NCBI GenBank assembly: GCA_000004985.1
Contig: GG738867.1
Source: Naegleria gruberi
Lineage: Eukaryota
Strand: one strand, 5' to 3'
DNA: 64,000 nt
Shown here in pieces: positions 1 through 64,000 of the stretch. Below the pieces are notes generated by a model, which saw only the letters and a list, made by a program, of their open reading frames with translations, had not been told where the DNA came from and did not search any database. The translations under genes and the position numbers were made by a program. Within the stretch, counting starts at the first letter, position 1; each line of letters starts with the position of its first letter.

Positions 1-2093
1 GGCAGATCAATAAGCAACCAAAAGTTAATAGCGAATCTAACAACTTTAGGATTATCCTTAGGGAATAATCCAGTAAAGAATGGTTTTTGAGTTTCATTGT
101 ACAATAATCTGTTCTTGAGGGCTTCCATTCCAAATTTTTGTTGTAACTCTTGGAAAAGAATTTTGAGGAAAATTCTACTGTATGATGTGGTATCGGATTC
201 TGTTATTTTAACAGCAGAGAAAATGGACCACGAAATGGAATCTGAAACTAATAAATGGCTGAATAGCTTTGCAATATTTCTGAGTCTACTTGTTTCGTAT
301 CTGTGGAGAATTTGATATTGCAATTGGAAGCATTCTTCAAAATCACGTTTGAAGACATCTTGAAGTTGGCAGAATCTTTCAGCCAAAGAACCAAAGAAAT
401 CCAAATAGCTTCTCTCCTGACTACAACATTCAATAATCATAGAACAAACTTCCATATCATGTTCCTTAGCAAGACCTGACTTTAACAGTTTGTGGGCTGC
501 TTCTTCATATCCCAAAGAAGACATAATAGTAAGATAGATCTTTCTCTTGAGATCTGTTGACCCCTCATCAGTTTTAGTCTTTGGATCCAGAAGGGTATTC
601 TTTTGGCCTTCTGCGTTAATTTGAATTTCTTGAACTCCTCCAAATGCCTCATCACTATGAGCTTGAGGTTCTTCCTCTCCTCCCACTTCTTCTTCTTCTT
701 CCTCGCCTAGAATCTCTTTTTTAATTTCCTTGTATCTTTCCTCATTTTCTTCAAATTCTTCATCAAATTGGAAAATGTCCAAATTATCCTCTGTGTCAAT
801 ATCTTTTGAAATTTCGATAGCATCATGAGTGATTCTATCATCATCCTCAACAAGATCCAACTCCTCCGTTATTGATGGATAGTCCTTGAATTCAAGTTTT
901 CTGATATTAAACAATGATTCTATTTGGTATTGTACACGTCTATCAATTTTTCCTTCATGTAAAATATTTCTGAAAGCTTCAAAAACAGCAGAGAGAATTT
1001 TTGGTGCTACTTCCAAAAGAGTTTTACCACATTCCTTTACAAATGTCACACCTAGTTCTACAGAATCATTTGTTGAATTTTCCAATAGCAAGGAAAGTAA
1101 TTGTCCAGCCAAAATTTCACTTGCAACTTGTTGGTTTACCAAGTGAGCAATAAAGTGACAAGAAGCAATGCACTTTTGCTTGTCATTCCTGCTGAATGAT
1201 TTTACAAATTGGCTTACCAGACGCTTAATTAATAATTCGCCTATTTCTGGAATCCTGGTATTAACGACTGAGATCAGAGCAGAATAAACATTACTAAATT
1301 GGATTGATGCAAGCTGAGCCTTCATAATTGCTCTAACTAATAATCCTTTTCCTCTAATGATATTTTCAGAAAACAGTTCAGGTAACACATCAGCAATATT
1401 AGCAGAGTTGACCTTGTTTACAATACCATTGAGTGTTTTCTTAAGGGCTTCCCAGTTCAATTTTTGAAATTCCTCACTCGATTTGTCGGTATTTTGTTGC
1501 AACTTTCTCAATTTGAATGGAGGAATGTACACATTATCAGTTTTTGGTGTACTCTCCTCTCTTCTATCATTTCTTCTGTCATTGTCATATCTATTGTCAC
1601 GACGTGGTGGTCTATCATCATATCTTCTATCCCTTCTATCATAATTTCTATCGTCTCTTCTATAATCATCCCTCCTATCATCTCTTCTATCATAATTATC
1701 CCTAGAATATCTTCTATCATCTCTTCTATAATCGTCTCTCCTATCATAATTTCTATCATCCTTTCTGTAATCACTTCTATCATCACGTCTATCATATGAT
1801 TTTCTATCCGATCTCCTATCATCATTTAATCTACGTTCATTATGGGTTCTATCCTCATAATCCTTCCTCTTGAGATCATTCTCGGAAGCAGAAGCTTCAA
1901 CAGATTGTTTAATTTCAACCTTCTCCACAACATTATCATTACTATCCACTACATCCTCTTTTGTTTCTGATGATGATGGTGGTGGTGATGATGAAGGAGG
2001 TTGTGCTGTTGTATTTGTATCACCTGATTCTTGATCCAATTGTGAAGGTGATGGCGGAAGAGCATCATTATCACCTGCGGCACTGTTGCTCAT
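1..2093 (-). CDS. CWC22: Pre-mRNA splicing factor CWC22 (MIF4G + MA3 domains), 3' end truncated by the window edge
   Basis: The minus-strand reading frame is open from the ATG at 2093..2091 to the window edge. That explains its absence from the ORF track, because there is no in-window stop. The translation has an N-terminal Ser/Pro tract, a long RD/RDDY-rich low-complexity region, then MIF4G-like (…LLVRAIMKAQLASIQFSNVYSALISVVNTRIPEIGELLIKRLV…) and MA3-like (…KRKIYLTIMSSLGYEEAAHKLLK…) blocks typical of CWC22/nucampholin. Confidence 0.8.
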   Translation of the reverse strand, partial: MSNSAAGDNDALPPSPSQLDQESGDTNTTAQPPSSSPPPSSSETKEDVVDSNDNVVEKVEIKQSVEASASENDLKRKDYEDRTHNERRLNDDRRSDRKSYDRRDDRSDYRKDDRNYDRRDDYRRDDRRYSRDNYDRRDDRRDDYRRDDRNYDRRDRRYDDRPPRRDNRYDNDRRNDRREESTPKTDNVYIPPFKLRKLQQNTDKSSEEFQKLNWEALKKTLNGIVNKVNSANIADVLPELFSENIIRGKGLLVRAIMKAQLASIQFSNVYSALISVVNTRIPEIGELLIKRLVSQFVKSFSRNDKQKCIASCHFIAHLVNQQVASEILAGQLLSLLLENSTNDSVELGVTFVKECGKTLLEVAPKILSAVFEAFRNILHEGKIDRRVQYQIESLFNIRKLEFKDYPSITEELDLVEDDDRITHDAIEISKDIDTEDNLDIFQFDEEFEENEERYKEIKKEILGEEEEEEVGGEEEPQAHSDEAFGGVQEIQINAEGQKNTLLDPKTKTDEGSTDLKRKIYLTIMSSLGYEEAAHKLLKSGLAKEHDMEVCSMIIECCSQERSYLDFFGSLAERFCQLQDVFKRDFEECFQLQYQILHRYETSRLRNIAKLFSHLLVSDSISWSIFSAVKITESDTTSYSRIFLKILFQELQQKFGMEALKNRLLYNETQKPFFTGLFPKDNPKVVRFAINFWLLIDL
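1555..1830 (-). repeat. In-frame tandem degenerate 24-27 nt repeats encoding an (R/D)-rich DRRDDYRRDDR tract inside CWC22
   Basis: Direct reading shows repeated gat-aga-aga-gat-gat-tat units. The + strand ORFs 1464..1799 and 1517..1705 and the minus ORF 1508..1825 are alternative-frame artefacts of this repeat. Confidence 0.7.
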
Positions 2094-2549
2094 TTTTTAT
2101 TCTTAATTGTTTTTCTTATTGAATAATTGAACAAGAAGCAAAAAACAATTTTTCATTCACCATCAGAATTAATAATCATCATCACTACAATACCATTCAT
2201 GAACAATACTATTCTTCATTATCATCGGATATTAAACGGTAATTTCTGAAGATTCATTTATCAATGACCATTGAAATCACTGTCGACAATATTAAGTGAA
2301 AAAAGAATAACGGTGAAAAAAAACATTCAACTCAGTGTTCTCTTGTGTTGAGTTCTCAGAAAACTTTTAACAGCCTTTTTCTTCTTCATCTTTGTTCATC
2401 TTTGGTGGAAATTTTGACGTTTTTATAGTTGTGTGTGCGGAATTTGTGGTTTAATATTTGTTGTTGGACCTCTTTACTCGGATAGATTTAAAAGATAATA
2501 AGAGATTATTATTATTATAATATTGAATTGAATTGATATAGATTGGAAA

Positions 2550-3293
2550 ATGGAGTTTATGGGTGAATTTCATGAAAAGGAATTATACAAATATTGGGAA
2601 AGGAGAATTAAAGCACTTGGAAAACCTGAAATTGTTCTGGAAGATAAGATTAGATTTTACAATAAGGTTATTTCATATATTCATGCTTGGTTTTCAACAT
2701 CAGCAGCAATTTATGCATTAATTAATGAACCAACAACTTGGTATGATGCTGGACATGGTTGGTCAATTTCATATGAAGTTGTTCTTGCTATTAGTGTTGG
2801 ATATTTCATTAATGATTTGATTTTTGGTTTCAGATTTCCAAAAGCATTTCCAGATAATACCAGTATGGTAATTCACCATTTAGTTTGCATTATGGGTATT
2901 TTATATTGTCTCAATTTTAGAATTGGAGTTTTATATTGTGTTACTTTATTAATTACTGAAATTACTACACCATTCTTACAACACCGTTGGTTTTTCACAT
3001 TTTTACATTATGAAGGAACTGTTTGGTTCAAATTGAATGGAGTTTTGTTTTGGTTAATGTTTTTGATTTGTCGTGTTATTTGGTGTTTCATTCAAAATGT
3101 TCACATTTTCTATTTTGCTGATCAATATAACTTTTCACCATACCATCAAAGAGTTCCAATTGTCATTCCATCACTTTTATTCTTATTGAATGTTTTCTGG
3201 TTTATGATTATTACAAAGATTGTCATTAAAATGGCAATTAAATTCTTTACAAAAAAGAGTGAAAAGACCATTAATGAAGAAAAGACCAATTAA
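2550..3293 (+). CDS. TLC (TRAM/LAG1/CLN8) domain multipass membrane protein, TLCD4/TMEM56-like
   Basis: A single 247 aa ORF with about 6 hydrophobic helices and TLC-like conserved Trp/His/Asp positions. The ATG at 2550 follows an AT-rich leader. Confidence 0.6.
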   Translation: MEFMGEFHEKELYKYWERRIKALGKPEIVLEDKIRFYNKVISYIHAWFSTSAAIYALINEPTTWYDAGHGWSISYEVVLAISVGYFINDLIFGFRFPKAFPDNTSMVIHHLVCIMGILYCLNFRIGVLYCVTLLITEITTPFLQHRWFFTFLHYEGTVWFKLNGVLFWLMFLICRVIWCFIQNVHIFYFADQYNFSPYHQRVPIVIPSLLFLLNVFWFMIITKIVIKMAIKFFTKKSEKTINEEKTN

Positions 3294-3422
3294 AAGTAAC
3301 TTAATTATTTTCAATAAAAATTAATTTCATTCAAATGAATTCCTATTTCAAAACCTCTGTATTACAATCATTAATAAATACATTGTAATACTTTTTGGTT
3401 ATAATAATTTCTAGAAAAAAAA

Positions 3423-4574
3423 ATGAGTGCATTGCTTGATTTTGTTCGGACATTGGTTTCTGGTGACAAGGTTCGATATCAGGATCAGGTCGGAACAACA
3501 TTTTATGACTTGGATTTAACGTATATTACCAATCGTATTATTGCGATGGGAATACCAGGAGAAGGATTTAGTGCATATTATAGAAATCATGTGGAGACTG
3601 TTGCTCAATTTTTCAAGGAAAAACATGGAGGACACTTTTTGATTATCAACCTATCGGAAATACCCTATGATTATAAATTATTTGAGGAAGGAGAGGGTGC
3701 TGGAAAAGTTATTGAGAAGGGATTTCCAGATCATCACAATCCTCCGGTTGAATTTCTTATTGAAATTTGTGAAGCGATGGATAAATTTCTGAAGGAAAAT
3801 CCTAATAATGTAGTATCTATTCACTGTCTTGCTGGAAGAGGTAGAACAGTAGGTTTTATTGGAATTGTAATTTAATAATTGTATTTCAACACTATTTAGG
3901 GAACTGTTATTGCATGTTATATGACATATAGTGGAATGTTTGAATCAGGGACAGAAGCACTTGATTATTTTGCATCTCAAAGATCAAGTAGAGAACGTGG
4001 TGTTGCTCAACCAAGTCAACGTCGATATGTACAATATGTGAGTGAATTGGTCTCAATGTTTGGTCAAGACACTCTCAATCTTAAAACACTTGTTAGTTCT
4101 TATTTTAAAAGTAGAGGAAAACAACGTTTGAAATCCATGACCATGTATTCTATTCCAAATTTCTCAAAAGGAACCTGTTGTCCAGTTATTGAAATTTACA
4201 CAGCACCAACTCAATTCAATCCAAAAGAATTATTATTTTCCAGTTTAGATAAAAATCCATTGAGAACTTACAAACAAGAAGATAGTGTAATTGATGTAGA
4301 TATTGATACAATTCTGGGAGGAGATGTTTATATTAGAGGATATCATCATAGAGAAGGAAAGAAACCAAAATACATGTTTCGTATTTCATTTCATGTAGGT
4401 ATGATGCCTAATAATGGAATTTTGAGATTAACCAAGATGGAAATTGACGATGCTTTGAAATCCACAAAATTCGACAATGATTTCTTTATGGATTTAACAT
4501 GGGAACGAGTAATTACAGCTGATGATGACTCTTCAGAATTGAATAATGAAAACTTCAATATTATTGAAGAGTAG
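3423..4574 (+). CDS. PTEN: PTEN-type lipid/protein phosphatase with C2 domain; 2 exons (3423..3848, 3900..4574), 51 nt intron with GTAGGT donor
   Basis: Exon 1 ends …IHCLAGRGRT. After removing 3849..3899 (gtaggt…tttag), exon 2 continues G-TVIACYMTYS…, which restores the PTEN P-loop HCxAGxGRTG. The protein also carries RYQDQVGTTFYDLDLTYITNRIIAMGIPGEG, the PTEN TI-loop-like QPSQRRYVQYV, and a C-terminal C2-like region. Confidence 0.85.
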
Positions 4575-4770
4575 GCATAAAAAATTGTAAAGTGTTAATA
4601 TTACGTAATTAATTGACCTAAATTCCATTTTGATTTGGAAGTTGCTGTTGCAAAAAGCTATTTTAAACCAAATGTTCGTCCCAACTTCTTGAAGATGAAT
4701 TAATTCTATTGAAGTTTACGAAAATCAGGTTGTGGTTTCGTTTCCAATAAAAACAACACACATCAAAAAA

Positions 4771-6548
4771 ATGTCATTTATTAATAATACCGAAACGTCT
4801 GACCATTATTCATCATCAGAGTCATCATCCTCATGTAGTAGTTGTATAATTTCTGCTACAACACCACCATCATGGGATAAATATCCAAGGAAAGTTTTCA
4901 CATCCAAGAAGAAGAAGGATTCAACAACTCTTTCAAAAATTGAAATTTTATTAGAAAAAGGTGAAGGTTTATCTATTAGAAAGTCATCAAAGGCTACCAG
5001 TTCTCCATTTGTTGTACTTTCCATGTGTCACGATGCATTCGTCTCACAAAAACGATTAGAATCGTCAAATGTAAAGAATTCACTCGATCCAATGTGGAAT
5101 GAAGTTTTTGAATTTGAAGTTTCTCCAAGTGTAAAGGAAAAGGGAAAGGTTGAAGAAATTTTATCTATTCAAGTGTGGCACAAGGGTGTTTTTAATAATG
5201 GAGTGGACACTTTCATGTAAGTTTTTTTGTTATTCGAAATATTTCGGATAATTCTAAAATGATGTTGTGAAATAATGATATTAATTTGTAGGGGTGCTGC
5301 CAATGTTCCACTTGTTCATTTGGTAGAGAATCATCTTCATACAATGGTTCTCGATTTAATTGGTGTTGAAAGAGGTAAAATTCATCTTCATATCATTCCA
5401 AGAGGATTTGGATTTAAAACAATTGATGAAAAGAATACCTATGTTTTGAATGGTACTAAACAAAGTGCAGTTTTCCAATTGACTAATTCAGATGTTTTGA
5501 GAATTAAAGAAGCTAGTGCTGGAATGATTAGTGCTGAAGTTTCTGTTGATACAAAGAAGAGATTAAGAAAGATGCAACAATATAAAATTGTTGAAAAATT
5601 ACAAAAGGGTGGTTTTGGCACAGTTTTTAAAGGTATGTTCTTGATTCTTATCAATTATTCAATAATTTGTTGACATTTAAATTTCTCATTATTTCAGTAA
5701 TTGATTTGGAGGACAAGACATCAACTCCTGAAAAACCAAATTACAAAGCCATGAAAAAGGTTAAATGTGATACAGATTATGAAGCCAATCAAGCCATTCA
5801 AGAAGTTTGGTATATCAGAAATTTAAAGAATCAAAACTTGGCCTCCTACGATGACATGTTCTTGGAATTTACAGAAGATGAAAATACTAAAGAGATTGCA
5901 TTCAATGTCTGCTTTGTCATGCCATACTATAAGGATGGAGATTTGGATAATTTGATTTTAAAGAGAAGACAACAACGTAAATTCTTCTCTGTTCATCGAT
6001 CCATTAGTTACATGCTTCAAATGGCTAAGGGTATTGAGTTTTTACATTCCAAGAGAATTATTCACAGAGATTTGAAACACAAGAATGTCTTTTTAACAGA
6101 TAATTACAATACTTGTAAAATTGGTGATTTTGGTTTTTCTAGATCAATTAATGAAAAATCACTTGCTTACACAACACTTGGTACTACGAATTATATGGCT
6201 CCTGAAATTGGTGTCAAGACTAGTGGACAACAAATTAATGGTTATACATTCTCTGCTGATATTTGGAGTTTTGGAGTAATGTGCTATGAATTATTGACAC
6301 TCAATTGTGGTGTTAAAGGTTTTTCACATTATACCAAAGCTTTGGCTAATTTTGAAAAGTATGTGGAAAAGATTAGTGAAGATATGCGTAAGATTTATGC
6401 TAAACAAGATGATGTTGTGCAGTTTGTTTTGGCAATGTTAAAGGTAAACCCAACTGAAAGATTATCAGCTGAGGAATGTGTTGAACAATTAGAAGTTCTT
6501 TTACAAAAGTACGAAGAAACAGCAACACCATCTGTATCTCAACAATAA
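4771..6548 (+). CDS. C2-domain-containing Ser/Thr protein kinase; 3 exons (4771..5216, 5292..5632, 5698..6548)
   Basis: The introns are 5217..5291 (gtaagt…tttgtag) and 5633..5697 (gtatgt…atttcag); both keep the frame. Exon 1/2 encode a C2-like domain (…DPMWNEVFEFEV…). Exon 2/3 carry the kinase Gly-loop GGFGTVFKV and AMKKV, then HRDLKHKNVFL, DFG and APE motifs. The ORF-track start at 4732 is a GTG, so the first ATG at 4771 in aaaaaaATG context is used. Confidence 0.8.
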
Positions 6549-6631
6549 AGCATGTCTAACTTTTAGGAAGATGATTTTGGATAGTTTCGTATCCATTCTA
6601 TTGGACTATTTGAGGATATTTGGTATTTGTT

Positions 6632-9347
6632 TTATTGATTCAGATACCCTTTTTGATGTCTAAGATCAAAGGCTCTCTTCAAGAATGGACGAGAATGATT
6701 ACCCAAAGGTAAGAAGGCAGGATTTGATCTTGCAAAGAAGGAGATTTTTTCCTTCACTCTTTCATGTTCATCAAAGAATTGAATGAGAGAATTGTCATCA
6801 ACATCTTTGGATGAAGTTAACTTGACAAAGCGTTGTTGAAGAATGTAAACTTCGTCCAACACATTGGTTATTGATTTACATTTAGCTGAAACTCCAAAAT
6901 ACTCGTGTTGTGACATGTATGAAAGGAACTCGTAAACGAAAAGTCTGATAGGATCAAGAGATCTAAAGGCAATTTTAGCTAATCCTTCCAAACAGCATGT
7001 TCTTACTTGTGGCGTATTGTACATGGTATTTTGAATAAGTTTCAAAATTATTGATTTCATAGCAGCATTATGAATATCAAATACATCTGGTTGTTGATAA
7101 ATAAGTTTTGGTTCAGAGAGGTTTACAGTTCCAGAATCTTCTGTACTTTCTTTTTCATTGACAGATGGTTCGTCACAAATCTTGTTGGCATATTCACCAA
7201 GGAATGTCAAGATGGCAAATGCAAGCTCTGAAGATTCCTTTGATCCTGTTAAACATTCATCTAAAATACTGAATACCATATTTAAAAATCTAGTAGTCAA
7301 CTCGATTTGTCGCTCATCCTTGGTCTTGGTTGGAATTAATTGTTTGAAAAGAGCAATTAATAAATCAACATCTACTCTTTCAGATAAATATATACAAATG
7401 TAGGAACAAAGGTTGGCAAATTCATCAAAAACAGCTGGTCTGTTCTTTGAGAATTCTAACAAGGTCATCAACAATTCATGAATATGGAAAGGCATCCAAT
7501 TTACATTACTCTTAATTTCCATTTTCAATCTTCTAACAACTTGTGAAACCTTGTCCAACCTCCAAATACATGCCTTGAATGCTTGGAACTTCACGAATGA
7601 ACAATCATGAATTAAAACAGCATCAATCTTTTTGTATAATTTTTGGAAAATAGCATTGGCTTGCTTCATCTCAGGAGTATTTTGTGAGAATGAAGAATAT
7701 GGATCAGCATCCATAATTGCTCTAAACCTTTCAAAGCATCTCATGAGATAATAGGTGGCTCTACATGCAGCATGAATTTGAATTTGAGGTTTTGCCTTGT
7801 TCAAACTAGTACAGATTCTTGTTACAACAAAGTCTAATGTGAGAGATTTTTCTTGGTGGATGTCCTTTTCTAAAAAGAATTTGAAATTCCTCATAGCAAC
7901 CTGTTTGACTGTCTCAAAGAATATCATCAGATCTTCATCATGCAGCAAGTGTTTCAAAGTATCTACGTATTTCTGTTCATAGGCAGCTTCTTCAGTTTCT
8001 GATTCTTCAGAACTAAATACCATAGGTTTGATAACGCTGGCACAAGTTCTAGCAAGGTAAAATCTTGAGAAGGAATCTTCAGCATTCATGGTTGGTAATA
8101 CTTCTGTTTTCTTGTCTTGTTTGAGTTCTTTCAATTTGGAATAAATAATATTCTTGGCAGCTGAAGCCTTCTTCTTGTCATTGTTGGCTTCAAAATGTGG
8201 AATAGATGAACTGAAGGCAAATAAAGTGGAAACTGGATTAATTGGAATTAAACCAGAAATTACTGTCAGAGCATCTCTTGCACAATCAGCTGATTTGTTT
8301 CTAGAGGACATGATGATATTCTCCAAAATACCCTTTGTTAACACAGGATCATTAATATTGTTTTTCACAATTTGAAGACATGTTCTCAGTAAGTAAATCT
8401 TTTCTTCCTTGTCAGTATCTTTGAAGAGCTTTGAAATAAAACCCTTCTTACTTGAAAAACTATTTTCCTTTCCCAAATCCTTGATAACCTTTTGAACCAT
8501 TTCAAAGAGATCTTTCACATGACCAGCAGCATCTTTTCTACTTGGATATGAACTTCTACAAATTCTATCAATTGAACGAATGCAGTAAGCTCTTGTACAA
8601 CTATTTTCAGTAGATTTAAATTCTGATTTCAAAGCAGCAAGTACTTTTTCTCTAACCTCTCTTGGTAAATTAATTTCCGAGAGCATGTAATGTACTAGAG
8701 CAATTATTCTTTTATCTTCCGATCCAATCACTAATTTCATTTACACACAGTCATCATCATCATTTTGGTGATGAAAATTATAAAAACTTACAACTAATAA
8801 GTCTGTTCAATAAAGTGGACATTGTTGATGAAATACGATCACCATCAATAGCCAATGAAACGGAGACGTGATATGGAAGTTTTTCATCAACCATATTCTC
8901 TGTAGCAAAATACAGTGACACTTCATCAAGAACTTTAGAAATCTTTGAAGCATTCAACTTTTTAATATCTTGTGATTCTGACATGTAGAGATCCAATTCC
9001 TTGAGAAAATCCAAGACTTTTCTTTGTAAGAGTTTAGTATGGATCAGGGGAGAAATAATTTTAGTATTATCATTTTCTAAAAGATGTTGTTGGTTACCAC
9101 TCGTCAATTCTACAAACTTTTTCAATTGAACAAAATTTGTATTTTCAGGAATACTAGTTGGTGTTGAAACACTAAATGATTCACCTCTTACTGATGCTAA
9201 ATGTGGTTGTTGTAATTGTGGTGTTCCCATATCCGATGATGCTGTTGGTTGGTGGAAGGCTTGTGGTTGATGATGATGAGTTGAGACTGGTGTGAGCATA
9301 TCATCATCAAAATCCAACAAATTCTCCTCCGTCTTATTGTTGGGCAT
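6632..9347 (-). CDS. Large (~885 aa) alpha-helical protein of unknown function; 2 exons (9347..8792, 8730..6632)
   Basis: ORFs 8778..9347 and 6632..8740 are joined by a 61 nt intron at 8731..8791 (gtaagt…aaattag). The splice gives …NRLIS|LIGSEDKRIIALVHY… in frame. No domain was recognised. Confidence 0.6.
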
Positions 9348-9426
9348 GTTTTTTTTGATTTTAAATTTTAAATAAATTTTTAAAAATGAATTGACAATTA
9401 AAAATCACCAATCACTCCAACCTTTA

Positions 9427-10238
9427 TCAAATAATTACTTCTTCATCTTCATCTAACATCATGGAATTTTCAAGCAGTACTACTGAGTGTTGAATGCTGA
9501 TACCAATACGATCCTTTTTCATTGGTGTGAGTTTGTATCGCCCAAAGTAGGGTTGTTTCTTTCTTGTGGTGCTTCTTTCAGGACTTTTAGAATTGTTTGA
9601 ATGTAATTGTTGAGGGGCTTGTGGAATTTCTCTCGGAGGCGTTCTATTCATCATATTATATTACAAATTTGTTGATCACTAACAGTGCTGGTTGTTGGAT
9701 TGGTCTTTTTCAGATATTTGGTAATTTTCAATTGGAATGGTTTTTCAGTCTTCACAGGCTTAATAGCTAACGATGATTCACATGAAGGAGTGGGTGCAAT
9801 TTTAGTCTCTAACTGTTGTGATGATAAAACCTCTTTCATCATGAGCCTTTGTTCCGAAAGCTGACCTTCTAAACAAGCAATATTCTCTTTCAGTTTCATA
9901 TTTTCCCTCTCTACTTTTAATTTCTCAATGGATATTTCCCTTAAAGTTCTTTCCAGACTAGCATTCCGAATGGCAATACTTGAATTATGCTCAGAATAAT
10001 TGGAAAACTTCTTCTTATCTACTTTCGGATTGATAATGAGGTCTTGGTTCAAAAGTTAAAAAGACTTACAATTTTCTTGATCCAACTGAAGAAGAGTAAT
10101 TTCCTTATTCTTCTTTTCAATTATTTCTTCATATTTCCTCACCTTTTCATTCAATTTAACAAGTTGCTTTGAGTCGTTCGTTGGTTCATTTAGAGTTTCG
10201 TTTTTTGATAATTTGCTGGCAATGCTTGTTTGACTCAT
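9427..10238 (-). CDS. Coiled-coil protein of unknown function, split over 3 ORFs (10238..10056, 10052..9651, 9654..9427)
   Basis: A GTAAGT donor follows …DQEN at about 10064, with an in-frame acceptor about 48 nt downstream. The second junction at about 9651 would need a 35-47 nt intron with GTAATA donor or a frameshift. The exon structure is not resolved. Confidence 0.4.
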
Positions 10239-10759
10239 TTTTTTATGATGAATTTAATATTAAGGAAGCATTGAAGAATGGGGAAGGAGAATGCGTTCCT
10301 TTTCAGAGCACCTTCTTATTGGAAGAATAGTTTCGAAACAGAAGCATTGTCAATTGGAATTTCTAATTATTCTAGTTGACTTGTTCATAACCTTCCATGT
10401 TTATTAATATTCCTCATTAGGTATTACAAAATGACAAAGCAAAGTTTGCATGACTTTCCAAATTTGTAGATAGAGCCAAAGCTTCTTTTAAGTTGTACAA
10501 TTGAAGTTACAGTTGTACTATAAAATTAACAAGAACAAATAAAAAGGCACAACTAGATCAACACACCCATGAAGAATAAACAATCTAACACTCTGAGGTT
10601 TGAATCTCTGAAAACCGAAATGGAAAGAAGCCAAAAAAAGAGGTTAAAGATTGCAACAATACTGAATAGCATTGAATATTCTTCATATGATACACTCGAT
10701 TTAATACTCAAAAAATATGATCCAAAGAGAAAGTAAATTGTAAATAAACACGTATATAA

Positions 10760-12262
10760 TCAATTTTTAATATTCGTAATGTTATTTTTCATGAAAAATA
10801 TTGGAAGGAGTTTGGATTTTTTAGTAAAGTAAGAATTGAATATTTGGGAAGTGTACTTGATGGCATTTCCAATAAATGAAATGTTTCCAAATAGTTCCAA
10901 TAAAGAGATATGACTTTCCAAAAAATAACCCTGACTATAACAATAGTAAGCCTTAGCAAAATATCCAATCAATGTGGCAGAAGTTATATCACCAAGCACA
11001 AGTAAAATTGATTCAGTCCAAGATAGATTGTGCCTTGCAAAAAATTCTCTAGTAAAACGAAAGTTCAAAAAGCATTTAAAATGATCAAGTAGTAGTGCAA
11101 TAATAAACATTATAGAGAGTGGTGCAATTGTAATGAGGGGGCTCCTTGGAATTATTTTACATTCCTTCTGACGTTTGTTAACATTAATGTCAACTTCCAC
11201 ACCTAAAACACTCTCTCTACACTTGAATAGATGCTTACTTGAGTCACAGAATGTAGATATTGTTGAAGGTTCGTGTACTTGGATAAATATATCTGAAATG
11301 CAAACAATATCTCTTGTGTTTGCTCGTATAATCTTGTTAGGTTTGCACGAGCTTGGAAGAATGTATAGCTGTGAAGCAATTTCGGACATTGTGGGATCAT
11401 TGTCAAAGAAAAAATCAGTTGGTTTGCTTAAGTATTTGATAATGGCCTTACCACCTAATCCCTGAATGTTTGTAAGGGAAGATTCAAGGCATATCTCAGG
11501 TTTTTTAACCCATAAATTGGTGTAAACTATCTTGTCATCTTTCAATTTCAAAACTCCTCTCACCTTAAATGGGAGATCATAGTTTAAATGTGCCAACTTT
11601 AAAATACCAGGTATTTGACTTTCATAATGTCCATTTCTATAATTTTCATTATTACAAAAGTACCACTCAAAATTCAATTGTCCACCGACACTACTCAATG
11701 CATTTCTTATTCTTTCTTCTTCCGCTATTTCTCTAGTTTTCGAACAAAGACAGCAATATGAATTTCTCTCAATAAACTTGTACAAGAAATTCAATTCCTT
11801 CCAATCCAAATCCATCTCCTTATATATTTGAATCAAATTACTATGCATTATCTCATGTATTTTAGGATCTGTACTCCAAAAATTCCGTGGCATTTCTGGC
11901 CATAATCTTCTCAATGGATCAATCAATACCTTCAACATTAAATCATGATCAAACTCATCGGGATTCAAAAACTTCAACGTTGCAATCCAGTTATTAATAT
12001 TTCTCCTCGAGATATATGTTACAGCGCTCTTCAAAGTTGTAAACAATTTAAACATGTAATGTTCATCAAATAAATCTTGTTTTAGCCTTTTTTTCATAAA
12101 GGCTGTATAATCATTTGATGATCCACTATCATCATCAATATTTGACAATAACAATCGAGTCAATAGATGTAAAAATCGATCGGAAATTAAAAAGTTACTC
12201 GGCAGGAAATTGATAATTTCCATAATGACCTCGAATGGGAGTGATTGCAATGTTGTTGACAT
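10760..12262 (-). CDS. F-box-like protein with C-terminal hydrophobic/transmembrane region
   Basis: The N-terminus MSTTLQSLPFEVIMEIINFLPSNFLISDRF fits the F-box consensus (LPxEIxxxIxxxL). The ORF-track start at 12304 is a TTG, so the first ATG at 12262 in aaaaaaaATG context is used. The C-terminus has 2-3 hydrophobic helices. Confidence 0.5.
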   Translation of the reverse strand: MSTTLQSLPFEVIMEIINFLPSNFLISDRFLHLLTRLLLSNIDDDSGSSNDYTAFMKKRLKQDLFDEHYMFKLFTTLKSAVTYISRRNINNWIATLKFLNPDEFDHDLMLKVLIDPLRRLWPEMPRNFWSTDPKIHEIMHSNLIQIYKEMDLDWKELNFLYKFIERNSYCCLCSKTREIAEEERIRNALSSVGGQLNFEWYFCNNENYRNGHYESQIPGILKLAHLNYDLPFKVRGVLKLKDDKIVYTNLWVKKPEICLESSLTNIQGLGGKAIIKYLSKPTDFFFDNDPTMSEIASQLYILPSSCKPNKIIRANTRDIVCISDIFIQVHEPSTISTFCDSSKHLFKCRESVLGVEVDINVNKRQKECKIIPRSPLITIAPLSIMFIIALLLDHFKCFLNFRFTREFFARHNLSWTESILLVLGDITSATLIGYFAKAYYCYSQGYFLESHISLLELFGNISFIGNAIKYTSQIFNSYFTKKSKLLPIFFMKNNITNIKN

Positions 12263-12484
12263 TTTTTTTCTAAAGAACTTTACAATACACGAAAGAGTAA
12301 TCAATTGACACTTAGAACTTTAATAAATACATTATTGCATATGATGTGAGAACTTGGCTAATGTCATTTGGATTAAATACTTGGTTGACCAAATATTTAA
12401 CATTGGCGGCCCGAAAATGTCGCTCTATTTCCATTCTAAACGTTGAATTGGATAGCTCCCGCCATATAGAATATAACATTTCAC

Positions 12485-14677
12485 ATGTCAACTTTTGGCT
12501 CCATCAAAAAAATGTCAAACAAACGAAATCTAATAGTGGTTATACTACTGACAGTAGTATTGCTATGTATTTCATCAGTGTACACCTTCACTGTGGATAA
12601 ATATTTTGATTTTAATGATGGAGTAATGTCAATTCAACAACAATCAAGTCAGGATTTGACAAGTTTATCAATTCGGAAGAAATTAATGGAAAGCACAGTA
12701 ATTGGTGTGAATGATTATTTTGCAATTTATTTGTGGAAAGACAAAATGATAAAAACTTACAATATGAGTCAATCACCTCAAAACCTAGACGAATTTGTTC
12801 AAATTATTCGAAACTCTAACGCCACCATGAGGTTAGCAGTAACTACTACTTTGAAACCATGGGTTGAATCATATGGCTACCTCTACGGATTTGATTCTAT
12901 TAGAAAACAAGTTAATTATGAAGATTTAACACCAGTTTCTGATTGTATAAAATCAGATAACATGATTGAAAATGATGGCTTTATTGGAACTGCATCGAGC
13001 ATTTCATCTGCAGTGAAAGCTCACAAAATGATTTATCCAGAGAGGAAATCTGAATTGGAATTGAGAAATTTTTATTCGCTTCGTTACATTCCTAAAAGTT
13101 TAGTTGTGGCATCGAGTGTTTCAATGGAGCAAAATGTTGAATTCCTATCGAATATTATTGACAATAATATTGGATATTTAAATGCTTCTTCTCAATGTGG
13201 AACACCTCAAGTTCTTTCTAGAGATGCTGCTTGGGCAAGATATGGATTCTCATTTGTTAATTTCACAGTTACTGATATTCGAAACGTTGAAAGAATGTAT
13301 AATATTTCAATTAATTTTGACAATAGATATGCAAATACAGTGATTGAGAAGTATAGAAACTATGTCTATTTCAATGAGAGTATGAGTTCAGTTCTGAAAC
13401 AAATGTCAGATTCATCATGTATGCAATGTCCATATGAATTGTGCTATGCTTTCGGTTCACAAGATTATGCTTCATATATTGGTGTTGGAATTGCCATATT
13501 CTATTTTATATTGCTGTTTTCACTGGGAATGTTCAGATCATATTCTCTCAAGAGAAGATTATTCGTTCCTTATTTACCTTTATTTGGAATATTGAGAAAT
13601 TTTTCAAATACTCAAATGTTGTCTGCATCCTGCCAATCTGTTTCTAGACCAATGGCTCTATTTGCTTCAATAGTGATTATTGCTGTATACTTTTTTACGA
13701 TTATGAGATATGTCTATATGAGGAACATGTATTCATTCCTTTCCAATTCGAATAAGAGTACCGCTTTCCACAAGAGAATTTTATCAATTCCATTCGCACT
13801 TTCAATGTCCCTTGCTTTCATTTTAGTACTTTCAATCATTGTAGTTTTACCTCCAACTGTTGCTTTTGAAATATTCAATGACAATAATATTATTAATGGT
13901 GTTGGAGCTGGAGTAATTTTCCTTTCTCTAATTTCAAGTGTGAGCTTTTTGATGGTTGACTTATTTTTGAATAGGAATAATATCAAAAGATATGGAATTT
14001 TAAAGTTCTTGTTCTTTGATGATCCAATTTATCTCAGAATTGACATTGCCTTCCAAGCCATGATTCTCATCTTTTTGATTCTCTACATTTCAGTCTCATT
14101 TGTTGAAACCATATTTCCAGCAATTATGGATGTTTGCATCTCAATATCAGTCATTCTCATTTGTGGAGGAAACGCAATGATTATTGAGATCTCTAAAAAG
14201 ATCATCTACAAGGACAGAACTGCTCAAACCCAACAATCAGATCTGGAAAATCTAATGGAGAAGAATAAGGAATTTTACACACTAATGAGTGAATATTCAA
14301 GGAAGGAATTTTCATATGAGAACGTTGCCTTCTACGATGCCATTTTGGATTACAAGAGCTCACGTAAATCCCTCTCATTAGATGACTTGAAAAGGATTGA
14401 AACAGAATTCATACATCCCTTCTCAAAGTATGAAGTGAATCTGCCATCACAAGTGAAGAAGGATCTCTCCTCTCTCATTCAAGACCTTTCTGTTCCTTCG
14501 AATCAATCAGATCATGAGACTAAGATCAAGACAAGAAAGCATCAACTCATAGAGACCATGTTTTTAGAGTTGTGTAAAAACCTTACAGATACCTTCCACC
14601 GATTGAAACAAACTCAACAATATTCACAATGGTTGGCTGTTTACCAACTTCAAAAGGAAAATTCTCTCAATGTCTAA
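12485..14677 (+). CDS. Receptor-like 7TM protein with C-terminal RGS domain (7TM-RGS)
   Basis: The protein has a signal-anchor (LIVVILLTVVLLCISSV) and an ~330 aa Cys-containing ectodomain. About 7 hydrophobic helices lie between aa 330-560. An RGS-like block follows (…EFSYENVAFYDAILDYK…IETEFI…). An alternative start ATG lies at 12512. Confidence 0.6.
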   Translation: MSTFGSIKKMSNKRNLIVVILLTVVLLCISSVYTFTVDKYFDFNDGVMSIQQQSSQDLTSLSIRKKLMESTVIGVNDYFAIYLWKDKMIKTYNMSQSPQNLDEFVQIIRNSNATMRLAVTTTLKPWVESYGYLYGFDSIRKQVNYEDLTPVSDCIKSDNMIENDGFIGTASSISSAVKAHKMIYPERKSELELRNFYSLRYIPKSLVVASSVSMEQNVEFLSNIIDNNIGYLNASSQCGTPQVLSRDAAWARYGFSFVNFTVTDIRNVERMYNISINFDNRYANTVIEKYRNYVYFNESMSSVLKQMSDSSCMQCPYELCYAFGSQDYASYIGVGIAIFYFILLFSLGMFRSYSLKRRLFVPYLPLFGILRNFSNTQMLSASCQSVSRPMALFASIVIIAVYFFTIMRYVYMRNMYSFLSNSNKSTAFHKRILSIPFALSMSLAFILVLSIIVVLPPTVAFEIFNDNNIINGVGAGVIFLSLISSVSFLMVDLFLNRNNIKRYGILKFLFFDDPIYLRIDIAFQAMILIFLILYISVSFVETIFPAIMDVCISISVILICGGNAMIIEISKKIIYKDRTAQTQQSDLENLMEKNKEFYTLMSEYSRKEFSYENVAFYDAILDYKSSRKSLSLDDLKRIETEFIHPFSKYEVNLPSQVKKDLSSLIQDLSVPSNQSDHETKIKTRKHQLIETMFLELCKNLTDTFHRLKQTQQYSQWLAVYQLQKENSLNV

Positions 14678-14724
14678 TAGAGGAACAACAAGTAATAATT
14701 TAATTTCAGTGAAATATGAACCAT

Positions 14725-15354
14725 TTAGCATCTGCTTGCATGGAAACCAATAGTTTCGTGCAAAACTCTCAATCTTTGACCCAAGGCCTTAATTTCCAAA
14801 GCCAACTGACCAGCCAAACAGTCATTCTTCTTGTTGAATTTAACGTTATTGAGACCAACACACAATCCGACAGTTGGAACAACATCATAACAGAGATCAG
14901 GAATGTGGAATTTAAAGCTAACCTTAGCAATGGTCTTTCCAAAAGCGTGGATACCCATCTCAACTTGTTCAGTATTAAGATTAAATTCAAGGTAAAATCC
15001 AGCAGAGATGGAAACTCTTTCAATCAAGAATTTTTGATGGAATCCAACATCGCATTCAAATCTCTTAAGACCATCATCTCTTGTGTATTTACATGAAGCA
15101 CCAACACCTTCGATAGCCTTAAGAACATTCTTCAACTCTTTTTCAACTTCATGTTCCACCTTCTTAATAACTTGGGTGACTGGCTTAACAATATTCTTAA
15201 TACCAAATCTCTTTTCCATAGCCTTTCTCTCAGTGTTTGACATTTCATATTTGGCTACAGCCTTTGATGAGAAGGCAAATGTGTTTTCACTGAGCAAGCA
15301 AACCACAATAGCCAAGAGTAAATAAACGCCGATTAAGCTGTGAGATGTTTTCAT
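14725..15354 (-). CDS. Small secreted protein (signal peptide; Cys-containing), unknown function
   Basis: The ORF is 209 aa. Its N-terminus MKTSHSLIGVYLLLAIVVCLLSENTFA is a typical cleavable signal peptide. The ATG is in aaaaATG context. Confidence 0.5.
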   Translation of the reverse strand: MKTSHSLIGVYLLLAIVVCLLSENTFAFSSKAVAKYEMSNTERKAMEKRFGIKNIVKPVTQVIKKVEHEVEKELKNVLKAIEGVGASCKYTRDDGLKRFECDVGFHQKFLIERVSISAGFYLEFNLNTEQVEMGIHAFGKTIAKVSFKFHIPDLCYDVVPTVGLCVGLNNVKFNKKNDCLAGQLALEIKALGQRLRVLHETIGFHASRC

Positions 15355-15598
15355 TTTTCTTTGAGTAAAAAATTAGAGAGGAGTTATCGCTACTGTAATA
15401 GGATGGTACAATATAGAGAATAAGGAAATGCTGAGGCAAAAGAAAACGACGCGACCCTGTAATCTTCAAAATAATATGATCACAAGGTTCAACAAATATC
15501 AACCATAAAACAGTAGGCCTTATTTGACTGATATTGTTATTATTTTGCTGTAAGCATAATATAAGGTTTCAATAAGGGAACTCTTTTTTAAATGTGAA

Positions 15599-15679
15599 GC
15601 GGTCTTGACCGAGTGGTTAAGGTGATTGACTAGAAATCAATTGGGGAGACCCGCACAGGTTCGAGTCCTGTAGATCGCG
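15599..15679 (+). tRNA. tRNA-Ser (anticodon AGA), long variable arm
   Basis: The cloverleaf is: acceptor GCGGTCT/AGATCGC (one G-U pair), D-arm ACC-GAGTGGTTAA-GGT, anticodon stem ATTGA/TCAAT, loop CTAGAAA (U33, anticodon A34-G35-A36), a 15 nt variable arm, T-arm ACAGG-TTCGAGT-CCTGT, and discriminator G73. A TTTTTT run lies 5 nt downstream. Confidence 0.85.
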
Positions 15680-15684
15680 AAAGC

Positions 15685-15690
15685 TTTTTT
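15685..15690 (+). terminator. Pol III oligo-T terminator downstream of tRNA-Ser(AGA)
   Basis: A T6 run lies 5 nt after the tRNA 3' end. Confidence 0.5.
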
Positions 15691-15817
15691 GTTGTGGCCT
15701 TTTTCTTCAAGTTTGGTTTATAAGATAGGAAGTTTATTGTGTGATGATAATTACTTAGATAATGCATTCTTCTAGAAGTTACCAAGTCAAGTATCAAAAG
15801 CATTAATCAACTTTCAA

Positions 15818-18654
15818 CTACTCAGAGAATAGTGAATAATTATTCAAGTCAAGAGTTTTACAAGCAAGTGATAACTCTTGTTGCTGGTTAAGAAGAGCAA
15901 TTTCGTCATTGTCTTTCAAATCTTCAAGACTGTGAATTGCACACAAGTTCTCTTTTAACCTTATAAACTCCAAGCTTCTGTCATTAAGCTTAATTTTCAA
16001 CAATTCTATCAAATCAGAAATATTTCGAATATTGAGAGAAATCGACACAACAGCTCCTAAATCACATTCGTATAAGTAAGCAAATATTCTTCTTACACGA
16101 TTTTGAAGTTTCAAATGTGGTACAATATTAGAAAGCTCAATGACACACGAACCTTCTGTTTTCATGGCCCAAAAAACTCTCGAATTGTTTTCTTCAACAA
16201 TCAGAGAGTAGTCAATTAGAGGAAGAACATACGAGTTCACAATTGCATAACAAAAACCACCTCCAGTAACTCCAAAACCAATTCTGTCAGTTATATCAAC
16301 AGGAGGAAGGTACTGTTTTGACATTTTTGTGCCATCGGATTTGCACTCAATAGTCATTAACCCAGTTCTCAAACAAAAGGAAATAGTTTTGTTTCTAATA
16401 TCATCTTTGTCAACGTTTTCGGATGTGCAACCCATGAACAAGAATTCCAAATTTCCTTTTCTTTCCAGTATTCCTAGCTCGATATACCCAATCGTGAACT
16501 TATTCAAGGAAGCATTCAATGGAATGCCATTAGTTGAAATGGACACTTTAGAACTGGATCCAGATTGGATAAATTTCTCATTGCTTGTGCTTTCATTCCC
16601 TTTCAGGGTCTGGTCTGTTAACTGTTGTGATACATTTTCTAAATAGTGGTGAATACTTATTCCATGTTTTCTCATCTCTAAGCAGGTGAAATTGCCATTT
16701 TCAATATCTATATCATGAGATACGTGATTTTCATTACGAAAACACTGGAAACAAATCTTCTTATTGCAAGTTTTACATACATAATGCCAAAAATTACAAG
16801 AGCAAGAGCCTAAACATGTCCCATAGTATGAAGAACTAATCAGAAGAGGATATTCTTGATTGAAATCTTCTAATAATTCCTTAATTCTTATAGCTAGCTC
16901 AATCTTCTTTTTAGCATTATCGTCGTTAGAGGTACGATATCTGTATATTGTTTCTTCTGCTCTGTAATTGAAACATGTTTGGAAAGTTTTTTCTAATTGA
17001 TGAGGTTGTGCCAACTCAATTGCTGATTTAGTGAATTCTATTTCAATACTTGAAATAAATGATGAAAGAACTTGGAAAGGAAGGTAAGGTATACACAAGG
17101 CAGCAATTTCCAACCACTTATTACAAGAAGGGTGCTCCCTCCACAATAGTACACATTGTGTAAGGAAATTTCTTTGCGCAAACAATTTACGTGCCTTAAA
17201 GCTTTTACATAAAAGATTCCATAAGAATTCGCCAATGAAACTCTTGTTGTTAGCCTTGGAAATCTTTGATTCCTCACAGAAAATTCGAAGATCTGAATCT
17301 AAGATAGAGGAAATAACAAGTTGGACTGAATTGTGACTATGTAAGGCTTTTGTAAGAATTTGAAGGATTAAGGAGAATTTTTCAGTTTCTTCACTTGTCA
17401 ATCTTTCAATATTCTTATTGAAAGAAGAAAATTGAGAGGCCACCATTTGAATTCCATCATTTTCACTGACAAAGGAGTTTAAATAATCCTTTTCATTAAT
17501 CCAACTATTGATAATATTTAAACTTCTAACTGAAATTTTCATTGATTTCATGCAAGCGGCTGACAACAAAGCAATAAATGAGTCGTTACATTTCGATATA
17601 TCATTATCATTCTTGTTTTCTATCATATTATCCCAGGTTGTAACAATTGGGTGTTGTAACAATTCTCTTGCTTCCAACCTGGAATCAGCATCGCAAACCA
17701 TCAACTTCATTACCTGCAAACTAGCTTTATCTGTCAAAAGTCTTGCAAGAATTTGTTGATAAGTCTTTACAAACCATTGATTACTTTGGACATTTATCAA
17801 CGAATTAATATCTAATTTTCCGTTTACCATTATTGCTAATTTTGCAAGGTTAGTTCTGTAATCTTTTTCTGGTAAACTTGCTAATACTTGGACAAAGATA
17901 ATTCCCAAAGAATAGACGTCCACTTTGGGAGTGTAGCTTTTTGTAAAAACTTCAGGAGCTTGATAGAAAACATCTCCAGCAATAGTTTTTGCCTTTGATT
18001 GATGAGCCTGTAATTGAGTGCCAACTCCAAAATCACCAATTTTAACTTCAACCTTATCCAATCCTTCCAACAGAGAATTTGTTAAAAGACTAGCATCATA
18101 TTTAACCATAATATTGTTTGGTTTTAAATCTTGAGTAAAATAGTTTTTTAAAAAGTTGATAAAGAAAACATACCTCTATGAATGATTTTCAACTCGTTCA
18201 ATTCTTTCAAGACATGTAACATTTTAATGAACCATTGGAAAGCAACTTTGGCAGAAACTTTGATATTTTCCTTTTTTAGTCGTTCTAAAATTTGATTCAA
18301 GTTTCCTTGACAAACTTCCATTCTAATACACAAAAACACCTTACTTATATCCTCTACTTTGGTAATTGGAGAAGTTTTCAAGAGTTTATAGTCATAAATC
18401 TTTACTATATTTGGATGTTCACATTCTTGAGCCAATTTAACTTCTTTTATAATTGAACTTGAATTTGTTTCAGACTCTTCAATAACTTTGAGTGCAAATT
18501 CTTCATTCGAATTAACGTCACGAATCAAATAAACAGATCCAAAATTACCACTTCCTAACGTATCAATCAGATAATACTTTTTATCTGCATAATTAATAAC
18601 CTTATAGGTTGATTTGGTGGTACTGGTCGACTCTTTTGATTTCGATAAACCCAT
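15818..18654 (-). CDS. Ser/Thr protein kinase with N-myristoylation-type start (MGxxxS) and B-box/ZZ-like zinc finger; 2 exons (18654..18174, 18129..15818)
   Basis: A 44 nt intron at 18130..18173 (gtatgt…ctcaag) joins …ELKIIHR|DLKPNNIMVKYD and restores kinase subdomain VIb. The protein carries GSGNFGSVY, ALKVI, DFG and APE motifs. Downstream of the kinase is a Cys/His cluster CLGSCSCNFWHYVCKTCNKKICFQCFRNENHVSHD. Total length is about 930 aa. Confidence 0.8.
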
Positions 18655-19000
18655 TTTTTTAATCTTAGTTGTTTAAAAATTTTTTCACGTTTTCACGTTT
18701 TGATTTTTAACAAGTTGAAAAATGGAAGATCTTTTAAATAATTTTTTGATATATTAAGGCCACAAAACTGAGCGTTGATACAATAAATTTCATTCGACAT
18801 CATGAACAAGATTGAAGTGTCCTTTTTTTAAAACGTGATTGACTTTTGACATGTTCTAAGTCATTGTTATTTTCATTAGTGATGACAGTAACCTTAAACA
18901 AAAAATACATATAGAAACGTCCCAAAGAAGACTTCACGTTTTCGTTTTAGAATGGTTAAATAGAATTAAATTGTCACAACAATTTTATCAATGATAAAAA
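18655..19000. promoter_or_regulatory. Putative bidirectional promoter between the divergent kinase paralogs
   Basis: A 346 bp AT-rich spacer separates the two divergent ATGs (18654 minus, 19001 plus). This is inferred only from the gene arrangement. Confidence 0.3.
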
Positions 19001-22000
19001 ATGGGTATTCTCAATAGCAAGGAAAGTCTTCCCAAGACTACTACCACCATCAGTAACACAATTGCAGAGATTGAAAAGAAGAAAGCTGTACCATCAAAAA
19101 AAGAAGAAACAGTTTCGTTTAGATGTTTCAATACAAATTGGTCTCTCATACGATCATTGGGAGAAGGATATTTTGGAAAAGTATATGAAGCAAAAGATTT
19201 GACTACTGGTTCTCAATTTGCTATCAAAATTGTGAGATTTGAAATTGCAAATGAGGAGTTAGCTCGAAGAGAAGTTGAATTTTCCAAGAATATTGATAGT
19301 TCAAACGTTGTCAAAATCTTTGATAGTGAAGTGATGGACAAGGATCCAACCACTGGTCTTCCATCGAATGGTTGCAAGTTTTTGGTTATAAAGATGGAGC
19401 TTTGTCAAGGAAACTTGAATGACATTCTAATTCAATTAATAAGTAGCAATCAAACTCTTAGAATTGATGTTGTTTTTGTTTGGTTTTTCAAAATGCTTGA
19501 TGTTTTGTGCGACTTTGAACAAAATAATTTAATTCACAGGTAAGTTTGAGCAGGTAATTGAAAGAAACTTGAATTGTTTCATACAGAGATTTGAAACCAT
19601 CTAATATAATGATAAAGTATGAAGGTTCTTCCCCAACAGAGTTTGAGAAAATTCAACTCAAGATTGGAGACTTTGGATTGGCAAAGAAAATGAATGGGAA
19701 CTATTCTAATGTTGGTACTTCAATATTTAAGGCTTTGGAAATTATTGAACAAGAGGAGTATGACACAAGAGCTGATGTTTATTCTCTTGGAATGATACTG
19801 TTGCAAGTTAGTTTATTGATTTCTGAGGGTACACTTGCTGAAAAAATGTTAATTATTGTATCTAAATATGAAACAGGTCCCTATGAAACTTCTTTATGGC
19901 GTATTTTACAAGATAACAAAAGATTGAATGAATTCTTTGGAGATGTTTTTTATGATTTAACTGATCCAGGTACAAAAGAACTACTCAAACAAATGATTTG
20001 TGTTGTTGAAAAAAGATTGAAAGCTTCAGAGTTACAAAATCATCCAATTGTAAAGACTTGGAAGAAAGTATTAGCTTATGGACCAAACCATAGAGAAATT
20101 GATTTGTTTGAGTTCAATAACGCACCAAACGGTAATTTGGTAATCCTTGGGCTCGTTCCATTGATCAAGATTGTTTCCAAGCCGTCTGTAGTTTTAAGGG
20201 CCTTGTATGTTCTAGAAAGAATATTTTCTGATAGTACTAAACTGAAAGAGAGATCAGAGTATTTTATTATTAATGGTGGTATAGAGGTGGTTATTGGATA
20301 TGTCAATTCACTTATTAAAGCACTAGTACCAAACGATAAGTCATCCAATTCGAAACCAAAAAAGGAGTTGATTGAAGAGATAAAATCACACACTATTAGT
20401 AGTTTGATCACCACTAATGCATCTATTAATGACAAGGTTAAGACAGGATGGAATTTGTCAGTCAAATTAATTGCTTCAATATTGGAAAATAGTGACAATT
20501 TACCTTCTGAAAGACTTCGATTATTGAGTGCATCACTTAGAAGAAGTGGATTGTTTGATCTAATATCATCTTTGAAAAAGATTGATGATAAGGAAAAGCT
20601 GGCAGTTGAAGCAGTTGTTCCTGTTGTAAAGATTATCTCATTCATGTGTAAACACAATATAAGCGTAAGAAGCAATTATGCAAAGAAAAGTTTCATCGTT
20701 GCACTTTTGTCATTATTGGTATCAGATGGAATGGACGAGTTGAAAGGTGACATTATCGAAACAATTGCTCTTGTTGTTCCTTACATTGATGGAAGTGATG
20801 AAAAACTTGAGTTACTTGGTTTTTTTAAAAACTACTTTTTGTCACTTTCAATGCAAATGGCTGAACCTAGCTGTTTGATAGCTAATGAACAAGTATTTGA
20901 ACAATACATTGACAAACAAGATGATCCCGTTGAAGGGTTATTATTGAGAAGCAAACTTGCAATGATGGTTTCAGATTACAAACAAATTTTAAGTAGATCG
21001 TACTATGGATTATGCTCTAATGTTGATAGATCAGATGACCATATCAAGATGTGGTGGTTTAGATGTAAAACATGTTTTGCAAATGATCCATCTCTTGGTT
21101 GCTGTTTAACATGTGGCTATAAATGTCACCTTGGTCATAATTTGTCTCTTCAATATTCATCATTTTATTGTGACTGCCATGTAGGTGAAGAAACAATACA
21201 AGGACACACATGCCAATGCAAACCTAGTCAGGGATCCTTATTACCTCACTTGTCCTCCTTCAAATTGACTAGTCCAATTTCCGGTTTTGTTTCTGAAGGA
21301 TTACTTCTTTGTTTAAAGGAACAGGATCAAGACAACCATTCTGATTTTACAATCATTAATTTTGGGGAAGAATCAACAGCAATCTCCAACCAACCAATAG
21401 TTTCTCTCAATAAGGTAAACGAAGCAGAAAGAGAAGAAACCATTGGCTATTTTTCAATTAAAGTCCTTTCCACTGAGTTCGACGACTTGAAGATTGGTAT
21501 TAGCACTTCAGATTCCAAGTCCATAGAAAAAATTACTGAGATAGACACAAATAACAGTATTACATATGATTTATCAAATGGTAATTTAATCATTGGAAAA
21601 AACTCTTTCGTTTATGGACCAGAGGGATACTCAACGTGTACTGTTGGCTTTGGTATAACAAACATGGGTAGAATTTATGTCATGTTTGATAGTATGGCAC
21701 TGCCACTAATCACTCATCAAACGCTGAATGATGGAAATGTTTTTGCTGTTATCAGAGTGGCTGGAACAAGTATTCTGAAATTCTCTTGTGATACTCCGAT
21801 CATAGACGCCCCACAAACTATTTCTTTTACATTAAAACCAGTGGTAAAAAAGGAGGTTGACCTTGATACCAAAGCTAATGACGAGATTGTGAATACTGAA
21901 TCAAATGTTAGAGTTGAATACTCTGTTTCTCAGAATACCTCTGCTAAAGAACAGTTGAACAGCAACTCTTCATCAACAGGTCCGATTATTGAGAAGAAAA

Positions 22001-22227
22001 TCAAGGTAAGAAGATACGGAAAGAGCAAGGGAGGAGTTTTACTTACTTTAACTCCTGATCATAGTAAAGATACAATTCTTGATCTTGCAAGAACGAAACT
22101 GAAAGAGCCATCAATTGTTTCTCTTAGAGACGAAGAATGGATTGAATATGATTGTTTCCAAGATTTTGTTCAGAATAATGTGTATCAGGCGTTGACCAAA
22201 GAAGATGAAGATAAGGAAGAGTTGTAA
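19001..22227 (+). CDS. Ser/Thr protein kinase paralog (MGxxxS start, kinase, B-box/ZZ-like Zn finger, long C-terminal domain); 2 exons (19001..19539, 19587..22227)
   Basis: A 47 nt intron at 19540..19586 (gtaagt…atacag) joins …NNLIHR|DLKPSNIMIKYE. The same intron position and phase are found in the divergent neighbour. The Cys/His cluster is CKTCFANDPSLGCCLTCGYKCHLGHNLSLQYSSFYCDCH. Total length is about 1059 aa. Confidence 0.8.
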
Positions 22228-22436
22228 AACAAAACACACTGTAAAATCCGTTCTTGATTCTATAACTAAATGATTTCTTTAATTATTTCATATGAAATAG
22301 TAACATTGAAAACTATTTTTGGCGTTGGTGGTGAACTTTGTCTTTGGAGATCACATAAATTTCCCTTTAAATAATATATAAATTTATAAAACAAAAAAAA
22401 CAAAGATTTAATTTCCATTCAAATATAAGAAGCAAA

Positions 22437-23448
22437 ATGACCGCCATTAATACTATCACAACTCCAGTTCAAACTCAACCTACTGGTAAATTAATCATGA
22501 GAAAGAACAAGGAAGACAAGATTGAAAAGGTATTCCAATTAATTAATTTCGGAGTCTTGAGCAAGACTGTTGGAGAATTTATTCAAGATTTGCCATCATC
22601 TGGTGAAGCATCAGCATCCACTTTCAAGATCAAGGCTATTGTTCCATCTTCTGAGAAGAGAAGAACAATTCTTGTAATTAACGATGAAAATGATTTTTCT
22701 GAAATGATGAAATTAATTCAAGAAATTCCACAAGATAAACCAATTCTTTTCAGAGAAATTGAATCATGAAAAGAAGGAAAGAAAGGAAAAGAAAGAAAGA
22801 AAGGTCAAGCCTAAATTGACTGAAGAACAATCTCAAAGTCTTTCCGAAAAGAAGGAACAAGTTGAATTATTGAAAGATGAAATTAAGATGAAGAAGGAAC
22901 AAATCAAGACTATCAAATTTGAAATGAAATCTTTGAAAAAGTCATTCCATCCAGTCAGTGTTAACAGTGACTCAAACGTTCCATCTGCTATTGAGTCATC
23001 TCCAACCAAGGAAGAAAGACTTAAACTCAAACTTCAAAACAAGGAAGAAAAACAAGCTTTGAAATTGGCCAAGAAAATGCTCAGAGATCAATGTAAGATT
23101 GAGAAGAGGGAAAGAAAGGAAAGAAAACTCTTTTTGAAGCAACAAGAAAATGCTAAAACTATTCCAACTCAACAAGAAGCAACTCAAGTTAGTGAACCAA
23201 CAGCTCCAGTTAATGTAACTGTAGAGCCAGTTATCTCTGAACCAGTTCAAGTTGTCAACAATACTGATGAAAAGCTTTCAATGAAACTCCAAAAGAAAGA
23301 GCAAAAGCTAGCCATGAAAATGGAAAAGAAACTTGAAAAACAATTAGTCAAAGCTCAAAGAAAATTGGAAAGACAAGCTCAAAAGCAAGAGAGAAAGGAA
23401 AGAAAATTGTTGGAAAAGCAACAACTTTCCACTCCTTCTCAAAATTAA
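22437..23448 (+). CDS. Protein with small N-terminal domain and long K/E-rich coiled-coil tail; two overlapping ORFs related by a +1 frameshift near 22720-22765
   Basis: ORF 22437..22769 is frame 1. ORF 22759..23448 is frame 2 and stays open upstream to about 22708. No GT…AG pair restores the frame. The shift lies in an A/G-rich homopolymeric stretch. Confidence 0.45.
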
Positions 23449-23920
23449 TAGTTTAGAATAATTTGAAACAACTATTAAGAAGGAATATCTCATATTCTCC
23501 CTTCACATTTGTTGTGTAGTGTCTGAGAATGAGGAAGTTCAACTCTTATAGTTAAACGTACCAGTCAATCATGATTTAGCTGGATTTAAGGATCATGAAA
23601 CTATCTAAACAATATCGTGTAAATAACAAAATAAACACCTCTCCACAAATAATTCTCAAATATTGTTGAGCAATTACAGTGGGACGATATATCGCAACTA
23701 GACGTAAATCTCTTTTATAAAGTTGAAGGCTTGGAGGAAAATGAAATCCTGTTGCTATCTCAAAAAAGGTTGAATTTATTTTGTCTGAAAAGGAAGCATA
23801 ATAAACTGAGTTAGAAAACCAAAAAGCTTGAGACCAGATTCTCTTTCCCTACCTTACTTAATAGAACTTTATAGGTGAAATCTTGTTGCACATAATTAAA
23901 ATTACTCAATTATTAATTTA

Positions 23921-25393
23921 TTATCCAAAACCAAATGGAGTTTGTTGGGTTTGTTGAGTTTGTACTGGAGTTGAAACAAAATTGAATCCACCTGGTTGAG
24001 CTTGTGGTTGTTGGACTGGATTGCAACTGGCATACTTGTTAATGAGTTTCAATTTCCACTCTGGACTAATTGCACTAATAAAATAAAATTGTGGGGAATT
24101 ACAGCTTAGTAATTGGATCATCATTAAAACGGTTTCGATATTATTGATATGGAGATTGTCAACCAGAGTGCAGACTTCATAGGAGAGTGTCTCTCTCAAC
24201 GAAGCAAAGTTATGTAAAACCCAAACATCAATTGCACTCAAAATATTTGGTAACTCTGTTGCAGTGACCACCTTTTTGATTTGAGTTTCAAATAATTGTC
24301 TGTTCAATTCCTTGATAACCATTTGATTTTCTAAATCCTTTCCATCTACCAAGGTGTTGAATGCAATTTTAAACAAGGTAAAGTAGGAAGATGTTTCTGT
24401 AGAGTGAGGAAGTGAATAGGTTGAAAAGAAATTGTTGAAACTTCTGAGATACGCACGTGCACAATATTCTGAGAGTTTAAAGGTTGAGTAAAGTCGATTG
24501 ACTAATGTTTGGAATGTTGGAATGCCAAAGTAATCCATCACAAGCATAACTTGTAAAATATCTTCTACTTTTGCATTGGATGATTCAAAATAGGAACTAA
24601 TAGCATGTTGTAAAGCAATAGCTTTGATTCTTCCAAACTTTGATTCTGGAATGAAAGATGTTGCTAATTCTATGGTAAATACATCATTTTTCTTGGTACT
24701 GTTCTTTACCAACTGAGATAATAATCCATTATTTTGTCCAACTTTGATTCTATGAGTCTTGATTGTAGTAAAAAGTCCATTTTCATCATAAATTTCAATA
24801 TTTAAATCATGAAAATCATTGCTTTGATAACCACCAAATGACCCATGTTGTGGGATGGTAATAAATCCAGCAAGATTGGTAGTTGTTGCTGCACCAAAAG
24901 TGAAACCAAATGTTGGCTCAGTAGTGGTTGTGCCAAAAGCGAATCCAGTTTGTTGTGGTTGAGTAGCACCAAATCCAGTAACAGTAGGTGGTTGAGTTGC
25001 ACCAAAACCGAAACCTGTTTGGGGTGGTTGAGTTATAGATTGAGTAGTTGTTAGTTGACTTAATCCAAAGCCAGTAGTGGTAGGTTGAGAATTTCCTGTA
25101 GTAGTCCCAAAACCAAAACTTGGTTGAGTGGCTGGTTGGGAACCAAAGCTTCCGAATCCAGTAGTAGTGGTAGTAGTAGTTGGTGATGATCCAAAGCTGA
25201 ATCCTCCAGTTGGTTGTTGAGTAGTGGCTGGTTGGGATGTTTCTCCAAAGCTGAATCCACCAGAAGTATTGCCGGTTGTACCAAATGATGGTTGCTGTTG
25301 ATCAGTAGTAGCAGTAGCACTACTTGAACCAAAGCTGAAACCTGCTGGTTGTTGATCATTGCTTCCGAAACTATTAGTTGATGAGCTGAACAT
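23921..25393 (-). CDS. FG-repeat nucleoporin (N-terminal FSFG/GFGFG repeats, C-terminal helical domain)
   Basis: The first ~175 aa contain more than 15 FG/FSFG/GFG motifs in a Thr/Ser/Gln/Pro-rich context. The C-terminal ~300 aa are structured. The protein ends …PFGFG. Confidence 0.65.
   Translation of the reverse strand: MFSSSTNSFGSNDQQPAGFSFGSSSATATTDQQQPSFGTTGNTSGGFSFGETSQPATTQQPTGGFSFGSSPTTTTTTTGFGSFGSQPATQPSFGFGTTTGNSQPTTTGFGLSQLTTTQSITQPPQTGFGFGATQPPTVTGFGATQPQQTGFAFGTTTTEPTFGFTFGAATTTNLAGFITIPQHGSFGGYQSNDFHDLNIEIYDENGLFTTIKTHRIKVGQNNGLLSQLVKNSTKKNDVFTIELATSFIPESKFGRIKAIALQHAISSYFESSNAKVEDILQVMLVMDYFGIPTFQTLVNRLYSTFKLSEYCARAYLRSFNNFFSTYSLPHSTETSSYFTLFKIAFNTLVDGKDLENQMVIKELNRQLFETQIKKVVTATELPNILSAIDVWVLHNFASLRETLSYEVCTLVDNLHINNIETVLMMIQLLSCNSPQFYFISAISPEWKLKLINKYASCNPVQQPQAQPGGFNFVSTPVQTQQTQQTPFGFG
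24868..25393 (-). repeat. FG-repeat coding region (degenerate tandem repeats)
   Basis: The repeats were read directly from the translation. ORFs 24802..25005, 24845..25054 and 25060..25434 are alternative-frame artefacts of this region. Confidence 0.5.
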
Positions 25394-25617
25394 TTTCTAT
25401 TTTTTTTGATTAGGATTGCTGCTCGAGCAATCATTCTTTAAATCTCTTCTTGGGTTACAATCCTTGCTGAAGAATTCTTTCAAGTTCCTACAAACATCTT
25501 GTGTGTTTTTTTCTTAATCGAATTCTGTGGGTGAGAACTCTTTATTTTTGGTTTTCAAAAACATGGTTTTGGCGGGAAACCTTTTGTGAATTAAATTGTG
25601 TAACTTCACAAATTGAA

Positions 25618-26568
25618 TTATTGATAAACAACGAGACCTTTTTCATAGCAAACAAACAATTCCCCTGTTTGTTTATCCAAACACATTCCTGAAATATTAT
25701 CATTACATTTCTGCTTTTGGACAAGTTGTAAATCATCTTTTCTTAGAACTATTATTGTGTTGTCTTCTGCATCCGAAACCATTATCTTTCGATTCAATTC
25801 ATCATGAACTATCGAATAAAAATCTGAGGATGAACTTTCTGTATGCATTGAAACAATGAGTTTGAGTGCTTCCTTCCCCAATCCAAATAAGTTTTCATCA
25901 ATTTCATAAATGCTGGTCAACCCAGAACATCCAATCATAATTTCACTTCTTGAAATCAATTCGAGAGCACAAGCATCTGGAGAAATAGTTAATATTGTAT
26001 TCGTTATCAGACATCCAGTTTCACAATCCGTAATTTTCAAATGGCTTGCAAAGTCATCAAGAACGATCAGAAACCTCGTATTCTTTCCATTAAATACTAC
26101 CATTCCAAATGGATTGGAATAGCCAGCTTCCGAAGAATAAACTGGTTCAGGCAGGTTTTTTCCTTTAATGAACTCTCCAAGATGATACTTGTTTAGTAAA
26201 ATAGTATCAGCATTTGATTCAGATGGCGAAATATTATAAATCTCATCATGATCATCATCCAAAGTATGAATCAATGATCCCTCAAGAGCAAAACTATTCA
26301 GTAATATTTTCATCTTACGATCAATAATATAAACTGAATTTGTCGTAATTCCAACCAAACAATCATATCGATATGAAAGTTTAAAGTCATACCTTGTCAT
26401 TTCTTCAATTTCTAAATTTCCAATTTGTCTACAATTATCAAAGCGATAGGAGAATGGAATTTTAGGGTTTCGGAACATTGTCTTCAACTTATCTATTTGA
26501 TCCGTGATCACAGGCACAAAATCGATCAATAAAAATGAAACAGGTTCATCGTCATCATGAATCGACAT
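25618..26568 (-). CDS. Putative beta-propeller/NHL-like repeat protein, unknown function
   Basis: The ORF is 316 aa, with an ATG in aaaaaaaaaATG context. It lies only 13 nt downstream of the stop of the preceding same-strand gene. Confidence 0.45.
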   Translation of the reverse strand: MSIHDDDEPVSFLLIDFVPVITDQIDKLKTMFRNPKIPFSYRFDNCRQIGNLEIEEMTRYDFKLSYRYDCLVGITTNSVYIIDRKMKILLNSFALEGSLIHTLDDDHDEIYNISPSESNADTILLNKYHLGEFIKGKNLPEPVYSSEAGYSNPFGMVVFNGKNTRFLIVLDDFASHLKITDCETGCLITNTILTISPDACALELISRSEIMIGCSGLTSIYEIDENLFGLGKEALKLIVSMHTESSSSDFYSIVHDELNRKIMVSDAEDNTIIVLRKDDLQLVQKQKCNDNISGMCLDKQTGELFVCYEKGLVVYQ

Positions 26569-26581
26569 TTTTTTTTGTTAT

Positions 26582-27943
26582 TCATTTACTTTCTGTGTTG
26601 TTGAATAATGTGGACTTGATGATTCCTCTTACTTTCTTTGAAATAAAGTGAAGACTTGAGTTAGTGGCATGCTTAATCCAATAAAGCATTCTCCTAACGT
26701 TGCACTTTTCTGCAAAGGCAGCATATAGTATGATATTGTGACAGAGTTCGACTGGAGCAAGGATATTCGTCCATGATTTTAAGGTGTTTCCTTCATTGAA
26801 TCTTCCCAAATCTATTTCAGTAAAATAACAGAGAGTATTGAGAATAAATAGAATAGATCCCATGTGTTTAGGATAATAAGGGAACAGATTGACACTCAAT
26901 GAAAAAATCATTAACCCAAACACTGCTTGACATCCCAATAATCCCAATGACATTACAAACTTTAGACCAATATTCCAATCTCCCGAAAATGGAATTCTCA
27001 ACAAATTGCTTGTATGTCTGTATTGAAAAAATCCCACGGATTTCACAGCATTACAATAAACATATACTGAAAATATTATCAAATAAATTATATCATATTT
27101 GACAGCAAAGTCAAAAGAATCTGCTAGTTCTTCATAAAGCACTCGATATTGACATTTAAATGGCTCCATATTAACAGTCCAATATGATTGAGTTGACAAA
27201 ATTTTCAGTCTTCTTTTTGGAATTATAAATTCCTGACTCGCAACAATGCTGCTCTTTCCCAATAAATGATCTGGTTTCTCCAAATTTCCAATAAATTTTG
27301 AGAGGAAATCTAGAGCATTAGAATCACTACTTTTAAATTGTGTTTCAATATCCATAGGTTTCAATTTTTTGTAAACTATTATTGATTTTGGTCTCTTTGT
27401 AATATTTTCAACGTTGAATATTGTAATATTTCCATTAACATCAACATAACCATGAACCAATATTATGGATGCATTTTCCAATCTTGCCCATTCCTTCTCT
27501 ACCTTTCGAATAATTTTTTTAAAGTAAACTATTTCAATAGGCCACTCTTCCTCTTGTTTACCCAAACAATTTACAGGTAAATAAACCAAGAAATCAGAAT
27601 CCAACTCATCATATCCATACCTATACTTTAAACAAAGTGCCATACACCTTTTTAACGTACTCCTATTCTCATCAATTGATCCACAAAATAATTTACAAAT
27701 TTCCCCTTCAGATTTCAATTGATCAAGAATTAATTTTCCTCTTTTCAATCCAAAATTGTGAATTGTTTGCATTTTCATCAAGTAATTTTCCAATAATTTT
27801 AAACTCCAAGCAAAATCAGAATTTCCCTCGCAAAACATGTTTTTGTAAAGTGAGGAATTTAATTGAGAAATTCGGAATAGATCGAGTGGTGAGAGAAATT
27901 TACAAATTTCATACCAACATGATGGTGCTATGAAAATAGCCAT
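26582..27943 (-). CDS. F-box-like protein with C-terminal multi-helix hydrophobic region
   Basis: The N-terminus …WYEICKFLSPLDLFRISQLNSSLYKNMF is F-box-like. The architecture resembles the gene at 10760..12262. Confidence 0.5.
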   Translation of the reverse strand: MAIFIAPSCWYEICKFLSPLDLFRISQLNSSLYKNMFCEGNSDFAWSLKLLENYLMKMQTIHNFGLKRGKLILDQLKSEGEICKLFCGSIDENRSTLKRCMALCLKYRYGYDELDSDFLVYLPVNCLGKQEEEWPIEIVYFKKIIRKVEKEWARLENASIILVHGYVDVNGNITIFNVENITKRPKSIIVYKKLKPMDIETQFKSSDSNALDFLSKFIGNLEKPDHLLGKSSIVASQEFIIPKRRLKILSTQSYWTVNMEPFKCQYRVLYEELADSFDFAVKYDIIYLIIFSVYVYCNAVKSVGFFQYRHTSNLLRIPFSGDWNIGLKFVMSLGLLGCQAVFGLMIFSLSVNLFPYYPKHMGSILFILNTLCYFTEIDLGRFNEGNTLKSWTNILAPVELCHNIILYAAFAEKCNVRRMLYWIKHATNSSLHFISKKVRGIIKSTLFNNTESK

Positions 27944-28203
27944 TTTTTTGATGAATTAAATAGGAAACTAATGTAATTTAATAAAATTGCAACAAAACGT
28001 GCATCTCTTTCAGAAATGGGATTTTTCTCTTGGATGTATTGAGACGATTAGCCAAAAAGAAATACTACTAATCAACCATTCTTCTGTATTTCTAATATCT
28101 CCATAAAAGGTCCATACTTATTCGAAAGCCCACTTTAATTTTCATTGTAATCTCAAAGATTTTCTCAAATTCTTCCGTTCTGATTTTGGAAATAGTAAAA
28201 AAA

Positions 28204-30186
28204 ATGCAACAACACAACAATAGCAGACGTCTCGATATTCTCTTGTCCCATTTATTTCCCTCCTCATCATCATCATCATTAACGGTGATGCGATCAGGAG
28301 ATGAAAATTCTCAACTCTATTCGAATACTTGTTCCGGTCAATCAAATAATAATGATCTTTCATGTGCTAAATGTACAGCATTTTCCTCAACACAATTCAA
28401 AGAGGAAATGATTAATAGATATTATACTCCTGAACAAGCAAAGATAAGACAAGATATTTATGATTTGGTTAAGGATAATCCACTCTTTGAAAGAAAATAC
28501 GGACTTTCAAAAGAACAAGAAAGACAATTGACTCATGATCGTGCTGTGTATATTATTCAGAAATTGAGACCTTTTGAACTTGAACATTTTAGAACTGATC
28601 CAAAGAGATTCTTTACTTTTTTAGATACTGTTAATAATATTGATTTTGGAGTTGCTGGAAGAAGTATGATTCATTTTGGGTTGTTTGGTGGATCTGTTCT
28701 TTATTTTGGAACTGAAAAGCATAAACAATTCCAAGATAGAATTGTTAATGATTTTGGAAAGATTTTTGGCATGTTCTGTATGAGTGAAATTGGACATGCT
28801 TCAAATGTACAACAAATTGAAACACTGGCAATTTATGATCATCAATCCAAGACAATTAATATTCGTACACCAAGTGATTCTGCTGTTAAGGTTTGGAGTG
28901 GAGGTGCTGCTCAATTTGCTCAGTGGGCTGTTGTGTTTGCTCAATTGGTTGTTGATAAGAAGTGTGGAGTTCATGCATTCTTAGTTCCAATTAGATCTGA
29001 AAAGGATCATTCAGTACTTCCTGGTATTAGAATCAGAGATTTGGGATCCAAGATTGGACTCAACTGTTTAGATAATGGAAGAGTTTGGTTTGATGTTAAA
29101 ATCTCAAAAGACTTGATGCTCGATAGATTTGGAACCATTGATGAAAATGGTCAATATAAGACATCAATTCCAGATGAAAGTGTCAGATTCTTAGCTCACG
29201 TTCAAGCATTGCTCATTGGTAGAATCATGACTGCCAGTTCAAGTTTGAATGCTCTTAAAATGGCTCTCGAAATCACTTTGAAGTATGCAGTTCACAGAAG
29301 GCAATTTGGCCCAACTAATTCAGGAGAGGAATTGCAAATTATCAATTATCTCAGTTATCAAAGAAGATTGTACCCATACCTTGCATTTTCCTTTGTCGCT
29401 CACTTCTCTGTTGAGGATTTGAAGAGAAAGTATGAAACAAATTCTGACTCCAAGATGATCCACACATTGGCTAGTTGTCTCAAAGCCAAATGTAGTGATA
29501 TCTCATTGCTAGGTTGTCAAGAATGTAGAAAATCCAGTGGTGCTCAAGGTTTCCTCAGTGCAAATAGAATTGGTGAAATGAGAGATATTGCCGATGCCTC
29601 AATTACATATGAGGGAGACAATAATGTTCTCTATCAAACAGCTTCTAGAAACTTGGTTAGAAGAAATACCAAAATACCATCTTTGGAAAAATTAACCTCT
29701 CTTCAAGATTTGGCTCAATTGCAAAAACTATTCGAATTCAGAGAGGCCACTATTGAAAAGCAGTATAGAGAAAAATTGGGTAAACTCTCTAAAACTCTTT
29801 CACCTTTCGAAGCTGCCAACAAAACTCAAGATCTTGCTCTCAAGTTAGGAAATGCTTATATTGAAAATAATATTATCAAGGTATTCCTACAAGAATCTTT
29901 GGGTAAATTATCTGAAAGAAACAAGAACTTGACTGAAATATTTACACGATTGGCTCTTTTATTAATTTACACTTGGATTCAACAAGATGGTTTCTTCCTT
30001 CTCCACGATTTGGTATCTAAGGAACAATATTCTCAACTTGACGATTCTATCAACTCAATTTGTCAATATTTAACTCCTTTCATTCCAACATTAGTTAATA
30101 GTTTTGGATTCCCTTCATTCTTGACCAACGTTGTTATGGGACCAAATCTTGTTGAAAATATGTCATACGACAAGATTTACAACTAA
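28204..30186 (+). CDS. ACOX: Acyl-CoA oxidase (peroxisomal, ACOX family) with N-terminal PTS2-like nonapeptide
   Basis: ACOX family blocks are present (…CMSEIGHASNVQQIETLA…, …AFLVPIRS…, …KYAVHRRQFG…). RLDILLSHL at aa 9-17 fits the PTS2 consensus R-[LVI]-x5-H-L. There is no C-terminal SKL. The ORF-track start at 28186 is a TTG, so the first ATG at 28204 (aaaaaaaATG) is used. Confidence 0.8.
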   Translation: MQQHNNSRRLDILLSHLFPSSSSSSLTVMRSGDENSQLYSNTCSGQSNNNDLSCAKCTAFSSTQFKEEMINRYYTPEQAKIRQDIYDLVKDNPLFERKYGLSKEQERQLTHDRAVYIIQKLRPFELEHFRTDPKRFFTFLDTVNNIDFGVAGRSMIHFGLFGGSVLYFGTEKHKQFQDRIVNDFGKIFGMFCMSEIGHASNVQQIETLAIYDHQSKTINIRTPSDSAVKVWSGGAAQFAQWAVVFAQLVVDKKCGVHAFLVPIRSEKDHSVLPGIRIRDLGSKIGLNCLDNGRVWFDVKISKDLMLDRFGTIDENGQYKTSIPDESVRFLAHVQALLIGRIMTASSSLNALKMALEITLKYAVHRRQFGPTNSGEELQIINYLSYQRRLYPYLAFSFVAHFSVEDLKRKYETNSDSKMIHTLASCLKAKCSDISLLGCQECRKSSGAQGFLSANRIGEMRDIADASITYEGDNNVLYQTASRNLVRRNTKIPSLEKLTSLQDLAQLQKLFEFREATIEKQYREKLGKLSKTLSPFEAANKTQDLALKLGNAYIENNIIKVFLQESLGKLSERNKNLTEIFTRLALLLIYTWIQQDGFFLLHDLVSKEQYSQLDDSINSICQYLTPFIPTLVNSFGFPSFLTNVVMGPNLVENMSYDKIYN

Positions 30187-30875
30187 ACAACGTTAACAAA
30201 TTAATTTGAGGGTTTGATGAAAGAAAAATATTTGTAACAGTTCAATTTGATCAATTAACCCACTTTCGTGCTAAATAAATTAATCTTTGATTTCTTAATC
30301 TCATCCAATAATAATTGATAACATTCTTCAAAAATTTGGAATTATTAGGAATGATGTGTTGTAAACTACCAACCCTAATTTTGATTCCTTTTTCACTGAT
30401 GATTTTCCAATTAATTTGTAAATTTTCTCAAAGAATCTTGTTAATAAAATTTCAAAGATGATGAATTTTACTCAATTTCGTAATAATCTATTTTAGAGTG
30501 TTAACATGACATGCTTAAATATCTTATAATTGAACAGTATAGAATTGATAGGTCGAAATCCTTGGACAATTTATTGATGAACACTGACTGATGTCTACCA
30601 AATAGTAGTCATGGCAAGTACCTTACAATATGTGGCTAGTCAACTAACACTTGATTGATATGCTTCAAGAGACATAAAACCTGTCATCAATCAAGTTTCA
30701 CAGCAAACAAGAAAACTCATCAAAAAAAAAACAAAATTGTTGTGGTGTTGGTTGTTGCCCATCCCAAAAACCTGTGCTGTACATTTTCCACATTAGAAAC
30801 AAAGATTGACAAGTTAACCACTCGTCATTCAACAACAACAACACATTACAACAATATATATAATAGATTTGTAAG

Positions 30876-33800
30876 ATGTCTGTCACCAAGATGGATCTCT
30901 CCATTGCGGAGAAGAAAGCCTACGACTTTCTTATTCGTCAGGAAGAAGCCAAACGTTGGATTGAAGAACTTATCCAAGAAAGTCTGCCTCCAGGCACTGC
31001 TAACTTTGGTGATAACTTGAGAGATGGTATTGCTTTGGCCAAGTTGGGTAAAATCTTTGCTCCAACAGCAATTAAGAAGATTAACACTCCAAAGTCAGGA
31101 AGTGTTTTGGAATTTATGGCTGTTGATAACATTTCCCAATTCTTTGAAGCCTGTAAGAAGGTTAATTTCCCTGATCACTATATTTTTGGTATGTGTTATA
31201 ATAGTAACAGCTTTTATTCTAATCTATTATGTTCATGTTGTTATTCAACTCGTATGATGATGATAATTTGTTGTTATTCCTTCCCTCGCTTTTTTCATCA
31301 AATCACAAAAAATAATCATCACAAAAATAATGTTCTTCCTCCTATGATGATGTTGATGGTGAATGATAATGTTATTGTTGCTTGTTCTTGATAATAGAGG
31401 TTACCGATTTGTGGGAATTGAAAAACGTTTGGAAAGTTGTTCACTGCTTACACACACTCTCCCTCCACTTGTATAGAAATGGCTTGGCCATTAGAATGCA
31501 AAACTTGCAAAAGGCTAACTTGAAGTTCTCCCGTGAAGAAATTGAAAAGACACAAAAGTTGATTGAAGACATTGCAGATAATGCTATGGCTTTCCCAGTT
31601 GATATTGAAGAAGTTGGTGAAGAAACAGATTCATCCATTGATGATGTTTTAGAAGATTTGGCTGATCCATCAATGTGTGATGCCGATGGTGAAGGTCTTA
31701 ACAAGGCAACTGCTGGTGTCGAAGCTAAATTTGTTATTACTGCAAGAGATTCTGATGGTGAAGTTCTCAAGGAAGGTAACGAATCATTCAAGGTTACCTT
31801 GTACTCTGTTAGTTTGCTGGGTCAAGATGAAAATGCTGAACGTGTTGTTATTCAAGCTAATGTTTCGAATAATGGTGATGGTACTTATGCTGTTTCTTAT
31901 ACTCCTGAAAAGGCTGGTGAATACAGAATGGAATTGGTTTTGTTCGATGAAGAAACTCAAGAAGAAGTTGATCAATTATCAAAGGTCTCTCCACAAAACG
32001 TTACTGTTTCTTCCAATCCAACCTCTGATCCATCAAAGAGCGTTTTGGATGGTTCTGGTATCGGTTCTGCTGTTGCTGGTGTTAAATCCGAATTCCAACT
32101 CACTTCATTCGATAAGTTTGGAAACCAAGGACGTGGAGGTGAAAACTTTAATGCTACTCTCACTTTCGGATCTGAAGTTGTTCAATGTCATGTAGATGAT
32201 TTGAATAATGGTAAATATCGTTTCTCATACACTTGTCCAAAGAGTGGTGAATATACTTTGACTGTCAAGTTGGGTGATCACGTTGTTGCTACCAAGTCAG
32301 TCATTGTTAAAGATGCTGGTATTTCTGATCCATCCCGTACTGATTTCAGTGGTATTGATTCTGTTCTCGATAAGAAGGCTGGTGAACTCTCTGCATTCAC
32401 TATTCTTGCTAAGGATACTCACGGTAATGATCGTTCATCAGGTGGTGAAAAGTTCTCTGTTACTCTCATTAATGGAAGTGAAGTTACTGAAGCTAGTGTT
32501 AAAGATACCAATGATGGTAAATACCATGTTGAATACACTCTTAACACAAGTGGAAACTACAAATTGCAAGTCAAACTTGGTGATGCTGTTGTCACTGAAA
32601 AGGATGTTCATATTCATGATACTGGTGTCACTGATCCATATCAAACTACTTTCAGAGGTGAAAACTATAAGCAATTCCCAGCTGGTAAGCAAATGCAATT
32701 CTTTGTTGAAGCTAGAGATAGATTCGGAAACAAGCGTGAAAATGGTAGTGATACTTTCATTCTCCAATTCACTTCAAAGGCCACTATGGAAACTGTTTCA
32801 AGTGATTTGATCAAATTCAATGATTTGGGAAGTGGTGAATACTCATTCGATTACACTATTGAACAATCTGGTGAATATGGTATGGAAGTTTTGTTGAAGG
32901 AATCTGCTGACACCCGTTCTGAAGGTGGTAGTGAAGCTACTTCATTGTTGAAGGCTTTCTTGAGAAAGTACAAGTACACCAATATTCCAGGATTCCCATC
33001 CACTACATTTGTTGATGATAGTGGTGTTACTGATCCACAAAAGACTCAATTTGCTGGTGACGGTGTTTCTAATGCTGTCCAAGGAAAGGAATCTGAATTT
33101 GTCATCAAGACCAGAGACTCATTCAACAATGTTCGTCAAACTGGTGGTGATAATGTTGAAGTCGTTGTTTCTAATGAAGCTAGAAAGATTGATCTCCCTG
33201 CTTCTGTCAAGGATAATCAAGATGGTACTTACACTGTTACTTATACTCCAAAGGCCTCTGGTAAGACTAAGCTCCTCGTTAAGATTAATGGTGTAGTTGT
33301 TGAAAGTGATATCTTGAAGGGTGGTGTTTTCGTTTCTCCTCCAGATATTAGCGATACTTCAATGCTCGATACTGTTTTGGATCATGACTTGTTATCTGCC
33401 TTGTTGAATGCCTTCAAGGTTGAAAATGATTCTGATAACTTGATCGAAAAGATTCAAAAGCTCCGTGAAGAACTCATTAAACAAATTCGTGAGAACACTC
33501 GTATTGAAGAAAATGTCAGAGAAAAGGACAGAAAGATTTCACTCCTTGCTGAAAATAGATATGATGCCGAAACAATTTTGAATCAACGTGGTGGTATTGC
33601 TGGTTATTTCCAACGTAGAAGACAAGAAAAGATGGCTACTGCTAATGATGATAAGAAGGAAAAGTTCAATATTAAGGATTACGTTGATCACTACAGCAGT
33701 TTGTTCTACTTGTTGCAAACTAATCCAAAGTATTTGGCTAAGTGTTTGTTCTTGGTTCCATCTCGTGATATGGACCAATTCATGCAAACTGTTACATTGA

Positions 33801-35635
33801 CTTTGTACGGTTATGCCTTCTCTCCTCGTGAAGAATATTTGATTTTGAGTTTGTTTAATGAAACTCTCCACCTCGAAATTCAAAACAGTTCAATTGATAA
33901 CTTCTTGAACAACAACCCAGTTTTGATCAAGTTGGTTGTTAACTATTGCCATGAACGTATCCAAGGTAAACAATTCTTGCAAAAGGTTTTGTTCGATAAG
34001 ATCTTGGAACCAATCATTGAAGAAAAGGATTTGAACTTGAATTTGAACGCTGTTACTATTTTGAAGGAAAGAATTTCCCAACAAGAAGTTGAAACTGGTG
34101 TTAAGAGCGATATCAACATTAAGGATATGACCTATGAAAAGGCTATGCAAGATGAATACGTCAGTAAGCTCGTCCAACAACGTACCAAAAAGATGATTGA
34201 CATTTGTCAAGGTGTTTTGGATACATTGAATGACAACATTAACGAATTGCCATACGGTTTGAGATATATCTGTAGACAATTGAAGGTCATGTTGGGTAAG
34301 AAGAATCCAAATGCTACCGAAGAAGATATTAACCGTGTTGTTTCATATTTATTGTTCTTTAGATTCCTTAACGGTCCATTCTGTGGTTGTGACTCTTACA
34401 ACTTGACTAAGAAGAAGATTTCTGCCAGTATGAGAAATAATTTGGCTTGGATTTCAAAGGTTTTGATGCGTGTTTCTACATTCAAAGAATTCGATAAGGC
34501 TTATGACATTCACTTCTGTGTTGTCAATGAATGGATTCAACAAGCTATTCCTACTTTCGTTGAAAAGTTCATTAAGCCAGCTATTGTTATCCCAGAACCA
34601 GAAGAACAATTGGGTGTCCATCAATTTATTGAACTCACTCAAAAGAAGTCACCTTCTATTACTATTACCTTGAACGAAATTGCTCAAACTCATGGTTTGT
34701 TGGCTAAGTTCTTGAACAGAATTGCTCCAGACGAAAAGGATCCATTGAGAGAAGTTTTGAGCAACTTCAAGGACATGATTCCAGAACAAGTTGAATCAAC
34801 AAAGAATGAAGAAATCAGTTTGCCACTCCAAGTTAGAACTAACATTGAAAACTTGGATTTGGAAGTTAAGCCAGAACAATTGTACGAAATTGCTAAAGAA
34901 CACTTCCGTGGTATTTTACGTGTCATTACTCCACAACAATTGGGTGAAAATGTTGCTGAAACTGTAGATAAGGCTGAAAAGTATGCCGAAGAATTGATCG
35001 ATAGTTCTAAACAAGAAGCTGATGGTATTCAATTGAAGAGAAAGGTTGAAGAACTTAGAAAGGCTCTTCCAAAGTTGGCTGATGCTGAAATTCTCTCAGC
35101 AGCCAACGGTTATAGAAAATTGTTGACTGATATTACTAAGGAAATTCAAAACAGAGGTGAAGTTAGAAAGAGACAAGTTCGTGAATTGGAACGTTTAACC
35201 GAAAGTTTGGAATCCCTCAAGGAACATCAAAACTTCCTCAAGGAAAAGGACAAGAGTTTGGACGACTACGTCCAACAAACCCTTCGTAACTACTTTGAAG
35301 GAAAGAACAAGAGAAAGCAAAAGTCTGGAAAGAAACAAGTTTACAAGTTCAGCTACTCTCAACTTTCAGAGAAGTATAAGGTTATTGCCGAAATGACAGA
35401 AGGAGGTGCTTTGAAGAAGGGTATCAAATTCCAAATCTCTATGGATGAAGCTAATCCAGGTTTCTTTACAGTTGAAGCTAAATTGGCTGGTGCATCACTC
35501 AAGACAATTAACTTGCGTCTTGATGAACTTTTGGACAAACGTGGCAGAGGTGAAGCTCTTCTCAAACTCGATGGTGTTTCACTCAATGTAAATATGACTA
35601 TTCACATGATGAATAAGCTTTTCGTTAGCAAGTAA
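30876..35635 (+). CDS. IQGAP-related protein: calponin-homology domain + ~8 filamin/ABP280-type Ig repeats + RasGAP-related domain + RasGAP-C; 2 exons (30876..31188, 31398..35635)
   Basis: A 209 nt intron at 31189..31397 (gtatgt…taatag) joins …PDHYIF|EVTDLWELKNVWKVVHCLHTLSLHLYRNGL. This matches the IQGAP CH-domain motif LFETVDLYEKKNMPRVIYCIHALS. The repeats are of the form G-x-G-L…A…F-x-I-x-T/A-x-D-x-G-N. The RasGAP-related domain carries …LRYICRQLKVMLGKK… and …YLLFFRFLNGPF…. Total length is about 1516 aa, with very strong codon bias. Confidence 0.8.
31650..33350 (+). repeat. Filamin-type repeat coding array (about 8 units of ~95 aa)
   Basis: The translation shows a recurring …SG-x-G-(L/V)…V…A…F-x-(I/V)-x-(T/A)-(R/K)-D-x-(G/F)-G-N…Y-x-(V/F)-x-Y-T-P periodicity. 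Confidence 0.6.
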
Positions 35636-35651
35636 ATAAATAAAAAAAACA

Positions 35652-36314
35652 TTAAATTTTATCACCGCTCTCAAGTTCTTTTTCAATCTTTGGAACTACA
35701 TCCTCTAATGGCGTATTATTTCCACATCTATAAACAACTGCCCCATTCTTATCAATGAGGAACTTTTCGAAATCCTCAACTATGGTCTTACTGGATCCTT
35801 CTCTGAAATTGCTCAAATAATGATAGGCATCTCCACATTCTGCTTTAACCGTGAGAGCGTCATAATTAACAGAAGAGCATGTTTCGTATTCATGTGGAAC
35901 GCCTTTACATACAAACAGCTCATTCCTGCTTGTTTCAATTTCATCACAGAGGAATTTTCTCAAAGGGGTGGCTGTTGAGGATGTTGGTTTGAAAGGATAT
36001 CTGGGAATTACCAATACTTCAAATCCTTTCTCTGCATATCTATCTTTGAGTTGTTGAAGTTCTTTGAGGAAAGCATAATAATTCGGATTGTCAGTATTGC
36101 AAATCGCAACCAGTGATAACTTTCCTTTAAATTCTCTAAGATGGACCCATTTTCCTCTTATATCTTTCACGGAATAATTATAAAAGTTGATGGCAGTGTC
36201 AGAAGCTGGCGTGCTTGATTTATTAGATGATGAAAACAGAGCTTTCTTGGGGAGGGCAGAATAAACAGGAGTATTATTTATTCGAATTGAAACTCTCTGA
36301 ATGGTTCGATACAT
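35652..36314 (-). CDS. Glutathione-peroxidase-family (thioredoxin-fold) protein with N-terminal presequence-like extension
   Basis: GPx-like blocks are present (…FYNYSVKDIRGKWVHLREFKGKLSLVAICNTD…, …KGFEVLVIPRYPF…, …WNFTKFLIDKNGAVVYR…-like). The catalytic NVAS(C/U)G motif is replaced by VAICNTD. Confidence 0.55.
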   Translation of the reverse strand: MYRTIQRVSIRINNTPVYSALPKKALFSSSNKSSTPASDTAINFYNYSVKDIRGKWVHLREFKGKLSLVAICNTDNPNYYAFLKELQQLKDRYAEKGFEVLVIPRYPFKPTSSTATPLRKFLCDEIETSRNELFVCKGVPHEYETCSSVNYDALTVKAECGDAYHYLSNFREGSSKTIVEDFEKFLIDKNGAVVYRCGNNTPLEDVVPKIEKELESGDKI

Positions 36315-36418
36315 TTTTATTTACTTTCAAATCAAACTCTATTGTTTAAATTTATATTCTTGCCTTGTAAGGAATGTGTCCAAACATAGTTACTCCACAG
36401 TTATGGTAATGCTCAAAT

Positions 36419-39400
36419 TTATTTCAATTTGCTCAACATTTCAATAAGTTCTTGCAAATTTTCGTAAGTAACCATCACGCTTGATACAGAGTGGCCAACA
36501 CCTGAAATATTACCTGATGATTTTCTACCTAACGAACTGCTGTTCATTGAAATGTTCAACATGCTACTATTGTTAAGAATTGAAGAGTTGAGATTGCTCT
36601 TGTTCAGATTTTGTTTCTTCTTATCTGTGGCATACTTTCTTTGCATCAACTTGGATAATGAAACACATCTCTTCAACAAGTCTTCTCTGACGGCTTTCAA
36701 TCTCTTTGTGTCTGCCTTCTTAATTAGTGAAAGAGCTCTCATGAATATTTCTTCTCTTTCTCTGTAAATTTGAAGTTGATCGAATAAAATTTCGAACCAT
36801 TCATTCTTTTCGTGAACCAGACAATTCAAATACTTAATTCTTGTCAAATTAAGTAATATATCAAGAATGTGAATAAGAAGTTCAGTATGAGGTTTGGATC
36901 TATTGAGCATCTTGATAAAGCTGTACAAAATAGGAACTGCATTGTTGGTAACCAAACTTTCACAACAACTATCACTCCATGTTGTGGTTGTAGCCAAGTT
37001 AGCACATGCACTCATGACTTGATTAACAGAGTTGGATTTGAGCAATACTTCCAAAGAACGTTGGGTTCTATACTTGAGTTTCTTTCTTTCATCAACATTG
37101 GCAGATAAGGTTGTAATTCTTTCTCTGATAGCATTGACTTGATCAGCATTACAACGTCTAACCATGAAGCCTCTGAAAACCTTTTGGATTTTTGTTGCAG
37201 CATCATGCATTTGATGTGAAACACTCTTAATATGATTGATAAATCTTGCAGTAACATGTCTTCTTGCAAGTGCTTGCAACACCAAAACTCTATCTTCTTC
37301 TTGGCTTCTCTTTTTCTCTTCCAAAAATCTTCTGATAGATGTTTGAGCAACAATAGTATGTTCTCTGTCTTGGATGAATTCATTTTGGGCTTGTGTTGCT
37401 CTAATCATGGTTTGAGTATCAACAATGGTGCACATTTGTTGTTGGACTCTCTTTCTTTCCAAGAATCCTCTAATAGAAGCTTGGCAGCTGATAACATCAA
37501 AGGTTTCACAATAGAATGAGACACGAGCAAGTACGCCCTTAATGATTGCTTGACTAAGATAGATGTCATAATAGTCATCCAAAATACTTTCTCTATCATT
37601 CTTAGCTCTAAGGGAAGCTTGGATAGAGAGAATACCTTGTTGCATAAGGTTGGCCTTTTCTCTTTCTCTGAAACTTCTGATGGTAGTTTGAAGAGAAACA
37701 GCTCTATTGGTTTCGATTGAGTGATTCTTTCTATCTCTGAAACCTCTGATTAATGTTTGCAACAATGTGATGGAATTAATGCTTGCCTCTTTTTCTTGTT
37801 GGACTTGATGTCTTCTCATATTGGATTGAAGTGAAAGAACAGATCCAACAAAGTTATTGTACATCTTTCTAAAGAATCCATCTCTCATAGCTCTTTGTAT
37901 TACCATGAGCGATTCTGTTTGTCTTTGTTGATTGTTACGTTGGAGACGACCTCTGATAAGGGCTTGCAAGGTAGTGACTCTATCGAAAGATTCCTCCTTG
38001 TTCTTTCTATCCAAACTTCCCAAAATAATAGCGGATAGAATGTAAGCACGGTATCTGTCCATCAAAGTATCACACTCAAGAGTGAATCTTCTCATAAGAG
38101 ATTGCATTGATGTAATTCTTTCAGTGGATTCAATCATTGCATTCTCAGTTCTAACTCGTCTTAGCAAGGATTGCATGATTTGAACTCTTGATTCTTGGTA
38201 TTTTTGATGAGACTTTTCAATAAATCCTCTAGAAATAGCTTGCATAATGACGATCTTCTTCTGTTCTTCAGCAAATTGTCTTTTTGCAAAAAGGCTTCTT
38301 GCCAAAGATTGAATCGATATTATATCAGCCTTGTCTTGAGCGAATTGAGATCTCTCTTCTTTACCTCTAACTAAGGCTTGTGATTCAGAGATTAGAGAAA
38401 TAGAATCCAATACCTTTCTTCTTTCAACCAAACCTCTTACCATTGATTGTTGAAGAACAATAGCAGATTCATCTTCTTCCAAAGCATTTTCAATATATGA
38501 CTCAAAGTTTTGCATTTCTATTTCATTAAAATAGTCCAACAATTCGGCATAGTCAAGGTAGAATTGCTTTCTTGAAAGATAACCCCTAATGACAGCTTGA
38601 GTTACTTCAACGTCATAAATGTCATCGAGATGAGATTCTCTTTCAATAAAGCTTCTCATAATAGATTGAATATTGAGAGCAGATTGTTTGAATTCAAAGA
38701 CTTTCTTTTGATCTGCAAATGCTCTAGATAAAGCTTGAAGAGTGGTGACTTCTTTCTTTTGAACTACAGTATTCTTTCTACAAAGATATCCTCTAGCCAT
38801 TGCTTGTAGTCTGACTGTCAATTCCATTAGAATTCTGTGTTTTCTTTGTTGTCTAAGGAATTCCAACTTCTTTCTTTCAATATTAGCACGAGTACGGGCT
38901 TCTATAATTGTAGAGGCATCTCGTAAATTGTGGAGTCTTTTTTGCATGTAAATAGTGTGCATCCAATTTTGAATGACAACAAGGGCCTTAGTTTGAATGA
39001 CATTCTCCTTATGTAAATATAATTGATTGAATAAGTGGCCAATTTTACAGACCATTTGATGTTCATCATAATCCTTACTGATTTCTACTGTCTTCTTTTG
39101 AATTTTAGTTGGAGAGAATGAGGCACTCCAACATCCATTGTTGGAATATTGATAATGGTGCAAGAAATCTCTATTCTCTTCTCTAGGTAATATTTCTTCG
39201 AGAGGGAGAGGAGATGGAAGTCTATATTGATTAGAAACAAGGTTAAATACTATTTCTTCTTCAGTTTTAAGCGAAGGAGATGAAAAGTTCCAAACTTTGT
39301 ATTTGGCAGGCAGATTATCATACCTTTCCAATACAGCTTGAATCCATTGAAGAAGCATTGCAACTCTAATATCCTTATAACCTTGAATTAATGAAATTTG

Positions 39401-40563
39401 ATGAATTCCAATGCCGAAATTCTTGAGCTCGTGAACCAATTGTGCCATATTTACAGGAAGGGATTTTTCCAATTCTTTTTGTTTTTCTAAAATTTTTTGA
39501 ATTTCAGACCTAGCAGTACTTTGAATGATTCTCTTCTGAGTTGTGGAAAGACTGTTATTAGTAAGAGCTGATGAATTAGAAGCTACAGCTCTCGATTGTC
39601 CAATAATTGATGATGTTTCCTTTTTCATCTTTTCAGTCTTTTGAATCTTAGTCTTGTTGATGAGTGTAGATTTTTCCAATCTTGATTGCTCTGTTGGTGC
39701 TGTTGTTTTGGTTACTGGTTGAGTTCTTCTAACAATCATTGAGGAATTTTCATTTGGGAGAATGGCAGAAATATTACAAGTGGATAAGTTAAAGGTTGTT
39801 TCTTCAGGTTTTTGAGTGGTAGTTGGTTGTACTCTTGTTGTGTTAAGTCTGGATGTAGTAGTGAGTGGTTTCCTAGTTGTTTGTGCTTTAGTTGCTTCCA
39901 TAGCTTCTCCCATCAAGTAAACAGTAAATCTGAATCTTGTGTTCCACAAAAATACAAGTTGGCAAGAGATTTTACCTGGCTGTAATGGTTGCCAAGAAAT
40001 AGGTATTTGGTAATCTCCACATAGAGCTGGTATAGCATGTGAAACTTCACGAATAGTGAACCCAAACTGAACTGGAAGTTTTTCTACAGCAATTTCTTGT
40101 TGCTTTTGGATTGGATTTGATACAAAGAGTGTCATAACTTTTGATGTACCAAGTTTAACCCTACCAAAGTCAACATATACCTTACTAGCAAATTGTTTGA
40201 GAACCAGAGTTGGCCCTGTTGGAACACCAACTGGTTTTTTATAATTGTTTCATCCATTGTAGCAATAGATGAAAGACCAGAAAAGGTGAGGTCTTGTATT
40301 ATATTTTCCTTGTCATCAACCATTAGAGAAGTATTACTTCCAATTTGTGAAGTTTGAAGAAGAGAGGCATTAGATCGGTCGACACGGTCTACCACAAATC
40401 TGCTGAATTGTGCCTTGTTAAATTGTGGAGAGTTCATGATGGCAGCTGATTTGTTTGTTGTTGTTGATAGAATAGGAAGAGTTTGTGAAGTGTTGAGTGC
40501 ATTGTTGTTGATATTTTGTTGGTTGTTATTATTCACCAGGCTACCTAGCAGTGATCGATTCAT
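36419..40563 (-). CDS. ASPM/abnormal-spindle-like protein: ASH domain, CH-like region, ~30 IQ motifs, C-terminal ARM-like domain; probable 2 exons (40563..40278, 40230..36419)
   Basis: ORF 40132..40563 and ORF 36419..40135 are in different frames. A 47 nt intron at 40231..40277, with a non-consensus GTCTTT donor and an aaaaaaccAG acceptor, joins …QDLTFS|VGVPTGPTLVLKQFASKVYVDFGRVKLGTSKVMTLFVSNP, giving a continuous ASH-like fold. IQ motifs ([IL]QxxxRGxxxR) recur from about aa 430 to 1000. Confidence 0.65.
37135..38845 (-). repeat. IQ-motif repeat array (coding) within the ASPM-like gene
   Basis: IQ motifs recur every ~23-27 aa in the translation (e.g. LQALSRAFADQKK, IQSIMRSFIERE, VIRGYLSRKQF, LQALIRGRLQRN). 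Confidence 0.55.
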
Positions 40564-40644
40564 TTTTTTTGAATTTGTTTTTAAAAGACTTAACGTTTCC
40601 CGCCTTCAATTTTGGCGGCAAAGTTTTAAATCATTCAAAGAAAA

Positions 40645-42864
40645 ATGAGCGGCAACAATGCCTACAGTTCTTTTGCCTCCAATCATCAATACGGAGGAGA
40701 GGAAGATGACGACGATCAGTATCATGAAGAGGTTGAAGACAATTTGGAATACGATAATAATTTAGATGATAGTTCTTATAGAAAGAGAAACTATTTGACT
40801 TACGAGGAATATGAATTGGATGAAGAGGACGAGAGATTAATAAGAGAGGAATTAGGAGAGTATGACCCTGAAAATAATCAGAGCCAAATGGAACAACACG
40901 AAGAGGAGGAAAACTTTGATGATATTACCGAAGAGTTCTTATTATCAAAAGTAAATGAGCTCAACAAATTGGCTATCCAAATTGATGTGCTGAGTTTCGG
41001 AGGTGACCAACAAGAAATAGAGGAGACTAGAGCTCAGATGGACAATATAATAGCCTTCATCTGCAAAGTTACTAAAGTCAAGAGAAATATAGAAAATTAC
41101 ATCAAATCAGATAATAAGCGTATTTCTTCATCCCTTCCTTCATTGTTCATTGATTTAAAAGCAGATATTAGGAAGTTGTTTCATACAGAAAGGTCAATAC
41201 TCTCACATACATCATTCAATACTACCCAGGAGCATAATGAACCTGAGGCTCCTAGGGAAACAAAACACTATAACAGTGTTGTTGATCACCATGTAGAAGC
41301 TTCGGGAGAATATGAAGATGATGCAGAGCAGTATCATCAGGAAGGGGATGAGGAAGAACATTATCAAGATGAAGAAGAACAGGAAGAACATGACGAAAAT
41401 CACAATGAAGAAGAACAGGAGAATGAACAAGAAATGCCTGAACCTTATGAACCATACGAGCCAACCTATTATGAAGATGATGTAGATTATACACTTGATG
41501 CTGAAGATGATGAGCTTTCCAACATATCAGAGGATGATTCAGATGATATTAAACAGTTAGATTTTCTAAGGGATCAATGTACGAAGAAGAGTATTGAATT
41601 AATTCAAGCAAGAAATGAGAGAGAAAAGGCCTTAACCACCTATCACTGCAATGAAATGATAAGGAAAGACCCAAATTCAAAAGAAAAATATCAGTTGGTG
41701 CAGCAATTGATTAATAATTGCCGTGCTGAGCTGGATAAACTTAATAAGGAAATTGAGAGATTCAGTAGAGAAGCCATTGAAATAAGGAAACAAACAGAGA
41801 TTAACAAACCAACGAGACCAAAACCTAATAAGAAATTGCCAAAAACTCCTGAAAAGAAGAGGATTGAGAGAATTGAACATATGGTTCAAGAAATAACAAC
41901 ACCTCGTGCAAATAAGGATTCGGTTGTAATGTTGACACCTTCACAATTAAAGGAAAGACAAGAAAACAGTGATCTTCAGAATATGTACAATAGACTGGAA
42001 GCAAGTTTGTCGAAAACCCCTCAGGCTAAAGAGTATGCGGATGAAAAACCAAAAGCAAGCAAGCCAAAGCCTCCAAAGCAGCCAAGTAATAACACAAGGT
42101 CAGTGGATCCAAATCTCTCAATGGAACCATCAAAAGAAAAGACAAGGCCAATGTCATCCTCTATAGCTGTGACTTCTGCCAATGACCCAAGAAAGAAAGC
42201 TCAAGAAAGGTTAAAGGAAAAAATTCAAAAAGAAAAGGAACAAAAGGAAAAGGAAGATTTGGAAAAGGCAGAAAAACTCAAAAAGTTGGAAGAAATATGC
42301 AGTAAGCAACAAACTATCATCCTCGAAGAAAGAAAAGCTCTAACAACCAAAAAATATCTCGAGGAAATCCTTTCAGATGATTCAGATGAGGAAAGAATGA
42401 AAGAAATGGAGGATGAAGAAAGAAGAAGAATGGAAGAAGAAAGAGTTGAAGAAGCCAGAAGAAAGGCGCTCCTTAGAGCTAAGGAAAAGAAAAGAAAAGA
42501 AATAGAGCGAGAAAAAGAAATGGAAGAAGAACGAAAAAAGAGAGAGGCTGAAAAGTGGAGAAAAAGGGATGAGGGTCTAATGGCATTCAAGCTTAAACAA
42601 GAAATGGAAAAGGAAAAGAAGATGGATGTGAGAACTTCAAAGCCAACTATGCCACAACAAGCTCCACAAATCATAAAACCAAAACAACAAAACAAAGAAG
42701 CAAAGCCGTCAACCACTTCTCAAAAGACAAGAAAATCAATGCCAGCCACTGCAGTAACAGATAGTCCTCTACTAGATGGCCTCAATACACGAGATGATGG
42801 CCACGACTATTTACAATTTTCACCACCACCGCCAATGTTTAGTACCAGTAAACTAAAGAAATAG
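40645..42864 (+). CDS. Highly acidic/charged coiled-coil protein (E/D/K-rich), unknown function
   Basis: The ORF is 739 aa with poly-E/D tracts and a K/E-rich C-terminal half. No domain was recognised. The antisense ORF 42225..42716 is a composition artefact. Confidence 0.5.
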   Translation: MSGNNAYSSFASNHQYGGEEDDDDQYHEEVEDNLEYDNNLDDSSYRKRNYLTYEEYELDEEDERLIREELGEYDPENNQSQMEQHEEEENFDDITEEFLLSKVNELNKLAIQIDVLSFGGDQQEIEETRAQMDNIIAFICKVTKVKRNIENYIKSDNKRISSSLPSLFIDLKADIRKLFHTERSILSHTSFNTTQEHNEPEAPRETKHYNSVVDHHVEASGEYEDDAEQYHQEGDEEEHYQDEEEQEEHDENHNEEEQENEQEMPEPYEPYEPTYYEDDVDYTLDAEDDELSNISEDDSDDIKQLDFLRDQCTKKSIELIQARNEREKALTTYHCNEMIRKDPNSKEKYQLVQQLINNCRAELDKLNKEIERFSREAIEIRKQTEINKPTRPKPNKKLPKTPEKKRIERIEHMVQEITTPRANKDSVVMLTPSQLKERQENSDLQNMYNRLEASLSKTPQAKEYADEKPKASKPKPPKQPSNNTRSVDPNLSMEPSKEKTRPMSSSIAVTSANDPRKKAQERLKEKIQKEKEQKEKEDLEKAEKLKKLEEICSKQQTIILEERKALTTKKYLEEILSDDSDEERMKEMEDEERRRMEEERVEEARRKALLRAKEKKRKEIEREKEMEEERKKREAEKWRKRDEGLMAFKLKQEMEKEKKMDVRTSKPTMPQQAPQIIKPKQQNKEAKPSTTSQKTRKSMPATAVTDSPLLDGLNTRDDGHDYLQFSPPPPMFSTSKLKK

Positions 42865-42889
42865 TATTTTTCAATAGATTACAAAAAAA

Positions 42890-43594
42890 ATGCCTGAAGA
42901 ACTCACACAATATTTCACAATCAATAAGCAACAGTTTCAACTCGAAACCACAATAGATTGGCAAGTAAAATCTGTTCATCACGAATTATCGGAATGTGGT
43001 TCATCTTCAGAAAGTTCTAAACGAAAGAGAATTAGCCTTTCCGATGACGTATCGAAATTAAGAAAAATACAGCACAACAATACAGAAATATTGCCACAAG
43101 ATATTCTGTGGGAAATAGTAAAATTTCTAGATGCAAAACAAATATGGTACGAAATTTGCATGATTTGCAAAGATTGGAATTATTGGATTCATTACGAATT
43201 TAATTCTAGAACAATGTGGAGAGACCTATATTTCACTGAATTGAAAATTGGATCACAACATCAAGCACATGATACCAAAGTGGATTATTTGCAAAGATTG
43301 GCTCAATATTCGTTTTCTAGAGACTTGAATTTGAAATTAACCATAAATTCTAGAATTAACCCACACTATTCAAGAAATACTGCATTGGTAGAAGTTATTA
43401 ATAATGTTGGACATTTGGTGCATATTGTGAAATATAATGAGATAGATACCTCCTTTAGTACCGTAGCAAAAGTTTCATATGATTTTGAAACAATTGTTTA
43501 TTCTAGAAAGGGAAATGGTGATTATGTCAAGTTTAGCTGCCATATTACAAACAGTTTAATGCAAGAGCTACGAAAGCCGTTATCTGGAAATTAA
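42890..43594 (+). CDS. Small F-box protein
   Basis: …ILPQDILWEIVKFLDAKQIWYEICMICKDWNYWI… is a good F-box match. The ATG is in aaaaaaaaATG context. Confidence 0.55.
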   Translation: MPEELTQYFTINKQQFQLETTIDWQVKSVHHELSECGSSSESSKRKRISLSDDVSKLRKIQHNNTEILPQDILWEIVKFLDAKQIWYEICMICKDWNYWIHYEFNSRTMWRDLYFTELKIGSQHQAHDTKVDYLQRLAQYSFSRDLNLKLTINSRINPHYSRNTALVEVINNVGHLVHIVKYNEIDTSFSTVAKVSYDFETIVYSRKGNGDYVKFSCHITNSLMQELRKPLSGN

Positions 43595-43854
43595 ATGTAT
43601 TGGAAAAGATAAACCTATTGACTTGGTAAAGTATCTGATTATTTCAAGTGAAGGAGATGGAATTATTGATATAAGATCTTTTACAAACATATTGAAGAAT
43701 ATGGGATTTGAATTTCCAACCAAGGTAGATTTGTTTGCTTACCTAGCTTTATTCACTCTTTACCCTGCAAGACTTGATGCGATTACACTGGGTGAATTGT
43801 GGCAATCATTGAGTTTTAGGATTCTTCGTTCCAATTAGTTTGAAATAAACTCCT

Positions 43855-45720
43855 TTAGTGCTTGTCTTCTTTGTGAAACATTGATAGATAGTCTTTGTAC
43901 CATGATCTATGTGGATACTTTTTTCTATTGTCTTCTACTTGTTTCTGATATGAATATTCATCGGTCAATTCATTTTCACCAATTGGTCTCGTTCCATTAG
44001 CTGTTTTTTCTTTCAAAACTTTCAAAATTGTTTCCTCCATACTGAGACATCTCTTTTTCCATGTTGGATTTGCGACTAACTTATCGAGCCAATCTGGTAA
44101 GTGAACATCAGAGTAAATAATGTGTCCAAACCTTGTTGAATTCTTACCAACTCTGTACATGAAATAGACAAAGAAAATATCAACCATCACTCTTTCTTTT
44201 GGAACTGGATGGAAGGCTAGTGGTGCAGTATGTCCCACATTAATATATCCTTCCAGAACTTCATCAAATACTGTGCTTTGAGTGTGTGGAAATTGTCGTT
44301 TCTTAAACGTTGGTCCAAGATTCAAACAAGTGGTACAATATCTGACCACCAGAGGATTGGTGAGTTTAGATTCGTCATCATCCTCATCTGCTGTAAAGTA
44401 AGCAAGAGCTGATTGTGAGGCCTTGGGGTTTCCAAGAGTTCCAGGCTCATGATAACCAAGTGTTTCAATGCCAGTAACTTCTGTTCCTTTGAGGTCGTAG
44501 GCCTGAACATGCTTAAATACTTTCCAAACATCTTCAACTGGATATGGTAACAAGGTAACAATTTTGAAGAGTTTCAAACCATTCTTTCTGCCACTATCGA
44601 ACACATAGGAAGTTTTCGAATGAAACATCTGAGCTTTTGATGAAGATTTGGAATTTTTCATAGCTTGCCAATCAGGAGAATCTTCTAACAAACTCAATCC
44701 AAAATAAATGTCTCTATCGTAAATATAATTCTTTGTCAAATCTTTAGGTTTGTATCGAATATCCACATTGAATCCTCTTGAAATATCAACTGCAATACGT
44801 CTTGTAAATGCTTCACCTTGTAAATTGAGAAATTCAAACAATTCTTTCGATCTGTTAAATCTTGGAAATTGATCAATCTTTAAATCCAAGTTGACTGAAA
44901 AGATAATCTTTTCGAATAACACATCAGGATTCAACATTTCAAACAAATCAGTAAGTGATTTCATAGTTGATTGACTCATTTCAGATTCAATACTCGATTC
45001 ACTCAACTCTGATTGTGACCTTTCTAATAGTTTAGTTTCCATAGTTTCACTTCCTTTCTTCCCTTGTTTCTCTTGTTTTTGAAGGTGACCTTGCATGAGT
45101 GGAACAATTTCTTGATCCCAAATCTGCACCACATTTGAACTTGGTAAATTCAACTCTCTCTCACTTCCTGGTCTAATATACAAATCAATCAATGCACCAA
45201 CCGAATCGAATAGAATTTTACATGCTTTCAAACTCACATCCTGTTGTGAACTACTATTACTAGTACTCGTTGTTGCCCTATACTTGGCATACTCTTTCGA
45301 ATACTTTCCATAATCATTCAGAAACAACATTGGCTCCTGTGTACATGCCTTCTTTAAGTAATTTGAGAAAACTTCTCTTGCCTCCAAATTTGCCATCAAT
45401 TCATCGTAGAGAGCCATGTAGTGGGTGGCATCGAATTTCTTCTTTTTCTTTTCCTTGTAGATGATTTCTCCCTTTTCATTCTTTTTATTGTGATGATCTG
45501 CTGTTGTTGTTGTTGTTGATGACGATGCATGTTGTGGTTGATGGTGTTGGTGGGAATGGCTATTCGAAAGTGATGTATTGTTATTGGAATCTTGTGCGGA
45601 GGTGTTAGCTGTACTATTCGTTGGTTCGTTAGTGATAGTTGTACTATTTATTGAAGAGGATTCAATTAGTATTGGTGATGAGCTGAGAGGTTGCATTTCG
45701 GATTGCGTGGACGAAATCAT
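43855..45720 (-). CDS. RGS-domain protein with C-terminal START-like lipid-binding domain (tentative)
   Basis: After an S/T/N/H-rich N-terminus there is an RGS-like helix bundle (…YMALYDELMANLEAREVFSNYLKKACTQEPMLFLNDYGKYSKEYAKY…). The C-terminal ~220 aa have an alpha/beta pattern compatible with a START/Bet v1 fold. Confidence 0.45.
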   Translation of the reverse strand: MISSTQSEMQPLSSSPILIESSSINSTTITNEPTNSTANTSAQDSNNNTSLSNSHSHQHHQPQHASSSTTTTTADHHNKKNEKGEIIYKEKKKKKFDATHYMALYDELMANLEAREVFSNYLKKACTQEPMLFLNDYGKYSKEYAKYRATTSTSNSSSQQDVSLKACKILFDSVGALIDLYIRPGSERELNLPSSNVVQIWDQEIVPLMQGHLQKQEKQGKKGSETMETKLLERSQSELSESSIESEMSQSTMKSLTDLFEMLNPDVLFEKIIFSVNLDLKIDQFPRFNRSKELFEFLNLQGEAFTRRIAVDISRGFNVDIRYKPKDLTKNYIYDRDIYFGLSLLEDSPDWQAMKNSKSSSKAQMFHSKTSYVFDSGRKNGLKLFKIVTLLPYPVEDVWKVFKHVQAYDLKGTEVTGIETLGYHEPGTLGNPKASQSALAYFTADEDDDESKLTNPLVVRYCTTCLNLGPTFKKRQFPHTQSTVFDEVLEGYINVGHTAPLAFHPVPKERVMVDIFFVYFMYRVGKNSTRFGHIIYSDVHLPDWLDKLVANPTWKKRCLSMEETILKVLKEKTANGTRPIGENELTDEYSYQKQVEDNRKKYPHRSWYKDYLSMFHKEDKH

Positions 45721-45874
45721 GATGTTTATTTTTTTTTGATGTCTGTTTCTCCACGCAAGGAGTACGAGACGGTAAACATTCTTGCCTTATCGGGTGCCAT
45801 CCAATAATTTGAAATTCCATTTCATCAAAGTTCAATTACAATAAATTCTAGGTGTTTTTGATTAAGCAATGTAA

Positions 45875-45947
45875 GGGGATGTAGCTCACATGGTAGAGCG
45901 CTTCTTTAGCATGGAAGAGGTACGGGGATCGATACCCCGCATCTCCA
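45875..45947 (+). tRNA. tRNA-Ala (anticodon AGC)
   Basis: The sequence is GGGGATGTAGCTCACATGGTAGAGCGCTTCTTTAGCATGGAAGAGGTACGGGGATCGATACCCCGCATCTCCA. The G3:U70 Ala identity pair is present. The anticodon loop is TTAGCAT and the discriminator is A. A TTTT run lies about 7 nt downstream. ORF 45890..46078 is spurious. Confidence 0.85.
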
Positions 45948-45959
45948 AGACTGTTTTAT

Positions 45960-47603
45960 TTACATGTACAAATTTTGGTATTCATATTCCATCCTTAATG
46001 GAACAAGTTGTGCAATTATTTGACTATCAGGTAAGAAGAATCCATTTTGCTTCACAGCTTCAATTTCAATTTCATTAGAAACCATTCCAAAATTGCTGAT
46101 GCAATACTTCAAAACAAGTCCGTTCCATTTAACAGCCTGAAGAATGAAATTTTGGTCGTATTGTAGATTAGTGCATTTTATGGATTCAGGATCCAATAAA
46201 ATACATTCCAATATAAATTCCTTATCCATTTTCAGTGTATCAGATGATAATGCCAAATTAGAACTGGATTGTTTAACTGCTTCTCTCGTAATTTCCTTAT
46301 CATTTTTGAATTCTTCCAAAAGGAAGGGATATTGTGAAGCGTCTTTCTTGATCATCTTCAAAATAAGTTCCCTATCATTTGATATGAATGGTAAGTTGCT
46401 CAATAGACGATAGCATCGAGGAGAATGAACGACCAGAGAGGTAGCAATGGGTGGATCTTGTATCATACCATGAGGTAAATAGATATCTAGAGTTTCGAGA
46501 GCTGATGGTGACATGCACTCAATACATCCCAATATAAAATCCTTATCATTGATTAATGATTCATCAACAAATTTCATTGAAGAGGATGATGAACAAACTG
46601 CCATAACCTTTAGCATGAGGTCTTTGTTTTTTCTCAATGTATGAGGAAGTTCGTTAAGGGCACAACAATTATGCCTTGCATAGTCAACCACTATATCCAG
46701 ATAATTTTTTTGGTAATTGTAGTTTCCAATAGATTTCGCCTGATTCAGAAACTCTTCATCCTTCAATAATTTTCCAGAAACATAATTCAAAGTTTCAATA
46801 TCTATCTTGACTGCCTCCATGACAATCTGCTTGTCTCTTCTAAATTCTTTTCCAGTAAAAAGCAGCACATGAGGATTAGTATGGATTAAGTGTAATATAA
46901 ACTCCTTTTCATTCTTCAACTGTTCATCGGCATAGAAAAAGGCAATTTCTGACACTTCTTTGACAGCTCTCTCAATAAGCTCCTTATTTTCTCTGTTTTT
47001 TGACAATTGAAAAACAGTATGAAATCCATGTATTTCCTCCCTCAAACAAGTTATGCATGCATCAATGTCTGTTTTCAGCTCATCATTCACTAATGTATTA
47101 TTTGAATAATTTCCTTCAATTGCCTTTTCCTCATAAACTATTACACCATTATTGTCATTGCAATATTCATCATCGTATTCTTGAGATTCCTTCCAACTCT
47201 CATAAGGCATATAAATAAAAGGAATATCGCAGTAATTGGCATAGTCAAGTAAATTAGAATTCTCCTCTATTATTTTCAATATAAAATCCCAATCTGTTTT
47301 CAACTCCATAGACATGTGATTTAAGGCATCGAAACAATCATCATTCTTCACAATAACATCTGTGATGAACTGTTTATCGGAACGTATTTCAATAGAGGCA
47401 TATTCAAAGGTATCGGGATAGGCTTCAATGTTTCTCTTCACATACTCTCTATCATTGCTAAATTCTATCGGAATGTAAACACTGTGTAATGTTAATCGAT
47501 TATTAAACCATTTAACCGTTGAATGAGAGGTTGAGTGAAATTTATAGCTGAGAAGTGATGAATTTGCCGATAAATCTAAAGTGATAATAACTTGTGACGA
47601 CAT
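45960..47603 (-). CDS. DUF4116-repeat protein (tandem ~35 aa repeats of the type DKEFILxAVKQNGxALKY)
   Basis: The repeats are seen in the translation (…DKEFILECILLDPESIKC…, …QNFILQAVKWNGLVLKYCISNF…, …EIEIEAVKQNGFFL…). The ORF-track start at 47636 is a TTG, so the first ATG at 47603 is used. Confidence 0.55.
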   Translation of the reverse strand: MSSQVIITLDLSANSSLLSYKFHSTSHSTVKWFNNRLTLHSVYIPIEFSNDREYVKRNIEAYPDTFEYASIEIRSDKQFITDVIVKNDDCFDALNHMSMELKTDWDFILKIIEENSNLLDYANYCDIPFIYMPYESWKESQEYDDEYCNDNNGVIVYEEKAIEGNYSNNTLVNDELKTDIDACITCLREEIHGFHTVFQLSKNRENKELIERAVKEVSEIAFFYADEQLKNEKEFILHLIHTNPHVLLFTGKEFRRDKQIVMEAVKIDIETLNYVSGKLLKDEEFLNQAKSIGNYNYQKNYLDIVVDYARHNCCALNELPHTLRKNKDLMLKVMAVCSSSSSMKFVDESLINDKDFILGCIECMSPSALETLDIYLPHGMIQDPPIATSLVVHSPRCYRLLSNLPFISNDRELILKMIKKDASQYPFLLEEFKNDKEITREAVKQSSSNLALSSDTLKMDKEFILECILLDPESIKCTNLQYDQNFILQAVKWNGLVLKYCISNFGMVSNEIEIEAVKQNGFFLPDSQIIAQLVPLRMEYEYQNLYM

Positions 47604-47694
47604 TTTTTTCCTGATTATGAACTTTAAACTTTGCAAAACATTAGGAACTTAATAGCATTTGAAACATCAATTTAGAAAATTCAGTTACAAAAAA

Positions 47695-49275
47695 ATGACT
47701 TTACTTCAAGACCTTGACAAGGATTCATGGTTGATCATTATGCAATTCTTGAGTTTGGATGATTTATTAAAAAACAAAGATGGCAAACTATTCAGTATTT
47801 CCTCAAGTGTTTTTTTCACACTCATCGGATGTGATATTAAACAATTCACTTGCTCCGATAATTATCATATTCATGATGACTGTTTATTTTACCGAATATT
47901 AAATGAAAAATTAATTGTAAAACAATTAGAAAATACCATTCATAGAATAACTGGTAGAGAAATGGTAATGCAAATGATTGGAGATTTTGATGAAGAAACA
48001 CATTCACATACACCACTAACGAGAGGCAGTGGAAGAGGAAGAATTAGAAAACAGTTTTTCACAAGAAGTCGTGTAAATATTGAGCCATGTGGAGTTTCAA
48101 TGAGTGAATTGAGAGGTGAATTGAAAAAATTGATTCTGATATTATTCACACAATTTCCACATATTTATCAAGAAAAGAAATTACAAATTGATAATGCATT
48201 GAGAAGATCAATCAAGATTTGTACTCCAGTTAAACCTGCAACCTCCGACGATTTTATTTATTTCGAAAATGCAGAAGCTTTTTCAAACAAACCACCATTT
48301 TGGAGCAGTGAAAAGAGAGAGGAATCAATTAATATAGAACTGAAGAAGCCAAAAGTGAAACTTATCCAATGGAGAACTCAGTGGCATCATTCGTATAGAA
48401 ATTATCTTCTCCATGAATTGGAGTATCATGTAACATATTTACAAACACTTTACAAACAGATGGATTCTAGAATTGATTTTAAATTGAACCCAACCAAATA
48501 TGCAAATGTTTTAGATTCAGTTTATGATTTACTTTCACAACTAAATGAAGAATTTCAAGTTAAATTCCTCACAGAGAGAAACTTTTTCATTCCACAAAAG
48601 AAAAAAAGATTTGGAAAGATTAGAACAGTTTTAGAGATAGACAGATCTAAATTGAAACCTATAGATTTCATATCAAATTCAACAATTGCATTGATTAGAA
48701 TCCATAGCTTGTACGATTACAAATATGAAACAAATCCAAATTCCACAAATTTAATATTGAACCAAATTGATAGAAATATGAAAATGTATTCTAAATATTT
48801 CAATGACAATTTGATTAGAGAGATTACACCTGGAAAGACAATTTATAATTACTTATTGAACTTGGGACTTGATTTGGTTGAGAAATATATCACACCAAAT
48901 ATATTCGAATTAATTGGAAAATCGTCTGAACCATTGCAATCATCATTTGTTGTTTCTCTAATAAGATCCAACCATTTCACCCGCTTTGAATTATTGAATT
49001 CATTTTCACTTTCTTTGTATCCGAGCATGTACAAATCATTTGCCGAAATTCTGTTTACTCTTCCAACAATTCTGGATTTTAATGCCCATACAAGTAATTT
49101 TCCCTTCCAGCAATGGTTAGAATTCTTCATTAATTATTTTGGAAAAAATGAATTTATGAAGGCAACTACATCTTTTAGAGAATGCTCCTTCTACATTGCT
49201 CGTCTTCCAGAACGTCATGCAAACTTGGTACACAATTTATTAGGAAAAGAAATTACTGAACTTATAAACAAGTAG
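47695..49275 (+). CDS. F-box-like N-terminal domain protein, unknown function
   Basis: MTLLQDLDKDSWLIIMQFLSLDDLLKNKDG is F-box-like. The ORF-track start at 47659 is a TTG; the ATG at 47695 is in caaaaaaATG context. Confidence 0.45.
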   Translation: MTLLQDLDKDSWLIIMQFLSLDDLLKNKDGKLFSISSSVFFTLIGCDIKQFTCSDNYHIHDDCLFYRILNEKLIVKQLENTIHRITGREMVMQMIGDFDEETHSHTPLTRGSGRGRIRKQFFTRSRVNIEPCGVSMSELRGELKKLILILFTQFPHIYQEKKLQIDNALRRSIKICTPVKPATSDDFIYFENAEAFSNKPPFWSSEKREESINIELKKPKVKLIQWRTQWHHSYRNYLLHELEYHVTYLQTLYKQMDSRIDFKLNPTKYANVLDSVYDLLSQLNEEFQVKFLTERNFFIPQKKKRFGKIRTVLEIDRSKLKPIDFISNSTIALIRIHSLYDYKYETNPNSTNLILNQIDRNMKMYSKYFNDNLIREITPGKTIYNYLLNLGLDLVEKYITPNIFELIGKSSEPLQSSFVVSLIRSNHFTRFELLNSFSLSLYPSMYKSFAEILFTLPTILDFNAHTSNFPFQQWLEFFINYFGKNEFMKATTSFRECSFYIARLPERHANLVHNLLGKEITELINK

Positions 49276-49299
49276 TAATAATATTATTTGATCAAGAAA

Positions 49300-51300
49300 T
49301 TAATATTGAACATATATTGGAGTATTAATTACTGGAGAGGATTGAACACTTTGAGTATTAATGTTTTGAGAAGTTGAAAAAATTGTTGATTTCTTTGGTT
49401 TGGCTGATGTGTGCTTTTTTGGTTGCTTTGATACTGGTTTTACAGTTGAAGTTGGAACGCAACGATGGACTGGCTTAGTTCCTCTTGGCTTTGGAGTTCT
49501 AACAGAGAGTAAATCAGAAGTTACTACATGTTTAACTGTTGGCTTTGGAGTTAAAGCAGGTATAACAGTTGGTTTTACAGAAACTGACTCAGATGGCTTT
49601 GTTGGATTGGTGGTAAGAACATTTTGGGAAGGTCTATTTCTTGGTCCATTGACTGGTTCTGAAATTGATTCAACTGTTGGCTTGATATATGAAATAACTG
49701 GTTTAACTGTTGACTTCGGAACTGTTGGAGTTGCTGTTGGCTTTGGAACTGAGCTACTATTTGGTTTTGGGTTTTACGCTAACTGGTTTAGTTGGTGTTG
49801 AATCAGGTTTAATTGAGTCAATGGTTTGCCCTCTGTTGGTTTAGAAACAGATTTAGGAGTCTTGATATCTGGAATAACTGGCTTATTGGTTGGTTTACCT
49901 GTTGGCTTTGAGGTTGCAGGTTTAATTGTTGGTTTTACAGAAGCTGACACAGATGGCTTGGTAACTACTGGTTTAACTTCAACAGGCTTTGGAGATTGGT
50001 TTAACTGTTGGCTTAACAACTACTGGTTTGACTGTTCCTCTTGGCTTTACATCTGTTTGTTTGATTGGATTTGCAGAGGAAACTGATGATACTGGCTTTG
50101 GGGTTGATACTGGTTTAACTTCAACAGGCTTTGGCTTTGAGATTGGCTTGACTGATGTGGGAGTGGAATCAGGTTTAGTTGTTGGCTTAACTGGTTTAGT
50201 TGACACAGGGTTGGTTGGGGCAGTTGTTGGTTTAGTAGAAGTTGGTTTTACAAAGCCATAAGATTTTGTTGGCTTTGTAACAAGTGTGAAATCTGCTGGG
50301 TTAGCCGATACACCATCTGTTGGTTTGACTGTTGGCTTAATAGATACTGGTTTCGTTGGTTTCATTGTTGGCTTAGTACCTGGTTTTTCAACTACAGTTG
50401 GTCTTTCACTATTGAGTAATTGAGTTGGCTTGTGTGCCGTTGGTTTTGGTGTTGGAACTGAGCTACTATTTGGTCTAGTAACAATTACTGGTTTAACTGG
50501 TTTTGGAGTTGCAGAATGTCTAACAGAGAGCAAATCAGAAGGCTTACTTGTTGGTTTAACTGTTGGCTTTGGAACTGTTGGAGTTGCTACAGGGTTAACT
50601 GTTGGTTTTACAGAAACTAACTCAGATAGCTTGGTAACAACTACTGGTTTAACTTCAACAGGTTTGGAGATTGGTTTAACTGTTGGCTTAACAACTGGTT
50701 TGACTGTTCCTCTTGGCTTTACAATGGAAACTGATGATACTGGTTTTGGAGTGGAAGCTGGTGGTTTTCCAACAGTTGGTTTAGTTGGTTTTACGCTAAC
50801 TGGTTTAGTTGGTGTTGAATCAGGTTTAATTGAAGTCAACTCTGTTGGTTTAGAAACAGATTTAGGAGTCTTGATATCTGGAATAACTGGCTTAACTCCG
50901 TTATTGGTTGGTTTAACTGTTGGCTTTGGTGTTGCAGGTTTAATTGTTGGTTTTACAGAAACTGACTCAGATGGCTTGGTAATAACTACTGGTTTGACTT
51001 CAACAGGCTTTGAGATTGGTTTAACTGTTGGCTTTGGAGTTGATACTTGTTTAACCTCAACAGGTTTTGGGCTAGAGGTGAAAGTAGCAACACTGACCGG
51101 TTTAGTTGTTGGCTTAACCGGTACAGGTTTTGTTAGTACTGGAGAAGGCTTTACATCTGGAACTACTGTTGGTGATTTAACTGGGTTTGATGGTTTAACT
51201 GTTGGTGTTGGAACAGGTTTAACAGAAACTGACCTGACAGTGAATGAGTTTGGTTTTGTAGTTGGTGATGAATTTGCTTTTGGTGGTTCAATCTTAACAA
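49300..51300 (-). repeat. Mucin-like tandem repeat array (~150-170 nt units), with at least two frame disruptions in its 3' part
   Basis: Repeat units continue after the stop at 49979..49981 in a -1 frame (ORF 49774..50019) and then in a third frame to the stop at about 49300. One inserted G is visible at about 49985 (aaagcctgttgaagtt versus aaacctgttgaagtt in other units). Plus-strand ORFs 49400..51422 are antisense artefacts. Confidence 0.6.
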
Positions 51301-52492
51301 TGGCCTTATTATCAATAATTTTATCCAATGTAGATAGTAACTTATTGGTTGATAAGGTGTTCAAAGCACTGGCAACCTTCTTTTCACTTGCAGGTGTAAC
51401 ATCTTGCTTCTTTGCTTCTTGAACAGCGGCTTTAGAAACAATTTTAACTAAATCCTTCTTATCCATTTGTGAAATGGCTTCCTTGGCAACTTCCTTACTT
51501 GACACCTTTTCCATTTTCTGCAATTTAAGCATACTCTTGGCAAAACTTGAAGCATTATCTGGATTGATCAACGCATCCACGTAACATGACTTGAAATCGT
51601 TTGGATGATCCTTTTCAGAGATACCTGCCTTAGCACACGCTTTGCGAGCTTGTTCTTTTTCCTTTGAAGTTGCTTCTTTAAGTTCAGCATTAACACTTGA
51701 TGATTTGATCAAGGCAACCCTCTTCATTGGTTTGGCAAAGTAACTTTCCTTTGGAACACCCATGGTGGAGCTTACACAATAACCATAGTTGATATCAAGA
51801 GTTGCAGGAGCTTCAAAGGAAATATCGATATAATTACCTTGTTTGTAAACACTCCAACCATTCATATTAATAATTGCTCCAGAACTACTCTTAATTACAA
51901 TATTTGGACCAAATTTAAGAACATTATATGTAACTGAGGCACCCTTAGAAGTCAATGAAATTGTTTTTCCAGAAGGGATAGTTTGTTTTACACCATTAAT
52001 AAGAAAATATTGACCGTTAGCATGATATTCCAAAACTGATTCTTCATCGAGTGTCATTGCAATAGCAATATTACCAGAAACATGTCTTAATTTACCGGTA
52101 CGAGCTTGAGCCATGATGGACTTGTCAGCTGCTTCAGCCAAAACATATTCACCAATTGAATAGTAATCAAATGTTTTGCCTGTAAAAGTTCTCAAGTGAG
52201 GATCTCCTGTTGAATGACATTTCTATACCAATTCAAATAGTTTGATAATAATACATGTAATTGGGTGCCAACAACAAGAACACACATGAAAGATGATATA
52301 ACATGCAGATATAAACAATCTTCAATATTTCATAATACCTACATTAACAACAGCCCTAATGATGGCATTGGCATTGATAACAGCAGTAGGCTTGCTACGG
52401 CGACGAGCTTCAACCTCTGATGTAAGCATCATACTGAGCAATAGAAGCAACAGCAAGGATGCAACCATCAATTGAGAGTACTGTCTCTTCAT
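49979..52492 (-). CDS. Secreted mucin-like protein: signal peptide exon (52492..52343), VWD domain, long Thr/Pro/Lys/Val-rich repeat region; 120 nt intron 52223..52342 (GTAGGT donor)
   Basis: Exon 1 encodes MKRQYSQLMVASLLLLLLLSMMLTSEVEA…AVVN. Exon 2 begins KCHSTGDPHLRTFTGKTFDYYSIGEYVLAEA, which is the VWD hallmark GDPH…TFDG…Y. The repeats are KPVEVKPVV(T)TKPSESVSVKPTIKPATPKPTVKPT. The frame breaks at about 49980 and the repeats continue in other frames down to about 49300. Confidence 0.65.
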
Positions 52493-52793
52493 CGTTATTT
52501 TTTTAATAGATGAATTAAAGCGAAGCTGTAGTAACTCGCTAAATTTCAGCGCATGTGGAGCTATCTTATCCAGTACGCAAGGATTGTATTGTACGTGCAT
52601 TACCATTCTAATAAGACACAATGCTGTTCACAATACGACACTGTTTAAGGATTTTACAGCAAGATATTCCACAACAATTTTCCTTCCCTTAAACATTGAT
52701 AAAAATTGCTGAAAGTTCAGTTTGAATTTATAAGACATCATAAAATACACAAAAACAAGATCTTGTTGAAAATCTTAAAATCAAAAGTTCAGA

Positions 52794-52874
52794 CGCAGAC
52801 TGCAGGATTCGAACCTACGAAGGTTTCCCCAACAGATTTCAAGTCTGTCGCCTTAACCACTCGGCCAAGTCTGC
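52794..52874 (-). tRNA. tRNA-Ser (anticodon TGA), long variable arm
   Basis: The minus-strand sequence is GCAGACTTGGCCGAGTGGTTAAGGCGACAGACTTGAAATCTGTTGGGGAAACCTTCGTAGGTTCGAATCCTGCAGTCTGCG. The acceptor stem is perfect, the anticodon loop is CTTGAAA and the discriminator is G. An oligo-T run lies about 8 nt downstream on the minus strand. ORF 52706..52897 is spurious. Confidence 0.85.
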
Positions 52875-54075
52875 TACGATTATTACAAAATCAATAGTTT
52901 CTAGCTCGGTATCTCAAATTGCTCTGTTCCACCTAGGTTCAACAAGTTTACTATATAATCTATATAATCGTGTGCACCTTTCATTTTGCTACCAATCCAA
53001 AGATGGATGCAGGCAATCAAAGCAGACTATTCCACCATTCTTTGAAAACAGCAAAATTCAAAATCTAAAGAATCTTCCTTAATTAATAAATACAATAAAT
53101 TATTAAAACAAGATGTTGTATAGCTTCTACACTTTGAAAGAAGAAGATCCAATAAGTAAGAATTGTTATATTGTTCTTAAAGAAGGCGTATTAACATTGC
53201 TACTGGTTCAACCTTGCTAAAACCACAATATATTAATATTTTCCAAGGCACTTCCGAGTTTACTAATACATCACTCATATCCAGTTATTTCCAAACAGTT
53301 CTTGTCCAGGGATTTTACGTTGTTATTGATCGTCACTGTGAAACACGTAATTGCTGATTGCGATCTGCCCTTTTCTACCCGTTTTCTTGCTTGCGAAAGA
53401 GTTTGAGAAAACAATTTTTGAACTCTGAAAGCACTTCAGAGCAATACTTAATAGAAATATTCAAAATACGATAACTAATTGTAATGAGAGTTTCAGAAAT
53501 TGAAAATCCGAAACAATACAAAGATAAAGAAGAATAACTCACTTTCTGAATCAAATCAAGTGCCAAGCTTGATATCCAAAATAATCCATTTTGTTAAGTT
53601 TGACCTTCTTGGCAAAGATCAATAAACCAGCTACTACCTCCAAGCATGATTACAAGAACTCTACACTAATAATAGCTTATAATCATCTACAGTTGTTCTT
53701 CCATCTCAGATACTTGGTTCTAAAACAACATGACATGAAATTCTCATCAACTACAGTCTGTCATCTTTGTAATCAATAGCAACAGTTCATTTTATCTTCC
53801 ACGTTTAGAACCACCATGCCATTTAACGAAAATACGAAACAGTTTTTTATTCCTTTCAGTAATGGCCTTATTTTGATTGTTATCCAAGCTTGATAGGTTG
53901 TTGCCAAAAACGCTTCGGTTATTAACATCCAAAATCTCACAGAACCTCCCAAATGGCAAAAGTTACCTCTACATGGATGTTTTCAACTTCACATTTTACC
54001 GTCAATCAAAGATATTTCACACTCGCTCATCCACTACGAGGTCACAAAAATTTATCAGAAAAAACAAAAACAAAT

Positions 54076-55764
54076 ATGAGACAAACAGTTGTGTTTAGTG
54101 TTGTGGTATTGATTGCCACTCTCTGTCTGACGGTTGGCTTTGTTCATTCAAAGGCAATTGACAGTTTCTCCCTGTTCAAACTCTTCACACCAGTCTATGA
54201 GAATTGTTACTCTCACGATGGTGTCAATGTAAATAAGAAACACGTTACTTGGGGACGTACAGGTGAATCACTTCCACGTTTAACTAAGGCTGCCTATACT
54301 GATGGTGTTAAAGATCCACCACGTTTGACTTTGAGTGCTAGAGTTATTTCTAATGCTTTCAGTAAGCAAACTACCTGTGATGAATCTAATGATTTCAATG
54401 ATAGTTCAATGATTTATGCGTATGGTCAATTTGTGGATCATGATATTTCCAATGAAGGAGCTGGTTTAAAGTTTACTGAAACTTTAAATATTGAAGTACC
54501 TCCTGGTGATGTTTGGACAACTGCTCTTCCATTCACCAGAGCTGTCTTTGCCTCTGACAAGCCAACTTATGTTAATGAGCCAGTCAATCAAGTGAACTTT
54601 GTTACTGGTTATATGGATTGTAGTCAAATCTATGGTTCTGATGAGATTCGTGCTGATGCTCTTCGTGAAAAAGTTGGTGGTTTCTTAAAGGCTGATGTCC
54701 AATATGGAAAGGAATTTTTGCCAAAGAGTTTTGTTGATCCAAAGAGTGGATTATTCTTCATTGGAACGGTCAACAATTCTGTAATAGCTGGAGACAATAG
54801 AGCAACTGAAGCCCTTCCAATCTCAATCATGCAAACTTTAATGTTGAGAGAGCATAACAGATTGGCAAAATTAGTAGCTTCCAGATTTGGAGTATCTCAA
54901 CAACAACTTTCAAACTCAAGAGCTGATGAATGGATTTATCAAACTGCTCGTACCATTAACTGTGCTCAAATCCAACACATTACATACAATGAATATTTGC
55001 CAAGAATTTTGGGTAAATTCGCTCCAAAACCAAAAGACTTGTGTTATGATGAAGAAGTCAAGACAACTGTTACTACAGAATTTGCCACTGCTGCTTTTAG
55101 ATTTGGCCACAGTACTGTTGGGTGTGATATGAAGAGATTCACTGGTAATGGTAGTGAACTAGCTCCAATTGACTTTGGTAATGCTTTCAATGCTTATCCA
55201 GTTTTAACTCAATCTGCTGAAGAATTGGATAATTTGTTGAGAGGTCTCATCAAGCATCACGCTCAAAACTTGGATGAAAAGGTTGTTGATGGTTTACGTC
55301 AAGTTATCAGAGGTCGTTTGGATCTTGTTGCCAGAAACATTCAAAGAGGTAGAGATGTTGGTCTTCCAGATTACAATACCATTAGAACTACCCTCGGTTT
55401 CCCAGCTCTCAACGTTACTCAAATCACATCTCGTGCTGATGTTCAAGCCAAGTTAATCTCATTCTGGGGTGTCAATTTGGTTGGTTTGGAACCATGGTTG
55501 GGAATTCTCCTCGAACAAAAGGTTGAAAACTCTCAATTGGGTGAATTAGGTACTCACTTACTCAAGACTCAATTTGAAAACTTTGTAAAGGGAGATAACT
55601 GTTTCTACTCTCACAATCCTCAAACATGGGCTCGTTCCTTGTTCAAGAAGGAAATTGAAAAGGTTACTCTTGCTGATATCATTGATGCTAATACTGGTGT
55701 TAAGAAGGGTGAAAAGTCTATGGGTACTTCTCCATTCGTTGCCAAGTATGGTCCATTGGTTTAA
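54076..55764 (+). CDS. Secreted animal-type heme peroxidase (peroxinectin/peroxidasin family)
   Basis: The signal peptide is MRQTVVFSVVVLIATLCLTVGFVHS. The mature region resembles the heme peroxidase superfamily (…GQFVDHDIS…, …RDVGLPDYNTIR…, …RFGHSTVG…, …GDNCFYSHNPQ…). The ORF-track start at 53953 is upstream of the likely start at 54076 (caaatATG). Confidence 0.75.
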   Translation: MRQTVVFSVVVLIATLCLTVGFVHSKAIDSFSLFKLFTPVYENCYSHDGVNVNKKHVTWGRTGESLPRLTKAAYTDGVKDPPRLTLSARVISNAFSKQTTCDESNDFNDSSMIYAYGQFVDHDISNEGAGLKFTETLNIEVPPGDVWTTALPFTRAVFASDKPTYVNEPVNQVNFVTGYMDCSQIYGSDEIRADALREKVGGFLKADVQYGKEFLPKSFVDPKSGLFFIGTVNNSVIAGDNRATEALPISIMQTLMLREHNRLAKLVASRFGVSQQQLSNSRADEWIYQTARTINCAQIQHITYNEYLPRILGKFAPKPKDLCYDEEVKTTVTTEFATAAFRFGHSTVGCDMKRFTGNGSELAPIDFGNAFNAYPVLTQSAEELDNLLRGLIKHHAQNLDEKVVDGLRQVIRGRLDLVARNIQRGRDVGLPDYNTIRTTLGFPALNVTQITSRADVQAKLISFWGVNLVGLEPWLGILLEQKVENSQLGELGTHLLKTQFENFVKGDNCFYSHNPQTWARSLFKKEIEKVTLADIIDANTGVKKGEKSMGTSPFVAKYGPLV

Positions 55765-55979
55765 ATTGTATTATAAATATAAACAACATTGTATTAAAAT
55801 TATAATTGTTCTTCATTTCATATATGAATCCAAATCAACAAGATTTCTTTTGTGCTAAGACCGATAAGCTCTATCTTGCCTCCAATAGCTAAGAACACTG
55901 GATGTACACCTCAACTTGGAGTTGTTGTTTGAGATTATTTTCTATTATCGTTGTTAATAACTCTTTAAGGTTGAGCCAT

Positions 55980-56105
55980 ACTCAAGGGGTTCAAGGTAGT
56001 CAGCACCTCGAAAGTGGTAATTACGCTGTTAGTCGTAACAATTGGGGAAACCACTGCACATCTCTCAGAGAAGAATAGAGTAGCACCTCTGCATCATTTT
56101 AAAAG
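55980..56105 (+). ncRNA. Candidate small non-coding RNA next to the 5S gene (unclassified)
   Basis: This non-coding stretch (…ggtagtcagcacctcgaaagtggtaattacgctgttagtcgtaacaattggggaaaccactgcacatctctcagagaagaatagagtagcacctctgcatcatttt) has internal complementarity (ggtgctac/gtagcacc) and ends in a T-run. It shows only weak resemblance to the U6/U6atac ACAGAGA-AGATTAGCA region. Class and strand are not established. Confidence 0.2.
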
Positions 56106-56240
56106 AACCAAATTTAAGAGAGAGGAATTTATCACCTATATTTATTGGGCTTAGACCGTTCATTAATGTCATAAAAATTGTGGTACATTTTATATGAAAA
56201 TAGTATTCATTCTACTTGGGATTGAAACATAGAAATAAAA

Positions 56241-56359
56241 GACTACAACACCACAGGTTCCCAAGTTGTCTCCAACCTCAGTACTGATGTGGCTCGACGA
56301 TGCTTAACTTCTCAAATCGGACGGGATGAGGTGCATTCATCGTGATATGGCCGTAGCCA
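56241..56359 (-). rRNA. 5S ribosomal RNA
   Basis: The minus strand reads (T)GGCTACGGCCATATCACGATGAATGCACCTCATCCCGTCCGATTTGAGAAGTTAAGCATCGTCGAGCCACATCAGTACTGAGGTTGGAGACAACTTGGGAACCTGTGGTGTTGTAGTC. It matches the eukaryotic 5S consensus in the loop A/B region, helix I pairs GGCTACGGC/GTTGTAGTC, and TTTTATTT lies immediately 3'. Confidence 0.8.
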
Positions 56360-56474
56360 CTCATCTTATCAAAATCTTAATATTGAAATAGAAAACAATG
56401 AAAACTTATTAAGCATAAACTATCCGCTAACCAACTACAATTGGTTTAAATTGCAATGATTGAATAATAATTTA

Positions 56475-58052
56475 TCAATAGTAATCTTCATCTGGTTTCG
56501 CATATTTTCCTGCGAGGGTGATGATTTCTGGATCTTGTTTAAGCTCAGAATCCAACATTTTGAAAACACACCCATTCTCTTTCACAGCTATCAAAGCCAG
56601 TTCTCTATCGTTCTTCAATTCTTTAGGAATATTGCTAAATACATGTCCACAATTCGAGAGAGCAATCTTTACAATTTCTAGATCTGCTTTGAATCCATCT
56701 GGAATTCTTGGGTATGCATATCCATATTTTGAGAGTAATTTCATGATAGATTCACGGTCATTTAAGAATAGATCTGCCAAATCACAACGGGTAATCAAAT
56801 AGCCATGTTCAACAGCAATCTCTTTCAATTTTTGTTTAAAATTCTCAGATTCTGAATAGTCCTCTCTGTAATAACCCATCATTGAAATAGGATTCTTCAA
56901 AATAGCCCTCAACCACAGTTCTTCATCTTTAGCCAAGCTTTCGAAATAACCATGCACCAAAATCAATGGATTAATATCAATTAATTCCTTAATGAATTCC
57001 CGGTCAGATTCAATAGAATTTGTATCTATGTTTTGAATATTTGTTGGATTACTTTCGATTAACATTTTGATAATGTCCCTATCAGCAGACAAGGAGCTAT
57101 GGATACAGCGAGCTAAATCAGAGCCAATTTGGAATGCTTCCATAAAAACTTTCTTTGAACTTGTAAGTTTTTCATTAAGAGAGCTGAAGAATGATCCAAA
57201 AGATTCACATCTTGGTGTCTCTGTTGAAAATAAACTGGATTTGAGTAGATTATTATAGGCTTTAGGACCTCCATTCATAATACATTTGAACACATCGAGG
57301 TAAATAGATGAAAACTCGTTTCTTTCAAATGCTTTTTCCAATCGAGGTAAGATAACTCGTGTATCAAAATTCTTTTGTCCATGTTCTTGTGTGATAAATT
57401 CCACAATCTCAAATACCATCTCTTTTTCAAACTCATTTCTTCCTATACATAATTCGTCTGATATTTCTAACAACCTATCAGCATCTTGTTCATCATCACA
57501 ATTACTCAACAAATCGGTCGATCCAAATATTAAATCAATTCTTTTTGATTTTCTATCAAATCTTTCAACACTAACTTCAGGTCTATTGCACTTTCTCTGA
57601 TGATTTGGTTTTTTGAAGAAATCATCTAATTTCTTCATCATTCCCAAATATTGATAAATAATTTGCAATATAATTCCATCGGTCACTTCAATTTTAATTT
57701 GGGATAATCTTTCTCTCAACACACAATTCATCACAACACAATAGGAATCATTGGTGCCACCATCACATGCCTGATAAATATTATCTCTGGTCGGTAAGAG
57801 CATCGTTAGAGGCGATTGCAATCCTTGATAATAGCAGCTGCTTTCTAAATTCATTGGTGCTAGTGATGACAAGGATTTTAATATACAGACAAATTGTTGA
57901 TTTCTCATTCGGAGAGCAATTATTCTCTCGTATTGTTGTTGCTGATTGGCAATCATAACATGATTTGGAAGCTTTTTAATTATTCTAAAATCTTCTTGGT
58001 TGTTGGAGGTGGAATTTAAGAGTTTGATGATTGATCGCTTTGATTGTTCCAT
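56475..58052 (-). CDS. DUF4116-repeat protein (paralogous in repeat type to 45960..47603)
   Basis: The C-terminal third contains …ADLEIVKIALSNCGHVFSNIPKELKNDRELALIAVKENGCVFKMLDSELKQDPEIITLA…. The start is placed at the ATG in aaaaaaaATG context (58052); an upstream in-frame ATG lies at 58133. Confidence 0.55.
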   Translation of the reverse strand: MEQSKRSIIKLLNSTSNNQEDFRIIKKLPNHVMIANQQQQYERIIALRMRNQQFVCILKSLSSLAPMNLESSCYYQGLQSPLTMLLPTRDNIYQACDGGTNDSYCVVMNCVLRERLSQIKIEVTDGIILQIIYQYLGMMKKLDDFFKKPNHQRKCNRPEVSVERFDRKSKRIDLIFGSTDLLSNCDDEQDADRLLEISDELCIGRNEFEKEMVFEIVEFITQEHGQKNFDTRVILPRLEKAFERNEFSSIYLDVFKCIMNGGPKAYNNLLKSSLFSTETPRCESFGSFFSSLNEKLTSSKKVFMEAFQIGSDLARCIHSSLSADRDIIKMLIESNPTNIQNIDTNSIESDREFIKELIDINPLILVHGYFESLAKDEELWLRAILKNPISMMGYYREDYSESENFKQKLKEIAVEHGYLITRCDLADLFLNDRESIMKLLSKYGYAYPRIPDGFKADLEIVKIALSNCGHVFSNIPKELKNDRELALIAVKENGCVFKMLDSELKQDPEIITLAGKYAKPDEDYY

Positions 58053-58203
58053 TTTTTTTAATTGTTTACAATAATTACATCTTGATTTAAGATTGTGTAA
58101 TATATTGCATTTTCCTATTAAATTATATTTCATTAATAAAATCTTTTTGACCCAAATTCAAATTTCTGACCGTTACATAACAATTTGAAAAAAAAGTCGC
58201 AAA

Positions 58204-59307
58204 ATGGAAACACCAAATAGTCATCATCTTGGTGATGAAGCATCCACTCTCATGATGATGAATACTCCACAATTTCTCAACTATGTCTCCACCAATACAT
58301 CATCCTCTCAAGATATGTTATCGAGTCCGATTGCCTCTAATCGATTTCATCCTTCCTCATCATTATCAACAATAGAACAACAACAGCAAGCAAATACAAC
58401 CTCATCAATTAACAATAATAACAAATCATCTACAATGATGAATATGGCCCTAACCATGCTCCTTCTCTCGCCCAGTAAGCAGAATTCACTTCTCCACACT
58501 CCTACCAAATCAAATTCTCTCACCATTGATGCTTCCCGTATTAATCATGACAATGAAATGCTGTTTTCATCACCATTGAGTGCAATGATGATGGACACAC
58601 CACGTGGTAACTCGTCGAATGTGAATGGTGTGAGGAGAACTTTGGATTTTGATGAATCGATGGATAATTTTGAAGAAGTTTCCCTTTCAGAACCGAATCA
58701 ACCTATTGCTGTGATAAAGAATACGTATTCACAGGAATTGGTTGAGAAGATTGGTTTGGAATCGAATATTGCTTCTAATTTTGGAGAGTCACTGTTTGTG
58801 AGCTATTTCCATAGAATGATGTCTTTGTTGTTGGCCGTGCTGCTCTTTCCAACCAAAATGATGAATAAGGAAATACAGAGTCCTGTTATTCCTGTTGAAA
58901 GAAACGTCAACACTCATAATATTAAGTATCAAGAGGAGAATCCAATGTTAGAGCATTTTATTGGTAAGATGGATAATCAACAAAAAAGAATTGATGAACT
59001 GGAAACAATTATCAAGAAAATGAGTTCTCAAATTGAAGATCTGATAAATTCAAAGGTAGAATTGGAGAAACGAATCGGTAATGTAGAAGAAACACAAAAG
59101 GAAATTCCATCACAACCTGAATCAGTCGATTCACTAATTGTCAATCCTCAAGTAGAAATACCAGAGGAGAAGGATAGCAATACCAATCTATCTAACAATT
59201 CAACTTGTGCAGATTTGGATAGTGTTCCAAAACAACCAATCGAATCTAATTCAGCTTTAATATTTATTGTGCTTCCAATTATGATGGCTATCATCTCCAT
59301 ACTGTAA
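58204..59307 (+). CDS. Tail-anchored coiled-coil membrane protein, unknown function
   Basis: The ORF is 367 aa, with an S/T/N-rich N-terminus and a coiled-coil (…KRIDELETIIKKMSSQIEDLINSKVELEKRIGNVEE…). It has a single C-terminal TM helix (ALIFIVLPIMMAIISIL) as its last residues. Confidence 0.5.
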   Translation: METPNSHHLGDEASTLMMMNTPQFLNYVSTNTSSSQDMLSSPIASNRFHPSSSLSTIEQQQQANTTSSINNNNKSSTMMNMALTMLLLSPSKQNSLLHTPTKSNSLTIDASRINHDNEMLFSSPLSAMMMDTPRGNSSNVNGVRRTLDFDESMDNFEEVSLSEPNQPIAVIKNTYSQELVEKIGLESNIASNFGESLFVSYFHRMMSLLLAVLLFPTKMMNKEIQSPVIPVERNVNTHNIKYQEENPMLEHFIGKMDNQQKRIDELETIIKKMSSQIEDLINSKVELEKRIGNVEETQKEIPSQPESVDSLIVNPQVEIPEEKDSNTNLSNNSTCADLDSVPKQPIESNSALIFIVLPIMMAIISIL

Positions 59308-59351
59308 ATAAACAATTTCTAATTTAACCACAAAGTGGCTCAATTATTCTC

Positions 59352-62300
59352 TCAGTAAATGGAAAGATTCAAAGTCGAGTTGGAGTTGTTGTATCGTGAA
59401 AGTAGATCTATCCATTCCTTCTGCGTATCGAAAGTAATCCATTCATTCTCTTCATCCAAATAATAGTATCTCAAGCTGGAACAGTCCTTTTTGGTCCTTT
59501 CTGAAATAATATTTGCCAAGTCATTCAAGCCAATAATGGATCCACTGGTAGGCAAAATTTAAACATATCCTTATTTTTGTATTTCTTCAATCTAACTTTG
59601 ATATTAATCACCTTATTCAATTCTTGTTTTGGTGATTTGAGTAGTTTTTCATTTTCATAGGTTTCAATACCTTCAAGCCAGTCACGTAATTTAGGTGAGA
59701 ATATGCTTAACTCCATCAGATCAGTAATCTTATCCCAATCAAGATTAGAGTCGAGAGCAACAGCACCAATCAATGCCTCCATCACATCTGAAATAGATTT
59801 GGCTTTAAGTTTCAGATCTTTCTTTACAAACAACAGTTGATCAATTCTAAAGTCTTTGGCTATCTTTTCCAATGCTGTATTTCTTACAAAATTGGAACGG
59901 AACGTGTGCATTTCACTCTGGTCCAGATAAAAATTATGGAACATTGTTCGAGAAACATATAAATCCAAGACAGCATCGCCAACGAATTCCAGAGTTTCAT
60001 AATTCACATTAAAACCAATATCAACAGAGGGGTGAATTAATGTGTAGTATGCATATAGAATATTTTTGAATTTGTATCCAATAATTCGTTCCAATTCTTT
60101 AGCATTTTTCTCAATGTCTGGTATTGTGTTTTCAATGATACGCTTGACATATTCTGGATTTGAATTCAATATAAATTTGTCAGCAATAAAATTCTGCTTT
60201 TTGACCAGTTTCAAATCTCTAGCCAATTTTACACCTTCTTCAATACTGTGTTTACCAACGAGACCAATTAAACTTTCAATTATATCAGCACGTACTTTTT
60301 TGCCTTTCACAGAAGCTTCCTGTTCGCTTTTAGAGAAAGCAATACCAGCCACATTGTGATGATAGTACTGAGTTTCGATAAAGAAGTCCATAATAGATAA
60401 TTTTTGGGCCAACTTCCTCAAATTGGAGTTTGAAACTTTGGCAGTCTTTTCCTCATTATAAAATTTCATATTCTCGAATGGAAATCTCAGAACTATATCC
60501 AAAACAACAGCATATTTCAATATAGTATCACCAAAAAATTCGTATCTTTCATAGTTAGTATCCAGATTCTGACTAGTTCTGTGCGTTATTGCATTTCTTA
60601 ACTCTGACAAGTTAATATAACCACAACTTGGAAACATTTGATTTTTCAAATCGTGGGCTACAAGGGTCTGCTCTACTAAACTCATCAATGTTCCTTCATT
60701 GGACGTCTTAAATACTGCTCTTAGGGATTCGATAAAATCTATCCTTAAACTAGTTGGTTTGCAGAATTCTGGTATCAACATGACATATCTGTGGTACTTG
60801 AGAGAATATGCAGATAACATTGGTTGATTTGAATCACACATAATTTCATATCTATCCTTCAAATAGCTTTGGTAAGTTATAGTAGATCCTTGTTTCTCAA
60901 AAGATTCTAAGGGTGTAGAACTCTCATCAATATAATTTGGAGCATAAAAATCCTTATTATATGTGGTTACAATAAAATAATCGATCGGTACCCTCACTCC
61001 TAATCTCAAATGATCTAATATAGTCATTGACTGGGGATAATCTTTCTCACTCTGGGATAACTCTTTTTCGAATGTATATATCACATTCCAATCTATGACA
61101 TCCCTTGGTTGGTTTCCTCTACAAGAAGGAAGTACCAAGTAGAATCTTCCATCTCCATAAAAATAATCTTTAAGAGCATAATTATTGTAAATAATTCTAC
61201 ATAATCTCATGTAAAATGCAATCAATTTTTCATATTCAGACTTGGTTACTGTTATGAATCCACAAGGGAAAAGTTTCAGCCATAAAGGATGCATAGTCAC
61301 TTCAAACGGATATTGAATCTCTCCAAAAGTCAAAAGAGCAGTCATTTCTTCCTTTCCGTTGCTATTGATTATCATTTGACTAACAAATAATTTGACATTA
61401 TTGTTGTCTTTAGGCCCCTCATATCTAATTGGCTTTGGAATGTATGTATCTTTCTTCTCTATCTCTTCGTCATCTGAAAGATTCTCTATTGAAGAAATGA
61501 GTGGTTCAATATCCTCTTGTGTATCATTTGTAATAATAACCTTCTCAGATTTAATATATTCTTTTAGCTCCTCCAAGGCAGTATCTACAATGATGCTTCG
61601 CTCATTGTTACCCATATTGGTTAACATGATGATTTGGGAATAATCATCCTTATCATAAAGTACTACATATCTTGAAAGTTCGTGCCTCGCTCTACCCATA
61701 GACTGGATATGTTCTCTAGTTGTGTTGCAAATATCAAATTGAACCACTAAAGAGCATTTGGAAATGTTCAGACCCTCTTCTCCGGCTTTTGTAGCTACGA
61801 GAAGTCGAGTAGTGTGTGAAAATTCCTTCACTACAGTTGCTTGAGCTTGTCGAGACATAACTGAACTTCCTATCAACTCTTTACAATTTAGAGGTATAAA
61901 CTTTCTATACATTCTAAACATTTTTACAATTGCCTTTACATGAACAATTCGCTCAGCAAATATGATACATCTCATATTTTCGTTTGTATTTTCATATGTA
62001 TCGACTAAATCAAATAGAATTTTGACCTTATCTGAAATGAAAGGTGAAGAATTAATTTCATTCATACTTGAAAACTCAATTGGTTGATTCAAGTTAAAAA
62101 TTGGATAAAATGATTTGAAAGACTCAAAAACATCCAACTCACATATTAGTGAAATAATTATAAGACTTCCAATCAAACCTAATTCACGATAATTCTTCTC
62201 TATATCATCAACTGATATATCTCTAAAATTATGATATGAATGAAACGTTTTCAATGCATTCAATGGCTCTATCAACTCACTCTTAGATGAATAAGCTACG

Positions 62301-63169
62301 CTATGTTGTCTCGGGTTGTTGACATGTTTTTTCATCTCTTCCATGTAATCATAAGGTACTTTGATGGAAGCATCAAGGCTAAATTCTAATTTGGCCTTTC
62401 TCAAAAATAAGGTATGTTCATTAAGACTTGTCTTGTAGAGAGATTGAGAAGCCGGTGTCGCAGTAAGACCTAAAATTTTAGGAAGCTCAATTGGTTGTCT
62501 ATCTTTAAGGAAATTGAAATTATATGCTAATAGTGAAGGATCAATAGGCTTGTTGTTGTGATAATAATCTCTCATCAATTTAACATAGGGATGATCCTTA
62601 GTAGCATGGTGAGCCTCATCAAAAACCAATAACAAGATATCTTCAAAAGAAATTATTTGACTCTGAAGAGCATTCAACAATATTTGAGGAGTGCTCACAA
62701 TAACATTCCAAGATTTGCTCGAATCAATTGTAAAGTCCTTCTTAATTTTCATTTTGCTACATTCCCTTTTGTAGAAATATTTGAAAATAGCCTCCTGTTG
62801 TTGTTTCCTCAATGCAGTCGTTGGAACCAAGAAGAATATCTTCTTTGTTAGTTTCTTCTTATCAGGTGGTCCATTAGTTGGTGGTTTCTTCTGATCAGAA
62901 ATGCAACATGAACACTTTGAGGATAAAAAGTATTCATCTCCCATATATTCCTTTTTATCATTTTGATGTAATAATTGATCAATTAAAAGACAGGCTAGAA
63001 GTGTTTTTCCTGTACCTGTTGGTAGAATACAAATTGAGTTTCCATCGATTGATTCCCGAAGCAATTCCAATTGATAGGCTCTCGGTTTTTCAATGGTAAT
63101 AATTGTATTATTATTCGAATCATTAGTATTATCACCTGTTTGTGTCGACAGTGATGGTTGAGAAAGCAT
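59352..63169 (-). CDS. Dicer-like protein: DExH helicase + HELICc + two RNase III domains, followed by a PB1-like domain that is split by a frameshift at ~59525-59555
   Basis: The helicase carries ILPTGTGKTLLA and FDEAHHA, plus HELICc (…LVATKAGEEGLNISKCSLVVQFD…SMGRARH). RNase IIIa has ERYEFFGDTILKYAVV and RNase IIIb has ETLEFVGDAVLDLYVS. The main frame ends …INIKVRLKKYKNKDMFKFCLPVDPLLA* at 59525. The overlapping -1 frame (59352..59555) continues …SIIGLNDLANIISERTKK…LRYYYLDEENEWITFDTQKEWIDLL. Together these read as a PB1 domain (Lys-containing beta1-beta2 plus an OPCA-like acidic motif). The ORF-track start at 63211 is a TTG; the first ATG is at 63169. Confidence 0.75.
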
Positions 63170-63404
63170 CGTTTTACTTGTTGAACAATTTTTAGGCTTT
63201 GAATAATGCAATTCTAATATTGTTGGCCAAGTGTTCGGAATAATTTAACATTTAACTCTTTCTACATTCAATATATTTAGAAATTATTTAACACAATTAA
63301 TTGGTGATTCATATTCGGGGAGTAGTTCTTCTCCCTGCAAGGTACAGCCTTCTTGTTTAACAACACAATTTTTAAAAAGAATTAAAAATCAAATTTTAAA
63401 TAAA

Positions 63405-63833
63405 AATGCCACCAACAACAGTATTGGAACCACTTGATTTAATTAGACTATCATTGGATGAACAGGTTTATATTAAACTGAAGGGAGATCGTGAATTGCG
63501 AGGAACTTTACATGTAGGTGATCTTTTTTAAATATTTACAAATTTTTATTATTATCGGAATAATTATGATGACAATATAATTGCGATGACGATGATGGGT
63601 ATTAATAGGCTTACGATCAACATTTAAATATGGTCCTCGGAAATGTCGAAGAAACTATACATGAAATTGACATTGATAAGGAAACAAACGAACAACAAAT
63701 GAAGGTTTGTATTTCAAATCATTTCACATCAACAAATTTGATTTCTAAAGAGTACTACTCGTAAAATTGGAATGCTATTCTTGAGAGGAGATGGTGTGAT
63801 ATTAGTTGTCAATTCTGCTCTTCGTTCTCTTTA
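63405..63833 (+). CDS. LSM3: Sm-like protein LSm3; 3 exons (63405..63512, 63608..63703, 63750..63833)
   Basis: The spliced product is [36 protein letters not shown]|[32 protein letters not shown]|[27 protein letters not shown], which is near-identical in pattern to LSm3 ([45 protein letters not shown]…). Introns are 95 nt (gtaggt…taatag) and 46 nt (gtttgt…ctaaag). Confidence 0.85.
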
Positions 63834-64000
63834 AATATTCATGTAAAAACTCCAACATTTTCAACTAGTTCTGGATTGTGTATTATTATGAGGCCAGGCT
63901 GCAAATTCACAACATCAAAAAGGCTTGTTTTAACTTCCAGAAATTCTTGTTGTTTATTTTTGTTCAAACTTCACCTTCTTATTTTCATTATTTGACGTTG

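What the first reader, a model, noticed from the sequence alone, without database searches (positions are those of the whole stretch)
59352..59600. Dicer-like gene carries a C-terminal PB1-like domain that is broken by a 1-nt frameshift
The helicase/RNase III ORF ends 30 nt into a second ORF that is shifted by one nucleotide. Read together, the two parts form a PB1 domain: IKVRLKKYKNKDMFKFCLPVD…SIIGLNDLANIISERTKK…YYLDEENEWITFDTQKEWIDLL. A PB1 protein-interaction module on a Dicer would be an undescribed architecture. Its interruption means one of three things: an assembly indel, a very recent pseudogenising mutation of the tail only, or an alternative that excludes the PB1 helix alpha1. In the third case a phase-compatible GTGGAT…aaaaAG 60 nt intron would skip the SIIGLNDLANIISERTKK segment.
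Basis: seen in the sequence. Interest (0 to 1): 0.65.

Follow-up and report, generated by a model that had tools for sequence, protein, structure and literature searches.

The report
Naegleria Dicer with frameshift-split PB1 tail
The Dicer gene of the amoeba Naegleria gruberi ends in a PB1 protein-binding domain, which I found described for no other Dicer; the domain is intact in two sister species but is cut in two here by a single missing base, which is either a sequencing error or a very recent mutation.

Summary
The window is Naegleria gruberi. The minus-strand ORF 59525..63169 is the annotated Dicer NAEGRDRAFT_48963, with helicase, PAZ and two RNase III domains. It stops at 59525-59527, inside a second open frame (59352..59558) that lies one base out of register.

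That second frame alone passes Pfam's PB1 cut-off (26.6 bits against 23.6). Inserting one base anywhere in 59525-59560 gives 26.8-30.1 bits and extends the match to profile positions 5-79 of 84.

No GT-AG intron restores the domain, no in-phase slippery site or downstream RNA structure supports programmed frameshifting, and ORF2 has no ATG. The break is therefore a one-base indel. The tools here cannot tell an assembly error from a recent or allelic mutation.

No paper found describes a Dicer-PB1 fusion. It is a new domain architecture of a known enzyme, restricted so far to Naegleria.

The parts
59525..63169 (-). Dicer coding sequence as annotated (NAEGRDRAFT_48963, 1214 aa from the first ATG), read in frame A and ending at TGA 59527-59525
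   Evidence: ORF list. 100% identity to P0001. Coordinates.
62444..63088 (-). N-terminal DExD/H helicase core (ResIII/DEAD)
   Evidence: Pfam ResIII 66.8 bits and DEAD 59 bits, residues 42-256 of the 1228-codon ORF.
61688..62029 (-). Helicase C-terminal domain
   Evidence: Pfam Helicase_C 58.2 bits, residues 395-508.
60707..60973 (-). PAZ domain
   Evidence: Pfam PAZ 36.1 bits against a 28.8 cut-off, residues 747-835.
60254..60556 (-). RNase IIIa domain (signature NYERYEFFGDTILKY ... ADIIESLIGLVG)
   Evidence: Two Ribonuclease_3 stretches in Pfam. Motifs located.
59750..60004 (-). RNase IIIb domain (signature NYETLEFVGDAVLDL ... SDVMEALIGAVALD)
   Evidence: Best Pfam Ribonuclease_3 stretch, residues 1072-1155. 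Motifs located.
59609..59698 (-). Short linker between RNase IIIb and the PB1 domain (SPKLRDWLEGIETYENEKLLKSPKQELNKV)
   Evidence: Its start aligns with the orthologues, whose linkers are about 40-50 residues longer.
59540..59608 (-). PB1 strands beta1-beta2, still in frame A (INIKVRLKKYKNKDMFKFCLPVD); contains the beta1 lysine
   Evidence: Adding this piece extends the Pfam PB1 match to profile position 5 and adds up to 3.5 bits. It corresponds to strands E9-19 and E23-32 of the N. fowleri model. Sequence conservation here is weak: 3-5 identities in 32 columns.
59528..59558 (-). Interval where frames A and B are both open; the missing base must lie here. It includes the short runs AAA and TTTT at its upstream edge
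   Evidence: Inserting one base at any position in 59525-59560 gives a continuous reading frame ending ...LNLSIY*. All seven junction variants tested pass the PB1 cut-off.
59355..59540 (-). PB1 alpha1-beta3-beta4-alpha2-beta5 in frame B (SIIGLNDLANIISE...YYYLDEENEWITFDTQKEWIDLL...TLNLSIY); contains the acidic OPCA-like motif. The stop codon is at 59352-59354
   Evidence: Pfam PB1 26.6 bits on its own. 39-44% identity to the orthologue tails. The best PDB sequence match is the NBR1 PB1 domain across the shared YLDEENE. There is no methionine in this frame, so it cannot be a separate gene.

Best explanation
The Dicer of the genus Naegleria ends in a PB1 domain, a ubiquitin-like protein-protein interaction module, where most Dicers have a double-stranded-RNA-binding domain. 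In this N. gruberi sequence one base is missing somewhere in 59528-59558, in the loop between strand beta2 and helix alpha1. As a result the annotated protein stops after beta2, and the remaining two thirds of the domain lie in the -1 frame as an orphan ORF.

The lesion is a plain one-base indel. It is not an intron, not programmed frameshifting and not a second gene. I think a consensus error in the draft assembly is somewhat more likely (about 55%) than a genuine very recent or allele-specific mutation in the sequenced laboratory strain (about 35%).

Inferred, not shown: the intact domain keeps both an acidic OPCA-like motif (Y-L-D-E/Q-E/D-N-E/D-W) and a lysine in beta1. It could therefore pair head-to-tail with itself or with another PB1 protein, concentrating Dicer or tethering it to a partner.
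For: Identity of the gene:
- The window ORF is 100% identical to N. gruberi NAEGRDRAFT_48963.
- Pfam finds ResIII/DEAD, Helicase_C, PAZ and two RNase III domains.

The tail is a PB1 domain:
- ORF2 scores 26.6 bits and the fused readings 26.8-30.1 bits, against a cut-off of 23.6. No family competes except one 12.3-bit hit below its cut-off in a single junction variant.
- The best PDB sequence match is the NBR1 PB1 domain, with an identical YLDEENE.
- The AlphaFold model of the N. fowleri tail has the order b-b-a-b-b-a-b.

The fusion is ancestral and continuous:
- The N. fowleri gene (3999 nt, in three separate assemblies) and the N. lovaniensis gene (3972 nt) are single ORFs running through the tail.
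- tblastx places the N. fowleri tail in one frame opposite window frames A and B.

The tail is selected as coding sequence:
- dN/dS between N. fowleri and N. lovaniensis is 0.155 for the tail and 0.113 for its core, against 0.146 for the whole gene.

The break is a one-base indel:
- Inserting any single base in 59525-59560 restores the frame.
- ORF2 shows no other lesion and ends where the orthologues end.
Against: - No independent N. gruberi read, transcript or assembly could be reached. The split between error and real mutation therefore rests on general expectation only.
- The orthologue tails do not hit Pfam PB1 themselves.
- A profile of the three tails finds no PB1 protein by sequence, either in the PDB or in 1.84 billion representatives.
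- The beta1-beta2 piece is poorly conserved between N. gruberi and the other two species.
- PB1-PB1 binding is inferred from motifs only.
Confidence: 0.8

Rival explanations
1. The frameshift is real in the sequenced N. gruberi strain, either fixed or on one haplotype. That strain then makes a Dicer lacking most of its PB1 domain: a very recent loss of the tail only, which leaves the catalytic enzyme intact.
For: - The annotated protein and the window agree on the stop codon.
- The truncation removes no catalytic domain, so it could be tolerated.
- The sequenced strain is a long-cultured axenic laboratory line reported to be heterozygous (my own knowledge of the 2010 genome paper, not checked here).
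- Nothing found here contradicts this reading.
Against: - ORF2 shows no decay at all. It has 68 open codons (chance about 1.5%), keeps its conserved motifs and ends at the orthologous position. Any such mutation would therefore have to be extremely recent.
- The tail is under purifying selection in the sister species.
Confidence: 0.35
2. A short intron joins frame A to frame B. The mature protein would then have a PB1-like tail without helix alpha1.
For: - The GT-AG pair exists, is 59 nt long and joins the frames without a stop.
- Two genuine introns in the LSm gene of this window are 46 and 95 nt long and end in AAG or TAG. The length and the 3' end are therefore plausible.
Against: - The 'intron' is open in frame B and encodes SIIGLNDLANIISERTKK. 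This aligns with SLFTLNEMPKIILSTSP of the orthologues, which have no intron there.
- The spliced product scores 17.3 bits for PB1, below the cut-off.
- Every one of the 20 GT-AG combinations that join the two frames removes a strand or helix of the domain. The only one that keeps alpha1 is 20 nt long and removes beta2.
- GTGGAT is unlike the two real donor sites seen in this window, GTAGGT and GTTTGT.
Confidence: 0.04
3. Programmed -1 ribosomal frameshifting, or transcript slippage or editing, produces full-length Dicer-PB1 from the sequence as it stands. This would give two isoforms, with and without the PB1 domain.
For: - The change from frame A to frame B is in the -1 direction.
- The overlap starts at TTTAAATTTT.
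Against: - No X XXY YYZ heptamer lies in phase with frame A inside 59528-59558. TTTAAAT is read as TTT|AAA|T, and A AAT TTT is in phase only with the third frame (read).
- The 131 nt from the junction onward fold no better than shuffles: z +0.78, and 160 of 200 shuffles fold at least as well.
- The orthologues encode the domain in a single frame.
- The runs of 3-4 identical bases are too short for known transcriptional slippage (established knowledge).
Confidence: 0.02

Closest known systems
Canonical eukaryotic Dicer (human DICER1, Drosophila Dcr-2, plant DCL1-4, fungal Dcl1/2)
   Same: The N-terminal DExD/H helicase plus Helicase_C, PAZ, and tandem RNase IIIa and IIIb with the E-F-x-G-D signatures are all present in the same order. 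The best non-Naegleria relatives are fungal and plant Dicer-like proteins.
   Different: There is no Pfam hit to the Dicer dimerisation/DUF283 domain (PF03368) or to a C-terminal dsRBD (PF00035), although most listed homologues have the first and many have the second. A PB1 domain occupies the C-terminus instead. None of the 120 listed homologues carries PF00564.
PB1 domains of p62/SQSTM1, NBR1, atypical PKC, Par6, MEK5/MEKK3, Cdc24/Bem1 and p40/p67phox
   Same: It shares the beta-grasp order b-b-a-b-b-a-b, and these domains are its best structural matches. The N. gruberi copy is above the Pfam cut-off. It has an acidic OPCA-like stretch, YLDEENEW, whose first seven residues are identical to NBR1's YLDEENE. 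A lysine sits in beta1 of all three species (IKV/LKV), as in the PB1 domains that pair head-to-tail.
   Different: It is attached to an RNase III enzyme rather than to a kinase, an adaptor or an autophagy receptor. The G of the D-x-D/E-G-D motif is N here. The N. fowleri and N. lovaniensis copies are too divergent for the Pfam model. No partner is known, and neither binding nor polymerisation has been tested.
Genes split by single-base indels in draft eukaryotic assemblies
   Same: Two adjacent ORFs one base out of register together match a single domain that is continuous in the orthologues, and the downstream piece shows no other damage.
   Different: Here the split also hid a domain architecture. 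The annotated N. gruberi protein stops before the part of the domain that can be recognised, and the two intact orthologues are too divergent for Pfam to detect, so no database entry flags a PB1 domain.

Membership tests
PB1 domain (Pfam PF00564) | Sequence match to the family model above the curated cut-off | tested here: met
   For N. gruberi, ORF2 alone scores 26.6 bits and the eight fused readings score 26.8-30.1 bits, against a cut-off of 23.6. The feature is NOT met by the N. fowleri and N. lovaniensis tails, which give no hit at E<=10.
PB1 domain (Pfam PF00564) | Ubiquitin-like beta-grasp fold with the order b1-b2-a1-b3-b4-a2-b5, closest to solved PB1 structures | tested here: met
PB1 domain (Pfam PF00564) | Acidic OPCA motif (type A face) | tested here: met
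   YYLDEENEWITFD in N. gruberi and YYLDQDNDWILFD in the orthologues. HMMER aligns it to the OPCA stretch of NBR1, YLDEENEEVSIN. The usual G is N, as it is in NBR1.
PB1 domain (Pfam PF00564) | Conserved lysine on strand beta1 (type B face) | tested here: inconclusive
   A lysine sits in an h-K-V-x-h pattern in all three species: INIKVRL, LVLKVFL and MLIKVFF.
PB1 domain (Pfam PF00564) | Front-to-back binding to another PB1 domain | not testable with these tools
   This needs binding experiments or complex modelling. No partner was identified. The tail profile finds no other protein in 1.84 billion representatives.
Dicer (class 3 RNase III) | Two tandem RNase III domains with catalytic signatures | tested here: met
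   Pfam Ribonuclease_3 scores 114.7 bits in two stretches. The signatures ERYEFFGD and ETLEFVGD were located.
Dicer (class 3 RNase III) | PAZ domain between the helicase and the RNase III pair | tested here: met
   Pfam PAZ 36.1 bits against a 28.8 cut-off, residues 747-835. It is also present in both orthologues.
Dicer (class 3 RNase III) | N-terminal DExD/H helicase with Helicase_C | tested here: met
   ResIII 66.8 bits, DEAD 59 bits and Helicase_C 58.2 bits.
Dicer (class 3 RNase III) | DUF283/Dicer dimerisation domain and C-terminal dsRBD (present in the canonical architecture, absent from several accepted Dicers) | tested here: not met
   None of the three Naegleria proteins hits PF03368 or PF00035. 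A divergent DUF283 fold cannot be excluded from sequence alone.
Programmed -1 ribosomal frameshift site | In-phase slippery heptamer X XXY YYZ followed by a stable RNA structure | tested here: not met
   No in-phase heptamer lies in 59528-59558 (read). The downstream 131 nt fold at z +0.78 relative to shuffles.
Spliceosomal intron | GT-AG boundaries that join the two frames and leave a product consistent with the orthologues | tested here: not met
Twenty GT-AG pairs join frame A to frame B, but every one deletes a conserved strand or helix. The orthologous genes have no intron.

The most novel reading that the evidence does not exclude
Naegleria Dicers use a two-faced PB1 domain, with both a lysine and an acidic motif, to polymerise head-to-tail or to dock onto a PB1 scaffold. 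RNA-silencing machinery would then be organised through a module otherwise known from autophagy receptors, polarity kinases and auxin factors. In addition, the standard laboratory strain of N. gruberi would truly have lost this tail, providing a natural separation-of-function allele: catalytically intact Dicer without its assembly domain.
Probability: 0.15. Interest if true: 0.6.

Novelty: new variant of a known kind. Interest (0 to 1): 0.42.

Why it matters
Dicer domain architecture is used to infer how small-RNA pathways evolved and how Dicers recognise substrates and partners. Naegleria is one of the few free-living excavate lineages included in such comparisons.

A conserved C-terminal PB1 domain in place of the usual dsRBD would mean that this lineage couples Dicer to partners, or to itself, by protein-protein pairing rather than through an RNA-binding tail.

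The fusion is currently invisible in databases, for two reasons. The reference N. gruberi protein is truncated by the frameshift, and the two intact orthologues are too divergent for Pfam. Reviews that draw the N. gruberi Dicer therefore show an incomplete protein.

There is also a practical consequence. The gene model NAEGRDRAFT_48963 should be re-checked, and anyone attempting RNAi in N. gruberi NEG-M should find out whether its Dicer really lacks this domain.

Tried and rejected
- **Independent N. gruberi sequence across the junction: none reachable.** A word-index search with the 133-aa fused tail returned nothing, not even the annotated protein. Exact look-ups of the annotated protein and of ORF2 found no record. 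The full-length search showed no N. gruberi fragment from any other assembly or transcriptome.
- **Metagenome scan with the RNase IIIb-plus-tail alignment.** It returned only two bacterial rnc genes.
- **Exhaustive HMMER search of 1.84 billion representatives with the tail profile.** It found only the Naegleria cluster, so no Dicer-PB1 outside the genus and no paralogue.
- **Profile of the three tails against PDB sequences.** It gave no PB1 hit, only a chance match at E 1.3.
- **Structure prediction of the fused N. gruberi tail.** The N. fowleri tail was modelled instead.
- **AlphaFold-database fold search.** The library was unavailable.
- **Intron hypothesis.** Rejected after enumerating all GT-AG joins.
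- **Programmed frameshifting.** Rejected on phase and on RNA folding.
- **ORF2 as an independent gene.** Rejected because there is no methionine in that frame and a frame-B stop lies immediately upstream.
- **Locating the missing base by PB1 score.** All junction variants score within 3.3 bits of each other, so this was uninformative.
- **Literature searches.** Searches for Naegleria plus Dicer, for PB1 domain plus Dicer and for the locus tag found no description of this tail.
Full report
**What is in the sequence**

The window is AT-rich (about 34% G+C) and comes from Naegleria gruberi. The long minus-strand ORF 59525..63211 is 100% identical to the annotated protein NAEGRDRAFT_48963, which is 1214 aa from the first ATG at 63169. 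Pfam finds a complete Dicer core:
- ResIII/DEAD helicase, 66.8 and 59 bits
- Helicase_C, 58.2 bits
- PAZ, 36.1 bits against a cut-off of 28.8
- two RNase III domains, 114.7 bits in two stretches

This frame (A) ends ...INIKVRLKKYKNKDMFKFCLPVDPLLA* at 59527-59525.

A second frame (B), one base out of register, opens right after a TAA at 59561-59559. It runs to a stop at 59354-59352 and reads ILPTSGSIIGLNDLANIISERTKKDCSSLRYYYLDEENEWITFDTQKEWIDLLSRYNNSNSTLNLSIY. The two frames are open together for about 31 nt.

**Is it more than chance, and is it PB1?**

- ORF2 alone passes the Pfam PB1 gathering score: 26.6 bits against 23.6, E 5.9e-06, profile positions 22-79 of 84.
- Inserting a single base anywhere in 59525-59560 gives one continuous frame.
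- The fused reading and seven further junction variants score 26.8-30.1 bits. The match then extends to profile position 5 in the best variants. No family competes except one 12.3-bit hit below its cut-off in a single variant.
- The frame-A tail alone gives nothing.
- The best PDB sequence match of the fused tail is the PB1 domain of NBR1. It aligns across the acidic motif with an identical YLDEENE. The match is weak on its own at E 0.14.
- A 68-codon open frame is expected about 1.5% of the time at the stop-codon frequency of this window.

**Orthologues**

The full-length search returned one orthologue each in N. lovaniensis (P0002, 1323 aa) and N. fowleri (P0003, 1332 aa), both 37-38% identical over 97% of the fused query.

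- Both proteins continue past RNase IIIb into a tail that aligns with both halves of the N. gruberi reading. IKVFF/LKVFL and RKFSL/RNFSL lie opposite the frame-A piece. SLFTLSEMPQVIL...MKWYYLDQDNDWILFDTQHEWEYLL...TLHLTLGV lies opposite ORF2.
- The genes are single ORFs with no intron: 3999 nt in N. fowleri and 3972 nt in N. lovaniensis. The N. fowleri protein is encoded identically in three separate assemblies, from NCBI, Logan and ENA.
- tblastx confirms that a single N. fowleri frame matches window frame A at 59648-59812 and frame B at 59397-59480.
- ORF2 is 39-44% identical to the orthologue tails, slightly above the gene-wide figure. The beta1-beta2 piece is only weakly conserved, with 3-5 identities in 32 columns.
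- Between N. fowleri and N. lovaniensis the tail has dN/dS 0.155, and its core 0.113, against 0.146 for the whole gene. This indicates purifying selection, although dS of about 1-1.5 is close to saturation.

**Fold**

The tool would not accept the conceptual N. gruberi fusion, so I modelled the N. fowleri tail with a three-row alignment. The model has moderate confidence (pLDDT 66, pTM 0.59). Its elements are in the order beta-beta-alpha-beta-beta-alpha-beta, plus one short helix in a low-confidence loop.

- The first 24 Foldseek hits are all PB1 domains, with E from 2e-4 and low TM-scores of 0.3-0.45.

Caveats:
- The orthologue tails do not hit Pfam PB1 themselves.
- A profile of the three tails finds no PB1 by sequence in the PDB.
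- The same profile finds nothing but the Naegleria cluster in 1.84 billion representatives.

The PB1 assignment therefore rests on three things: the N. gruberi sequence match, the homology among the three tails, and the fold of the N. fowleri copy.

**What the interruption is**

- *Separate gene.* ORF2 has no methionine and a stop codon lies immediately upstream of it in its own frame, so it is not a separate gene.
- *Intron.* I enumerated every GT-AG pair of 18-250 nt that joins frame A to the ORF2 ending. There are 20, and each deletes beta2, alpha1 or more. It removes alpha1, which is open and conserved in frame B, and it lowers the PB1 score to 17.3 bits, below the cut-off. The only join that keeps alpha1 is 20 nt long. 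The two genuine introns I could define in this window, in the LSm gene, are 95 and 46 nt, with donors GTAGGT and GTTTGT.
- *Programmed frameshifting.* The frame change is in the -1 direction, but no X XXY YYZ heptamer lies in phase with frame A in the overlap. The downstream RNA folds no better than shuffles, at z +0.78.

The simplest reading is one missing base in the beta2-alpha1 loop. PB1 scores do not pinpoint the position. The overlap begins with the short runs AAA and TTTT.

**Error or real mutation?**

I could not reach any second source of N. gruberi sequence. The only constraint is that ORF2 shows no decay, so any real mutation must be very recent or allelic.

From general expectation about draft Sanger consensus errors and about frameshift alleles in a cultured, heterozygous strain (my own knowledge, not tested), I put about 55% on an assembly error and about 35% on a real lesion. 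About 6% goes to the intron or recoding readings, and the small remainder is unassigned.

**How it probably works (inferred)**

PB1 domains pair front-to-back through an acidic OPCA motif on one domain and a beta1 lysine on the other. This is established for p62, NBR1, aPKC-Par6 and MEK5-MEKK.

The Naegleria tails keep Y-L-D-(E/Q)-(E/D)-N-(E/D)-W and a lysine in an h-K-V-x-h beta1 pattern in all three species. That alignment is a lead, not a test.

A domain with both faces could let Dicer self-associate or bind a PB1 partner. The three Naegleria Dicers have no Pfam dsRBD or DUF283 hit, so the PB1 domain sits where the C-terminal dsRBD usually is. No partner was identified.

**Comparison with what is known, and novelty**

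- None of the 120 best Dicer homologues lists PF00564.
- The 2023 EMBO Reports review of Dicer architecture includes the N. gruberi enzyme in its domain scheme and never mentions PB1.
- Full-text searches for 'PB1 domain' with 'Dicer', for Naegleria with Dicer and for the locus tag gave no description of such a fusion.

The architecture is hidden for two reasons: the reference protein is truncated, and the intact orthologues escape the Pfam model.

I rate it a new variant of a known kind. It is a lineage-specific domain added to a well-known enzyme, conserved across a deeply diverged genus, with an untested function. The frameshift itself is ordinary.

Noticed in passing
window 56240-56358 (-) and 53298-53439 (+): A 5S rRNA gene (102.8 bits) and a U4 spliceosomal snRNA gene (48.6 bits, just above the cut-off of 46) lie among the protein-coding genes next to the Dicer locus.
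   Followed up: no
window 15599-15679 (+), 45875-45947 (+), 52794-52874 (-): Three tRNA genes: Ser(aga), Ala(agc) and Ser(tga), found by both ARAGORN and Rfam.
   Followed up: no
window 63406-63835 (+): An LSm-family gene lies upstream of Dicer, syntenic with N. fowleri and N. lovaniensis. It has two short introns: 63514-63608 (95 nt, GTAGGT..TAG) and 63705-63750 (46 nt, GTTTGT..AAG). I used them as local examples of real Naegleria splice sites.
   Followed up: partly
window 58204-59307 (+): A 367-aa ORF with no convincing Pfam hit converges on the Dicer tail. Only 44 nt separate the two stop codons. It has weak similarity (23-25% identity, E 1e-3 to 3e-5) to the gene that follows Dicer on the SAME strand in N. 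fowleri and N. lovaniensis. This suggests a small local inversion next to the Dicer 3' end, or a spurious coiled-coil match.
   Followed up: partly
window 56475-58133 (-): A 552-aa protein with four DUF4116 repeats (111.9 bits).
   Followed up: no
window 49979-52195 (-): A 738-aa ORF whose C-terminal two thirds are Pro/Thr/Lys/Val-rich short repeats (KPTVKPISKPVEVKPV...) after a globular N-terminal part. It looks like a secreted or surface protein.
   Followed up: no
window 53953-55764 (+); L001 11117-11999: An animal-type haem peroxidase gene is syntenic with An_peroxidase downstream of Dicer in N. fowleri, at 70-77% identity in tblastx segments.
   Followed up: no
P0003 (N. fowleri FDP41_013091) against the literature: A 2026 review lists the N. 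fowleri Dicer candidate NfTy_057690 as 1524 aa (PMC13315211). The orthologue found here is 1332 aa in three assemblies. This is either a different gene model or a second Dicer-like gene.
   Followed up: no
(tool behaviour): The word-index protein search with the 133-aa fused tail did not even return the annotated N. gruberi protein, which shares 71 identical residues with the query. Negative results of that tool for short queries should not be trusted.
   Followed up: no
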